This document shows positions 1 through 44,733 of a DNA stretch of 44,733 nt, piece after piece. Below the pieces are notes generated by a model. It did not search any database. It was not told the DNA's origin and saw only the letters and a program-made list of their open reading frames with translations. Every line of letters begins with the position of its first letter. Positions within the stretch are counted from its first letter, which is position 1. Where the stretch lies: contig JAVYWZ010000005.1 in assembly GCA_038877255.1 (NCBI GenBank), forward strand, positions 1 to 44,733, in the 5' to 3' direction. Source of the stretch: Candidatus Micrarchaeaceae archaeon. Lineage in GTDB: Archaea > Micrarchaeota > Micrarchaeia > Micrarchaeales > CABMGC01. Made by a program: the position numbers and the translations under genes.

Positions 1-606
1 CGTTATGACAAAGAGAGTCTCTTTGTAATAGAAAGAAGAGCTTATTATAAGCACGTATGCAAGTGCGCCAATTACAAGCGCATACATGATTGCCTTGCTC
101 GTCTTTACAGTCAGCATGGTTGCATCGTAGAAGTTGTGCTTCCTTTCCAGGTAGCTTCTGAATACCCTGCCACCATCAGTGGGAAATGCAGGCAGCAGAT
201 TTAGCACTCCTAAAAGTATGTTTATCTCGAACATAAACTGGAAAATTTGCGTTATTATGCCTGGCGGGGTAAATGGCACTAAAACGCCGAATGCCGAACC
301 AATGAATATGCTCATTATGGGCCCAGCAACCGCTATGTTAAATTCTATTTTTGGATTTATGTTTATCTTATCTAGCACAGACAAGCCGCCTATGGGCAAA
401 ATCAGTATTATCTTGCTTACCTTGATCTTGTTGCGAATAGATGTTACTGAGTGAGCAAGCTCGTGGAGCAGTACGCTTACGAGCAATAGAAGCATCAGTA
501 AAAATAGGTACAGGCTTATGAAAAGAAATAGCAGCAGGAATAGAATTGATAGCCAGTGAAGCTCTATGTCTACTCCGAAAATTTTGCCTATCTTTGGTGA
601 TTGCAT
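1..606 (-). CDS. Site-2 protease, peptidase M50 family (3' end runs off the window)
   Basis: Manual minus-strand translation from ATG at 606 gives MQSPKIGKIFGVDIELHW, then the HELAH zinc motif, AIAGP and NLLPAFPTDGGR. The frame is open to base 1. Not in the ORF track. Confidence 0.9.
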   Translation of the reverse strand, partial: MQSPKIGKIFGVDIELHWLSILFLLLFLFISLYLFLLMLLLLVSVLLHELAHSVTSIRNKIKVSKIILILPIGGLSVLDKININPKIEFNIAVAGPIMSIFIGSAFGVLVPFTPPGIITQIFQFMFEINILLGVLNLLPAFPTDGGRVFRSYLERKHNFYDATMLTVKTSKAIMYALVIGALAYVLIISSSFYYKETLFVIT

Positions 607-681
607 GAAAATATTTGGTGCGAAAGGAATAAAAGGCAGAAATACCCCTTTTATTTATTCTTGCTTTTGCAAATCCTAATT

Positions 682-1392
682 ATGAAAATGCTTATTGATG
701 TGCCTGCGCTAGAAATAAACGGCATTATCGCAGCTGGTGATCTGCACATAGGCATAGAGCAGAAGCTTTCGGGCGCAGGTCTCAATTTTCCAGATATCGG
801 CACAAAGCTTGCTGGCAAAATCGTAACCTCTTTTGCATCGTCTAAAGCCAGGGGCGTAGTGCTGCTTGGTGACATAAAAGACGCGATAGGCTGGCCAACA
901 GCAGATGCGTATGCCTCGCTCCAAAAATTTTTCTACGGAATAAGGAATGTTGATGTGCGCATTGCCAATGGCAATCACGATGCGCATTTGCAGGAGCTTC
1001 TCAATAGGATGGGCTATGGCATAAAGGTAGAGCCTGAGGTGCGCATAGGCGACACCACGTTTCTACACGGGAATGCGATGCCAAGCTACGAAGCTATGCA
1101 GGGCGACTATATAGTAGAGGCACATGGCCATCTTGCAGTGAGCATAGCAGGCATAAGAAAAAAGGTCTTTGTAATAGCAGAGATAGGCAATAGCGCCCAT
1201 TTTTCCTATAAGCATTTCAACAAGCGCGCAAAGCTTATACTTGTTCCACCACTAAACCCGCTCATACTTGGAAATGCGATAGACTATTCCACTAAAAAGC
1301 ATCTGCCTATATTCAGGAATGAAATTTTCGACTTTGAAGGCGCAAGGGTGTATGCAGGAGGGCTTCTCGGCAGGGTGCGCGATTTCCTGTAA
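682..1392 (+). CDS. Calcineurin-like metallophosphoesterase
   Basis: GDLHIG, LLGD, GNHD, HG and HGH motifs. Start moved to ATG 682 because 601 overlaps the divergent M50 gene. Confidence 0.85.
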   Translation: MKMLIDVPALEINGIIAAGDLHIGIEQKLSGAGLNFPDIGTKLAGKIVTSFASSKARGVVLLGDIKDAIGWPTADAYASLQKFFYGIRNVDVRIANGNHDAHLQELLNRMGYGIKVEPEVRIGDTTFLHGNAMPSYEAMQGDYIVEAHGHLAVSIAGIRKKVFVIAEIGNSAHFSYKHFNKRAKLILVPPLNPLILGNAIDYSTKKHLPIFRNEIFDFEGARVYAGGLLGRVRDFL

Positions 1393-1398
1393 AAAGCG

Positions 1399-2847
1399 CT
1401 ATGCTGAATTTGGTTTGAATCTTTTCTTTACTTCTTCTATTTCTAAATATATGGCGTTGCTCCAGGCATCGAAACCAGAAGGCTCCTTTGGGTATTTATC
1501 ATAAAGCTCAGTTACTCTCTTCATCTTCCTCACTATGTAAATAAAGTCCTTGAATGCGTTTACGTTTGACAAGCCGCTTATCAGCTTCTGCGCAGCGCCC
1601 AGGATCGATACCTCTGGCACTATTCCGCTGTATGCGAGTTCCTTTGCCTCGTCTGGCGTTATGAAATGTCTTATTCCATAATTAATTCTGTCATTGTTGA
1701 GCGACTGCATATAAACTCTGAATATTTCAAGCGCTGCGCTTTTTCTGCCGTAAAGCTCGTTGAACTGCGTGTTATAATGCCATAAGAAATTCATGTTTAT
1801 GTCGTTTGCAGCTATTGCTTCGCCGGCTATTTTTCCTGCAAGCACTCCGCCTATCATCGCCGGGCCTATGCCACCCCCGCTTATGGGATTTGCCATAGAC
1901 ATAGAATCTCCGGCTCCCATATAGTTTGCGTAAACTAGGCTGTGCTGGTGCCTGCGCACTGAAATAGACCAATAGCCCTTGCCGTTGCCGTCGCTAGTGT
2001 CTATTCTTGTGTTCTTAATTACTTTGTTGTAGGCAATGTAGTCATCTATTAGTTTATGCAGTGTATCGCTCCTGCCAAGCGTCTTGTTATGCTTTTCAAG
2101 GCTTTTCTGGCCTATGCCCACACCTATGTTGACTCTGTTGTTGCTCTTTGGGAACACCCAGCCATAGCCGCCTGGCGCAAGTTCTTGGTTGAGATGTATC
2201 AATGCATTTTTAGGGTCATAAAAATTAGTATCGGTTTCTGCCTGCTCAAACGTGAGTATATACCTGCCTGTCGGCTCAATGTCGTCTGTGCTTATCTCTC
2301 TTTCTATATATTTATTGTTGGAAAGTCTTCGCCTCAGCGTGCTTGCCATTCCCAATGCGTCTATCACTATCTTGCCCTTGATCCTGAATTCCTGCTTTTT
2401 GTCATTCTTGCCGAAAACGCCCTCAATTCTTTCCGAAGAAATTATTGGACCTTCAACTTCGTAACCGGGCCTGTATTCGGCGCCAGCGTGCTGTGCTTCG
2501 CTGAGCAGTTTCTTTGCAAGCTTGGGCCTGTCGAGTGTGAAGCCTTCGCCCTCAAACATGAGCTTGCTCTCTAGGTCTGGGCTAAGCACATAAACGCCAT
2601 CCACTTTGTGGTCTAGCTCTGGTTCAGCAAGCCTAATATCTAACTCTTCAGCGAGGTAGTCAACATGCGATTTAGCAACAGCATCGCCGCATACCCACCC
2701 CCAGTTTGTTTTTTTGCCAACTTCTTCGCTACTGTTCCTATCAAGCAGTAACGTTTTTACTCCGCTTTTCGCAGCAGCAGTTGCCGCAATAGCTCCCGCT
2801 ATCCCTGCCCCTGCGATTATAACATCATACGCTTTTTCATCCTCCAA
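1399..2847 (-). CDS. Geranylgeranyl reductase family FAD-dependent oxidoreductase (DGGGPL reductase-like)
   Basis: GAGIAG Rossmann motif, VCGDAV, PGGYGWVFP, GDS...NPISGGGI. Confidence 0.9.
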   Translation of the reverse strand: MEDEKAYDVIIAGAGIAGAIAATAAAKSGVKTLLLDRNSSEEVGKKTNWGWVCGDAVAKSHVDYLAEELDIRLAEPELDHKVDGVYVLSPDLESKLMFEGEGFTLDRPKLAKKLLSEAQHAGAEYRPGYEVEGPIISSERIEGVFGKNDKKQEFRIKGKIVIDALGMASTLRRRLSNNKYIEREISTDDIEPTGRYILTFEQAETDTNFYDPKNALIHLNQELAPGGYGWVFPKSNNRVNIGVGIGQKSLEKHNKTLGRSDTLHKLIDDYIAYNKVIKNTRIDTSDGNGKGYWSISVRRHQHSLVYANYMGAGDSMSMANPISGGGIGPAMIGGVLAGKIAGEAIAANDINMNFLWHYNTQFNELYGRKSAALEIFRVYMQSLNNDRINYGIRHFITPDEAKELAYSGIVPEVSILGAAQKLISGLSNVNAFKDFIYIVRKMKRVTELYDKYPKEPSGFDAWSNAIYLEIEEVKKRFKPNSA

Positions 2848-2864
2848 GGAATCAGCCGTTGGCT

Positions 2865-3053
2865 TTAATTCTCAGGCTCAGAGCCGTTTCTTATTACAGT
2901 AATCGGTATTATTCCTTCGTCGAACTCAAGCTCTGCAAGCTCTAGTGGTTCCTTAACATCTTTTGGTACTTTTATGAGTGGCGGAGCGCCATACGCTAGC
3001 TGCAAGGCTCTTGCGCCTATTATCCTAGCTTTTTCAAATTTCGTGTATTCCAT
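2865..3053 (-). CDS. rpo6: DNA-directed RNA polymerase subunit Rpo6 (K/omega)
   Basis: YTKFEKARIIGARALQLAYGAP signature. Confidence 0.97.
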   Translation of the reverse strand: MEYTKFEKARIIGARALQLAYGAPPLIKVPKDVKEPLELAELEFDEGIIPITVIRNGSEPEN

Positions 3054-3320
3054 AGTATCACTGAAGCAGCAATAGGAAAACTTTAAGTGATTGTATTACT
3101 TATTAGTAAATCTTTTTATGGGTTTGTGTTATGGGTTCTTGCTGGTAGCTATACAGTAATTCAGCATAGGATGCATGCCTTTACTTGATAGAATTTAGAA
3201 TCTTTTTAGTAAGCATTCTTACGTAATCTTCGGGCTCATTTCATTGTCATTCTACAATACCACGTAGCATAGCAGATAACCGAAGAATGTCTTTTTTATT
3301 AGAGCCGGGATTCTTGCCTT

Positions 3321-3358
3321 AGAAAGTTCCTCAACCTTCAGTTAGGAGAGGATGTCAC
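3321..3358 (+). mobile_element. Orphan IS200/IS605-type right end (degenerate)
   Basis: gaaagttcctcaaccttcagttaggagaggatgtcac: imperfect hairpin ending in GGATGTCAC, which resembles archaeal tnpB-element right ends. Confidence 0.55.
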
Positions 3359-3398
3359 TCGTAAACATATATATTCCTTTTTGCTCTATTTTCACTCG

Positions 3399-3433
3399 AG
3401 AAGCCCACGCCTTTAGGTGTGGGAGGATGTCAT
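3399..3433 (+). mobile_element. Orphan IS200/IS605-type right end
   Basis: agaagcccacgcctttaggtgtgggaggatgtca: CCCACGCC/GGTGTGGG hairpin plus GGATGTCA. Shares GAAGCCCACG with the elements at 6648 and 14877. Confidence 0.7.
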
Positions 3434-3463
3434 AAATATAACTCTTCTTATGCGAGCGATTTA

Positions 3464-4768
3464 TTGCCAAAACTGAAGCGTGCAATAGGACTGCGGGAAG
3501 CACTTGCAATAAATCTTGCAGCGATAATAGGCGCTGGCATATACGTCATAAGCGGCATTGCAGCAGGAATGGCAGGCCCTGCTTCGATAATTGCTGTCCT
3601 TATAAGTGCGGTAGTGTCCATATTCACAGGCTTCAGCTTTGCAGAGCTCGCGCATTCATATGCAAGCGAAGGCGGTAATTACGAGTATTCAAAAGAAGTT
3701 CTCGGCAATTACGCAGGCTTTATCGCAGGCATAATCTGGATCTTTGCCTCGATAGTGAGCGGGTCCGCTATCGCCCTGAGCTTTGCAGGCTATTTCGATG
3801 CGCTATTGGGAATAAAGTTTAGTGAAATAGTTATCGCCATTGTGGTAATAGCTTTGCTTTCTCTCATAAATTATTTTGGAATAAAACGTTCGGCTTCTAC
3901 GGCAACGCTGCTGATAATTATAAATCTTTTTGTTCTGTCCTTTTTTGTAATATTAGGCATGTTCTTCGTAAAAGCTTCAAATTACGTGCCCGTGTTTCCA
4001 AAAGGCATAGCTAGCACCTTTGTTGCTTCTGCCTTTATCTTCTTTGCATATACCGGGTTTGCGCGCGTAACGATGCTTGGCGAGGAAATAAAGGAGCCAA
4101 AGAAGACAATACCTCGTGCCATACTCTACTCTATTGTTATTTCAATGATTATTTATGCAATAGTGATGTTCATACTCATAGGCATAGCACCATACAGCAA
4201 GGTAAGCACTTCTTCCTCGCCACTTGCTGCTGCATTGCTCATTGCAACAAAGAGACCATGGGCAAGCTACATAATATCTGTGGGTGCGCTTCTTGCAACA
4301 TTCGATGTTGATTTGGCTATGATACTTGGTCTATCCCGCGTGCTCTTTGCCATGTCAAGAGACAAAGCAATACCTGCCGTGTTTTCCAGGCTAAACAAGT
4401 ACAGCGTACCTGCTTTTTCAATATTCATAGGAGGCATAGTCATGATGGCGATGCTCGCATTCGCATTCAAGGAAATAGTCGCTATAAGCAATGCTGGATA
4501 TTTGTTTTCCTATGCGCTTGCCAATCTTGCTGCGATAAAGCTTGCCATAGGAATGAGGCACAAGCCAGGCAACATGCTCTTCGGCAAGCACAACTTTTAC
4601 ATGGTGCCTTTGATAGGCCTTATTACAACTCTCGCCCTGCTTTTATTTCTTACAAAGCTAAGCCTTGCCCTGCTTGCTACGTTCCTGCTTATTGTCACTG
4701 CCTATTATTTTCTGTCTGGTAAGCACCGCAGGAGGAGCGCACCACACACTAAGAAGGCAAACTGGTAG
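3464..4768 (+). CDS. APC-family amino acid permease
   Basis: LKRAIGL, AAIIGAGIY, FAYTGF, EEIKEPKKTIPRAI and about 12 TM segments. Start moved to TTG 3464 because GTG 3419 lies inside the IS end. Confidence 0.92.
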   Translation: MPKLKRAIGLREALAINLAAIIGAGIYVISGIAAGMAGPASIIAVLISAVVSIFTGFSFAELAHSYASEGGNYEYSKEVLGNYAGFIAGIIWIFASIVSGSAIALSFAGYFDALLGIKFSEIVIAIVVIALLSLINYFGIKRSASTATLLIIINLFVLSFFVILGMFFVKASNYVPVFPKGIASTFVASAFIFFAYTGFARVTMLGEEIKEPKKTIPRAILYSIVISMIIYAIVMFILIGIAPYSKVSTSSSPLAAALLIATKRPWASYIISVGALLATFDVDLAMILGLSRVLFAMSRDKAIPAVFSRLNKYSVPAFSIFIGGIVMMAMLAFAFKEIVAISNAGYLFSYALANLAAIKLAIGMRHKPGNMLFGKHNFYMVPLIGLITTLALLLFLTKLSLALLATFLLIVTAYYFLSGKHRRRSAPHTKKANW

Positions 4769-4769
4769 T

Positions 4770-5498
4770 TTACCTTATTGCTTCGTATTCTTCTTTAGGC
4801 TTTTTCAGGAAGAAGTAGCGCAGCATGTTGCCTACGTGGTAGCGTGTGAAGCCCAGTATGCCCCACGCCTTTATGCGCCTGACGCTAGTATAAACCACCG
4901 CATTCGGGTAAAATGCTATCTTGCCAATCTTTGCAAGCCGTCTCGAAAGGTCCCAATCTTCATAAGTCTTGAAATTATCATTGAATCCACCGACAGCTTC
5001 GAATGCGTCTCTTTTTACCGCGAAATTCATCCCATTAACACTTGGCCTTCCAAACATTAGCATAAATTTTGCGAAATATACTGATACAAATTTATAGCCC
5101 ATTCTTATGCTTCTGTTTGTGCGTTCAAGAGGCAGTACCGGGCCCGTTGCAGCCACTGTTTTATTATCTGAAAAGGCCTTGAGGTACTCCGCAATTAGCC
5201 CTCTCGAAGGCTTTGTATCTGCATCTAAGAACACAAAGTATTTGCCTTTCGCGATCTTTGCACCTGTGTTTCTCGAATGCGCCGCTCCAGGTTTCAAATC
5301 AGTAACGACTTTTGCGTATCTTTTTGCTATGCTTTTTGTTTTGTCTTTGCTGCCTCCATCTACTACTATGATTTCAAAGTCTTTGTCAATCTGGCGCATA
5401 AGCCCCTGCAATGAGTACTTTATGTATTTTTCTTCATTAAGTGCCGGAATAATGACGCTAAATATTGGTGTATGTTTATTCTTCAAGTAAACTACCAT
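4770..5498 (-). CDS. Glycosyltransferase family 2
   Basis: SVIIPALNEE, VVDGGSKD, FLDAD, EDWDL. The long N-terminal extension in the ORF track overlaps a divergent gene and is not used. Confidence 0.92.
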   Translation of the reverse strand: MVVYLKNKHTPIFSVIIPALNEEKYIKYSLQGLMRQIDKDFEIIVVDGGSKDKTKSIAKRYAKVVTDLKPGAAHSRNTGAKIAKGKYFVFLDADTKPSRGLIAEYLKAFSDNKTVAATGPVLPLERTNRSIRMGYKFVSVYFAKFMLMFGRPSVNGMNFAVKRDAFEAVGGFNDNFKTYEDWDLSRRLAKIGKIAFYPNAVVYTSVRRIKAWGILGFTRYHVGNMLRYFFLKKPKEEYEAIR

Positions 5499-5636
5499 AA
5501 AGCATTGCGCGCCACAATTCAAAAGAGAGCGTGCAGTTGCACATGCATATATTTCCATTATATAGCTATTTATTTTATGCGGCAGAGCGTGTGCAGTCTT
5601 ATTAATTTTATTGTATAAATTAATTTTGGTAGTTTT

Positions 5637-5864
5637 GTGATAGATGCAATAGTTTCTGCGCTTGAAAATGATTCGGTAATAGCAATACCTACTGAAAATG
5701 TTAAACTTGATGCCCTTGTAGGAAAGAATGCCAGTTACACAGATAGCAGCGACAGGAACTGGCCAGGTAAAGTTGTTGCTGTACAAGAGCCTGGCGTAGT
5801 GGTTAAGTTTGATTCGTTTCCTACAGGCCTCGGCCAAGGGCAAATAATGCAGATAGAGTATTGA
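5637..5864 (+). CDS. Small beta-barrel protein, ribosomal eL33/L35Ae-like (divergent, acidic)
   Basis: LVGKNASY...WPGKVVAV..GVVVKF...GLGQGQIMQI resembles the C-terminal two-thirds of L35Ae. Operon-like spacing with the next gene. Confidence 0.5.
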   Translation: MIDAIVSALENDSVIAIPTENVKLDALVGKNASYTDSSDRNWPGKVVAVQEPGVVVKFDSFPTGLGQGQIMQIEY

Positions 5865-5865
5865 A

Positions 5866-6615
5866 ATGGGAATATTTGGCTTGTTTCCTAAACGGCTTTA
5901 CTCAACTGTTGAAAATGGCAACAGACTAGAAATATTCGACAATGGGAAAGAGCGTATCTTCAAGTTCAATGGTCTTACCTATTCAAAAATAAGCAAAAAC
6001 AGCATATTTACACACCAGTATTGGGATTATTTTCTTCCAGCAGCATACGTTTTCCAAAACCCAAGAATACTGCTCATAGGCCTTGGCGCAGGAACTATTC
6101 CGTATGCTCTGCAATCGCTACTTGGAAACGGAGCCAATATAACTGCTGTAGAATCTAGCGAAAAGACCATAGAAATAGCGAAGAGATTTGTGTCTGAAAA
6201 GCGTCTGCCAAATATTGTGCTTGCCGATGGCGCCGATTACATAAAGCACTCAGCAATTTCTGGATTAGACATAATAATGCTTGACGCCTATATAAACTAT
6301 GAAATACCTAAGCAGTTTATCTCAAGCGGGTTCGTGCAAGACGCATATTCTGCATTATATAGCAAAGGCCTTTTGCTTGTGAATTTTGCCGTAGGGTTCA
6401 TGGGCACACTTGCTTATGCAAAATACGTTGCGCTTCTGAAGAGCGCATTCAACGTTTATCGCATATCCACTGCAATAACTGAAAGCAACGTGATAATCTT
6501 GTGCTCTAAGTCACTTGACAAGTCCGAGATCAATGCGCGCATAGCCTCGCGCGTGCCTGCAAATAATGATATGTTGCATCTATTGAGCAATTATCAGAAT
6601 ATGGTGCCAGAATAA
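5866..6615 (+). CDS. Spermidine synthase-like SAM-dependent methyltransferase
   Basis: ILLIGLGAGTI, TAVE, ADGADYI, IMLDAY. Confidence 0.8.
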   Translation: MGIFGLFPKRLYSTVENGNRLEIFDNGKERIFKFNGLTYSKISKNSIFTHQYWDYFLPAAYVFQNPRILLIGLGAGTIPYALQSLLGNGANITAVESSEKTIEIAKRFVSEKRLPNIVLADGADYIKHSAISGLDIIMLDAYINYEIPKQFISSGFVQDAYSALYSKGLLLVNFAVGFMGTLAYAKYVALLKSAFNVYRISTAITESNVIILCSKSLDKSEINARIASRVPANNDMLHLLSNYQNMVPE

Positions 6616-6647
6616 AATTCTTCGCACTGCGCGTTGGTAAAGATACA

Positions 6648-6778
6648 CGTGGGCTTCCTTATCATAGGAAGGCATTTAACGCAATTAATGTCACAAGCCC
6701 TGATGGAAAATGGGCATTTCTATCTCTTCAGTGGCTTATATGCCATTGCCAAAGCACATTGGCTTTACGCCACAACAT
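6648..6778 (-). mobile_element. Miniature IS200/IS605-type element, family A, copy 1 (right end truncated)
   Basis: 130 nt (6648-6777) match 14900-15029 with 2 mismatches. Multiple hairpins. Preceded on the minus strand by TTTAT (6783-6779). Confidence 0.75.
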
Positions 6779-6805
6779 ATAAACTTGACTATTGCAAATA
6801 AAATT

Positions 6806-7897
6806 ATGAACGGAGAGATGATTAAGCTTTATCTTTTCGACTTCTCTTCCGAGTTTCAGCTCGACCAGATAAAGAGCATATTCAAGAATCCAGAGGATTT
6901 TTCAAAGCTCGAGTACAATCTGCCAACTCCCGAAGAGATACCCCAGTTCACGTTGCCGCTGGTTTTTAACATGAAAGACGCAGATGTGCAGATTGGCAAT
7001 GAGAAGTTGCAGGCAAAGGTGCAGGTTGCCATTTTCTCTCCTGGCACTGTATCAATCAGAATAAGAGCTCCTATAACTGATAAAAACGAGGCTTTCTTTG
7101 CTATGCTTGCTTTTAGCTCTGATTTTGAAAGCGCTGCATACAAGCTCGCGCAGCAGGCTAAGAACAAGGTTAAGAACACTATAAGCAAGCAAGTAGCCAT
7201 GAACGAAAGCGAGCTCTTTGAGACATACACCTTTTATTTCATAAACGACACCAAAGCGAGTGTGCTTAATAAAAACAGAGCCCTTATAGCAGGCTTGCTT
7301 GTTAGCGAGCCTAACGCAAGCGGAATCGATAGTGACTACCTGAAAGAAGTGCTGAGCAAAAGCATATCCTATTACAGGGATGATGCATTTTTCGTAGGAT
7401 GGGACGGCGCTGTCCTTATAGACATACTTAAAAACATAGACTATGAGCTGCTAATGGCCGAAATAGCAAACATGCAGCTTCTGAAGTTGAGAATTTACAA
7501 GAAGCGCACCTCAGAAATGCTTGCCAGCACCGGCTTCGATATAGAATCCCTTAGCAGCGCAGGCTTCATGCGTCGCATATTCAGCAAAAAGGCGATCCTT
7601 CTTGGCAATAAGCTCAGTATGTTTTTAGACAGCTTAAATGAAATGCTTAATAGAATAGACAACACTGTTTTCGGACTTGGTGAATGGTACCTGTCAAGAG
7701 TCTATGCCTTATTCTCTAGTGTTTTCAAGCTTAGCGAGCTGCGCGAAGCCGTAGAGAACGATGCAGGCAAGCTAGCAGCAAGGAAATCCATAATTAATGA
7801 GGTGATGGCTGAGCGCAGGAACGACATTCTGGAATTCATAGTCATACTGCTTATAGTTATAGAAGTGCTGCTTGAAACCGCTTACCTATCAAAGTAG
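6806..7897 (+). CDS. Hypothetical protein with C-terminal TM helix (RMD1/DUF155-like)
   Basis: Long ORF ending LEFIVILLIVIEVLL. Start moved to ATG 6806, about 22 nt after TATAAA, since 6710 is inside the repeat. Confidence 0.7.
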   Translation: MNGEMIKLYLFDFSSEFQLDQIKSIFKNPEDFSKLEYNLPTPEEIPQFTLPLVFNMKDADVQIGNEKLQAKVQVAIFSPGTVSIRIRAPITDKNEAFFAMLAFSSDFESAAYKLAQQAKNKVKNTISKQVAMNESELFETYTFYFINDTKASVLNKNRALIAGLLVSEPNASGIDSDYLKEVLSKSISYYRDDAFFVGWDGAVLIDILKNIDYELLMAEIANMQLLKLRIYKKRTSEMLASTGFDIESLSSAGFMRRIFSKKAILLGNKLSMFLDSLNEMLNRIDNTVFGLGEWYLSRVYALFSSVFKLSELREAVENDAGKLAARKSIINEVMAERRNDILEFIVILLIVIEVLLETAYLSK

Positions 7898-7939
7898 CAA
7901 ACGCAAGCATTAAAAAACGTCTATTGTTTATATTGGAGC

Positions 7940-8860
7940 ATGCAAGAAAGCCGCAAAACAGAATTAAGCGTGGTAATACCGACAATAGAGGAGGAGGGTG
8001 TTTTCGACCTCATAAATAGCATAAGAAAGCTCTTCGGTAGCGGAACAGAGATAATAGTAGTCGACAAAAGCAGCGATGCGTATTTCAAAAAGCTGCAAAA
8101 TACAGGTGTGCTCGCTATCAAACAGAGGGGCAGTGGCGTTGAGCGCGCAGTTGCAGAGGGCATGAGATTAGCTCATGGAGAAATAATTGCTACCATAGAC
8201 GGCGATGGCACCCACGAAGTTGATGGCTTGAAAAAGGCAGTAAATATGATAAAAAAAGGCAATGCTGACATCGTGCTGGGCAATAGGCTGGCAGGCCTGC
8301 AGAAGGGTTCTATGACTACTTATGTGCGCATAGGCAATATGCTATTGAGCTGGCTTTTCAGCAAGCTTTACAAGGTCGATGTTCATGATATACTAACAGG
8401 TTTGTTTGCGGTCAGGGCAAGCGCCTTCAATGAGGTAAAAAACATAGAGCCATACAGAGCAGGAGTTGCAACCACTTATGCGATAGAGATGCTTGCAAAG
8501 GGCTACAAGCTTGCCGAAATAAACATAAACTATTACAAGCGCAAGGCAGGCACTTCAAGAATTGCTAAGCACAAAACAGGCTATGCGTTAAATGTTGCCG
8601 CAAACATAATAAGGCAGGTCAGGGACTACAACCCTTTGCTTATTTTCGGCCTATTCGGAATAGTGCTGTTTGTTGCGGGCTTACTTATAGGCATTGCCGT
8701 ACTGCTTAATTTCGCTGCCACGGGCCAGTTTACAGAGGTAGGAAGAGCGCTAATAGCGTTTATGCTTGCAGTTCTTGGCATACTCTCAATTTTTGTAGGC
8801 ATAATTTTGGACCTTCTTCTTGAGGTAGACAAAGAAATCCGAGAGTTAAAAGCCAAATGA
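7940..8860 (+). CDS. GT2 polyprenol-phosphate glycosyltransferase (DPM1/AglD/AglJ-like) with two C-terminal TMs
   Basis: SVVIPT, IVVD, IDGDGTH, DIVLGNR, DILTG. Directly upstream of aglB. Confidence 0.88.
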   Translation: MQESRKTELSVVIPTIEEEGVFDLINSIRKLFGSGTEIIVVDKSSDAYFKKLQNTGVLAIKQRGSGVERAVAEGMRLAHGEIIATIDGDGTHEVDGLKKAVNMIKKGNADIVLGNRLAGLQKGSMTTYVRIGNMLLSWLFSKLYKVDVHDILTGLFAVRASAFNEVKNIEPYRAGVATTYAIEMLAKGYKLAEININYYKRKAGTSRIAKHKTGYALNVAANIIRQVRDYNPLLIFGLFGIVLFVAGLLIGIAVLLNFAATGQFTEVGRALIAFMLAVLGILSIFVGIILDLLLEVDKEIRELKAK

Positions 8861-8892
8861 TTAGACACGTATTTATAATTAATTGACTAAAT

Positions 8893-11448
8893 ATGCGTAT
8901 GCCTATCGATGACACAATTAAGACAAGTTCTACAGCAGAGCACGGCACTGGCAAAAATTGGCATTATACTTTTGCTATAGGGCTTGCGGTTCTTGTGATA
9001 TTGCTTATCACCATATACTTAAGAATTGGCATGCTTAAGTACTACGGCTTTTACGAGCCTGACGATTATTACCACTTCTCGGTAATACGCGCAGCAGTTG
9101 CGAACAATTTCATAGTGCCAATGTATTTGCGCCTATCGGGATGGCCTGCGCCAACAATAACTGGCGAGCCAAAAGGGCTCTATTACACGGTGCTTGCCCC
9201 ATATTTCGTGCTGCGCTTCTTAGGAATTAGTTATTACACTATAATGCGCTACATTGCGCTTATCTTCGGCATTTTCGACGTTATTGGCGCATATTTTCTG
9301 GCGAGATACCTTAGCAAAGATAAACTCTTCGGGCTGCTTGCCATGCTCTTCGTCGCTCTAAACATGGGCGATGCCGCAAGAACAAGCGCGCTTATTTTCA
9401 GGGGCGACAGCTTCGTAACATTGTTCATAATACTTGCTCTCGTCTTTGCAGTGGCGATGTCAAGGGCTACGCAGAAAAAAAGGAAGCTCATGCTTGCAGT
9501 GCTTGCAGGCTTCACTCTTAGCATAGCGAATTTCGTGTGGAACGGAGCTCCGTTTACTACTGTTGTATTTATGCTGTTCTTCATACTCTTGCTTATTTTC
9601 GGGTTTGTGTTTGACAACAAGAAGATGCTCTTAAACGCGAAGTACTTGCTTGTTTCTTTCGCTGTGTGGTTTGCTTTCGTATCGCTTTACAGGTACGCGT
9701 ACCTTATAATGGGCCAAACGTTTACAGGCCTGCACTTCATTCCTATCTTTGTGCTGTTTGTGATTGGCGCGTTCTTGTTTGATTTTTTGGCTAAAAGGCT
9801 TAATGACAAGAGCGCAACGCAAAGGGCCGGCATTTTCATACTCGTATTTGCGCTAAGCTTCTTAGTGCTATATGCCATATTTCCAACTTATGTAGTAGAC
9901 ATAGTCAAGAGCGGCAGCTTCCTAAGCCTAAGCCCAACCAGGTTTGCCGAAACCATAGAAGAGTTGCAACCGCCAAACAGCGCGTTTCTGCAAGCAAGCT
10001 TCGGAATGCAGCTTTATCTTGTGCCTATGAATTACGCAATAATAGGGTCAACATTTTCTAGAATCAAGTTTGGGTACTGGTTTCTTATGATTGCGCTTAC
10101 ACTTCCTTACTTCTTTATGCACATATTCGACAGCAACGGTTTTAACAGAGGCAAGGCAAAGCTGCTTTTCGGCTATGACGAGGCGCTGCTTGCAGTTATA
10201 GCCTATTTCATAACAACTGCATATTTGCAGATGAACGCCATTAGATTCAATTCGCTCGTTTCAGTGCCTCTTTCGATCTTCGCCGCATATACTGTCTATT
10301 GGCTGATTTCTTTTGCAAAAAGGAGAAAAACCGTGCATATCGTTGGATTGGCGTTTCTTGTTATTCTTATAGTAGGCATGTTCTCGTTAGACATGTTATA
10401 TACTGCAAACCTCGCGCCTGCTGACGAGATATGCCTGCCCCAATTCTTCTGCTACACACCTTCAAATCCGCCAGTAGTGCAGGCACTGTCTTGGCTAAAG
10501 AACAATTCGCCAAGCAACAGCGTCGTGCTTACCCTTTGGCCAGACGGCTCGCTTGTGGAAGGCATTGCAAACAGGACAAGCGTTACCGATAGCGTAGGAT
10601 CGCAAAACAGCAGCAAGGCTAACCCATTTGCAGCATGGCTCCTCAATAGCAGCCCTGATGCAAAGTTTCTGCTAACGCCTATAAATGGCAAGCCTGATTA
10701 CTTGCTAACAAGGTATGCTTGGCTAGTTGAATTAGGAGGCATATATACTGAGAGCGGCTATGGAATAAACAATTATACTAATAGAACCTTTGTTGGCGAG
10801 CTTCTCAGTGCACTTTCCAAGAACCAGTATAATTTGCCTTTCACTTCGCTGAATCAAAGCCAGGCAAATGTTGTAGACAATGAAGCTAACAGCTATATAG
10901 AAAGCCTTTACGGGGCCGACGAGTTTACAAGCGTAAATGAGCAGGAAAACAGTACATCAGGTACGGAAACGCTTACGTTCAGCGGCTATTATATTGGCAA
11001 TTATTCTTATATTAGCAAGGTAATAATTCAAAGAAACGCCACTGGTCAGCACGTAGGCGCATTTCTGTTTGTTACTAATGTCACTACTAAAGTCACTACA
11101 GCATCAATGTTTGCAAACGTAATATTCTACAATATGCAGAATGTAACTTCTTCGATACTAAACCAGGCGGCATACACAAGCAACACCAACTCTTATTCCT
11201 TGCTAGTAACTTATTCTCCGCTGCCTAGCACCAAATTGCCAATAAACATAACAGGCGCATACATGGTAGCTCCAAATCTTGCAAAGAGCAACATGTTCAA
11301 ATTCTTATACGAATGCGGCTATTCATACTGCCCTTGGAACAATACAATCGCCAGCCTGAAGCTCGTATATTCAAACCTAGACTCCAAAATATTTGAAATA
11401 ATGTACAATGCCACTAATGCGACAATAAGAAATATCACTTACCATTGA
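8893..11448 (+). CDS. aglB: Oligosaccharyltransferase AglB/STT3 family with non-canonical WWDYG motif
   Basis: EPDDYYH, TIEE, many TMs, and ALSWLKNNSPSNSVVLTLWPDGS...ANRTSVTD at the position of the WWDYG motif. Confidence 0.85.
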   Translation: MRMPIDDTIKTSSTAEHGTGKNWHYTFAIGLAVLVILLITIYLRIGMLKYYGFYEPDDYYHFSVIRAAVANNFIVPMYLRLSGWPAPTITGEPKGLYYTVLAPYFVLRFLGISYYTIMRYIALIFGIFDVIGAYFLARYLSKDKLFGLLAMLFVALNMGDAARTSALIFRGDSFVTLFIILALVFAVAMSRATQKKRKLMLAVLAGFTLSIANFVWNGAPFTTVVFMLFFILLLIFGFVFDNKKMLLNAKYLLVSFAVWFAFVSLYRYAYLIMGQTFTGLHFIPIFVLFVIGAFLFDFLAKRLNDKSATQRAGIFILVFALSFLVLYAIFPTYVVDIVKSGSFLSLSPTRFAETIEELQPPNSAFLQASFGMQLYLVPMNYAIIGSTFSRIKFGYWFLMIALTLPYFFMHIFDSNGFNRGKAKLLFGYDEALLAVIAYFITTAYLQMNAIRFNSLVSVPLSIFAAYTVYWLISFAKRRKTVHIVGLAFLVILIVGMFSLDMLYTANLAPADEICLPQFFCYTPSNPPVVQALSWLKNNSPSNSVVLTLWPDGSLVEGIANRTSVTDSVGSQNSSKANPFAAWLLNSSPDAKFLLTPINGKPDYLLTRYAWLVELGGIYTESGYGINNYTNRTFVGELLSALSKNQYNLPFTSLNQSQANVVDNEANSYIESLYGADEFTSVNEQENSTSGTETLTFSGYYIGNYSYISKVIIQRNATGQHVGAFLFVTNVTTKVTTASMFANVIFYNMQNVTSSILNQAAYTSNTNSYSLLVTYSPLPSTKLPINITGAYMVAPNLAKSNMFKFLYECGYSYCPWNNTIASLKLVYSNLDSKIFEIMYNATNATIRNITYH

Positions 11449-11613
11449 GCCTAAGCTAGAAAAGCAACTGTTGCTAGCGTATAATAAACGTCTATTGCGC
11501 GCTTGCATCAACGCAGAGAGAAAAGAACTATAAACGATGCTAGACATTGCCATGCTCGGCTTCAGCATGCTACAGTTCTTAAAAATATAGTATCATAGTA
11601 TTATTGTGGTTTT

Positions 11614-12513
11614 TTGCTTAAATATTATCTTCTCGAGCTGCTCGATCCGCTTGTGATAATAACGCCATTGAGCTCCTGCGTTGGCATAGCGCTTGCCTTT
11701 CAATATGCAAGACCATCGCTCGCTAAAATTCTTCTGCTTCTTGTTGCGCTCGCCCTTGCGAACATGGCAGTAAATACGTTCAATGCTTACGAAGACTATA
11801 AAAGCGGGCTCGATGTCGAAGCAACAAGGACTAAATTCAGCGGCGGAACACTCAAGGCAAGTTACCTTGTAAGCGGCAAGATAAAGCCCAGGCAAGCGTT
11901 GCGGCTTGCGCTTTTCGTGTTTGCAATCGCGTTGGCAACAGGAGTTTATTTCGTGATATCTGTGCCATTGCTTCTTCCGATAGTGGCAATAGGTGCTGTT
12001 ACGATACTGCTTTATACCAAGTCCATTCTTAAGGTTCCTTTCCTTGCAGAATCTCTTCTTGTTATAATATATATGCTTGTCCCTATAGGCGCATTCGTTG
12101 CGCTTACCGGTATTGCTTCGCATCTATTGCGTGTGTTCTTTGTCTCATTTCCTGTAGGTGCGCTTGTCAGTATGGTCTTGCTCATGAATGAAGTTCCAGA
12201 TGTGCAAGTGGACAAAAAGCATGGCAGGAAAAGCATGGCGGTAATGGCGTATAACACAGGCACTATAGGAAGCATTTACTTAGTGATACAGCTTCTGGGC
12301 GTTTTGGTTCTTGTTCTAGGTGCGTTATCTGGATTGACGCCAGCTGCAAGCCTTTTGGCACTTCTAGCTCTGCCTTTCATGCTTGCTGCATATGCGGGCA
12401 TAAGAAAATATGAAAATCCAAAGCAGTTCGAAAAATACATGGGCTTCAACGTGATCTATTTCTTCTTATTCCTAGTGCTTCTTATAGCTGGCATTGCCAT
12501 TCGTTCCTTATAG
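11614..12513 (+). CDS. UbiA-family prenyltransferase, MenA-like
   Basis: NTFNAYEDYKSGLD, NEVPDVQVDKKHGRKS, multiple TMs. Confidence 0.85.
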   Translation: MLKYYLLELLDPLVIITPLSSCVGIALAFQYARPSLAKILLLLVALALANMAVNTFNAYEDYKSGLDVEATRTKFSGGTLKASYLVSGKIKPRQALRLALFVFAIALATGVYFVISVPLLLPIVAIGAVTILLYTKSILKVPFLAESLLVIIYMLVPIGAFVALTGIASHLLRVFFVSFPVGALVSMVLLMNEVPDVQVDKKHGRKSMAVMAYNTGTIGSIYLVIQLLGVLVLVLGALSGLTPAASLLALLALPFMLAAYAGIRKYENPKQFEKYMGFNVIYFFLFLVLLIAGIAIRSL

Positions 12514-12547
12514 CATTTCTTATAGTGTTCCTTATACTATATACTAA

Positions 12548-13399
12548 TTAGAATGATTGCTGATTTAGCCTTATTTCTTTCAAGTGCTTAATCAGTAGCA
12601 TTTGGCCGCTGTTTTTAGGTAGTGTATCAGCAAGCGCGAGTGCCTTGTCTATATACTCGTTGTTTATTTTTACTGCCTGCTTTATAGCTGGCCTCGATCT
12701 CTTGCCATCGTGCTTAATTATGTCAATTACGCTCGCGCCTTTTAAATCAGGTTCGCCTTCTAAAAAGTCAAGCACATCGTCGCGTATCTGAAAAGCAAGC
12801 CCCGCAAATAACCCTATTCTGTACAATCTTTGTACAAGCGGGCTTTTCTTGTGTATTGCTGCAATGCTGAGCGATGTGCCTATTAGGGATGCGCTCTTTA
12901 ACTCGGCAGCAGTTAAATACTGCTTAATACTGGTGCTTTTTGAAGCAAGCTTCGCGTCAATGAGCTCGCCCGCACACATTTCAAGCGCAGCGCGCGATAG
13001 GCTTTCCATTACTTCTTTTCCATATGCCGCAGCAAACGATACTGCTTTTGATATGAGCGCATCTATTGTTAGCATTGCAATGTCGCTTCCATATTTGACG
13101 TGAACAGCAGCGATGCCTCGCCTTGTGCTGCTGTTATCTATTATATCATCCTGTATCAACGAAGAAACGTGTATGAGCTCTATTGCACTGGCAAGATTTG
13201 TGTAATCTTGCTTTTCTTCGCCTATTATTTTTGCGCCTATAAAGACTAATGCAGGTCTAAGAAGTTTTCCTGGGCTCTTGAGCAGATAAACAGAAGGCGC
13301 ATAAAGCTCCTTTATTATGAAGTCATTAGCGTTCATTGTGTTTATCTTTTTAAGCGTTCTCGCAAGCTGCTTTCTTATGAGATTATCACTATAAATCAT
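12548..13399 (-). CDS. Polyprenyl diphosphate synthase (GGPP synthase-like)
   Basis: GKLLRP, SLIQDDIID...RRG (FARM) and FQIRDDVLD (SARM). Confidence 0.92.
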   Translation of the reverse strand: MIYSDNLIRKQLARTLKKINTMNANDFIIKELYAPSVYLLKSPGKLLRPALVFIGAKIIGEEKQDYTNLASAIELIHVSSLIQDDIIDNSSTRRGIAAVHVKYGSDIAMLTIDALISKAVSFAAAYGKEVMESLSRAALEMCAGELIDAKLASKSTSIKQYLTAAELKSASLIGTSLSIAAIHKKSPLVQRLYRIGLFAGLAFQIRDDVLDFLEGEPDLKGASVIDIIKHDGKRSRPAIKQAVKINNEYIDKALALADTLPKNSGQMLLIKHLKEIRLNQQSF

Positions 13400-13452
13400 T
13401 ACAAACACTCTGAAAATACTATGAATAGTCAAGCAATATTAATAAAGCGTTC

Positions 13453-14760
13453 TTACATGCGAAGCGCAGCTTTTTCTGATGCGATTCTAAATTGAATATT
13501 GAATTGTATTGCCGAATGTATGAAAGCGGCAAACGACCAATTGAGTTTCTGTATTGGCCCTTTATTGTTTCTGATCAGTTCTGCGCCGTAAGCGCTTTCA
13601 GGGTGCGCCGGAGCCAAAATCTCCTGTTCAGGCATCGAATGACTGTAATTGTCTGCTATATAATCTATTCTTTTCTTTGCGCTATCAATGTCGCCTCTTG
13701 AAAGCTTGTAATTGGCATATTCAAGGCCGAGCAGCAGCCAGCGCCCGCCGCAGAAATACTCGTCATGCAAATTCCTTATCGGCAGCATGTAGTTGCTAAA
13801 AAGTTCTTCTTCTATCTTCTTGATAGTTTTTTCTTCAACGCCCTCGCCTAGCTCTTTGTTGCTTATCCCGAATTTTGTAAAGGCAAAAAGCTCTTCAGAA
13901 TCAACACCAAAATAAGTGTCTGGTTCTTTGAAAGGCATTCTCCTGGAATATACAATGCCGTCTTTTACAAAGTCTTTTAGCGCTCCTATTATACCTCTGT
14001 TTTTGTATAACTCGTTAAACAGCTGCTCAATTTTGTCAGCTGTAATATTTGCAATTCCACTGCTTGCAAATTGCTTCAGTACTTCTTTTGCCTTAAAAAT
14101 CGCAGCTACATTGTAAAAGTATATATAATTAGTTTCTGGCGTCTCCCACGAGTCTGAAGAAGGTGTTTGGTATATCTTGCCCAAGTAACTCGACCAAAGC
14201 TCAGCATGTTCTTTTATGCTGTTCTTTTCGTATTCTGAAATGCCGACTGTGTTTTGTTCGTTATATATTGCTAGCAGCACAAGCGGCAGTGTGTCGTATT
14301 GCACGAGCCACCTATCATTCATTGTGTCGTTTATTTGCTCTTTACCATCGGAGCCTTTGAAAAGTCCAAAATGCTCATTTATCCTTGCAGGTATGTGGCT
14401 GCTAAGCATATAAAATTCTTTGTCTTCGTATTTAAGCGCAAGTGCGCGCTTTATCGAATCTGTATAATATTCAATTGCTCTAAGGTTGAATGTGTTTATT
14501 CTGTTTGCTGCATTTGCTGCAGCTTCTGATAATTCTGGATTTGCATGTTTGAAGAAATCTGCGAAGTCATCAAGTGCTATTGCTATATGGCTGCTATCGC
14601 GGAACCAGTGCGGCGTATAAAAGAAATAAGTGCTTGATGCTGATATGTAGCCTGTATCCTTTACCTGACCTATGAGGTATTTTGCAGCGTTGCACACCTC
14701 ATCATAATAAAATATGTTGTTTGATTCTTGTTGCCTGCCTATTCTGGAAAAGATTTCCAC
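13453..14760 (-). CDS. Glycoside hydrolase family 15-like (glucoamylase/trehalase-type alpha/alpha barrel)
   Basis: WFRDS, QYDT, DSWE, MPEQ and LNWSFAAF match GH15 conserved segments. Confidence 0.7.
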   Translation of the reverse strand: MEIFSRIGRQQESNNIFYYDEVCNAAKYLIGQVKDTGYISASSTYFFYTPHWFRDSSHIAIALDDFADFFKHANPELSEAAANAANRINTFNLRAIEYYTDSIKRALALKYEDKEFYMLSSHIPARINEHFGLFKGSDGKEQINDTMNDRWLVQYDTLPLVLLAIYNEQNTVGISEYEKNSIKEHAELWSSYLGKIYQTPSSDSWETPETNYIYFYNVAAIFKAKEVLKQFASSGIANITADKIEQLFNELYKNRGIIGALKDFVKDGIVYSRRMPFKEPDTYFGVDSEELFAFTKFGISNKELGEGVEEKTIKKIEEELFSNYMLPIRNLHDEYFCGGRWLLLGLEYANYKLSRGDIDSAKKRIDYIADNYSHSMPEQEILAPAHPESAYGAELIRNNKGPIQKLNWSFAAFIHSAIQFNIQFRIASEKAALRM

Positions 14761-14876
14761 TCTATTTTAGATCCTGGCAAAATTTATATAATATAATGTT
14801 GTCTTGCTTGTCGTGTATTTGTTTGCGTTTGCCAATGCCTTCGCTAAGCGCGTTTCCAATCTACATATCAAAATAG

Positions 14877-15030
14877 GTGGCGTCCTCCCAAAATGAATTC
14901 GTGGGCTTCCTTATAATAGGAAGGCATTTAACGCAATTAATGTCACAAGCCCTGATGGAAAATGGGCATTTCTATCTCTTCTGTGGCTTATATGCCATTG
15001 CCAAAGCACATTGGCTTTACGCCACAACAG
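14877..15030 (-). mobile_element. Miniature IS200/IS605-type element, family A, copy 2 (both ends present)
   Basis: Minus strand reads TTTAT|ctgttgtggcgtaaagccaatgtgctttggcaatggcatataagccac...ggaagcccacgaattcattttgggaggacgccac. Near-identical to 6648-6777. Confidence 0.8.
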
Positions 15031-15060
15031 ATAAATTACTTACTGAATAAATCATAAAGC

Positions 15061-15345
15061 ATGGGTCAATCATTCGATGCTAACACTTTGGATCATGTTG
15101 CAGCGCTTGCTAGACTTAAAATCAGCGACATAGAAAAAGAGAAGTTCGCAAAGCAATTGAGCGATGTGCTTTCAATCTTTGATCTTCTCGATAGCGTAGA
15201 CACCACAAACTCAGAAGCTGCGTTTCATCCTATGAAGATAAAGGCCAAGGTGCGGGAAGATAAACAAGAGAAATGGCAGTGGGACCCGCTTGCGAACAGC
15301 AAGCACAACGAAGGCAAATACATAAAGAGTCCAAAAATCCTGTAG
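15061..15345 (+). CDS. gatC: Asp-tRNA(Asn)/Glu-tRNA(Gln) amidotransferase subunit C
   Basis: HVAALARL, VDT, VRED, YIKSPKIL. First gene of gatCAB. Confidence 0.93.
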   Translation: MGQSFDANTLDHVAALARLKISDIEKEKFAKQLSDVLSIFDLLDSVDTTNSEAAFHPMKIKAKVREDKQEKWQWDPLANSKHNEGKYIKSPKIL

Positions 15346-16740
15346 GTGATATTTATTGAATCCGTTAAAGAGCACGTTGACAACGCAAACTCCGGAAGCA
15401 TCGATCTTGATGATTTTGCAGCCCATGTATTGGAGCAGGCCAGGCGCATACAGGATAAGTTTTCGCCATTCATAACCATTGCAGAAAGGCTCGAGCTTTC
15501 TGGCAAAGGCAGACTTGCAGGCCTGCCTGTTGTAGTAAAGGACAATCTTTGCACATTTGGCATGCGCACCACTGCAGGTTCTAAAATACTAGAAAATTAC
15601 ATACCGCCTTTCGATGCGACCGCTGTTGCTTCTGCAAATAAGGAAGGCGCAGGGGTTTTAGGCAAAACCGGAATGGACGAGTTCGGTTTCGGAACGTTTT
15701 CTACAAATTGTGCTTTCCAAATACCGAAAAATCCAATAGACGCATCGCGTTCATGTGGTGGCAGCAGTGGCGGTTCAGCATGCGCCGTTGCGGCTGCCGA
15801 TTTTCCTGTGGTATCTATAGCAGAGTCCACGGGAGGCAGCATAACCTGCCCTGCAGCATTCACAGGCACAGTAGGACTTACGCCTACTTATGGCTTAGTA
15901 TCGAGATGGGGCCTCATAGATTATGCAAATTCTCTTGACAAGATAGGTCCAATAACGAAAACAGTATACGATGCCGCATTAGTGTTGAGCGTGATTGCTG
16001 GAGCTGATTCAAAAGATTCCACATCGCTTGACATTGAGAAAAAAGACTATACGAAAGCAGTAGGAAACGATTGCAAAGGCATGCGCATCGGCATACCAAA
16101 AGAATATTTTTCAGATGCAGTGGATAAAGGGATTAAAGACAAGGTTTTTGAAGCCGTAAACAAAATGGAAAACGAAGGCATAACGTGCGAAGAAACATCT
16201 CTGCCTTCTACCGCTATCGCGATACCAACTTATTACGTAATTTCAATGTCAGAGGCATCTACCAATCTTGCAAAGTTTGGCGGCCTGCGATACGGCCTTC
16301 AGCCAGAACTTGAAGGAAGCGTGCAGGAATATTTTACAAAGACAAGAACTATGGGCTTCGGCGAGGAGGCAAAGCGCAGAATAATACTTGGCACTTTCAT
16401 GCGGATGTCTGGTTACAGAAACAAGTACTACATTAAAGCAATGAAAGTTAGGAAGATAATAATAGACGAGTTCAAGCATGCATTCGAAAAGTATGACGCG
16501 CTAATAGCGCCTTCAATGCCTATACTGCCCCCAAAGTTTAGCGAGATAGAAAAGCTTGAACCTGCACAGATTTACGGCGTTGATGTACTTACAGTTGCGC
16601 CAAATTTGGCGGGCGTCCCTACGATTTCTGTTCCATTCGGATCTGTTTCAGGCCTTCCTGTGGGCGTGCAGCTCATTGCAGACCATTTGCAGGAGCAGAA
16701 GCTTATTGCTCTTGGCAGTCTTTTAGAGGCGATTAGATAA
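15346..16740 (+). CDS. gatA: Amidotransferase subunit A
   Basis: VKDN, GKTGMDEF, GGSSGGSA, ESTGGSI, GFGEEAKRRIILG. Exact start uncertain (see findings). Confidence 0.96.
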   Translation: MIFIESVKEHVDNANSGSIDLDDFAAHVLEQARRIQDKFSPFITIAERLELSGKGRLAGLPVVVKDNLCTFGMRTTAGSKILENYIPPFDATAVASANKEGAGVLGKTGMDEFGFGTFSTNCAFQIPKNPIDASRSCGGSSGGSACAVAAADFPVVSIAESTGGSITCPAAFTGTVGLTPTYGLVSRWGLIDYANSLDKIGPITKTVYDAALVLSVIAGADSKDSTSLDIEKKDYTKAVGNDCKGMRIGIPKEYFSDAVDKGIKDKVFEAVNKMENEGITCEETSLPSTAIAIPTYYVISMSEASTNLAKFGGLRYGLQPELEGSVQEYFTKTRTMGFGEEAKRRIILGTFMRMSGYRNKYYIKAMKVRKIIIDEFKHAFEKYDALIAPSMPILPPKFSEIEKLEPAQIYGVDVLTVAPNLAGVPTISVPFGSVSGLPVGVQLIADHLQEQKLIALGSLLEAIR

Positions 16741-16754
16741 ACGACTATAGCGAT

Positions 16755-18152
16755 GTGATGATAGGGCTAGAAGTTCATGTGAGGCTCACCACTGCATCGA
16801 AGCTTTTCTGTTCATGCCCTAATATGGAACCTGAAGAGCCAAACAGCAACGTCTGCCCTATTTGTATGGGTTTTCCAGGGTCAAAGCCCTCGCTCAACGG
16901 CAAAGCGATAGAGCTCGCAGCGATTGCAGCACTTGCCCTCGGCTGCAAAATAAATGAGGAAATAGCATTTTCAAGAAAGGTTTATTTTTATCCAGACCTG
17001 CCAAAGAACTTTCAAATAACGCAATACGAATCTCCAGTGGGCACCGAAGGTACTCTCGTATTAAGTAAAAGCAAAAAGAAAATAGGCATAAGCAGAGTTC
17101 ATGTTGAAGAAGATCCCGCAAGGCTAGTCCATGTAGGCGGAGACATAACAAGCGCCGAATACGCACTTGTAGATTACAACAGATCTGGCATGCCACTGAT
17201 AGAAGTAGTGACAAAGCCTGAGATGAATACACCTGCAGAGGCGCGCGATGCGGTTTACACGCTTGCGATGATGCTAGGTCATCTGGGCGTTTGCGATCCA
17301 AGCGCAGAAAGTGCGATACGTGTAGATGCAAATATATCTCTGAAAGGCGGAAAGCGCGTTGAGATAAAAAACATAACCGGATTTGCAAACGTGGAGAAAG
17401 CGCTGTTGTTCGAAATTGCCAGGCAGAGGCAGCTGCGCGCGCAGGGAATAAGCATAGAGCAAGAAACGCGGCACTTTGATGAGCAGCGAAAGTTGACCGC
17501 TTCTCTCAGGAGCAAGGAGACAGAAGAGGATTACGGTTATATTTTCGAGCCAGACTTGCTGGTTTATGAAATTAATGAGGAATATGTAAACAAGCTGTTG
17601 CCTGTTTTAGAGAAATTGCCTTCTAAGCGCATAGAAAGACTCATAGAAAAATACGCAATAGATGAAAAGATGGCAAAGATCATAGTATATGAAGGCAAGC
17701 CTTTCGCTGATTTCTTTGAAGCATGCGCTGATTCTTTCAGTGATAAGCGTCTTCTTGCACGGTGGTCGACAGGCGATTTGCTGAAGTGCCTTCATTACAA
17801 CAAGATAAGCATAGAGCACTCAAAGGTTACGCCAGAGAATTATGTAGCGTTTTTAAACCTTATAAGCAAAAACATAATAACAGAGCGGCTTGCCAAGGAG
17901 CTGATAAAAGAGTTTGTAGCAAGCGGCAAGAACCCCGAAGAGCTTGCTAATGCAGTTAACCGAAAAGGCGCAGCTGAATTAGAAGAGGTAATAAAACAAG
18001 TAATAAGCGAGAATGGAAAAGCATTTGCTGATTTCAAGAATGGCAATGCAAAAGCGCTGCAATACCTGATAGGCCAGGTACTTGTTAAAACAGGCAACGT
18101 CGCAGATCCAAAAATCATAGCAAAGATGCTTAATGCCCGAGTAGCTCAATAG
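16755..18152 (+). CDS. gatB: Amidotransferase subunit B
   Basis: IGLEVH, KLFCSC, YFYPDLPK, DYNRSGMPLIE, RSKE..DYGYIFEPDL. Confidence 0.97.
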   Translation: MMIGLEVHVRLTTASKLFCSCPNMEPEEPNSNVCPICMGFPGSKPSLNGKAIELAAIAALALGCKINEEIAFSRKVYFYPDLPKNFQITQYESPVGTEGTLVLSKSKKKIGISRVHVEEDPARLVHVGGDITSAEYALVDYNRSGMPLIEVVTKPEMNTPAEARDAVYTLAMMLGHLGVCDPSAESAIRVDANISLKGGKRVEIKNITGFANVEKALLFEIARQRQLRAQGISIEQETRHFDEQRKLTASLRSKETEEDYGYIFEPDLLVYEINEEYVNKLLPVLEKLPSKRIERLIEKYAIDEKMAKIIVYEGKPFADFFEACADSFSDKRLLARWSTGDLLKCLHYNKISIEHSKVTPENYVAFLNLISKNIITERLAKELIKEFVASGKNPEELANAVNRKGAAELEEVIKQVISENGKAFADFKNGNAKALQYLIGQVLVKTGNVADPKIIAKMLNARVAQ

Positions 18153-18207
18153 GTAGAGCGACCGGCTGTTAACCGGTAGGTCGTCAGTTCGAGTCTGACC
18201 TTGGGCG
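18135..18207 (+). tRNA. tRNA-Asn(GTT), intronless, no encoded CCA
   Basis: Cloverleaf with acceptor GCCCGAG/CTTGGGC, D-arm GCTC/GAGC, anticodon arm ACCGG-CTGTTAA-CCGGT and T-arm GTCAG-TTCGAGT-CTGAC. Confidence 0.95.
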
Positions 18208-18268
18208 CTTATGTTTAGCTTAAGTAATCAGTATTAATGACTTTCTATAAATTCATATTGGTGGTTTC

Positions 18269-19582
18269 TTGCTAAGAAGCACGTACATACGCGATGTGCC
18301 CGCAGAACCTGGCAAGGAGGTGACAGTAGGCGGCTGGGTATCACGGCTTAAGGATCTTAAGAGTACAAAGTTTGTGTGGGTTACCGATAAGACTGGAACC
18401 ATACAAGTAACGCTTGCAAAGGACAAGGTCTCTCAGGAAAATTTTTCTTTTTTTGACTCGCTCAATCTGCACGATTTCATTCTAGTAACAGGCATAATCC
18501 CTGAGAAAATACTCGCGAAGAACTTCAAAGAGATAATACCAAAAAAGATGAAGATAGTGGGCAAAGCAGAGAAGCCACTGCCAATTGATGTCAATAATAT
18601 TTTCAAATCAGAGCTCGAGACAAGGTTAGACTGGCGGTCAATAGCGCTGCGCGAGCCTAAGCTTATGCTGGCTCTCAAGGTGCAGTCCAGTCTTGTAGAA
18701 GGCATGGTCAATTATTTAAACAAACATGACTTCACGATGGTGTTCACACCGAGCATAATGGGCGTCGCTTCCGAGGGTGGCTCTGAAGTATTCCCGATAG
18801 TATATTATGATAAAACCACATACCTGAGGCAAGACCCCCAGTTGCACAGGCAGCTCCTTATGGTTGCTGGATTGGACAAGATCTATGAAGTAGGACCTAG
18901 CTGGCGCGCAGAACTCAGCCATACACCGAGGCATCTTTCGGAGCACAGAACCTGCGCTGCAGAAATCTCATTCATAGAAGACGAGCACGATGTAATGCAC
19001 GTAGAGGAAGAGCTGGTTCAGGCAGGGGTTAAGAATGTAATAGAAAAGCACAAGAACGAGCTTGATGATATTGGAATAAGCATAACGGTTCCAAAGGTTC
19101 CTTTCCCTGAACTTGACTTTCCAAATATTTACGATATTCTCAGTGAGCTTGGCAAGTCGCCTCCAAAAGGCAAAGATATAGAGCATGAGTCAGAAATTCT
19201 TCTTGCAAAGTACGTTAAGGAAAAATTCAATAGCGACTTTTTCTTCATAAACAGGTTCCCTTACAAAGTAAAGCCATTCTATGTGATGCGCTACGATGAC
19301 GATCCTGAGTACGCAAGGAGCGTTGATCTTGAATACAAAGGCATGGAGCTGAGCTCAGGCGGGCAGAGAGAGCACAGATACAACAAGATAATAGAGCAAG
19401 CAAAGGAAAAGGGCGTTAGCTTAGAAAGCATAGCGTGGTTCGCAAAGTTCTTCAAGTACGGAGCGCCGCCTCACGGCGGCTTCTCGATAGGCCTGGAAAG
19501 AATAGTTATGCAGCTGCTCAATATGCCCAACATACTGGAAGTGCCTGCATTTCCAAGAACTTCTGAAAGAGTAGTGCCATAG
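18269..19582 (+). CDS. aspS: Aspartyl-tRNA synthetase, archaeal type (probably non-discriminating)
   Basis: OB-fold anticodon domain, SEGGSEVF, YLRQDPQL, WRAELSHTPRHL, GGQR, PPHGGFSIGLER. Non-discriminating status inferred from context. Confidence 0.95.
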   Translation: MLRSTYIRDVPAEPGKEVTVGGWVSRLKDLKSTKFVWVTDKTGTIQVTLAKDKVSQENFSFFDSLNLHDFILVTGIIPEKILAKNFKEIIPKKMKIVGKAEKPLPIDVNNIFKSELETRLDWRSIALREPKLMLALKVQSSLVEGMVNYLNKHDFTMVFTPSIMGVASEGGSEVFPIVYYDKTTYLRQDPQLHRQLLMVAGLDKIYEVGPSWRAELSHTPRHLSEHRTCAAEISFIEDEHDVMHVEEELVQAGVKNVIEKHKNELDDIGISITVPKVPFPELDFPNIYDILSELGKSPPKGKDIEHESEILLAKYVKEKFNSDFFFINRFPYKVKPFYVMRYDDDPEYARSVDLEYKGMELSSGGQREHRYNKIIEQAKEKGVSLESIAWFAKFFKYGAPPHGGFSIGLERIVMQLLNMPNILEVPAFPRTSERVVP

Positions 19583-19746
19583 CAGCATGGCGGACTAGCA
19601 GATTATGCGCTGTCATTTTTAAACATTTTTGAGTAGCTAAATCAGCAATCAACTCCCTGTTTCTTATACAATGTGGCATTGTTATGACAAGCCAACTGCC
19701 GCAATAATTGCGTAACGCAATAATCTGTACGTCCTGGCGCAAAGTG

Positions 19747-19950
19747 CTATTTTTGTCTTTGCGCAAACAATGCAGAACTGTTTTGCTGCATATTGCTGTA
19801 CGTCGTGCGCTGCGCCTCCAAGACCTTCGGCTCGTCTTCCCAGTACCATTTCTCGAGCTTCTGCCGCGCGTACCTGCTTATTACAGGCGCGTGCCAAAGC
19901 ATTATTTTGCACCAAAACTGCACGTTAGGCTTTCTTGGTAACTTTTCCAT
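19747..19950 (-). CDS. Small hypothetical protein (67 aa), third gene of the divergent operon
   Basis: GAGGTG SD before ATG 19950 (MEKLPRKPNVQFWCK...). Overlaps the end of the upstream ORF. Confidence 0.55.
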   Translation of the reverse strand: MEKLPRKPNVQFWCKIMLWHAPVISRYARQKLEKWYWEDEPKVLEAQRTTYSNMQQNSSALFAQRQK

Positions 19951-20215
19951 TCTGTGCACCTCTAAGAGCGTAAACACAAGAAACATGCACGTAATGTGCT
20001 CGGCGCCTGTTGAGATAGTTACTTACCGCCCCTGGCTCCTTTGCCTCAACCATGAAGCCGTAGTCACCTTCTCCGATGCGAACCTCTTTTACACCGCTTA
20101 TTTTCAAGTACTCTAATGCAAGCGAGTATGCATTGGTGTTCTTGCCGCTGGGCTCTATGAAGAACAGGCTGCTCTGTATGGCGCTACCCATATTTCTGTG
20201 CCTTATGTTTTGCAT
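19925..20215 (-). CDS. Stand-alone RAM/Lrp ligand-binding-like domain protein
   Basis: AGGTGG SD. LFFIEP...LALEYLKISGVKEVRIGEGDYGFMVEA resembles the RAM motif (V.EV...G.YD.L.V). No HTH. Confidence 0.65.
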   Translation of the reverse strand: MQNIRHRNMGSAIQSSLFFIEPSGKNTNAYSLALEYLKISGVKEVRIGEGDYGFMVEAKEPGAVSNYLNRRRAHYVHVSCVYALRGAQNGKVTKKA

Positions 20216-20399
20216 TTCCCCACCTTGATATAAGCATTAGCGCAAGCGGTAACAGGAACAAGAGCATTAGCATAAAACGCCGGGGAAGGTCGGCGTGGTG
20301 GAAGTGTGGGTGCCACATTCGCGGGAGTACATTTATATCATGTTGAGTGGGTACGTAAGGAGTATGCTTTGTTTCGTTTCTCATGACACCCACACGCAT
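20184..20399 (-). CDS. Small single-TM membrane protein, first gene of the divergent operon
   Basis: His/Pro-rich N-terminus, hydrophobic FMLMLLFLLPLALMLI, basic tail. TTTATTAA about 22 nt upstream. Alternative start at 20384. Confidence 0.55.
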   Translation of the reverse strand: MRVGVMRNETKHTPYVPTQHDINVLPRMWHPHFHHADLPRRFMLMLLFLLPLALMLISRWGNAKHKAQKYG

Positions 20400-20415
20400 G
20401 ATATTATGCACAAAC

Positions 20416-20570
20416 TTTTATTTAATAAAGATGTAAAACACAACTAAGGCTCAAAGACATCACGACTATAAACATATGTTAATATTTCCAATAATCTAAC
20501 AATAATGTTTAAATTAAACTATAGCAAGCATAATTAATTGAACAATAAAAACAAAAACATTTATAAATAT
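20416..20570. promoter_or_regulatory. Divergent promoter region with candidate operators
   Basis: TATA-like TTTATTAA (minus, 20429-20422) and TTTATAAA (plus, 20560-20567). Palindrome AACATATGTT (20471-20480) and AAC-n6-GTT (20498-20509). Confidence 0.55.
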
Positions 20571-20589
20571 AACCTTAAATACATATAGT

Positions 20590-21963
20590 ATGGCGCAAGA
20601 ACTGCCTGAGCCTGTGGCAAAGACTTTAAGAGAGATAAAGAGAAAAAGGAATACAAAGCATGCAATTTTTGTGGTAAGCACAAAAAGGAACTACTATGTA
20701 TATGAGACTACTACAGCAAAGGTTGGCGACAAAAGAAAGGCGTTCAATCTTTATCTAGGAAAGATATTTCCAAATGGGGAATTTGTAGAGGCAAAAAGAA
20801 GGCGAACGCAATACACGTATGCCTCTAGCATAGACGAAATGCTTGAAAAGAGGCGCATGGTGTATGGCGAGGAACTTGCAAACCCTGACCCAATAGACTT
20901 GGAGATACTTACAATACTAAGCGGCAATGCGCGCGCTCAGACAAAGGAAATCGCAGAACAATTAAATTTCTCTGAGGCGGCAGTGCAGCACAGAATAGAG
21001 AGGCTAGAGCAGAGGTATGGAATAAGGTACACTATTGAAATAGCGCCGAGGCCGTTCGGCTATTTCAGGTATATTGTATTAGTTAAGTTCAACAGAGGCG
21101 CGCCGGAGATACAGGCAGCTAAGAAGGCGCTTGAAGCAGCACCGACTGTTCTCTATGCTGCATTGTTAAAAGGCGATTATGACCTGTTCATCTACATGCT
21201 CGCAGAGAACACCAGACTACTTGAAGACGCAATATACGATCTGCGCTCGTCGCATGCGTTTGCGCCTTACGAGGCTACATGGTATGTTACTTACATTACT
21301 TACAGTTATGGTTATATCCCATTAAGGCCAGCGTTCTTTGGCGAGTTAAGCAAGAAGGTCTGGCACAGAACAAAGGAAACGCCCAGAAAACCAGAGGGTG
21401 CGATCACAGAAAGAGAACTTGAGGTCTTGCAAGCAGTATCAGAAAACAGCAGAAGGCCATTTGCAGAGATAGACAAAGAGCTTGGGTTAGACCCTGGCTC
21501 ATCGCTTTACACTTATTCAAAGCTTTTAGATAAACAAATAATAACGAGAGCAACAATAACAATGGAAAGGCCACCTGTAAAGTACAACATGCTGATAGTA
21601 GCAAAGCAATCAAACATCTTAGAGTTTAACGCACATAGAACAGAGTATCTAGCACATCTTATAGAGCTTACCGGCCGGGTCACTAACAAGTATTTACTGT
21701 CAAGTGATATGGGCGCTCCATATGGTTTGTTGTTTATTGCGCCTTCTTATACAGGAGATCTGTATGAAATAACAGGAGAGCTGGGAAAGTTTGCAAAGGG
21801 CTGCGTGTTTGAAACTGGCGTAATAGTGCAGGAACTTGTAGGGCGATTGGGCTACAGAAGAATAGCAAAAGAAACAACCGCGCAATATAAGACACTACAA
21901 GAGCAGGCAGAATTAGAACAAGTAAATGTCAAAAGGCAAAAGGAAAAAGCAGAGCATATTTAA
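20590..21963 (+). CDS. Large Lrp/AsnC-family regulator: extra N-terminal domain plus two HTH-RAM units
   Basis: DPIDLEILTILSGNAR...EIAEQL..SEAAVQHRIERL (HTH1), LKGDYDLFI (RAM1), ITERELEVLQAVSENSRRPFAEIDKELG (HTH2). Confidence 0.85.
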   Translation: MAQELPEPVAKTLREIKRKRNTKHAIFVVSTKRNYYVYETTTAKVGDKRKAFNLYLGKIFPNGEFVEAKRRRTQYTYASSIDEMLEKRRMVYGEELANPDPIDLEILTILSGNARAQTKEIAEQLNFSEAAVQHRIERLEQRYGIRYTIEIAPRPFGYFRYIVLVKFNRGAPEIQAAKKALEAAPTVLYAALLKGDYDLFIYMLAENTRLLEDAIYDLRSSHAFAPYEATWYVTYITYSYGYIPLRPAFFGELSKKVWHRTKETPRKPEGAITERELEVLQAVSENSRRPFAEIDKELGLDPGSSLYTYSKLLDKQIITRATITMERPPVKYNMLIVAKQSNILEFNAHRTEYLAHLIELTGRVTNKYLLSSDMGAPYGLLFIAPSYTGDLYEITGELGKFAKGCVFETGVIVQELVGRLGYRRIAKETTAQYKTLQEQAELEQVNVKRQKEKAEHI

Positions 21964-22099
21964 CAGCAACAATTCTAACTCACGACGTTCTTTTCAGGTG
22001 TTGCCGTTTCCTCCCATGCGATTCACCTGCATACCCCTAAAACCTTTGTGTTTATAAAGCTTTTGCTGCGACGCTGGAAAGACAGTATACACGTTAAGT
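21766..22099 (+). repeat. Direct repeat copy 1 (regulator 3' end plus convergent micro-ORF and promoter)
   Basis: Aligns without gaps to 22164-22497 at an offset of 398 bp. Confidence 0.95.
21994..22017 (-). CDS. Putative micropeptide MGGNGNT
   Basis: AAAAGC-TTTATAAA (22058-22051), then AGGTGA SD, 5-nt spacer, and ATG GGA GGA AAC GGC AAC ACC TGA. Confidence 0.55.
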   Translation of the reverse strand: MGGNGNT

Positions 22100-22120
22100 A
22101 TTGCACATTTTGTAATACAG

Positions 22121-22361
22121 TACAACGACATAACAGTAGCAAAACAATCGTGGTAACCTTGACGAAATAACAGGAGAGCTGGGAAAGTTTGCAAAGGGCT
22201 GCGCGTTTGAAACTGGCGTAATAGTGCAGGAACTTGTAGGGCGATTGGGCTACAGAAGAATAGTAAAAGAAACAACTACGCAATATAAGACACTACAAGA
22301 GCAGGCAGAATTAGAACAGGTAAATGTCAAAAGGCAAAAGGAAAAAGCAGAGCATATTTAA
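22121..22361 (+). pseudogene. 3' fragment of a paralog of the Lrp/AsnC regulator
   Basis: YNDITVAKQS matches YNMLIVAKQS, then an internal deletion, then GNLDEITGELGKF...KAEHI* matching GDLYEITGELGKF...KAEHI*. Confidence 0.8.
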
Positions 22362-22497
22362 CAGCAGCAATTCTAATTCGCTACACTCTTTTCAGGTCTG
22401 ACCCATTCCTCCCATGCGTTTCACCTGCATACCCCTAAAACCTTTGTGTTTATAAAGCTTTTGCAGCGCTACTGAAAAGGCAGTATACGCGACCAGT
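22164..22497 (+). repeat. Direct repeat copy 2
   Basis: Aligns to 21766-22099. Confidence 0.95.
22392..22415 (-). CDS. Putative micropeptide MGGMGQT
   Basis: Same TATA (22456-22449) and AGGTGA SD, then ATG GGA GGA ATG GGT CAG ACC TGA. Confidence 0.55.
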   Translation of the reverse strand: MGGMGQT

Positions 22498-22566
22498 ACC
22501 AAAGATTAGGCTGCTAACAGATAAAAGTGTGCAAATGGATAAAAGGTTTCAAGCTTATATTAAAGC

Positions 22567-23247
22567 ATGCAGTGTTTTGTCGGAACGTCAGGCTGGCTCT
22601 ATTCTTGGAACAAGGAAGGCACGCTTGACTGGTACATTACTAACAGCGGACTCAACGCCATAGAGCTAAATGCCAGCTTCTATAGGTTTCCTTTTCCAAA
22701 TCAGGTTGTGGGCTGGAGCCGCAAAGGCGTTTCACTTGCATGGGTTATAAAGGCAAACCGGCTTATAACGCACGTGCACATGCTCAACGAAAAGGCAGAG
22801 TTGCTTTATGCGCGTTTTATCGAGTTGTTTAAGCCTCTCGATGAGCACATTGCACTTTACCTTTTCCAAATGCCTCCTAATTTCACTTCTAACATGCAGG
22901 AAAGGCTTGTAAAATTTGCAAAGAAATTCAACGCGGAGAAAATTGCGTTTGAATTTAGGCATGAAAGCTGGTATTCTTTTGATTTCAAAAGCCTTGATTT
23001 TAGCGGTGCAATAGTTTCGCCTGATTCGCCTGAAATAAACAGAAAGGTTTTCGTAAAAAATGGCATTGCATACTTACGCTTTCATGGAAGGCGTTCGTGG
23101 TACTCTTACAACTACAGCAGAAAGGAGCTTGAAGAAATGGCTGCGAAAGCAAAAGCACTCAGGCCTAAGAAAACATATGCCTTTTTCAATAACGACCATG
23201 ATATGCTTAATAATGCGCAAGAGTTCATGCGCCTTCTTGGCGATTGA
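22567..23247 (+). CDS. DUF72 (YecE/UPF0759) family protein
   Basis: VGTSGW, IELNASFYRFP, LFQMPP, AFEFRHESW, YLRFHG, YNYS, FFNN. Confidence 0.93.
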   Translation: MQCFVGTSGWLYSWNKEGTLDWYITNSGLNAIELNASFYRFPFPNQVVGWSRKGVSLAWVIKANRLITHVHMLNEKAELLYARFIELFKPLDEHIALYLFQMPPNFTSNMQERLVKFAKKFNAEKIAFEFRHESWYSFDFKSLDFSGAIVSPDSPEINRKVFVKNGIAYLRFHGRRSWYSYNYSRKELEEMAAKAKALRPKKTYAFFNNDHDMLNNAQEFMRLLGD

Positions 23248-24147
23248 TTGGAAGCCGCTGTAAGCGTTAAACACGTTACCAAGACGTTCGGCAGCGTGAA
23301 AGCAGTTTCAGGCGTCTCTCTGAGCGTCAGAAAGGGTAGCACGCTTTTGCTCATAGGGCCCAACGGCGCAGGCAAGAGCACGCTTGAAAGGCTTATTGCA
23401 GGGCTTTACAAGCCTACTTCAGGCAGCGTGCTTGTCCTAGGCGAAGACCCGTTTGCTAACGATCGGTTGCGCGCCTCGCTTGGATTTGTGGGCGAAAACT
23501 ACTCGCTTTATGACAAGCTTACAGTTATAGACAACATACGTTTCTTCTCAGGCATGTACGGCATAGGCTTGGAAGACGCGAGGAAGGCGGCGCGCGAGCT
23601 GCTTTACGAGCTTGGCGCAGGCGAGTTTCTTGAACGGCGCGTTGGCGAGCTCAGCCGCGGTACAAAGCAGAAGGTTGCGATATGCAGGTCTTTGATAGCT
23701 GACCCAAGCATAATGGTGCTTGACGAGCCAACTGCTTTTCTTGACCCTAGCAGCGCAGAGTCGCTTCGTGAGCTCTTATACAAAGCAAACAAGAAAGGCA
23801 AAACGATAGTGTATGCTACGCAGAGGCTTGACGAGTTGAGCAGGCTTAACGGAGAAATAGCACTTCTCAACAATGGCATGCTGGTTGCAAAAGGGAGCCT
23901 TGCGCAGGTGATGCGCGAGATAAAAGGCGTTGAAGTTGAGGTTGTGCTGTCGAGAAAACCAAGCACGTCTGATTCGGCGCGGCTAATGAAGCTAGGAGCA
24001 AAGATCTTCGGCAGGCGCCTTCTTTTCAGAATAAAGAACCTTTCAGAGCTGCCTGAAATATCAGAAAGCATAGGCTCTATGCATATTGGCGTGCTCACAA
24101 TAACCTATGTCGATTACAACCTGCAGGCCAGGTGCACAGGCGACTGA
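23248..24147 (+). CDS. ABC exporter ATP-binding protein
   Basis: GPNGAGKST, LSRGTKQK, VLDEPT. Confidence 0.93.
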   Translation: MEAAVSVKHVTKTFGSVKAVSGVSLSVRKGSTLLLIGPNGAGKSTLERLIAGLYKPTSGSVLVLGEDPFANDRLRASLGFVGENYSLYDKLTVIDNIRFFSGMYGIGLEDARKAARELLYELGAGEFLERRVGELSRGTKQKVAICRSLIADPSIMVLDEPTAFLDPSSAESLRELLYKANKKGKTIVYATQRLDELSRLNGEIALLNNGMLVAKGSLAQVMREIKGVEVEVVLSRKPSTSDSARLMKLGAKIFGRRLLFRIKNLSELPEISESIGSMHIGVLTITYVDYNLQARCTGD

Positions 24148-24933
24148 ATGCATGCACAACGCGTACTTTTGCTCGCTGAGAAGGACCTGAGGGAAGCTTT
24201 CAGCAGCATAGAGATTTATGGGCCAATGCTCGGAATACCCCTTTTCTTCGCCTTTCTTCTGCCTGCGTTTACTGTTTATGTATCGCAGCACGCTGGCGTG
24301 CAGATAGCAGAGCGCATACTCGGACCTGTCGCGGTATCGCAGGCGCCCCAGATAAACAAACTTGCTTTCATAGAGTACTTCACAGAGAACGTACTTGGAC
24401 CAATATTCATGATAATGCCTATAATAACTGCTTCTGTGCTTGCAGCAGACAGCTTCGCAGGTGAGAAAGAGCGCAAAACCTCAGAGGCACTGCTTTCTTC
24501 TCCGATCTCAAACGCAGAGCTTTTCATGGGCAAGATCCTAGCTTCGGCATTACCCGCGTTTCTCATAACGCTTTCCGTGTTCCTTATATACGCCGGCATA
24601 ATAAACTATTTCACCGTTGGCGAATACGGAGTTAGCGTGTTTCCCAATGCCACATGGTACCTTATGCTTGCGAACTCGCCGTTGCTGATACTTGCTACCA
24701 TAGGGCTTGTCGTGCTTGTTTCTTCCAAGGTAAAAGGAATAAAGGAAGCGCAGCAGGTCAGTGCGCTCCTTGCCTTGCCCATATTCCTTATGCCGTTCGT
24801 AGCCATATTCAACGTCTTCTCTTTCTCAACTGCGTTCTTTGCGTATTTGCTTGCATTCCTCTTTGCCGCTGCGCTGCTTATACTTTTCATAGGAATAAGG
24901 AGCTTTAGCAGAGAGAGCATGATAAGCACATAA
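24148..24933 (+). CDS. ABC-2 type permease
   Basis: ADSFAGEKERKTSEALLSSP, GKILAS, about 6 TMs. Confidence 0.9.
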   Translation: MHAQRVLLLAEKDLREAFSSIEIYGPMLGIPLFFAFLLPAFTVYVSQHAGVQIAERILGPVAVSQAPQINKLAFIEYFTENVLGPIFMIMPIITASVLAADSFAGEKERKTSEALLSSPISNAELFMGKILASALPAFLITLSVFLIYAGIINYFTVGEYGVSVFPNATWYLMLANSPLLILATIGLVVLVSSKVKGIKEAQQVSALLALPIFLMPFVAIFNVFSFSTAFFAYLLAFLFAAALLILFIGIRSFSRESMIST

Positions 24934-25104
24934 GTCGGCAGGAGCAAGACGCTACCGATAACAAAGCGATACATGCTTTGATCGCGTTATTATGCAATGG
25001 CAAGCACTGTGGCTTCTGTTATGTAGTTGGCTGTATTCGTATAGAAATTAGAAATTAGAAATGTTTAAATATCAGGAAATGCAAAATATAAATTGGTGGG
25101 GACT

Positions 25105-25341
25105 GTGCAGATATACACAGAATCGTTATCCGAACCGCGAATCCCAGACCTAGAAAAAATTAACGCGGCAGAGATAAGAAAAATGACCGATGAGGCAATA
25201 GCGAATCCAAGCAAAAGGGAGAGCGTGCTTGAGTGCCTTGAAAAGATTTCGGCAAACAGGTCAAGCAAAGAAGGCGGGCTTGCGATTAAAGCCATAGCCA
25301 CAATACTTACAGTACAAATGCTTGAGATACTTAAAAAATAG
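25105..25341 (+). CDS. Small hypothetical protein
   Basis: GGTGG SD before GTG 25105. Helical charged protein with no recognised motif. Confidence 0.5.
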   Translation: MQIYTESLSEPRIPDLEKINAAEIRKMTDEAIANPSKRESVLECLEKISANRSSKEGGLAIKAIATILTVQMLEILKK

Positions 25342-25370
25342 CATAGCAAGCAATGCCTTCAGTTACGCCT

Positions 25371-26504
25371 TTATGCCTTCAGCGCCTTTTCATAAACAGC
25401 TTCAGTGCTCTCGTTTGAAAAGCGCTTTAACACATAAGGCACGAGCTTAGCGTATCTTCTTGCGTATTTGTCATAGTTATTAGCTACGTCGTTTAATGTG
25501 GCTCCTAAATCGTCGTCTTTGGACTCTATGCACAAGGCCTTCAGCTCTCTTGGCAGCATGCTGCTCTTTACTATTATTACAGGAACGCCCAGCGCTAATG
25601 CTTCTACTGTAATAAGCGACAGGCCTTCTCGCTCAGAAGGCATTATAAGCCCTTTTGATGTGCACAGCTCGCGGTAAAGCGAAGCCGAGCCAATGCTCTT
25701 CCTGAAATTTACCTTTTTGGCGCCTAGCGGTTTTGCCTGCGCTTTAAGCCTGCTGAATTCAGGCCCCTTGCCTATTACTACAAGCGTAGCCTTTGTTGAA
25801 GCAATAGCTTTTATGGCGAGCCAGACCCTTTTGTGCTTTACAAGCCTGCTTACCACTACAAATTTGTCTTGTTTTTTGCATCTTCGTGCGTTGCTTTTTA
25901 TAAATTTGTTTATCTCTTCCTTGTCAACTGCTGCAGGGAAGACTATCACCTTGCTTGCGTCTACTCCAAAAAGCGTTGCTAATAGGCTTTTGGTGGTCTC
26001 GCTGTTTGCTATGTGGACGTCGCCCAGCCTTGAAGCCCAGCTCTCAAAGAGATAGCCCATGCCGCTGCCTCTTGGGAAATATGCCTTCCAGAAACTTTTG
26101 CTCCAGACTTCATGCCATGTAAGTAGCAGCTTCGCACCCGTTAGCCTTGAATAAACATAGACAAGAGGAACGTGCAAGAACGGAAATGAATCAGTGTCTA
26201 TGGCGTCGAACCTGTACCTAAGCAGGTTTATGAAAAGCTTTATGGCGAATTTTATAGACATGTATGCGTTTCGCCTTGAGCCGTTTGAATACATCGCGCT
26301 TATGCCAGAGGCTTTGCTGATGCAATGGTACTTAACGCCTTCATATTCAAATTCGTAGCCTGGCATGCCCGGCCTGTATAGCGTGAACATGTGCAGTTCG
26401 TTCGACTTGTTCTTTGCCAGTATTTTGAGTATATTGTAGCGCCTCTTCTCTATGCCGCCGTTAAACCACGGGTACGCCGATTCGTATGCAAACGCGAGTT
26501 TCAA
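25371..26504 (-). CDS. Glycosyltransferase family 4
   Basis: GGIEKR, TWHEVW, SRLVKHKR, PSEREGLSLITVEALALGVP. TTG start 5 nt after GGTGG. Confidence 0.93.
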   Translation of the reverse strand: MKLAFAYESAYPWFNGGIEKRRYNILKILAKNKSNELHMFTLYRPGMPGYEFEYEGVKYHCISKASGISAMYSNGSRRNAYMSIKFAIKLFINLLRYRFDAIDTDSFPFLHVPLVYVYSRLTGAKLLLTWHEVWSKSFWKAYFPRGSGMGYLFESWASRLGDVHIANSETTKSLLATLFGVDASKVIVFPAAVDKEEINKFIKSNARRCKKQDKFVVVSRLVKHKRVWLAIKAIASTKATLVVIGKGPEFSRLKAQAKPLGAKKVNFRKSIGSASLYRELCTSKGLIMPSEREGLSLITVEALALGVPVIIVKSSMLPRELKALCIESKDDDLGATLNDVANNYDKYARRYAKLVPYVLKRFSNESTEAVYEKALKA

Positions 26505-26649
26505 GCAATCCACCTTGCAGGTCTAAATTGTCTTATCTTTTGTCTTTTGTCTTCTATTCTTTGTCTTTTTATCTTTATCTTTATTTATGTTTGTACCTTC
26601 TACAAGATCCGCTTGCTCGCAATCACCATGAGCTTTTGCGTAAAACTTG

Positions 26650-27043
26650 CAATATAGCGAACATGATATTGAATTTTTAACCTTAACTTTGATTTTAGTT
26701 TGTCTTATGCACCAGTCATGCAGTTCCTGGAACATTCTTGGATCAGCTCTTGCGCGTACTTTCGAAAACATGGATTTATGTGCTTTTTTGTACCCTAACA
26801 ATTTTCCTATCGGATCCATTCCAAGGAACTCTGCAAGTTTTAGTCTGTAAAATTCTTGTGTTGTCTTATTACGAAGGCGACAATAAGCTTCGCAAATTTT
26901 TTCATATGCCAATACCTTTGCACTATGATTTTGTCGAACGACCCAACCTCTATTATTTTATTCCTTATCCCATGTTTCCATGTGTTCATCTCCTGGTAAG
27001 GCAGACCAACGCAAGCAGGTAAAGAGACCTGCTTTCCACTCAT
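26650..27043 (-). pseudogene. Frameshifted N-terminal remnant of a DDE transposase (IS4/IS5/IS1182-like)
   Basis: Joining two overlapping ORFs gives ..KFAKLIVAFVI..NFTD/LAEFLGMDPIGKLLGYKK-AHKSMFSKVRARADPRMFQELHDW, similar to the LG...P..ST.S..R.R helical region of these transposases. No catalytic domain follows. Confidence 0.5.
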
Positions 27044-27190
27044 TATACCGAAGACAAGAGAGAGAGAGAAGAAGAAGCCCTAAACTATACTGCATATAAA
27101 AATTCAATATTTGTAAACATACTAATATAAGCTTTGAACTGTCGAGTTTAGACGTATTTACGCTGCTTACTTGGTGGTTTTATAGATACT

Positions 27191-28165
27191 GTGATAGTCG
27201 CAGACAGCGTCAGGAAAAGCTTCAAGACGTATGAAAACAAGAAAGGTTTTGGGGGCTTTTTCAGGCGCAAGTTCTACTACAAAGCGGCTCTGAAGGGCGT
27301 AAGTTTCAGCGTTGACAAGGGCGAGATAGTGGCCCTGCTAGGCAGGAACGGCAGCGGCAAGTCGACGCTCATAAAGCTCATGGCAGGTATACTGCATCCA
27401 GATTCGGGGAGCGTGCGCGTGCTCGGCATGAATCCGTGGAAGGACCGCATACGGCTTGCGGTGCGGATAGGCGTAGTGTTCGGCGCTACGCACCCGCAAC
27501 TCTTCTGGGACCTGCCGCCGCTTGACACCTTCAACTATATAAAGGAGCTTTATGGGGTGGACAATGCCTCATTCAGGGAGCGGCTGCGCTACCTCATCGG
27601 CATGCTCGGCGTGGAGAAGGTTTACAAGAGGCAGACAAGGCAGCTCTCATTGGGGGAGCGCATGAAGTGCGAGTTCGTTGCTGCGATGCTCAACATGCCA
27701 GAGATCGTGTTCATGGACGAGCCAACGATAGGCGTAGACCTGCCTTCTAGGCTTGCAATACGCAGAGCAGTGGCAGCGCTCAGGAAACGCTTCTCAACCA
27801 CTTTTGTCATAACCACGCATGTAGTTGACGACATATCAAACGTTGATAGAATAATACTGCTTGACAAAGGGCGCAAGCTGTTCGACGGCATGCAGTTCGA
27901 GCTCAAGCGGAGGTACGGCAACTATGCAGTGCTAGACATCTACTCAAAGAAGGAGGGCTATGTGGCAAAATACGCGAGCCTTGGAAGGGTGATGGAGAGA
28001 AGCAGCACATATATGAGGCTTGCAGTGGCGCCGCTGCATGTCAAGGAGCGCAGGTTCATGGCCGCGCTCAATGATCCAAAGATAAGCGACTATAGGCTTT
28101 CCGAGCCAGGCCTGAGCGCGTTGCTTGAGAGCTTATATGCGTCGATAGACAGGAAGCGCAGATGA
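27191..28165 (+). CDS. ABC transporter ATP-binding protein
   Basis: GRNGSGKST, QLFWDLP, QLSLGERMKCE, MDEPTIGVD. Confidence 0.93.
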   Translation: MIVADSVRKSFKTYENKKGFGGFFRRKFYYKAALKGVSFSVDKGEIVALLGRNGSGKSTLIKLMAGILHPDSGSVRVLGMNPWKDRIRLAVRIGVVFGATHPQLFWDLPPLDTFNYIKELYGVDNASFRERLRYLIGMLGVEKVYKRQTRQLSLGERMKCEFVAAMLNMPEIVFMDEPTIGVDLPSRLAIRRAVAALRKRFSTTFVITTHVVDDISNVDRIILLDKGRKLFDGMQFELKRRYGNYAVLDIYSKKEGYVAKYASLGRVMERSSTYMRLAVAPLHVKERRFMAALNDPKISDYRLSEPGLSALLESLYASIDRKRR

Positions 28166-28190
28166 TCCCATAAACAGGTATATTTCTGTA

Positions 28191-28961
28191 ATGAAGGTGT
28201 ACATGAAGAACGTGCTCGCATACAGGGGCGAGTTCGCGCTTTCAGTCTTTTTTTCGGTGCTGGCAGAGTTCGTATACATGTTCGTATGGATTGCGGTATA
28301 TGCCTTCTCAGGTATAACATCACTGTACGGCATACCGCTGTCCAGTATGATTGTCTACTTTTTCGTACTTGGCGGGCTGAACTTTATGGCATGGCCTATA
28401 ATAGCAGACACGCTTGAAGATGGGATCAGGGGCGGAGGCATCGCTACATTCCTCATAAGGCCGTTCAAGTATTCATATGCTCTCTTTGCATCTATACTGC
28501 CGTATAACCTTCTCTCCATGGCGCTTGGCGCCATGCCCATCCTCATTGCCGTATATATAATATTTGGCTTGCACACCGGTGCAGTAGCCCTTCTGGCCTT
28601 CGCAGCAGAAGTTGTGCTGGCGTTTGCAATTATAAACATGATAGGATTCATAGTAGGCGCGCTTTCTGTATACATTACAGACATATACGGCATCATGCAG
28701 GGGTTTTATGTCATATTCTTGCTCCTTGGCGGCGGGCTGATGCCGCTGACCCTCTACCCGAAACTTGCATATGCGATTTTGATGCTGACCCCATTTCCGT
28801 ATCTTTATTACATACCCGCCGGGATCTTTACGGGTATTATAACAGTAGGCGCGCTGCCCTCTATTTTTGCAATAGGCGTTGCGTGGTTTGCCGTGCTTGC
28901 AGCGCTTGGAGAGCTCATGTGGAGGAGGGTAAGCAGGGCTCTCAATGCGGTAGGTGTATAG
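28191..28961 (+). CDS. ABC-2 family permease (DUF990-type)
   Basis: AYR, IRGGGIATFLIRP, LGGGLMPL..YP, TPF.Y.YYIP. Confidence 0.88.
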   Translation: MKVYMKNVLAYRGEFALSVFFSVLAEFVYMFVWIAVYAFSGITSLYGIPLSSMIVYFFVLGGLNFMAWPIIADTLEDGIRGGGIATFLIRPFKYSYALFASILPYNLLSMALGAMPILIAVYIIFGLHTGAVALLAFAAEVVLAFAIINMIGFIVGALSVYITDIYGIMQGFYVIFLLLGGGLMPLTLYPKLAYAILMLTPFPYLYYIPAGIFTGIITVGALPSIFAIGVAWFAVLAALGELMWRRVSRALNAVGV

Positions 28962-28962
28962 C

Positions 28963-29754
28963 ATGGAGAATTTCATCGCAAGGAACATGCGCATGTACTT
29001 TGCCTCGCAGAAGTACAAGATGCTTGCATTCTTCACATACAGGATCCAGGCTGTCGTCTGGCTCGCTGTCTTCGTGCTCAGCGGCTTTTATCAGGTGATA
29101 ATGGTCACCATCATATACAGCGTCTCAAGCGGCATAAGCGGATGGACATACTACCAGATACTCGCCCTTGGGGGCCTTGCAAACATATTCATCAGCCTCG
29201 CCTTCTTCACAATTTCACCGCAGGTGCTCGGCAGGAGCATGCGCAACGGCCAGCTCGATCAGAAGCTTACCAAGCCGTATAACCCTGTGCTCATCGCGCT
29301 GTCCACTACCGGAGAGGTTTCTTTCTTCGGCAGCGCCATCACAGGCGCCGCTGTATTTGCATACGCAGTGACAGAGGCGCGCATCCCGCTGCTCTCGCTT
29401 GCACCTCTTATTGCGATATTCGCGCTCGGCACGGCTGATGTTGTGCTATTCATCCTTATGCTTACGCTCATCTCTTACGTGCTCTTCAAAGGCGCATCTT
29501 TCGTAATGTGGCTCGTCGACATAGGCAAGAACGCATCATCATACCCTCTCACCATTTACGGCCTGGTGGGTTTGCTACTGCTCACAATAGGCATGCCCGT
29601 GGGGCTTGCTACCTTCTTACCTGCAGAAACGCTCTTCGGCAGGCTCTCGCCGTATCAGTTCGGCGCAGCCATCCTTTTTGAGGCGATAGCCCTCTATGCA
29701 TACTACAAAGCCTCTGCCTGGCTGCTTACAAAGTACTCGAGCGGCGGCGGCTAA
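28963..29754 (+). CDS. ABC-2 family permease (DUF990-type)
   Basis: YR, GWTY, GQLDQKLTKP, YPLTIY, YSSGGG C-terminus. Confidence 0.88.
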   Translation: MENFIARNMRMYFASQKYKMLAFFTYRIQAVVWLAVFVLSGFYQVIMVTIIYSVSSGISGWTYYQILALGGLANIFISLAFFTISPQVLGRSMRNGQLDQKLTKPYNPVLIALSTTGEVSFFGSAITGAAVFAYAVTEARIPLLSLAPLIAIFALGTADVVLFILMLTLISYVLFKGASFVMWLVDIGKNASSYPLTIYGLVGLLLLTIGMPVGLATFLPAETLFGRLSPYQFGAAILFEAIALYAYYKASAWLLTKYSSGGG

Positions 29755-29913
29755 TGCTACATTATTTCTTTGTGCTGGTGTAAGCGGAATACAGCTGTAT
29801 TTCATGCCCATTAAAAGGTGAATCGCGTGCTATGGCACAAAAGTCAAAACCCTATAGCGAATGTAATGCAAACATTTTTAAGCATTACTTGTGTCTTATA
29901 ATCCAGTGATAAG

Positions 29914-30279
29914 ATGGCAAAACAAACGCAGAACTGGGGCGCATTCGTCCTTGAGTTCCTCGGCAGTTTGGCATATCTGTACGTAGCATTTGCCAGTAAC
30001 TTGCTGGCACTATCTAGTGGAGTTTTCGGCGGGAGCGCATCTCTGTGGTTGCCGTTCTTTGTTGGCGCAGCAGCAATTGGCAGTGTAGCACTGTTCTTCA
30101 TCAGCTTCGGCAATTTGCTAAACTGGGACAGCAAGAGCCTTGCTAAAGGAGCCATGTGCGCTTCAATAGCAGCAGGCTTTGCCTTGACTGTACTGGTTTG
30201 GACAAATGTCAGCTACCTTGCAGTGGCCCTTGTCGGCTTCATTCTGGCCTTCATAGGCAGCGGGCTTGGCTACAAATAA
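29914..30279 (+). CDS. Hypothetical membrane protein (4 TM)
   Basis: Highly hydrophobic ORF with a TATA-like TTTTTAA upstream. Confidence 0.7.
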   Translation: MAKQTQNWGAFVLEFLGSLAYLYVAFASNLLALSSGVFGGSASLWLPFFVGAAAIGSVALFFISFGNLLNWDSKSLAKGAMCASIAAGFALTVLVWTNVSYLAVALVGFILAFIGSGLGYK

Positions 30280-30413
30280 TATAAACACAAGTAACAGCAC
30301 AAACAACATTGGCTGACAGTGCCTATTTGTTTTAGTTTTTATTGTCTTTTCCTTTTTCAATTCAGGATAACTTTTAGTCTTTACTAATGTATTTTTAAGC
30401 TTATTCTGCGCAT

Positions 30414-30430
30414 TTATAACTGTGTTATAA
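30414..30430. promoter_or_regulatory. Palindromic operator TTATAAC-n3-GTTATAA at the suf promoter
   Basis: Perfect 7-bp inverted repeat between TTTTTAAG (30392-30399) and ATG 30440. Confidence 0.7.
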
Positions 30431-30439
30431 GGCGTTTAC

Positions 30440-30787
30440 ATGCGAAGCGTATATGAAAATGCGACTGAGAATCTGTTGCCTGTAATAAGGTTTGAGATCT
30501 CTAACGAACTGAAGAATAAGTATAAGATGCAAGAGCAGGAAATTGCAGAGAGGCTCGGAATAACACAGGCAGCGGTGAGCAAATACATAAACCATAAATC
30601 AAAAAGAATATCGGCAATGGCAAAGAAGCTTGCAGCAAGAATAGGTGCAAACAAGAGCCTTGTAGACGCGTATATAAAGGATCTTTTAGAAGAGCATACA
30701 AATTCTAGCAAATTCTGCGAACTGTGCCAGAACCTTGGCAGCTTTTCCTGTGCGCTTGCAAAACTGCGCGCGAATGCTATGCTTTGA
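30440..30787 (+). CDS. HTH transcriptional regulator with C-terminal Cys cluster, leading the suf operon
   Basis: LLPVIR..IS..L...Y.M.EQEIAERLGITQAAVSKY and FCELCQNLGSFSC. Confidence 0.85.
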   Translation: MRSVYENATENLLPVIRFEISNELKNKYKMQEQEIAERLGITQAAVSKYINHKSKRISAMAKKLAARIGANKSLVDAYIKDLLEEHTNSSKFCELCQNLGSFSCALAKLRANAML

Positions 30788-30802
30788 GATTTAGGTGCAT
30801 TT

Positions 30803-32224
30803 ATGCAACAGAGCAGCGTTTCGATTGACGCGTCTAAAATAATTGAAGAGGATTACGCCAAAAAGTACGGCTTTTCCACAAGCACGCAGTATGAAGAATT
30901 CGAGAAAGGGATAAGCGAGGAAGTAATCAGGAAGATCTCAAAGATTAAGGACGAGCCAGAGTGGATGCTTGAAAAGAGGCTTACCGGCTACAGGCTTTTC
31001 AGAGAAAAGCCCATCCCTAATTGGGGTCCTGATCTAAGCTCAATAAACTTTGATGAAATATACTATTACAAAGCCCCAAAGTCGTCAAAAGGCAGAAGCT
31101 GGAATGATGTGCCCATAGAGATAAGGCAGACTTTTGAAAAACTCGGTGTGCCAGAAGCGGAGCAGAAGTTCTTCGCCGGCGTAGAGGCGCAGTTTGATTC
31201 TGGCGTAGTATACGAGCATGCGAAGAAACAACTTGAAGACCTCGGAGTTATATTCACCGACACTGATACTGCAGTGAAAAAGTACCCTGAACTTATAAAG
31301 AAATACTTCGGTACAGTAATACCGCCAAGCGATAACAAGTTTGCAGCGCTAAATACTGCAACGTGGAGTGGCGGTTCATTCATTTATGTTCCAAAGAACG
31401 TGAAGGTTCCAATACCGCTTAACGCATACTTCAGGATAAATTCGGAAAGCGTAGGCCAGTTCGAGCGCACGCTTATAATCGCAGATGAAGGCGCGGATGT
31501 GGTGTATGAAGAAGGCTGCACAGCGCCAGTATATTCAAAAGACTCGCTCCACGCAGCAATCGTTGAAATAATTGCGCATAAAGATGCGCATGTGCGCTAC
31601 ATAACAGTGCAAAACTGGGCAAGAAACATATACAACCTTGTAACGCAGCGTGCTCACGCATATGAAAACGCAAGTGTTGAATGGCTTGACGTTAACATAG
31701 GCAGCAAAGTAAACATGAAATATCCAAGCATATACCTTATGGGAAATAATGCAAGAGGCATGGTTGTTTCAGTAGCAATAGCAGGGGATGATCAGACCCT
31801 AGATTCCGGCGGTAAGATATACCATCTTGCACCAAATACTACTTCGAGGCTTGTCTCTAAAAGCATATCAAAAGGAACTGGCACAGCAATATTCAGAGGC
31901 CTTATTCACATAGGGGAAAACGCGCTCAATGCAAAAGCAATCACTTCCTGCGATACGCTTCTTCTTGATGACAATACAAAAACAAATACATATCCTTATA
32001 TTGAAACCAAAAGGAACGATGCCTATGTATCGCATGAGGCAAAAGTGGGCACAATAAGCGAGAAGAACGTATTCTACATGATGTCAAGGGGCATGAGCGA
32101 GGGCGATGCAATAGCTACAATAATAATGGGCTTCATAAAGGATATAGTAGAAGCGCTGCCCATTGATTACGCTCTTGAGCTCAAGCGCCTCATAAAGGCA
32201 GATATGACTGGATCTGTAGGCTAG
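30803..32224 (+). CDS. sufB: Fe-S cluster assembly protein SufB
   Basis: EPEWML, WSGGSFIYVP, GQFERTLII, EGCTAP, MKYPS, SHEA, FYMMSRG. Confidence 0.97.
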   Translation: MQQSSVSIDASKIIEEDYAKKYGFSTSTQYEEFEKGISEEVIRKISKIKDEPEWMLEKRLTGYRLFREKPIPNWGPDLSSINFDEIYYYKAPKSSKGRSWNDVPIEIRQTFEKLGVPEAEQKFFAGVEAQFDSGVVYEHAKKQLEDLGVIFTDTDTAVKKYPELIKKYFGTVIPPSDNKFAALNTATWSGGSFIYVPKNVKVPIPLNAYFRINSESVGQFERTLIIADEGADVVYEEGCTAPVYSKDSLHAAIVEIIAHKDAHVRYITVQNWARNIYNLVTQRAHAYENASVEWLDVNIGSKVNMKYPSIYLMGNNARGMVVSVAIAGDDQTLDSGGKIYHLAPNTTSRLVSKSISKGTGTAIFRGLIHIGENALNAKAITSCDTLLLDDNTKTNTYPYIETKRNDAYVSHEAKVGTISEKNVFYMMSRGMSEGDAIATIIMGFIKDIVEALPIDYALELKRLIKADMTGSVG

Positions 32225-32235
32225 AGTTTGAGCAC

Positions 32236-33414
32236 ATGGGACAATACTTTGGCGATTATTCTGAAATATTGCAGAGCAGAAAAGAGCTTTACAAGCGCTA
32301 TGGCATAGGGCTAAGTGCCGATGGATTTTCAGATGGCAAAGCAAGCTCGCCTCTGCAGTTTAAGGCAATGCTTGAGCATAATACGCGCATAAACTTCGGG
32401 GCGCTCGTGAGCGCCTCTGCTACACAAAGCAGCAATGGTGTCGAAGTGGCGCGCAAAGGCACACAGAGCAAGAACGATATTTCAAGCGTAAATCTGAACG
32501 ATGAACAAGCTGTTGCAGCATTCATCGATGAGAACAGCGTGTGTGAAGTTCATGTAAACGCTCCCGAAAATTCAGAGATAAACGCTAATGTTCTTTTTGT
32601 AGCAGATTCGCTGCTGCCTGTAAAGATAATAGTAAATGCGCAGCAAGGCTCTGTTGTTAAATTATTGGAATGGTTTGCCTCGGATGGCAAAGGCGTTGTG
32701 CCTCTGCAAGTAATAAATGCGGGAAGAAATGCATATGTTGATCTAAGCATTGTTCACAACGAGGCAATAAATGCAAATTTGGTTTCGCTTGCAAGTGCCA
32801 CGGCTGGGCAAGGCGCAGTAATACAAATTAATTCTGTATTATCGGGCTTGTCAAAAGCCAAGCTGTCAACCTTTGCAATTGCAAAGGAAGACGCGAGCAA
32901 GATAAGCATCAACAGCGTACTTATTATCAATAAGCATCAGGCATTTGATGCAAGCTCTGTATTGAGAAGCCTAGGCAAGAATACGACAGCGCAGTCGAAG
33001 ACAGGTGCAGTGCTCTTTGACCAGTCTCAATGCCTGCTTAAAGATTTTGCCAAAGTAGACAAGGCTGCGGTAGGCGCATATTCCTATGTTGAAGAGCGGG
33101 GGCTTCTTCTCAGCAGCGAATCAAACTTTATGCCTCTGCCTGATATGTCAATCGATACAAGGAACGTTTCTTTTGCATCGCACAGTGCCTCTTCAACACC
33201 ATTGAGCAAAGAGCATATATTCTACATGATGTCAAGGGGCATGAGCGAGGGCGACGCAAGGCATTCGCTGACGCTTGCGTTTCTTATGCACTACCTGACA
33301 AGCATGAGCAATGCAAAGATAAAAGAGATTGCGGCAACTATTATTAACGATAAGATGCTTAGCGGTGCGGTCCCTGCAGCTCCTCAGCTTAGCACTTCAA
33401 GCATATGGCAGTGA
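32236..33414 (+). CDS. sufD: SufD family protein (divergent)
   Basis: GLLLS, PDMSID, ASHSAS, FYMMSRG. Lies between sufB and sufC. Confidence 0.85.
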   Translation: MGQYFGDYSEILQSRKELYKRYGIGLSADGFSDGKASSPLQFKAMLEHNTRINFGALVSASATQSSNGVEVARKGTQSKNDISSVNLNDEQAVAAFIDENSVCEVHVNAPENSEINANVLFVADSLLPVKIIVNAQQGSVVKLLEWFASDGKGVVPLQVINAGRNAYVDLSIVHNEAINANLVSLASATAGQGAVIQINSVLSGLSKAKLSTFAIAKEDASKISINSVLIINKHQAFDASSVLRSLGKNTTAQSKTGAVLFDQSQCLLKDFAKVDKAAVGAYSYVEERGLLLSSESNFMPLPDMSIDTRNVSFASHSASSTPLSKEHIFYMMSRGMSEGDARHSLTLAFLMHYLTSMSNAKIKEIAATIINDKMLSGAVPAAPQLSTSSIWQ

Positions 33415-33430
33415 TGTTGGCAGTGATACT

Positions 33431-34156
33431 ATGCAACTAAATATTCTCGATTTGCATGTAAGTGCCGATGGCAAGGAGATAATAAAAGGCGTAAGCCTAA
33501 GCGTACGCTCAGGTGAATTTCATGTGCTCATGGGGCCTAACGGTTCTGGCAAAACAACGCTTTCTTTGGCAATAATGGGCTATCCAGGCCTCAAAATAAC
33601 AAGTGGCGATATACGCATAGACAATGAAAGCATAATCAAAAAGCGAGTAGACGAGAGGGCGAAGATGGGCATATTCATGCAGTTCCAAGATCCTGCAGAG
33701 ATTGAGGGCGTTGGCCTTGTTAACTTTCTAATAAGTGCAAAGTCAGCTGTTTCAGGCGCAAAGGTAAGCGTAAAGGAGTTGATGAGTGAGATACATGATA
33801 ACGCAGCTAAGCTCCATATGCGGGAAGACGTCGTCGGCAGGTCGCTGAATTTTGGCTTTTCAGGGGGTGAGAAGAAGAAAAGCGAGATACTCCAGATGCT
33901 TGTGTTAAAGCCCAAGCTTGCAATCCTTGACGAGCCTGATTCTGGGCTTGACGTTGATGCGGTAAAGGACGTTGCCGAATCGATAAGCGAATTCAATAAA
34001 GAAACTGGCGCTGCGACGCTGCTAATAACGCATTACACGCGCATACTAAAATATCTTGAGCCTGACTTCGTGCACGTGCTTATCGATGGAAAGATAGTCA
34101 AAAGCGGTTCAAAGGAGCTTGCCGATTACATAGATAAGAATGGCTACAAGTTTTAG
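33431..34156 (+). CDS. sufC: Fe-S assembly ATPase SufC
   Basis: GPNGSGKTT, FQDPAEIEGV, GFSGGEKKKSE, LDEPDSGLDVDA, ITHY. Confidence 0.97.
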   Translation: MQLNILDLHVSADGKEIIKGVSLSVRSGEFHVLMGPNGSGKTTLSLAIMGYPGLKITSGDIRIDNESIIKKRVDERAKMGIFMQFQDPAEIEGVGLVNFLISAKSAVSGAKVSVKELMSEIHDNAAKLHMREDVVGRSLNFGFSGGEKKKSEILQMLVLKPKLAILDEPDSGLDVDAVKDVAESISEFNKETGAATLLITHYTRILKYLEPDFVHVLIDGKIVKSGSKELADYIDKNGYKF

Positions 34157-34164
34157 GCGATGCA

Positions 34165-35394
34165 ATGGATATAGACAAGATTCGCAGCGATTTTCCCATA
34201 TTGAGCACAAAGATGAATGGAAAGCCACTCGTATATCTTGACAGCGCTGCCACTTCCCAGAAGCCGATCCAAGTAATAAACGCGGTATCTGATTATTACA
34301 AGACATTTAATGCAAACATACACAGAGGCATATACAAAATATCAGAGCAAGCTACAGAGGCGTATGTGCATTCTAAGGAGCTCGCAGCTGGGTTTATCGG
34401 AGCAGAATCTTATAGAAACATAATATATTACAGAAGCGCCACAGAGGCAATAAACATAATGGCAAGATCGTGGGGCGATGAGAACATAAAGCAGGGTGAC
34501 CACATACTTGTGACAGAGATGGAGCACCACAGCAACCTCGTGCCATGGCAGATGCTTGCTAAAAGGAAGAAAGCTGTACTCGATTACGTGAAGCTAGAAG
34601 GCGATAAATACATAAACATTGAGGACTTGAAGCAGAAGCTGGAGCTGAAGCCTAAGCTCTTCGCATTTGCCCATGTTTCCAATGTTCTGGGCACTATAAA
34701 CGATGCTGAGAAGCTCACGAAAATGGCACACGATGCAGGAGCTGTTGTGCTTGTTGATGCGGCGCAATCGGTACCGCATATGCCTATAAATGTTAAAAAA
34801 ATCGGCTGTGACTTTATGGCATTCTCGTCGCACAAGATGCTCGGGCCTTCTGGAATAGGCGTTCTATACGGCACAGAGGACCTTCTCGAAGCAATGGAGC
34901 CCGTGCTCGGTGGAGGCGACATGATACGTTCAGTTGGATTTTATTCATGCACGTGGAACGAGCTTCCTTGGAAGTTTGAAGCAGGAACGCAGAACATAGA
35001 GGGCGCAATAGGGTTTGCTGAAGCAATAAAATATTTGCAGCATATAGGCATGGAGGAAATACGCGATCACGAAAAATCCATTACAAGGTATGCTCTTGAA
35101 AGGCTTAACGGGGCAGACGTAGAAACTTTCGGGCCCGGTCTTGACAGCCTTGACGCAAAGTCTGGAGTGATCTCTTTCGCGGTAGACAAAATACACGCGC
35201 ACGACATAGCGCAGGTCTTTGATAGTGAGGGCATAGCCATACGATCTGGACACCATTGCGCCATGCCTCTTGTGAACAACATACTTAAAGAAACCGCAGT
35301 TGCAAGGATGAGCTTTTACTTGTATAACAAGAACGAAGAAATAGACAAGGCGATAGAAGCAATAGAAAAAGCCAGGAAGATTTTCAAAAAGTAA
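34165..35394 (+). CDS. sufS: Cysteine desulfurase SufS
   Basis: YLDSAATSQKP, ANIHRG, EHHSN, SSHKMLGP, RSGHHCA. Confidence 0.97.
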   Translation: MDIDKIRSDFPILSTKMNGKPLVYLDSAATSQKPIQVINAVSDYYKTFNANIHRGIYKISEQATEAYVHSKELAAGFIGAESYRNIIYYRSATEAINIMARSWGDENIKQGDHILVTEMEHHSNLVPWQMLAKRKKAVLDYVKLEGDKYINIEDLKQKLELKPKLFAFAHVSNVLGTINDAEKLTKMAHDAGAVVLVDAAQSVPHMPINVKKIGCDFMAFSSHKMLGPSGIGVLYGTEDLLEAMEPVLGGGDMIRSVGFYSCTWNELPWKFEAGTQNIEGAIGFAEAIKYLQHIGMEEIRDHEKSITRYALERLNGADVETFGPGLDSLDAKSGVISFAVDKIHAHDIAQVFDSEGIAIRSGHHCAMPLVNNILKETAVARMSFYLYNKNEEIDKAIEAIEKARKIFKK

Positions 35395-35460
35395 GCACCC
35401 TGCGGGCCTGCTAACAGGAATTAATATAAACGTTTTTAGCGTATATAAAATGTGTGTTGA

Positions 35461-35841
35461 ATGGATAAACTAAAATTTGCAATGATATTGTTTGCTGTGA
35501 GCGGAATACTTGTTATCGTAAATGCAACAATGTCTTATTATACCATTTCATACCTTGAGTCTAACATTCAAAAGCCAAATGTAAGCGCACTGTTAAATCA
35601 GAGCACAATTGCCGAGATCAAATCGCTTGGCCCCACGCTTTCAGGTTTGTCAATCGTAGGTGTTGCCGCAGGCGCTGTGCTGCTTGCTGTGGCATATATG
35701 CTGTTTAAGAAGCCGCAGGGCGCGCGAACGTTCGCCATAGTTGGCATAATCTTCTCGCTCGTAAGCCTTGCTGGAAATGGCGGTTTCATAATAGGCATGA
35801 TAATTGGCATAATTGCAGGAATAATGGCGCTAATTAAATAA
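35461..35841 (+). CDS. Small membrane protein (DUF4064-like)
   Basis: 3-4 TMs ending in GGFIIGMIIGIIAGIMAL. Confidence 0.65.
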   Translation: MDKLKFAMILFAVSGILVIVNATMSYYTISYLESNIQKPNVSALLNQSTIAEIKSLGPTLSGLSIVGVAAGAVLLAVAYMLFKKPQGARTFAIVGIIFSLVSLAGNGGFIIGMIIGIIAGIMALIK

Positions 35842-36046
35842 GAAAAGAGCATTTCTTACCGCCTGTTGCTCATTGTCTGCCGCTTAGTTCCATTACCTAT
35901 TCTTTTTTCAGTGCGCGAAACTCTAATAGAATAGGGCGCGGGCTTTACGATCAAGCAGCAAAAGTAATAAGAAAGATGTTTAATAAATTGTATATAAATT
36001 AATAATCAAATTAATAATTTGATTGACAATAAGAGTAGGTGGCTTT

Positions 36047-37825
36047 GTGCTCTTCGAAGAGGTTGCGAAATACTATGAAAAGCTAGAGGGCATTTCGTCA
36101 AGGCTCGCAATGGTTGACATGCTTACTGAGATGTTTAAAAAGGCCAAGAGCACCGAGATAAAACAGTTGATTTACTTTACTCAGGGAATGCTTGCTCCGC
36201 CTTTTGCAGGCATTGAGATAGGCATTGCTGCCAAGCTCGCGGAGGAAGCGATAGCAATTGCAACAGGCTATTCTAAGGAAGAGATAAGCGCCGCCTTCAG
36301 GAAGTCAGGCGATCTTGGCATAACAGTAGAAGAATTTATAAAAAATTCTAAACTTAAGCGAATGAGCAAAAGCAAGTTCGATGTAAACGAGGTTTTCAGC
36401 ACGATGCTTCAAATTGCGGGCACTGGCGGTGAAGGCAGCAAAGATGCAAAGATAAAGGCGCTAGCTAACATGCTTGCAAGTTCAAGTCCGATTGAGGCAA
36501 AGTACATAGTGCGCTTCTCTCTCGGAGAGCTCAGGCTTGGCGTCGGTGACGCGACGATACTTGAAGCGCTATCAAAGCTTGTAACAGGAGAGCGTGCCTT
36601 CAAAGAAAAGCTTGAGAATGCATACAACATATGCAGCGATCTTGGCACAGTTGGAGAGGTGCTTGTAAAGGAGGGCACAAAAGCCATAGAAGACTTCAAG
36701 GTATCTCTTTTCAAGCCCATAAGGCCTGCGCTTGCTGAGCGATTGCCTACATCGCAAGAAATCTTTGAGCGCATGCACGGAAAATGTGCAGTAGAGAGCA
36801 AATACGACGGCCTCAGGGCGCAGGTGCACGTTGACAAAAAGGCAAAGCGTGTAGAAATATTCTCCAGAAGGCTAGAGCGCCTTACAGATATGTTCCCTGA
36901 GCTTGTCTCCGCTGCGCTGAACGAGACAAAGGGCGAAAGAATGATATTCGAGGGCGAAGCCATATCATATGATGATACGACAGGGCAGTTCAGGCCTTTC
37001 CAGGAAACTATACAGCGTAAAAGAAAGCACGAAGTAAAGAAGATGAGCGAGGAATTGCCGCTGCACTTGTTCGCGTTCGATCTCATGTACTTCGACGGCA
37101 TCGACTATTTGGGCAAGCCCTATTCTGAAAGGCGCAAGAAGCTTGAAGAATTGGTAAGCGGCACAGGCACCATAAGGCTTTCAGACCGTATAATAGCTAC
37201 TTCTGCAAAAGAGATAGACCGATATTTTGAAGATGTTGTTTCAAATGGTTTGGAAGGCATAGTCGCAAAGGACCTTAATGCAAAATATATAGCAGGCGCA
37301 AGGAAGTTCAGCTGGATAAAGATGAAGAGAAGCTACAAAGGCGAGCTTACCGATACTGTTGATTTAGTAATAGTAGGCTATTACGTCGGCAAAGGCTCTC
37401 GTACCGCCCTTGGGCTTGGCGGTCTTCTTGGTGCTGTCTACAATGACAAAGACGACATGTTCGAAACAATGACAAAGATAGGTACAGGCTTCACTGAGCA
37501 GATGATGCAAGATTTTAAGAAAATGCTTGACAAGATAAAAGTGGCAAAGAAGCCTGCAAGAGTAAAATCCATTATAGAACCTGACTTCTGGGTAGAGCCC
37601 AAATATGTGATAACAGTAAAAGCTGACGAGATAACGAAATCGTCAATACATACTGCAGGTAGGCACGAAGAGAACGGAGTTGAAATTGGGTATGCGCTGA
37701 GGTTTCCAAGAATAGTCGGCGGGGGCATAAGGCAGGACAAGAGCGCTGAGGAAGCAACTACTACAAAAGAGATAATAGAGATGTTCACGCAGCAGCGCAA
37801 GACTAAGCTTAGCGACGCACCATAA
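36047..37825 (+). CDS. lig: ATP-dependent DNA ligase
   Basis: ESKYDGLRAQVH, FSRRLE, EGE, FDLMY, EGIVAK, WIKMK, ALRFPR. GTG start after AGGTGG. Confidence 0.97.
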   Translation: MLFEEVAKYYEKLEGISSRLAMVDMLTEMFKKAKSTEIKQLIYFTQGMLAPPFAGIEIGIAAKLAEEAIAIATGYSKEEISAAFRKSGDLGITVEEFIKNSKLKRMSKSKFDVNEVFSTMLQIAGTGGEGSKDAKIKALANMLASSSPIEAKYIVRFSLGELRLGVGDATILEALSKLVTGERAFKEKLENAYNICSDLGTVGEVLVKEGTKAIEDFKVSLFKPIRPALAERLPTSQEIFERMHGKCAVESKYDGLRAQVHVDKKAKRVEIFSRRLERLTDMFPELVSAALNETKGERMIFEGEAISYDDTTGQFRPFQETIQRKRKHEVKKMSEELPLHLFAFDLMYFDGIDYLGKPYSERRKKLEELVSGTGTIRLSDRIIATSAKEIDRYFEDVVSNGLEGIVAKDLNAKYIAGARKFSWIKMKRSYKGELTDTVDLVIVGYYVGKGSRTALGLGGLLGAVYNDKDDMFETMTKIGTGFTEQMMQDFKKMLDKIKVAKKPARVKSIIEPDFWVEPKYVITVKADEITKSSIHTAGRHEENGVEIGYALRFPRIVGGGIRQDKSAEEATTTKEIIEMFTQQRKTKLSDAP

Positions 37826-38008
37826 ACGCGGGCTTATGCTGCCATTGCCATATACTCATGTAAAATGAATGGAATAGAACTTGCATATATCATACTTATG
37901 TAAAATATTTTTGACAAAAAATGCAAACATATAATATACAGAGAATGCACAAAAGGTATTTAAATTTACTTTTCATATAGGAATCAGGTTTGGCGACCGG
38001 TGAGCAAA

Positions 38009-39055
38009 ATGGTAGACTTCTCTAATCCATTATTAGAGGCAGGAGCACAGCCTAGCAGCAATGTGCCCATGATAAAAATTGTTACAGTAGGAGTAGGCGG
38101 CGGTGGAAACAACACCGTAAATAGATTGCTTAAAGTCGGTGTTAAAGGCACCGACCTTGTAGCTGTCAATACTGACGTGCAGCATTTCAAAATAATTGAC
38201 GACCGCATAAAGAAAATTTTGATAGGAAAGAGCATAACAAGAGGCTTAGGCGCCGGAGGCGACCCGACAATAGGGGCAAAAGCCGCTGAGACCGATAGGC
38301 AACAGCTTGAAGAAGTGCTTGCAGGTGCGCAATTGGTATTTGTCTGCGCAGGCATGGGCGGAGGCACAGGCACAGGCGCTACTCCTGTAATAGCGCAGAT
38401 CGCGAAGGAGCAGGGCGCCATAGTCGTTGCAATGGTAACATATCCTTTCGATTTGGAACGCGTGAGAAAGGTAAAAGCAGAAGATGGCATACAGCAGCTT
38501 AGGAAATACGCTGACAGCGTAATAATACTAGACAACAACAGGCTTGTTAAGCTGGTTCCGAACCTGCCGATGAACGAGGCCTTTGCAGTTGCTGATGATG
38601 TTCTTGCAAAAGCGATAGGTGGGCTTGTATGGACCATAACGCAGCCTAGTCTTATCAACATAGACTTTGCCGATGTGCGCGCAATAATGGGAAGCGGAGA
38701 CGTTGGCTTCATTGCAGTTGGCACTGGCAAGGGCAACGATAAGGTAGCTGCTGCAGCCGAATCGGTAATAAAGAACAAGCTGCTAGACGTTGACTATGAG
38801 AACGCAAAAGGCGCTCTTATACACATAACAGGCGCATCAGATCTTACACTTGGTGACGCAATAAAGGCCGGCGAGCTCATAACAGAGCGCATGGATCCAA
38901 AGGCTAACATCAAGTGGGGTGCAAGGATCGTGCCTGGGTATGAAGGCCAAATAGAAATTGTTGCCATAGTTACTGGCGTCAAGGGCGAGAGCATAGTTGG
39001 CAAGCTGCAGGACAAGGAGAAATTAGAGCCTACAATGGGACTCGACTCGCTTTAG
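38009..39055 (+). CDS. ftsZ: Cell division protein FtsZ (FtsZ2-like), copy 1
   Basis: GVGGGGNN, NTD, GMGGGTGTG, PSLINIDFAD. Start is 38009 or 38000. Confidence 0.96.
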   Translation: MVDFSNPLLEAGAQPSSNVPMIKIVTVGVGGGGNNTVNRLLKVGVKGTDLVAVNTDVQHFKIIDDRIKKILIGKSITRGLGAGGDPTIGAKAAETDRQQLEEVLAGAQLVFVCAGMGGGTGTGATPVIAQIAKEQGAIVVAMVTYPFDLERVRKVKAEDGIQQLRKYADSVIILDNNRLVKLVPNLPMNEAFAVADDVLAKAIGGLVWTITQPSLINIDFADVRAIMGSGDVGFIAVGTGKGNDKVAAAAESVIKNKLLDVDYENAKGALIHITGASDLTLGDAIKAGELITERMDPKANIKWGARIVPGYEGQIEIVAIVTGVKGESIVGKLQDKEKLEPTMGLDSL

Positions 39056-39064
39056 GTGGTCAAT

Positions 39065-40084
39065 ATGCCAGACGAGTTTGATTACGATTCGTTTACGCCA
39101 AAAGTAGCGGTGGTGGGCGTTGGCGGCCAAGGAAGCAACCTTGTCAACAGGCTTTATGCAAATGGCATAAAAAGCGCAGATACAATAGCAATAAATACAG
39201 ACCTTGCGCACCTGAACATGATAAAAGCAAGCAAAAAGCTGCTTATAGGAAAGGAGATAACCAATGGTTTGGGTGCTGGCGGCTTCCCAGAAGTTGCTGC
39301 CAGGTGCGCTGACATAAGCAGGGATGAGATAGAGAAGGTGCTCGAAGGCTATAACCTTGTCTTTGTTGCGGCAGGCATGGGCGGAGGCACAGGCACAGGT
39401 GCATCGCCATTAGTAGCAAGGATTGCAAAAGAGGCAGGCGCTACTGTAATAGGCACAGTCACGTATCCATTCTCCCTTGAGCGTAGCAGGAAGGTGAAAG
39501 CAGAGTGGGGCATACAACAATTAAGCAAAGAGGCTGATGCAGTGATAGTGATTGAGAATGATAAGCTCCTCTCTTATGTGCCAAACCTGCCTATGGAAAA
39601 GGCATTTGAGATTGTTGACAACATAACGGGTAATGCCGTGAAAGGCATAGCCGATACTATAATGTTGCCCAGCCTTATAAATCTCGACTTTGCAGACCTG
39701 AAGACAGTAGTAAGGGATACGGGTACGGCGGTGATAAGCATAGGTACAGGCCAAGGCTCAGACAGGGTCGAGCAGGCAGTAAGGTCAACGCGAACGCATC
39801 CTCTGCTGAGTGTAGAGTACGAAGGCGCAAAGGGCGCTTTGGTGCATGTTTCAGGAGGCGCTAACCTTACAATAAGCGAAGCAACGCGCATAGGCGAGGG
39901 TGTCACCGAAGGATTGGCACCAGATGCCAATGTAATCTTCGGCGCGAGACTCATACCTCAGCTCAATGACCAGATTACTGTAATGTCAGTAATAACTGGC
40001 GTTAAGGCAAAGTTTGGTGAGGCAAGGAAGCAAGAAGAGCGCGCAGAGGTCCTCAAACTGCAGAATATAGACAGAATATTCTAA
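39065..40084 (+). CDS. ftsZ: Cell division protein FtsZ (FtsZ2-like), copy 2
   Basis: GVGGQGSN, NTD, GMGGGTGTG, PSLINLDFAD. Confidence 0.95.
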   Translation: MPDEFDYDSFTPKVAVVGVGGQGSNLVNRLYANGIKSADTIAINTDLAHLNMIKASKKLLIGKEITNGLGAGGFPEVAARCADISRDEIEKVLEGYNLVFVAAGMGGGTGTGASPLVARIAKEAGATVIGTVTYPFSLERSRKVKAEWGIQQLSKEADAVIVIENDKLLSYVPNLPMEKAFEIVDNITGNAVKGIADTIMLPSLINLDFADLKTVVRDTGTAVISIGTGQGSDRVEQAVRSTRTHPLLSVEYEGAKGALVHVSGGANLTISEATRIGEGVTEGLAPDANVIFGARLIPQLNDQITVMSVITGVKAKFGEARKQEERAEVLKLQNIDRIF

Positions 40085-40122
40085 ATTTTGTTTTAGTGTG
40101 GTTGTCTTTTTTATTTTTCCTT
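40085..40122 (+). terminator. T-rich archaeal terminator region after the ftsZ pair
   Basis: Runs of T directly after the stop codon. Confidence 0.45.
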
Positions 40123-40240
40123 CGATTTCTCTGTGCAATTCTATCTTCATAGTGCCTATTCGTGAAACCCAGAGCATTCAGGTCTTTCTTTAAAGACTTG
40201 ATGCAATGAAAAGGCTTGCCAAGCTGAGCAGCGTTTGTAA

Positions 40241-40475
40241 CTCTGCGAGTAGGAAGCCCTGACTTGGCAAGCGCATGAAGCAAGCAAAGTATTTATAGTT
40301 TGATATATCAAAATATGTTGAAAAATCAAGGCAAATAATATGGAAAAAGTAGAAAAGAACAAAGTAATAAGGAAAAAGGCAAGGCAACAAGCAAAGCGAG
40401 CATTGCCGTTGAAGCGAGAAGCTCAAAACAACCAGATGTGGCGTAAGCTAAGTCTGTAAAAGCTTGGTAGTTCAC
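40241..40475 (+). mobile_element. Miniature IS200/IS605-type element, family B, copy 1
   Basis: ctctgcgagtaggaagccctgacttggc...gtatttatagttt...ccgttgaagcgagaagctcaaaa...ggtagttcac. Inverted homolog of 44417-44652. Confidence 0.78.
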
Positions 40476-40515
40476 ATTTCCCTGATAAATCTATTGATAT
40501 TTTGCGTGTGACTTT

Positions 40516-40932
40516 ATGAATGACTTTGGCACTGTTACAAAGAAATCTGTGAAAGAGCTTAGGGAAGGCAGTTATGTGCTTATCGACGGATCGCCTTGCA
40601 AGATTGTGGAGCTTGAAGTTTCATCTCCAGGCAAGCACGGTGCTGCGAAGGTAAGGCTCACTGGTATGGGCATTTTCGACAATCAGAAGAGAACCCTACT
40701 AGAGCCAGGTGATGCTGACGTTGATGTGCCCGAAGTGAAGAAGCGGCGCGCGCAGGTCGTTGCAGTTACTGCAAGCGCTGTGCAACTCATGGACCTTGAA
40801 ACTTATGAAATATACGAAACTAATGCGCAAGAGGAAGAAGTGAAGAAAAGCCTTAAGCCTGGCCAAGAAGTAGAGGTACTTGAAAGCATGGGCAAGCGTA
40901 CTATAACTAGAATAGTTGGAGGAGAAAAATAG
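40516..40932 (+). CDS. eif5a: Translation factor aIF-5A
   Basis: SSPGKHGAAK hypusine motif, VQLMDLETYE. Confidence 0.97.
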   Translation: MNDFGTVTKKSVKELREGSYVLIDGSPCKIVELEVSSPGKHGAAKVRLTGMGIFDNQKRTLLEPGDADVDVPEVKKRRAQVVAVTASAVQLMDLETYEIYETNAQEEEVKKSLKPGQEVEVLESMGKRTITRIVGGEK

Positions 40933-40941
40933 GGTCTTGAA

Positions 40942-41304
40942 ATGGAAATAAACATAATAAGCGACAAGCCTAACAAGCTTTTGGAAAGGCGAGAGATAGA
41001 ATGCAGAGTAAATTATGCAGAGCGCACGCCTTCAAGGCAAGAAGTCAAGAGCGAGCTGGTGCACAAGCTGGCGCTTAAGCCAGAGCTCACAGTAATAGTG
41101 AGCATAAAGCAGGAATACGGGCTCAGATCGAGTATAGTGATCGCGCATGCGTATGACAATGAAAATGCTTTCGGATTTGTGCAGAAGCATCTTCTCGAGC
41201 GCGGCATGAATGTTAAGAAGGAAAAGAAGGAGAACAAAGAGGAGCAGAAAGAAAAAGAGAGCGGCGGTGAAGCGCCTAACGCTGCTGAAGCAAAGCAGGC
41301 GTAA
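40942..41304 (+). CDS. rps24e: Ribosomal protein eS24
   Basis: [12 protein letters not shown], upstream of S27ae. Confidence 0.92.
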
Positions 41305-41315
41305 GAGGTATTGCT

Positions 41316-41480
41316 ATGGTAGAATCAAAAAAAGCAGAAAAAGCTGAAAAAGCGAAGACAATAAAGGCTTACAAGCCAGCACTGAAGTTCTGTCCGAAGT
41401 GCGGGTCGAGGATGGCAGAGCACGCTGACAGGTTTGCGTGCGGTAAATGTGGCTACACAGAGTGGAAGGAAAAAGAGTGA
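41316..41480 (+). CDS. rps27ae: Ribosomal protein eS31/S27ae
   Basis: Manual translation MVESKK...[27 protein letters not shown] (54 aa, below the ORF-track cutoff). Confidence 0.95.
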
Positions 41481-41549
41481 GCAGCAAGCAACTAGGCAAA
41501 CAGAGCGAACTGGCCGAATTGAGTAAACAAAGTAAATAAGGTAAAAAAA

Positions 41550-41581
41550 GGAGTAAAAAGCAAATGGAGTAAAAAGCAAAT
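41550..41581 (+). repeat. 16-bp tandem duplication GGAGTAAAAAGCAAAT x2
   Basis: Directly visible just before ATG 41588. Confidence 0.8.
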
Positions 41582-41587
41582 GGGGAA

Positions 41588-42352
41588 ATGGAGCTAAAAA
41601 CGTATTTCATTTATAAGGAGAAAGAGGTAGGCGCAATAAGTACATTAGAAGGCGCATTATCAAAGTTGGGCATTAAAAAATCAAACAGCAGCGCCGACCT
41701 GATTGTTGCAATAGGCGGCGACGGCACATTTCTGCGCGCTGCAGCTAAGTTCAATGAAAGTTTGATTTTGCCGCTAAGATATAAAACGCATTTCGGCACG
41801 CTGCTCAATTATGACTTTGAAAATATGCGCATTCCATTAGAAAAAATATCCTCTGGAAATTTTTTCGTCAAAAGAGAGCCACTAATAGAAGCAAGCGTTA
41901 GCGGCAGGAAATTCCTTAGCGCTGGTGATTTTTACTTTCAAAGAGGCAGAGAAGGCAGTGCCCTTAGGTACAATGTCGTTATTAAAAATGGCAAAAGCAG
42001 TATTCACATAAGCGCAGTAGGAGACGGCTTCATAGTCTGCACACCTCTCGGTTCTACCGGTTATTTCAGCTACTATGATAAGCTTCTCGGAAGAAAGCCC
42101 AGAAGAATACGAGGTTTTGGGTTCGCCCACATATTGCCGTGCAGTATAAGTGCGCGTGACAACAATGGCATTGACATGAAGCCCAAGCTCAAGCTAATGC
42201 TCAAGAACAATTTTGATATAAAGGCCTTTGCTACAAGGCAACTTGACCAGTTCCTATATTCTTCTTCGTTCAAAAGCTACGGAATAAGAATAAAAGCAGG
42301 AGAAGTTATGCATTTCAGGCGCAGCAAGAAAACCATAAAAATACTTATTTAA
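41588..42352 (+). CDS. NAD(+) kinase family protein (divergent)
   Basis: IGGDGTFLRA and GDGFIVCTPLGSTGY. The usual NE motif appears as GD. Confidence 0.8.
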   Translation: MELKTYFIYKEKEVGAISTLEGALSKLGIKKSNSSADLIVAIGGDGTFLRAAAKFNESLILPLRYKTHFGTLLNYDFENMRIPLEKISSGNFFVKREPLIEASVSGRKFLSAGDFYFQRGREGSALRYNVVIKNGKSSIHISAVGDGFIVCTPLGSTGYFSYYDKLLGRKPRRIRGFGFAHILPCSISARDNNGIDMKPKLKLMLKNNFDIKAFATRQLDQFLYSSSFKSYGIRIKAGEVMHFRRSKKTIKILI

Positions 42353-42376
42353 AAGTATTAGATGTTAAGGGCAATT

Positions 42377-42416
42377 TTGTAATGTTGTTGTAATGCTGTT
42401 GTAATGTTGTTGTAAT
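42377..42416 (+). repeat. 11-bp tandem repeat TTGTAATG(T/C)TG, about 3.6 units
   Basis: ttgtaatgttg ttgtaatgctg ttgtaatgttg ttgtaat. Confidence 0.85.
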
Positions 42417-42437
42417 TCATGTTTAGGTAATTGTTTG

Positions 42438-43136
42438 ATGGCTAAAAAGATCGCAAGAAATGCAGCGCAGAAGCAGACACGGAGGGAAAAGATAAGCTTG
42501 GCTCTTGGATTCTCGATTATGTTTTTGTTTGTGGTGCTTGCTCTGCAGATTCCCATAATAATGATGTATTATGCAGGAGTAATAAGCCTTGTTTCTACAA
42601 CATATTGGTCTAGTGCTGCACTTTCTTTCAGTTTCTCAATATCCGCAATACTTTATCTCGTGTTCTTCAAGAGGCAAAGCATAGCAGTGGTACTGCGAAG
42701 CATTGGGCTTGACAAGAAGCGCATTACGCTTAAAATCCTCGGCATAGGCGTTGTGCTCTTCCTTGCGATTTTCGCCCTTGAAGCTGTTGTCACCAGCATA
42801 GAGGCAGTTACACATGTGACTATAAGCACGAATGTTTCAAATGTGTTTTCAGGAGCGCCGCTTTGGTTCTTTGTATTTGCAGCTGTGATAGCTCCAATAA
42901 ACGAGGAGATAATGTTCCGTGGCCTGTTTGTTCCGAGGCTTGGCATAGTAGCAAGCGCAGTGTTGTTTGCAATACCCCATTATGTCTATGGCTCCACATA
43001 CGGCATAGAGGTAATAGCCGCCTTCGTCTTCGCACTGCTTGCAGGCTATATTTACAAGAAGACAGGTTCGCTTTATGCGAGCACGCTGGCGCACATGCTT
43101 GTCAACATATTTGCAGTGATAAGCCTGCTGGTGTAA
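42438..43136 (+). CDS. CPBP (CAAX/Abi) intramembrane metalloprotease
   Basis: APINEEIMFRG, FAIPH, HMLVN. Confidence 0.92.
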   Translation: MAKKIARNAAQKQTRREKISLALGFSIMFLFVVLALQIPIIMMYYAGVISLVSTTYWSSAALSFSFSISAILYLVFFKRQSIAVVLRSIGLDKKRITLKILGIGVVLFLAIFALEAVVTSIEAVTHVTISTNVSNVFSGAPLWFFVFAAVIAPINEEIMFRGLFVPRLGIVASAVLFAIPHYVYGSTYGIEVIAAFVFALLAGYIYKKTGSLYASTLAHMLVNIFAVISLLV

Positions 43137-43144
43137 GTGGTTGC

Positions 43145-43846
43145 ATGCCAGCAAGAATAAAACTCATAGTGCAGGAGCCTAAATATCAACTTAATGTAGG
43201 CTATATAGCGAGAACGGCGAAGAACTTCGGAATAAAAAAACTGTTCTTCGTAAAGCCGCGCACAAACATAACGGGCAAGAAGGCGATTATGTTCTCGAAG
43301 CACGCAGCAGAGCTGCTTAAAAACGCCACAGTGTATAAGAGCATTGCCTCTGCAATTAGCGATTGTGATATCGTAATCGGCACTACTGGTGTTTGGAACA
43401 AAGCAAAATCGCATCACAAGAATGCTCTGCTGATGGAAGACGTGGCAAGATTGATAAGCAAGCGCTGTGATTCTGCGCATAGCTATACAATAGGGTTAGT
43501 GCTGGGCAGGGACGATGCAGGTATGAGCAATGAAGAGCTTGAAGAATGCGACATAATAGCGCACATTCCTACAAGCAAGGATTACCCGACGCTTAACATT
43601 TCTCACGCGCTTGCCATAATGCTATATGAGTTGTTAAAGGCAGGGCTTTCACAGACATATACGGAACGCAGTGCGCGCGCGGCAGGCAGAAAAGAAGTGC
43701 TTCTGCTGTTAAAAGAATTCGATGCGCTTATAAAAGACAAAAAAATAAGAAACAAAAAAGCAATTGAGCATTCATTTAGAAAGCTCATTGCAAATGCAAA
43801 CTTAAACGCGCCAGAGCTACATGCGCTGATTACTGCGCTTAAATGA
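43145..43846 (+). CDS. SPOUT RNA methyltransferase, TrmJ/TrmH family
   Basis: EPKYQLNVGYIARTAKNFG, IGTT, GRDDAGMSNEEL, IPTSKDYPTLNISHA. Start at ATG 43145. Confidence 0.92.
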   Translation: MPARIKLIVQEPKYQLNVGYIARTAKNFGIKKLFFVKPRTNITGKKAIMFSKHAAELLKNATVYKSIASAISDCDIVIGTTGVWNKAKSHHKNALLMEDVARLISKRCDSAHSYTIGLVLGRDDAGMSNEELEECDIIAHIPTSKDYPTLNISHALAIMLYELLKAGLSQTYTERSARAAGRKEVLLLLKEFDALIKDKKIRNKKAIEHSFRKLIANANLNAPELHALITALK

Positions 43847-44224
43847 TTACTGCTCCTGCTTCTTCCTCTTTATTATCTTTACCTTCTGCGGCGTTACTAA
43901 TATTCTAGAGTCGTCTATTTGCGCTATGTCTCCATTTATGCTTGCAACGTATGCCTTCAGCATCGAGATCACATTGCCCCTTGTTGTCGGCCTTTTCGTA
44001 AGCTCATCTATATTGAGCAACAGTATATTGTGCTTCTGCAGCTCGTCCTCAACGAGTTTGACGTCGTCTTCGCTAACGATGCTCACAGGCTTTACATACA
44101 TGTCTGCTGGCTCGTGCAGCACATCTACATCTTCCATCTCGGCCGCGTTCATATACTCTTCTATATTTATGCCTTTCGAAGGGGAAACCCCGAAAGCTTG
44201 GCCCAGTTTATCAAAAACTCCCAT
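43847..44224 (-). CDS. sepF: Cell division protein SepF
   Basis: NILLLNI...INGDIAQI...ILVTP..VKI. GGTGA SD before ATG 44224. Confidence 0.88.
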   Translation of the reverse strand: MGVFDKLGQAFGVSPSKGINIEEYMNAAEMEDVDVLHEPADMYVKPVSIVSEDDVKLVEDELQKHNILLLNIDELTKRPTTRGNVISMLKAYVASINGDIAQIDDSRILVTPQKVKIIKRKKQEQ

Positions 44225-44416
44225 TCTTCTCACCGATCGCCTGTTTTTTCTTTTTCATCATATATTTTTAATACTTTCCTTCAAACTTCTGTAGCTTTCT
44301 CGCACCTATGACGACGAGGAAGAATAAAATTAAGGCGCACGTGCAATGACATGCGCAACCTTAAGTTTTTCAAAATCTTTGCTTGCGATGGCCATTGTGC
44401 GTTATCGGCAAGCTAG

Positions 44417-44652
44417 GTGAACTACCCTGCCCTTGCGGACAGGCTTCCTCCACATCCGCAACTTTTGAGCTTCTCGCTTCAACGGCGATGCTTGCTTCGC
44501 TTGTTGCCTTGCCTTTATCTCATATTCTGCTGTTCTTTTCTGCACTAACCATATTATTTACCTTGATTTTCAACGTTTCTATTATAAAAACTATAAATAC
44601 CTTTGCTCGCTTTCATCCCCTCGCCAAGTCAAGGGACTTCCCGCTCGCAGAG
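44417..44652 (-). mobile_element. Miniature IS200/IS605-type element, family B, copy 2
   Basis: Minus strand reads TTTAA|ctctgcgagcgggaagtcccttgacttggcgaggggatgaaagcgagc...ggaagcctgtccgcaagggcagggtagttcac. Hairpins at both ends and a TCAC terminus. Confidence 0.82.
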
Positions 44653-44733
44653 TTAAAGCAGAGTGCAAGCGCTGCAAGCACAGAAATTTGGAAAACCTAT
44701 GCCAAAGAGCGCATCTTTCAGGAAGGCAACGAA

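Follow-up and report, generated by a model that had tools for sequence, protein, structure and literature searches.

Which function is served by a long regulator of the Lrp/AsnC (FFRP) type that is surrounded by very small genes and has no metabolic gene beside it? The question is raised by positions 19747..22497 (42.7% G+C) of the window, the 44,733-nt stretch of a Candidatus Micrarchaeaceae contig analysed here. The flanks carry a class II Asp-type tRNA synthetase gene (aspS), a DUF72 gene and genes for an ABC ATPase and an ABC-2 permease. An earlier note had described the block as a self-contained module comprised of a double-Lrp regulator, a divergent operon of three small genes and convergent micropeptide cassettes. 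All the features that it listed are present (Table 1), and the block is conserved elsewhere rather than a one-off. The module is a regulatory cassette that occurs in multiple copies, is specific to one lineage, an order of the Micrarchaeota, and has three conserved parts. It seems to be undescribed so far. What is new is a variant of the Lrp/FFRP system that combines a tandem regulator, a divergent RAM partner and convergent Gly-rich mini-genes.

Table 1. Features of the module, in window coordinates
Feature	Position	Strand	Description
orf79, small Trp-rich protein	19747..19986	-	79 aa; genus-specific accessory gene of the module
orf96, stand-alone RAM-domain protein	19925..20215	-	96 aa; AGGTGG upstream; divergent partner of the regulator
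orf75, His/Pro-rich, one hydrophobic stretch	20184..20411	-	75 aa; GTG start, no SD; unsupported as a gene
AT-rich divergent control region	20412..20589		20.2% G+C; promoter roles putative
Regulator gene, tandem Lrp/AsnC (FFRP)	20590..21963	+	457 aa; Pfam, AF2, Foldseek, hhalign
328-nt direct repeat, first copy	21766..22093	+	last 66 codons of the regulator, 30-nt gap, mini-gene a
Mini-gene a	21994..22058	-	TATA TTTATAAA 22051-22058; SD AGGTG 22024-22028; ORF 22017 to 21994, MGGNGNT + stop
Duplicated regulator 3' fragment (family D2)	22149..22361	+	residues ~388-457, 91-93% identical
Mini-gene b	22392..22456	-	TATA TTTATAAA 22449-22456; SD AGGTG 22422-22426; ORF 22415 to 22392, MGGMGQT + stop

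The tandem regulator and its divergent neighbours

In the AF2 model (pLDDT 90.9) the regulator is a double Lrp/AsnC fold in one chain with an extra N-terminal beta domain (residues 1-67), which is followed by a helix (81-97). Unit 1 consists of HTH1 (101-143) and RAM1 (145-241), and unit 2 of HTH2 (274-314) and RAM2 (318-417); a C-terminal helix (431-456) closes the chain, and the linker, KVWHRTKETPRK, is conserved. The N-terminal AsnC-type winged HTH and the C-terminal RAM domain of the Lrp/AsnC family are both present. The HTH_AsnC-type profile PF13404 matches residues 100-140 with 55.8 bits (cut-off 27) and is found in 30 of the 31 aligned family members. The second HTH is seen in the AF2 model, and hhalign matches unit 1 to unit 2 at E 2.5e-5. 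The RAM profile PF01037 (AsnC_trans_reg) is weak by sequence, with 17 bits on the regulator, under the cut-off of 25, and E <= 0.01 in 8/31 members, but the beta-alpha-beta-beta-alpha-beta order is clear by fold in both modelled RAM domains. A profile search of the PDB matched FL11 to positions 100-216 (E 2.6e-13), and the match over positions 100-240 spans the HTH and RAM domains of ST1022 and FL11. FFRP chains align to the model in Foldseek at TMt 0.66-0.77; the best solved match is NirDL (4ch7, E 6.1e-12, 356 columns, TMt 0.65), and FL11-type regulators come next, with TMt of at least 0.7. The double-Lrp assignment of the earlier note is thus borne out by the model, Foldseek and hhalign. 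As a side observation, an Atlas structure search showed a resemblance between the N-terminal domain and the N-terminus of IS4-type transposases (TM 0.54-0.57), which is a lead only.

The protein encoded divergently, orf96, is modelled (AF2 pLDDT 84) as a single beta-alpha-beta-beta-alpha-beta domain. In Foldseek it is matched best by PHS023, DM1, TTHA0845 and Lrp RAM domains, all weakly at E 2e-3 to 1e-2 (2cvi, E 2.4e-3; DM1 2e1a, E 4.7e-3), and the profile of its family finds the RAM domain of FL11 at E 2e-4 and DM1 at E 2.7e-3. PF01037 is found on 4/27 database relatives, and Pfam gave no match on orf96 of the window itself. Like proteins of the DM1 type, orf96 has one RAM fold of about 75-95 aa and no DNA-binding domain, so that the "RAM-like" ORF of the earlier note can be called a stand-alone RAM protein. 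An ORF of this type is divergent from the regulator in 23/46 loci, and in 22 of the 40 non-redundant loci with sufficient upstream DNA.

The closest described counterpart is the FL11/DM1 pair of Pyrococcus horikoshii. The FL11-DM1 hetero-octamer, stand-alone RAM proteins and amino-acid effectors are described in the text available from PMC2995911. In both cases an HTH_AsnC-type wHTH precedes a beta-alpha-beta-beta-alpha-beta RAM domain, and the same genome encodes a separate RAM-only protein of about 75-95 aa; FL11 is the best sequence-profile match of both regulator unit 1 and orf96. Unlike FL11, the present regulator joins two HTH-RAM units in one chain of 450 aa, which also includes a conserved linker and an additional beta domain at the N-terminus. 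The RAM-only partner has a fixed, divergent position, no metabolic target is adjacent and a convergent mini-ORF gene belongs to the unit.

In the divergent spacer, TTTATAAATA lies at 20560-20569, only 30 nt ahead of the regulator ATG, and the regulator mRNA is therefore probably leaderless. The 10-mer CTTTTATTTA at 20415-20424 recurs in the divergent spacer of the C2 module of the same genome. The two spacers share nothing more than this 10-mer, and no operator motif was identified.

The three small minus-strand ORFs of the earlier note exist, but a three-gene operon is not established. The RAM ORF is conserved, the Trp-rich ORF is confined to the genus and the His/Pro-rich, potentially membrane-spanning ORF is not conserved at all. 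The 67-aa form of orf79 given in the earlier note would begin with the ATG at 19950, which GAGGTG precedes by 6 nt. Its homologues are found only in the C2 module (26794-27039), in a frameshifted remnant at C10:20757-20962 and in the same-genus loci L011/L030 and L015, and it has no match in Pfam, NCBIfam or PADLOC. A stretch of 139 nt of orf79 (19825-19963) is 98.6% identical to C2:26860-26998 amid neighbouring proteins that are merely 42-48% identical, and this points to recent gene conversion with C2. No homologue of orf75 was found in its own genome, in 46 related loci or in any family library searched; the ORF may be part of the orf96 5' leader.

Convergent mini-genes at the 3' end of the regulator

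The stop codon of mini-gene a is 30 nt away from that of the regulator. The micropeptide cassettes of the earlier note are these two mini-genes, the second of which is a tandem duplication. The second copy of the direct repeat (22164-22491) is 92.7% identical to 21766-22093 with a period of 398; mini-gene b arose by a 398-nt tandem duplication that also copied the last ~70 codons of the regulator. A remnant of regulator codons ~330-341 at 22116-22149 is followed by an internal deletion. The copied 3' fragment differs from its parent by 3 synonymous and 4 non-synonymous changes and is probably not expressed on its own. A mechanical ORF list places minus-strand ORFs of 36 and 93 aa over the mini-genes; these result from in-frame starts further upstream and are artefacts.

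The 713-kb genome contains 113 SD-led ORFs of 4-15 codons. Only six of these are Gly-rich, and all six have 7 codons and lie just 3' of a regulator copy, which places the mini-ORFs beyond chance. A seventh, with a weaker SD, is found at C2:29479, and all seven copies keep 7 codons. In 30/46 loci a convergent Gly-rich mini-ORF is found no more than 200 nt from the regulator stop, against 0/46 on the same strand; with near-identical loci removed the counts are 31/44 and 0, and for any SD-led ORF of 4-25 codons 32/44 and 0/44. The 1.5 kb downstream of 45 loci hold 46 SD-led Gly-rich copies, with none on the same strand and none in 248,352 nt of control sequence. About 13 of the 44 loci are without a Gly-rich mini-ORF, and some of these have other short ORFs, for example of 18-21 codons or encoding MPGASA. 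Even between loci whose surroundings cannot be aligned, the mini-ORF retains its promoter, SD, ATG and stop.

The distance from the regulator stop to the end of the nearest copy is 2-77 nt, an abutment so tight that the two transcripts would have to overlap. A run of at least 5 T follows the mini-ORF stop within 100 nt in 19/29 loci, compared with 45/145 control windows. Contigs from an RNA library of an A_DKE-like organism span the homologous mini-gene region; they carry neither strand nor ends, and DNA carry-over is possible.

The coding sequence is peculiar in two respects. GGA accounts for 128 of the 186 mini-ORF glycine codons (69%), compared with 19% in 327 long ORFs of the genome (45% in the highest single gene) and 27% in the adjacent regulators; the glycine tRNAs of the genome are one tRNA-Gly(UCC) and one tRNA-Gly(GCC). 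Between the two diverged module types of the genome, whose regulators are 48% identical, the mini-gene promoter and leader are 79% identical and mini-ORF codons 1-3 are 89% identical, while codons 4-7 are only 29% identical. The length is 7-9 codons in 37/44 distinct mini-ORFs, and the residues are nearly all small or polar (G, S, A, D, N), with R, W and I absent in 313 residues.

Two or more copies are present at 9/45 loci, with a maximum of six. Polycistronic arrays occur at L017 (at least 4-7 mini-ORFs) and L041 (3), and the mini-gene alone is duplicated at L018 and L020. Copies within one locus usually encode unlike peptides (MGGNGNT/MGGMGQT, MGGCGGF/MGGCVGT, MGGSDGQ/MGGGGGQ).

A multi-copy cassette of one archaeal order

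At least three modules are present in the genome, together with one that has decayed. Members of the regulator family were found in no more than two families, both of a single Micrarchaeota order, with one to eleven paralogues per genome; the homologues are full-length frames at 30-55% identity, in genomes of 0.6-1.2 Mb, and many lie at contig ends. Units have been swapped between the C2 and C4 loci and are inherited and recombined with the C-terminal RAM2 half of the regulator, and the fragments have dN/dS of 0.12-0.36. No transposase or integrase catalytic domain was found within or beside the module.

No metabolic neighbour of the regulator is recurrent among the 68 of 130 listed flanking ORFs that were scanned. 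The flanking genes vary from locus to locus and an amino-acid metabolism operon never recurs, in agreement with the earlier statement that a metabolic target is absent. The ABC exporter genes, which had been regarded as unlinked to the module, have a counterpart at 1/25 other loci scanned. For the RAM ORF and the convergent micro-ORFs, the conservation alongside regulator homologues on which the earlier note had staked its module was found.

The role of the mini-genes

Starting from the anatomy, fold, conservation, co-occurrence, codon bias and copy number of the module, all of which are established, we infer the following course of its transcription, translation, antisense action, DNA binding and hetero-oligomer formation. 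The regulator would be a single-chain "pseudo-dimer" Lrp/AsnC DNA-binding protein that is probably translated from a leaderless mRNA. Following the example of FL11-DM1 in Pyrococcus, orf96 would join its RAM core and thereby alter how it assembles or responds to ligands. The convergent mini-genes, of which there are one or more, each with its own putative TATA box, Shine-Dalgarno sequence and GGA-rich ORF of 7-9 codons, would give a short transcript that overlaps the regulator mRNA tail to tail, and the two would interfere with each other through their convergent transcription and through antisense pairing. The mini-ORF uses the minor glycine codon GGA, predicted to be read by tRNA-Gly(UCC), and its GGAGGA is SD-like as well; its translation would make the fate of the antisense RNA depend on the state of the ribosomes or of Gly-tRNA. 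Probable binding sites of the regulator are the strongly conserved mini-gene promoter/leader and its own divergent promoter, and the outcome would be a feast/famine feedback on its amount. Mini-gene copies would be added by tandem duplication, with the 3' fragment of the regulator dragged along because its gap to the mini-gene is so short.

This translation-coupled antisense feedback on the regulator is our preferred reading, held tentatively and with slightly less than even confidence. It is favoured because GGA makes up so much larger a share of glycine codons in the mini-ORFs than in the genome, and because codons 4-7 vary freely. Bacterial leader-peptide attenuators and regulatory mini-ORFs (his, trp, pheL; the erm and cat leaders) resemble it in their very short SD-led ORF, in the enrichment of one minor codon and in a peptide that is otherwise free; there too the ORF is a translation sensor and not a product. 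They lie upstream of and co-sense with the genes they regulate, whereas the mini-gene strand continues only into the antisense of the regulator 3' end. We know of no demonstration of leader-peptide or translation-coupled attenuation in archaea, which weighs against the antisense device, as do the loci that have no Gly-rich mini-ORF and the divergent spacers in which no operator motif was identified. The polycistronic arrays and the duplications of the mini-gene alone are read more easily as selection for more peptide, and the near-exclusive use of small or polar residues could reflect constraint on the peptide.

These last observations lead to the other reading of some weight, possible but somewhat behind the antisense device, in which the peptide of 7-9 residues is a trans-acting effector that binds in the RAM pockets of the tandem Lrp, with or without the RAM partner. 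Its action could be intracellular or could follow export and re-import, as in the regulator-peptide pairs of Gram-positive bacteria, with residues 4-7 setting the specificity and duplicated units supplying new variants. A promoter and SD for every mini-gene, copies that are amplified even into arrays and usually differ within a locus, a conserved N-terminal MGG before a variable core, the restricted composition, and the inheritance of units with the RAM2 half, with the C2/C4 swaps and the dN/dS of the fragments, are all consistent with such a ligand; moreover, the RAM domain is the binding site of every known Lrp effector, according to the available text of PMC2995911. On the other hand, a peptide has no need of the GGA bias, codons 4-7 diverge like unconstrained DNA, Gly-rich heptapeptides hold little information for specific recognition and a diffusible ligand needs no strict convergent abutment. 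Nor was a signal peptide, a processing site, a linked exporter or an Opp-type importer found, the ABC genes being limited to the window and one of the 25 other loci scanned. The RRNPP pairs of Firmicutes (Rgg-SHP, PlcR-PapR, ComR-ComS; AimR-AimP in phages) likewise place a tiny ORF, sometimes convergent, beside the gene of a receptor-regulator. They share with the module a variable peptide core and paralogous receptor families. Their receptors are TPR proteins, and their peptides are made as precursors of 20-45 aa with export and processing signals and need Opp-type import; here the fold is that of Lrp, the lineage is archaeal, and 7-9 mostly glycine codons leave no room for a signal or pro-region. 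The cell-density, kin or host sensing proposed in the earlier note is not demonstrated by any of the results. The peptides have no export signal, and the GGA-rich coding and freely varying core fit a role at the RNA or translation level equally well or better. We regard it as unlikely that the peptides are produced and serve the tandem Lrp and its RAM partner as cognate effectors, with episymbionts possibly sensing kin or host. If true, it would be an archaeal ribosomal-peptide signalling circuit based on the RAM domain and not on TPR receptors, in which receptor-tail and peptide cassettes are swapped and duplicated to create new specificities.

Rather improbable is the view that the mini-genes are a regulated output, small Gly-rich peptides with an unrelated role in metal binding, the envelope or host interaction, whose convergence merely secures co-inheritance. 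Their amplified copies and strong promoters, and a regulator without any other conserved target gene nearby, would fit; the GGA bias and the 2-77-nt abutment would be left unexplained, the peptide core is not conserved even inside one genome, and no modifying enzyme, exporter or acceptor gene co-occurs. Very little probability attaches to the doubled fold being an enzyme or a non-DNA-binding scaffold, perhaps acting on the mini-peptide, and not a transcription factor. The siroheme decarboxylase NirDL/AhbA-AhbB, an enzyme with an Lrp-like fold, is the one solved case in which two Lrp-like units stand in tandem in a single chain, NirDL is the best full-length structural match of the regulator, and there are weak NirDL-like_HTH and AhbA/AhbB profile matches. 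The identity to NirDL is 15%, however, and the regulator has ~95 extra N-terminal residues, a canonical HTH_AsnC signature and, in unit 1, matches to true DNA-binding FFRPs at E 1e-13. It would be odd for a pathway enzyme to have one to eleven paralogues per genome, and the tetrapyrrole pathway itself is not seen: neither ALAD (PF00490) nor PBGD (PF01379) had a match in the genome, which is 92.4% complete, and controls were positive in 11/14 genomes. We give equally little credence to a decaying repeat family whose copies and fragments are the debris of a spreading element and whose micro-ORFs are not expressed. The multiple copies, the frameshifted C10 remnant, the 3' fragments, the many homologues at contig ends and the transposase-like N-terminal domain, if that lead holds, would suit it; the retention of full-length frames at such low identity in such small genomes, the preservation of promoter, SD, ATG and stop where the surroundings are unalignable and the lack of a transposase or integrase catalytic domain in or next to the module argue against it.

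That such tiny genes can be real is shown by mccA, the 7-codon gene of microcin C, which like the mini-genes stands alone with a promoter and an SD. No MccB-type adenylyltransferase, immunity or export genes for microcin C lie near the mini-genes, and none of the listed mini-ORF peptides ends in Asn. The neighbours at the other module loci are varied housekeeping genes, and with respect to microcin C the position of aspS next to the module is probably a coincidence of synteny.

The doubled regulator, its partner ORFs and their flanks

The features described in the earlier note were confirmed; the module lies between an Asp-type synthetase gene and a DUF72 gene (table). The window is contig C5 of its source genome, which comprises 713 kb in 30 contigs, with a completeness of 92.4%, and which the names carried by its relatives assign to Micrarchaeia/Micrarchaeota. 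The spacer separating the minus-strand ORFs from the regulator has a G+C content of 20.2%. Rfam and ARAGORN searches over 19400-22700 gave no RNA family or tRNA at E <= 1; the sole match of this kind in the whole window is a tRNA-Asn at 18135-18208. This tRNA-Asn(GTT) overlaps the end of gatB (18152) and precedes the Asp-type class II synthetase gene in the row of genes at 16755-19582, in what seems to be a clustering of genes for the tRNA-dependent Asn-tRNA route.

Features of the module in the window, with the parts of the regulator and the other module copies of the same genome
Feature	Position	Strand	Description
Class II Asp-type tRNA synthetase gene	18269-19582		Flank of the module
Three overlapping ORFs (orf79, orf96, orf75)		minus	79, 96 and 75 aa; between both flanks
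Regulator ORF	20590-21963	plus	457 aa; between both flanks
Regulator N-terminus	residues 1-67; 81-97		Helix plus beta-sheet domain; long helix (AlphaFold2)
Regulator unit 1	residues 101-143; 145-241		HTH1; beta-alpha-beta-beta-alpha-beta domain (AlphaFold2)
Linker between units			Conserved, KVWHRTKETPRK (AlphaFold2)
Regulator unit 2	residues 274-314; 318-417		HTH2; second beta-alpha-beta-beta-alpha-beta domain (AlphaFold2)
Regulator C-terminal helix	residues 431-456		AlphaFold2
Direct repeat, first copy	21766-22093		328 nt
Mini-gene ORF a	21994-22017	minus	Predicted product MGGNGNT
Remnant of regulator codons ~330-341	22116-22149		Part of the 3' fragment
Direct repeat, second copy	22164-22491		328 nt; regulator 3' fragment
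Mini-gene ORF b	22392-22415	minus	Predicted product MGGMGQT
DUF72 gene	22567-23247		Other flank of the module
Module on contig C2			Full paralogue: orf79-like, orf96-like (42% identical), regulator (48-49%), mini-gene, 3' fragment, mini-gene
Module on contig C4			Contig end inside another regulator copy; then mini-gene, fragment, mini-gene
Remnants on contig C10	C10:4388-4925; C10:20751-20963		Regulator remnant with frameshifts and TAG, intact mini-gene MGGLSNA; broken orf79 copy

The description of the regulator as a double Lrp protein proved correct. Pfam recognizes one HTH_AsnC-type domain (55.8 bits, residues 100-140) and a sub-threshold AsnC_trans_reg domain at 163-218; among 31 aligned relatives the HTH model matches 30 and the RAM model 8. 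The AlphaFold2 model, built on the relatives' alignment (pLDDT 90.9, pTM 0.78), has two HTH-RAM units, which align with each other as profiles (E 2.5e-5, 86 columns) and represent an internal duplication. The top Foldseek match is the fused siroheme decarboxylase NirDL (4ch7, E 6.1e-12, 356 columns, 15% identity), followed by single-unit Lrp/AsnC proteins (FFRPs) including FL11 of Pyrococcus horikoshii, LrpA and Rv3291c (TMt 0.66-0.77), and unit 1 matches FL11 by sequence profile at E 2.6e-13. A siroheme decarboxylase role is unlikely because ALAD and porphobilinogen deaminase are absent from the 92.4% complete genome. A defence system was also considered and rejected, the PADLOC matches of the regulator being confined to HTH level (Csa3/CasR/CARF HTH region) and those of the small ORFs nil.

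The N-terminal beta domain of the regulator (20590-20880, residues 1-95) carries the conserved pattern YYVYE...LYLGKI..DG.F. In an Atlas structure search it resembles, at lead level, the N-termini of IS4-type/DDE transposases (TM 0.54-0.57), which raises the possibility of a DNA-binding domain domesticated from a transposase. Every match of an ESM Atlas feature search with the N-terminus was below 0.9.

Of the three small genes proposed as an operon in the earlier note, the RAM partner recurs in related loci, whereas orf75 has no relative in the genome itself or in 46 related loci and relatives of orf79 are confined to this genome and two others of the same genus. The predicted fold of orf96 is beta-alpha-beta-beta-alpha-beta (pLDDT 84), and its closest structures, at weak E-values, are the stand-alone RAM proteins PHS023 and DM1 together with RAM domains of Lrp proteins. 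Its family profile matches the RAM part of FL11 at E 2e-4 and DM1 at E 2.7e-3, and PF01037 is found on 4 of its 27 database relatives. An iterative search of all ORFs of the 46 regulator loci placed orf96 relatives in 23, all opposite in strand to the regulator and 190-860 nt from its start; the count is 22 of 40 for non-redundant loci whose upstream DNA extends 900 nt or more. A predicted complex of orf96 with regulator residues 97-457 had a median score of 0.29 against a mark of 0.32, in a prediction made without control runs that speaks neither for nor against such a complex. A 2010 review called the physiological role of stand-alone RAM proteins unclear. An ESM Atlas search with the 67-aa short form of orf79 gave nothing usable.

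A stretch of 139 nt (19825-19963) that takes in the end of orf96 and the initial two thirds of orf79 is 98.6% identical to C2:26860-26998, the proteins of both modules being otherwise 42-48% identical. This likeness suggests recent gene conversion or else an unrecognised DNA or RNA element.

Mini-genes and their duplication

Each copy of the direct repeat (92.7% identity, period 398) spans the final ~66 codons of the regulator gene, the stop codon and ~130 nt further. The second copy is a regulator 3' fragment with an internal deletion. On the minus strand of both copies lies a mini-gene convergent to the end of the regulator, in the order TTTATAAA, ~22 nt, AGGTG(A), 5-6 nt, ATG GGA GGA, four codons and TGA. 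A whole-genome scan for SD-led ORFs of 4-15 codons found 113, only six of them Gly-rich; all six are exactly seven codons long, and each is found immediately 3' of a regulator copy (two in the window, one on C2, two on C4 and one on C10). A seventh, at C2:29479, has the SD AGGTAA.

The same arrangement was sought in 19 loci from related genomes, 33 named loci from GTDB species genomes and the two complete modules of the genome itself. The regulator reaches its C-terminus in 46 loci, or 44 once copies at least 95% identical were merged. At distances of up to 200 nt from the regulator stop, a Gly-rich ORF of 4-16 codons is convergent in 30 of 46 loci and on the same strand in none; with 4-22 codons allowed it is convergent in 31 of the 44 non-redundant loci. 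When every SD-led ORF of 4-25 codons over this distance is counted, 32/44 loci have a convergent one and 0/44 one on the same strand. Over the 1.5 kb that follow the regulator at 45 loci there are 46 convergent SD-led Gly-rich copies, in 30 loci; the controls gave none on the same strand and none in 248,352 nt made up of regulator bodies and the DNA upstream of them. The end of the nearest mini-ORF copy and the regulator stop are 2-77 nt apart, and 26 of 38 listed units have a TATA-like octamer 36-53 nt 5' of the ATG. Locus L031, from the cultured Ca. Micrarchaeum sp. A_DKE, has the mini-ORF MGGAGGH. Other short convergent ORFs are present in some of the 13 loci that lack a Gly-rich one.

Between TATA box and SD a leader motif, (T/C)TCCATTTTG, is kept across several genera (L012, L031, L033, L041, L044, L045, L047, L022, L042, L050 and L052) and is replaced by ACAAAGGTTTTAGGGGTAT in the genus of the window; both are candidate operators or RNA elements. 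A search for an operator that the mini-gene promoter might share with the divergent spacers found no 9-mer shared with the mini-gene core. The divergent spacers of the window and C2 have a single 10-mer in common.

At least two mini-gene copies are present at nine loci, with a maximum of six in L036. Polycistronic arrays with periods of 40-55 nt occur in L017 and L041, and repeats of the mini-gene alone in L017, L018, L020, L036 and L041. The regulator 3' end is duplicated together with the mini-gene in L033 (95 codons, 86% identical), L045 (110 codons, 69%) and L052 (207 nt, 97%). With so little DNA between mini-gene and regulator, nearly any tandem duplication holding the mini-gene starts inside the regulator gene, and its outcome is an intact gene plus a 3' fragment. 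The fragments are therefore read as hitch-hikers and the extra mini-gene as the retained feature. The micropeptide cassettes of the earlier note belong to a conserved module; the second cassette is a product of duplication. A diversity-generating retroelement was rejected, since the copy differences are not adenine-specific and the repeat passes the stop codon into the mini-gene. An integration (att) site was rejected likewise: just 98 nt separate the copies, and the 2-77-nt gap forces any tandem duplication with the mini-gene to copy the gene end.

The fragments have dN/dS values of 0.12-0.36 against their parent genes. Since they have neither an SD nor the initial strand and helix of the RAM domain, these values are attributed to gene conversion from the functional copies. 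The C2 and C4 units are mosaic: the C4 unit beside the full gene resembles the distal C2 unit, and conversely. The remnants on C10 show that modules undergo loss as well as gain. The broken orf79 copy there adjoins ribosomal-protein-like ORFs, and the ORF at C10:5051-6118, next to the regulator remnant, has by eye the look of a class I Tyr/Trp synthetase.

Candidate mechanisms

Of 44 distinct mini-ORFs, 37 have 7-9 codons, and seven codons are kept in all seven copies of the genome itself. Glycine accounts for 186 of 313 non-initiator residues, the remainder being chiefly S, A, D and N. GGA makes up 128 of the 186 glycine codons (69%), with equal bias at codons 2-3 and later, as against 27% in the regulators next to them and 19% in 327 long ORFs of the same genome, where no gene exceeds 45%. 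This genome encodes a single copy each of tRNA-Gly(UCC) and tRNA-Gly(GCC). Between its two diverged module types, identity is 79% in promoter and leader, 89% in codons 1-3, 29% in codons 4-7 and 18% in the 3' flank. A run of at least five T within 100 nt past the mini-ORF occurs in 19/29 loci versus 45/145 control windows.

These comparisons point to constraint on the start region, the length and a GGA-rich RNA rather than on the peptide core, and for this reason favour a translation-coupled antisense or feedback device, in which a short translated mini-gene transcript would run antisense into the regulator 3' end. The model in which the peptide itself is the functional product is kept alive by the amplification of the mini-genes, some of them polycistronic, by the differences among peptides within one locus and by their small-polar composition; the freedom of the peptide core speaks for the antisense or feedback device instead. 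A correlation between peptide and second RAM domain would be expected even without binding, because the mini-gene is physically linked to the regulator gene 3' end. Should the mini-ORF act as an antisense sensor coupled to translation, Archaea would have a counterpart of leader-peptide control; should the peptide be a ligand, this would be peptide signalling in Archaea, a minority reading and categorically new if true. The cell-density, kin or host sensing proposed in the earlier note is speculative.

The cultured A_DKE has the same arrangement, and both readings are testable there. Parts of its locus are present in twelve RNA-library runs from five studies. Contigs of runs X1 and X2 span the mini-gene region; they are assembled contigs, which carry no information on strand, ends or levels and may reflect DNA carry-over. 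Depth differences per contig and the uncovered stretches of X2-X4 were left out. In one X1 contig, L031 position 4436 is followed directly by 4060, which gives a tandem form, 377 nt long, comprising regulator 3' end and mini-gene, as a variant within an A_DKE-like population.

Distribution of the module

Micrarchaeota depend on hosts, and their genomes (0.6-1.2 Mb) encode very few regulators; one order of these archaea nonetheless keeps this family of 450-aa regulators. When 150 evenly sampled genomes of the phylum were searched together with the source genome, matches at E <= 1e-30 occurred in 53 of 151, all in two families of one order (f1, 16/24; f3, 36/46), and in none of 80 genomes of 18 other families. 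A genome has 1-11 matches, which are not copy numbers. Regulator copies often lie at contig ends (for example C4:44684-45354, and many matches in related genomes), that is, the repeats break assemblies, and copy numbers in MAGs are probably underestimates.

Recurrence across related loci bears out the conserved, self-contained module with doubled Lrp, RAM partner and micro-ORFs, which is Lrp/FFRP regulation in a new form. In the literature searched, the combination of a fused double Lrp, a dedicated RAM partner and promoter-equipped 7-codon genes was not found; the passages searched of PMC5498576 and PMC8975820 gave no mention of the regulator architecture or the mini-ORFs. The 7-codon mini-genes are among the smallest conserved genes of any genome, a conserved class that escapes standard gene callers.

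The flanks of the 25 named loci scanned (68 of 130 flanking ORFs) hold unrelated housekeeping genes and no recurrent amino-acid pathway. Aminoacyl-tRNA synthetase genes flank the module in seven of these loci (L031, L032, L033, L045, L054, L055 and L057), as in the window, and the order aspS then module is shared with L031 and L033 as conserved synteny; chance and shared synteny may explain these neighbours. Most genomes of the order also have a second, shorter family of 336-390 aa (for example C15:6903-7964 and C17:5225-5845), which matches regulator residues ~105-335 at 23-31% identity and may be another fused Lrp-like architecture.

Follow-up and report, generated by a model that had tools for sequence, protein, structure and literature searches.

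Two seven-codon frames opposite an Lrp-type regulator gene of a Micrarchaeia genome appear to belong to a conserved family of tiny glycine-rich genes

The DNA analysed here (the window, 44,733 nucleotides from a Candidatus Micrarchaeaceae archaeon) carries, past the stop codon of a gene for a double Lrp/AsnC-like protein of 457 aa (20590..21963, plus strand), two frames of seven codons each that read towards this gene from the opposite strand, and the question raised by the locus is whether such minute frames are genes and what they might do opposite a putative regulator. A preliminary description had reported a 398-nt-offset repeat with the micro-ORFs MGGNGNT and MGGMGQT, and inspection of the sequence recovered all three: 21766-22065 and 22164-22463 form a direct repeat with 94% identity at an offset of 398, and by blastn the repeat spans 21766-22093 and 22164-22491 with 92.7% identity. 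Micro-ORF 1 (ATG GGA GGA AAC GGC AAC ACC TGA, minus strand, 21994..22017) converges on the regulator gene, from whose stop codon its own is separated by a spacer of 30 nt (21964..21993). It is preceded on the same strand by a promoter-leader block (22018..22093) conserved among the copies of this genome, which comprises the Shine-Dalgarno sequence AGGTGA (22028-22023) at a 5-nt spacing from the ATG and, 22 nt before it, the TATA box TTTATAAA (22058-22051), itself preceded by GCAGCAAAAGC; a BRE-like GCAAAAGC lies immediately upstream of the TATA box and a conserved GTATACTG farther upstream. From the TATA-to-ATG spacing of the genome's leaderless genes, transcription would start near 22030, and the first oligo-T run after the frame (TTTTT in the micro-ORF sense, minus strand, 21942..21946), situated within the last codons of the regulator, is likely to terminate a transcript of approximately 100 nt. 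Micro-ORF 2 (ATG GGA GGA ATG GGT CAG ACC TGA, minus strand, 22392..22415) corresponds to the first copy shifted by +398, with its own conserved promoter-leader block on the minus strand (22416..22491; Shine-Dalgarno sequence 22426-22421, TATA box 22456-22449). Between the two units lies a remnant second copy of the 3' part of the regulator gene (22116..22361, plus strand; 91% amino acid identity over residues 388-457), in which 22164-22361 is a copy of 21766-21963 (aa 392-457) and 22116-22149 resembles 21578-21611 (76%). According to the AF2 model it spans only part of the second RAM domain and the C-terminal helix, and it is probably a gene fragment, since it lacks a convincing start codon, the sole in-frame start being a GTG at 22224. 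Rfam recognized only a tRNA-Asn over the whole window, and a search of 20000-23000 at E<=10 returned nothing beyond two chance-level matches.

The two units are not isolated within their genome. The element composed of promoter, leader and ATGGGAGG is present in seven copies in this 713-kb Micrarchaeia genome, each encoding MGG followed by four variable codons and a stop; the two clades of copies differ in this codon, one using TGA and the other TAA. The last residues of the seven peptides are T, T, A, G, T, F, and T. The string ATGGGAGG followed by 13 nt and a stop codon occurs seven times in the genome, every time inside the element, and a strict detector for TATA box, Shine-Dalgarno sequence and Gly-rich micro-ORF returned eight matches in 2 x 713 kb, seven of which are these elements, a pattern far beyond chance. 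The promoter-leader blocks of the seven copies are 85-92% identical, as compared to only about 49% protein identity among the regulators that they face, and hardly any position varies from the TATA box through ATG+8 across 14 copies compared at the genus level. The combination of GGTGA with a spacer of 4-5 nt is the usual Shine-Dalgarno geometry of the genome yet a rare one, accompanying 20 of the 435 long ORFs; the majority of genes appear leaderless. Since the leader motif was found at no promoter of the genome other than those of the seven elements, even with up to 3 mismatches allowed, it does not represent a general operator or regulon motif. Mobile-element ends were likewise dismissed, as no second conserved end accompanies the units, and a further repeat at 19747-19963 showed no link to the own-genome copy C10.

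The facing protein was modelled by AF2 with a mean pLDDT of 90.9. An N-terminal domain of helix and beta-sheet (aa 1-70) is followed in the model by HTH1 (101-143), RAM1 (145-241), HTH2 (274-314), RAM2 (318-417), and a C-terminal helix (431-456). Pfam detected an HTH_AsnC-type domain (PF13404, E 3.9e-15) at residues 100-140, and AsnC_trans_reg scored below the cut-off (E 0.0054). The best Foldseek match was NirDL (4ch7, E 6e-12, covering both halves), followed by Lrp/AsnC FFRPs, whose entire chains were matched with TM(target) values of 0.66-0.77; homologs of the protein in Candidatus Micrarchaeia are named as Lrp/AsnC family. The Lrp-like partner with a RAM domain that had been proposed is thus borne out by Pfam, AF2 and Foldseek, with HTH and RAM-type folds each present twice. 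A regulatory role, i.e., DNA-binding and ligand-responsive, is only suggested by this fold, because the top structural match NirDL is an enzyme. The genes flanking the locus encode a DUF72 protein, an ABC transporter and housekeeping functions.

The scan of homologous loci for such units on the opposite strand, which had been put forward as a check, was strongly positive. At 93 loci with homologous regulators, all of this order of Micrarchaeota, a TATA box, a Shine-Dalgarno sequence and a Gly-rich ORF of 4-15 codons were sought immediately past the regulator stop; the strict detector found them on the opposite strand in 43 loci and on the same strand in none, and in 0.05% of 1860 shuffles. A relaxed detector recovered 62 elements in 58 of the 93 loci, at least six further loci show elements on looser inspection, and 29-35 of the 93 are without a clear micro-ORF. 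A detector blind to glycine, which considered only TATA box, Shine-Dalgarno sequence and ATG, was positive in 38/93 loci versus 1/93. The micro-ORF is strictly convergent to the regulator gene, with a gap of 5-50 nt past the regulator stop, and loci with a single copy carry it in two families and many genera. Tandem duplicates occur at 12 of 85 loci, and most of them, neither the array at locus L028 nor L032 among these, include a piece of the regulator 3' end. Distant regulator paralogs of 338 and 389 aa are without a micro-ORF. Among the groups that it covered, a phylum-level genome search recovered the multi-copy regulator family from two families of a single order and from no others. No neighbour other than the regulator recurred among 83 flanking ORFs of 25 loci, and a conserved partner gene, be it a transporter or exporter, importer, peptidase or modifying enzyme, was consequently rejected for this set. 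The predicted peptides have 5 to 16 residues and contain, besides glycine, Asp, Glu, Asn, Ser, Thr and Pro (G 45%, D 7%, E 7%, P 5%); from specific ligands one would not expect such low complexity and this range of lengths.

Although the sequences diverge, the start codons, reading frames and stop codons are retained, which supports the earlier view that these are real, probably expressed micro-genes coupled to an Lrp-like regulator. The two frames of the window thus appear to belong to a conserved and apparently undescribed family of tiny glycine-rich genes arranged tail-to-tail with a multi-copy Lrp-type regulator. Translation is favoured by several sequence features. Glycine follows the frame set by the ATG, with a share of 34% in frame 0 as compared to 6% and 3% in the other frames of the glycine-blind set, and all four Gly codons occur in the micro-ORFs. 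In the ortholog pair L054/L055, the one pair from which the evidence for purely synonymous change derives, the ORF shows two differences, both synonymous, as compared to about ten differences plus indels in the adjoining spacer. At locus L028, seven tandem micro-ORFs follow a single TATA box, all of them with ATG and stop and one with an in-frame deletion of 3 nt. Furthermore, the mean fold z of the 62 elements was +0.23 and alifold detected no conserved structure on either strand, and a structured sRNA was accordingly rejected. An SD-sequestering hairpin (CAGGTG/CACCTG) was discarded too, being confined to the C5/C10 clade and absent from the C2/C4 copies and from other genera. Comparison of the loci documents conservation of the unit, its exclusive linkage to the regulator family, in-frame glycine, sequences that orthologs share and in which paralogs differ, and absence of RNA structure.

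A signal at the nucleotide level is present as well. GGA accounts for 62% of the Gly codons in the micro-ORFs, whereas its share is 30% in the neighbouring regulator genes and 19% over the whole genome, and GGAGG lies inside 42 of the 62 micro-ORFs; part of the constraint therefore acts on nucleotides or on translation and not on the peptide. Among paralogs, it is not the ORF body that is best conserved but the promoter-leader block together with the codons as far as codon 3. In 31 of the 62 elements, at most 60 nt separate the micro-ORF stop from a run of at least five T, and the first such run ends within the regulator coding sequence in 32 of 51. A promoter-like box and convergent geometry are present, and the caveat that the transcript could act as a cis-antisense RNA stands, given the predicted overlap with the regulator 3' end and the GGA/GGAGG enrichment.

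The differences between the two copies in the window had been counted before, and all counts were reproduced: there is 1 difference from the TATA box to the ATG, 5 in the 198-nt gene tail, and 5 in the ORF, the latter confined to codons 4-6 (AAC>ATG, GGC>GGT, AAC>CAG). The 30-nt spacer after the stop is indeed divergent too, with 6 differences. The variable core differed at 5/12 positions versus 16/242 in one comparison (p 0.0013) and at 6/12 versus 20/242 in another (p 0.0004), and in the 426-nt tandem copies of locus L065 four of six differences fall within the ORF and the next 20 nt. Within a genome the micro-peptides are nearly always distinct from one another. A same-genus genome has MGGNGQT at the site orthologous to micro-ORF 1, and a comparison of four DNA runs revealed only a contig with the codon-6 variant AAC>CAG. 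Because the spacer after the stop is variable as well, the 'hypervariability' of the core may in part reflect relaxed constraint or escape from gene conversion. Hypermutation of the DGR type was set aside for a variable tract of only 12 nt. The versions of 12 aa that an in-frame upstream ATG would provide are unlikely, because this ATG is present here but 5 of the 14 copies compared at the genus level do not conserve it.

Taken together, we consider it moderately probable that the frames are a genuine micro-gene family, transcribed into an RNA of about 100 nt and translated into a glycine-rich peptide that acts with the facing regulator. In this order, most copies of the approximately 450-aa double Lrp/AsnC protein lie opposite a stand-alone, predicted transcription unit that converges on the regulator gene, in which a BRE-like purine run and TATA box are followed by a leader of about 12 nt with GGTGA, an ATG with 5-16 Gly-rich codons and a stop, and, mostly within the last codons of the regulator, an oligo-T run. 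The mechanism that we prefer, although taken alone it is tentative, is that the peptide would act as an effector dedicated to the RAM domains of the one regulator with which it is paired; the variable core would then keep several paralogous modules of one cell apart. An antisense component is likely in addition, because the transcript must run into the regulator 3' end.

While this peptide-ligand reading is plausible, a translation-coupled switch in cis appears about as likely in view of the GGA/GGAGG enrichment and the predicted 3' overlap, and it too is held only tentatively. Here the micro-ORF would be translated with the peptide as a by-product, and ribosome loading or stalling on the Gly/Pro/Asp-rich GGAGG frame would set the stability or read-through of a short antisense RNA, thereby tuning the feast/famine-type regulator; a frame that is hard to translate and SD-like could sense the supply of Gly-tRNA or the activity of aIF5A. 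Ribosome stalling at Gly-rich or GGAGG sequences in archaea forms the background of this idea. The codon bias towards GGA, the peptide composition, the strict convergence over a short gap, the oligo-T runs that end in the regulator gene and the duplicates that mostly carry a piece of its 3' end are all in accordance with such a switch. The 7-codon mccA ORF of E. coli, in which ribosome binding controls termination and message stability (excerpt of PMC4231749), offers a precedent. Against it, neither alternative hairpins nor a conserved structure were found, and it leaves unexplained why paralogs have distinct cores when the ortholog pair differs only synonymously, and why the core diverges faster than its nearly identical flanks.

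Two further readings deny the frame any role. The elements could be a non-coding block of about 85 bp, acting as promoter-operator, SD-mimic or antisense RNA of the regulator family, with an incidental frame, because any ATG here meets a stop within about 10-15 codons; from stop-codon frequency, a short ORF length alone is indeed expected by chance. In its favour, conservation is higher between about -75 and +8 than in either the ORF body or the regulator genes, and the RNA is 72% purine and rich in GGAGG. Nevertheless, this reading is improbable, as it conflicts with an ATG at fixed distance from Shine-Dalgarno sequence and TATA box in 38-58 of 93 loci, with glycine in frame with that ATG, with the synonymous ortholog pair, with the ATG, frame and stop kept in 7/7 array units including the one with the deletion, with the missing RNA structure and with a leader motif restricted to the elements. 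The units might otherwise be a functionless by-product of a recent tandem duplication of the gene 3' end, left by recombination or integration, in line with the truncated fragment without a good start in the second copy, the regulator copies that frequently lie at contig ends, some with internal stops, and the position of C10 beside a broken regulator. This account is very improbable and already contradicted by the comparative data: micro-ORFs are found at single-copy loci in two families and many genera, the background scan yields an ORF of this kind about once per 1.4 Mb, and the order regulator - element - fragment - element is seen again at paralogous loci that have diverged, as well as in further genera.

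A conserved family facing a regulator may constitute either an archaeal peptide-plus-regulator unit or a translation-based switch. Genes of 5-16 codons escape annotation, and comparative evidence here reveals a whole family, matched one-to-one with an expanded regulator family; in DPANN host genomes of 0.6-1.1 Mb, seven copies of something useless would not be expected. If the peptides are ligands, they would be a new class of effectors for Lrp/AsnC-type proteins and part of an archaeal peptide-regulator circuit comparable to the bacterial RRNPPA/LCP; if translation of the frame matters instead, archaea would possess an antisense control of a new kind, coupled to the ribosome. In either case the module is small, self-contained and directly testable. 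Carried furthest, and rather doubtfully, the double-Lrp proteins might be receptors of directly encoded micro-peptides with a private code per paralog, by which cells might recognize their own kind, sense a quorum or, as symbionts, communicate with a host. Archaea would thereby gain their first known system of signalling by peptide and receptor, and its fold is one for which only the sensing of free amino acids has been known to date.

Nothing comparable to micro-ORFs paired with Lrp-type proteins in archaea, nor any micro-gene partner of Lrp/AsnC or NirDL proteins, was found in the literature searched; in the portion of PMC5498576 consulted, Lrp-AsnC regulators are mentioned only within a copper island. 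The regulator shares with the siroheme decarboxylases NirDL/AhbAB an HTH_AsnC and a RAM-type alpha/beta domain twice per chain, and differs from Lrp/AsnC proteins and NirDL by its extra N-terminal beta domain and C-terminal helix; the known Lrp/AsnC ligands, judged from the titles of the solved complexes among the Foldseek matches, are free amino acids. As in the leader peptides trpL and hisL, a very short ORF is enriched in one amino acid, and its translation could report aminoacyl-tRNA supply. Unlike in these attenuators, there is neither a same-strand downstream gene nor a set of alternative hairpins, and the antisense of the regulator 3' end comes next.

MccA, the heptapeptide precursor of microcin C, is conserved in length but not in sequence (excerpt of PMC6495379), and ribosome binding to the tiny mccA ORF stabilises a short, abundant transcript (PMC4231749). 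Similarly, the predicted 7-codon ORFs have their own Shine-Dalgarno sequence, with GGTGA 4-5 nt upstream in 7/7 own-genome copies. MccA-type peptides end in Asn and precede an operon encoding the MccB adenylyltransferase. By contrast, 0/7 of the peptides described here end in Asn, and a gene for an MccB-type enzyme is not adjacent. A TOMM/RiPP precursor was set aside as well, as the ORF is without a leader peptide and enzyme genes are absent from the 83 flanking ORFs of the 25 loci.

Several paralogous cassettes of regulator and small peptide per genome, with divergent cores, are also known for Rap-Phr, PlcR-PapR and AimR-AimP. Classical RRNPP and arbitrium peptides are cut from longer secreted propeptides (excerpt of PMC10518010), whereas here the entire ORF has 5-16 codons without a signal sequence, and the receptor fold differs. 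In SIP/RopB of Streptococcus pyogenes, according to the same excerpt, the mature 8-aa peptide is read directly from a 24-bp ORF, which lies beside a gene for a cytosolic regulator; peptides of this type have neither export signal nor propeptide, their codes differ among homologous pairs, and annotation pipelines miss them (PMC10518010). An ultrasmall ORF likewise adjoins the regulator gene in 43-58 of the 93 loci. In contrast to SIP/RopB, the units described here belong to a DPANN archaeal host, are predicted to encode Gly-rich hydrophilic peptides and are strictly tail-to-tail, and the partner is not a TPR-type RRNPPA receptor but a double HTH and RAM protein of Lrp/AsnC, NirDL-like fold by AF2 and Foldseek. 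The preferred mechanism would resemble that of the leaderless peptides and their receptors in Firmicutes, except that the receptor would be of the Lrp type.

The direct repeat reported in the preliminary description, 21766-22065 versus 22164-22463 (94% identity at an offset of 398 within the window), was confirmed together with its two minus-strand micro-ORFs, MGGNGNT at 21994-22017 and MGGMGQT at 22392-22415, and was found by blastn to be longer (21766-22093 versus 22164-22491). Each unit contains the last 198 nt of the 457-codon regulator gene (20590-21963, plus strand), a 30-nt spacer and a minus-strand element, which in both copies includes the BRE-like GCAAAAGC followed by TTTATAAA, carries AGGTGA 22 nt beyond TTTATAAA and, 5 nt further, the frame ATG GGA GGA nnn GGn nnn ACC TGA. 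Recounting in the alignment reproduced the previously listed differences between the copies: one in promoter and leader, five in the ORF (all in codons 4-6), six in the spacer after the stop and five in the gene tail. For the second copy of the gene tail (22164-22361) no plausible start codon is available, and a degraded remnant (22116-22149) resembling 21578-21611 lies ahead of it. We read this copy as a gene fragment and, since the duplicated part comprises just a portion of the second alpha/beta domain (RAM2) and the C-terminal helix, consider it an unlikely candidate for a domain protein. In the second element, the palindromic TTTATAAA (22449-22456) lies 110 nt upstream of a DUF72 gene (22567-23247, plus strand), which it could in principle serve too, in the opposite direction.

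The pattern is neither fortuitous nor confined to the window: the approximately 80-nt element occurs seven times in the source genome (713 kb, 30 contigs): twice in the window (contig C5), twice each on contigs C2 and C4 and once on C10. The 7-codon frame is kept in all seven copies (MGGNGNT, MGGMGQT, MGGLSNA, MGGAVGG, MGGCVGT, MGGCGGF and MGGCVGT), and the two clades differ in their stop codon, one using TGA and the other TAA. The order of the window recurs on C2 and C4, i.e., full regulator, element, C-terminal gene fragment and element, with regulators merely about 49-50% identical to that of the window, and the C10 element adjoins a broken regulator. At the latter site (C10:4393-4925), the regulator shows one TAG and frame changes, the micro-ORF (MGGLSNA) is intact and the promoter is slightly altered. 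A strict detector (ATG, 4-15 codons, at least two Gly; SD-like motif 3-10 nt and TATA-like box 25-75 nt upstream) returned eight sites on both strands of the whole genome, seven of which are these elements; no such micro-ORF was found beside the genome's distant 338- and 389-aa paralogs.

Homologs of the regulator (E ≤ 1e-10), named at source as Lrp/AsnC family regulators of Candidatus Micrarchaeia or Micrarchaeaceae, were detected in 53 of 61 same-order genomes, the source genome counted, frequently in multiple copies, frequently at contig ends and sometimes with internal stops. Many of the relatives' copies lie at most a few hundred bases from contig ends or on very short contigs, several have in-frame stops, and the behaviour of the family resembles that of a repeat which turns over rapidly and breaks assemblies. 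In a phylum-wide sample (E ≤ 1e-30) it was present in two families (22/35 and 44/56 genomes) and in none of 109 genomes of 23 other families; one unpublished genome (G050) was counted in the same-order and phylum-wide tallies only and contributes no locus. The preliminary description had suggested scanning such homologs downstream on the opposite strand, and this check was positive. Among 95 loci with a regulator 3' end, two were too short and 93 were scanned from -60 to +300 around the regulator stop: the strict detector was positive on the opposite strand at 43 loci, on the same strand at none and in 0.05% of 1860 shuffled controls, and a relaxed detector yielded 62 elements at 58 of the 93 loci, their stops mostly 5-50 nt from the regulator stop. 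Looser inspection added at least six micro-ORFs (e.g., MGGSGGD, MDGGGTGGAHG and MDGDGSG), and loci without one mostly belong to distant paralogs or have a coding gene immediately downstream. The peptides of the 62 elements (e.g., MGGNDGQ, MGGGGGQ, MGGTGGGA, MEGGLPGGS, MEGGDTD, MNGGESN, MEGDGTE, MGGDLE and MSGGG) are 5-16 residues long, carry Gly at position 3 in 50 cases and consist of 45% G, 7% each of S, D and E, and 5% each of T, N and P. Among the 85 loci whose downstream sequence is long enough, 12 show tandem re-duplication of the micro-gene, in several genera; most of these duplications include a piece of the regulator gene 3' end, the exceptions being the array at locus L028 and the repeat at L032, which comprise just the element or the stop and its vicinity.

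The distance between the end of the TATA-like hexamer and ATG peaks at 21-24 nt for long ORFs of the source genome, which look mostly leaderless, and GGTGA occurs within 20 nt upstream of only 20 of 435 of them, usually with a 4-5-nt spacer. For the micro-ORF this distance is 35 nt, and therefore a leader of about 12-13 nt is implied, with putative transcription starts immediately ahead of AGGTGA, around 22030 and 22428. Of the 62 elements, 31 have their first T5+ run no more than 60 nt after the micro-ORF stop and 43 no more than 100 nt after it; this run ends inside the regulator coding sequence in 32 of 51 cases, as does the one in the window (21946-21942, minus strand). From such a start to such a run, the predicted RNA would measure about 100 nt, and it would be antisense to the extreme 3' end of the regulator.

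Where two copies are nearly identical, the 12-nt core (codons 4-7) changes far more rapidly than the sequence around it. Between the two window copies 5 of 12 core positions differ versus 16 of 242 elsewhere (p 0.0013), and between the first copies on C4 and C2 6 of 12 versus 20 of 242 (p 0.0004). The orthologous site of a same-genus genome encodes MGGNGQT, a variant also present in one metagenome contig, with two of its five differences in codon 6, and at L065, a locus of another genus, a tandem pair of 426-nt copies encodes MNGGEDN and MNGEEDN and shows six differences, four of them in the ORF and the next 20 nt. The earlier caveat that the post-stop spacer diverges too was borne out, as this spacer is frequently variable at several loci; the contrast between core and flanks may therefore be due partly to constraint or gene conversion on the flanks. 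Between distant paralogs, including the genus alignment, conservation spans about -75 to codon 3 and then ends: in paralog pairs at least 85% identical upstream, differences affect 24 of 420 positions upstream, 42 of 126 within the interior of the ORF and 171 of 280 further downstream. Moreover, two micro-ORFs of the same genome hardly ever encode an identical peptide. A peptide kept between orthologs and differing between paralogs would be the pattern expected of a specificity determinant, which is not proof of that role.

A Gly-blind detector (TATA 26-38 nt upstream, SD and ATG) was positive on the opposite strand at 38 of 93 loci versus one on the same strand, and its frames contain 34% Gly in frame 0 versus 6% and 3% in the other frames, with all four Gly codons used. 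The orthologs L054 and L055 both encode MEGGLPGGS with two ORF differences, both synonymous, next to a spacer with about ten differences and indels. At L028, seven micro-ORFs are lined up in tandem behind a single TATA box (MGGAGGGG, MGGSGGGS, MSGSGGGG, MGGSGGGG, MGGAGGGS, MGGNGGG and MSGSGGGS), all with ATG and stop and one with an in-frame 3-nt deletion; these 7-8-codon Gly-rich units (L028:1078-1461, genome G047) are spaced about 46-59 nt, the last just before the regulator stop. Additionally, the predicted micro-ORF RNAs lack structure (mean z +0.23; 2 of 62 below -2), and no consensus structure was found for the conserved block on either strand. The frame-0 Gly, the synonymous-only pair, the L028 array and the unstructured RNAs argue for coding. 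Against purely peptide-level constraint stand the share of GGA among Gly codons (62% of 211 in micro-ORFs, 30% of 603 in adjacent regulator genes and 19% in the source genome overall), GGAGG inside 42 of 62 micro-ORFs, a purine content of 72% in these ORFs, and an ORF length which, being short, is by itself the chance expectation.

We lean towards a micro-gene that is real, translated and functionally coupled to the facing regulator, and the preliminary interpretation, expressed peptides as possible specificity ligands, is partly supported. Within this coupled micro-gene reading we tentatively propose that the peptide would be the ligand of the regulator it faces, the proposal on which the codon-level bias weighs and to which the ortholog-paralog pattern speaks. 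A translation-coupled antisense switch, to be considered alongside the predicted overlap with the regulator 3' end, is about as probable. A purely non-coding role, set against the evidence for coding, appears unlikely, and mere duplication debris highly improbable.

Pfam recognized an HTH_AsnC-type domain in the regulator (E 3.9e-15) and gave a weak RAM-domain match. The AF2 model (mean pLDDT 90.9) comprises an N-terminal helix plus beta-sheet domain, two modules of HTH and alpha/beta-sandwich, and a C-terminal helix; in Foldseek it matched the fused Lrp-like enzyme NirDL best (4ch7, E 6e-12), after which came many feast/famine regulators of the Lrp/AsnC type, several of whose structures contain bound amino acids. 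Membership in RRNPPA was rejected on this receptor fold. The flanking genes (83 ORFs at 25 loci examined) are unrelated housekeeping genes, and therefore regulator and micro-gene form a self-contained pair. A 96-aa ORF that precedes the regulator on the minus strand (19925-20215) is matched by a 93-aa paralog at the corresponding place of the C2 locus, GEGDYG being present in both; the 96-aa ORF gave no Pfam match at E ≤ 0.01 and might be a third, genus-level module component. The approximately 215 nt at 19747-19963, with near-identical copies at C2:26860-26998 (98.6%) and C10:20751-20963 (90.7%), span the 3' end of this ORF and a 79-aa ORF in another frame (19747-19986, minus strand), which has a run of about 46 identical residues in common with an ORF upstream of the C2 regulator; this segment may represent a gene with a frameshift or else a conserved element in its own right.

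Searches of open-access papers and bioRxiv retrieved no account of archaeal micro-ORFs partnered with Lrp-type proteins, and the module appears to be undescribed in print. Among described systems, it comes closest to the leaderless communication peptides of Firmicutes, in which the mature signal of 8 aa is encoded by a 24-bp ultrasmall ORF beside the gene of its RopB receptor (PMC10518010). The 7-codon mccA gene ranks second; it is conserved in length and not in sequence, and its occupancy by ribosomes controls termination and message stability (PMC6495379, PMC4231749). Should the Lrp-type protein prove a receptor for peptides, or the frame a ribosome-coupled switch, the module could be categorically new, and it differs from both the leaderless peptides and mccA in receptor fold, host domain, Gly-rich composition and convergent geometry.
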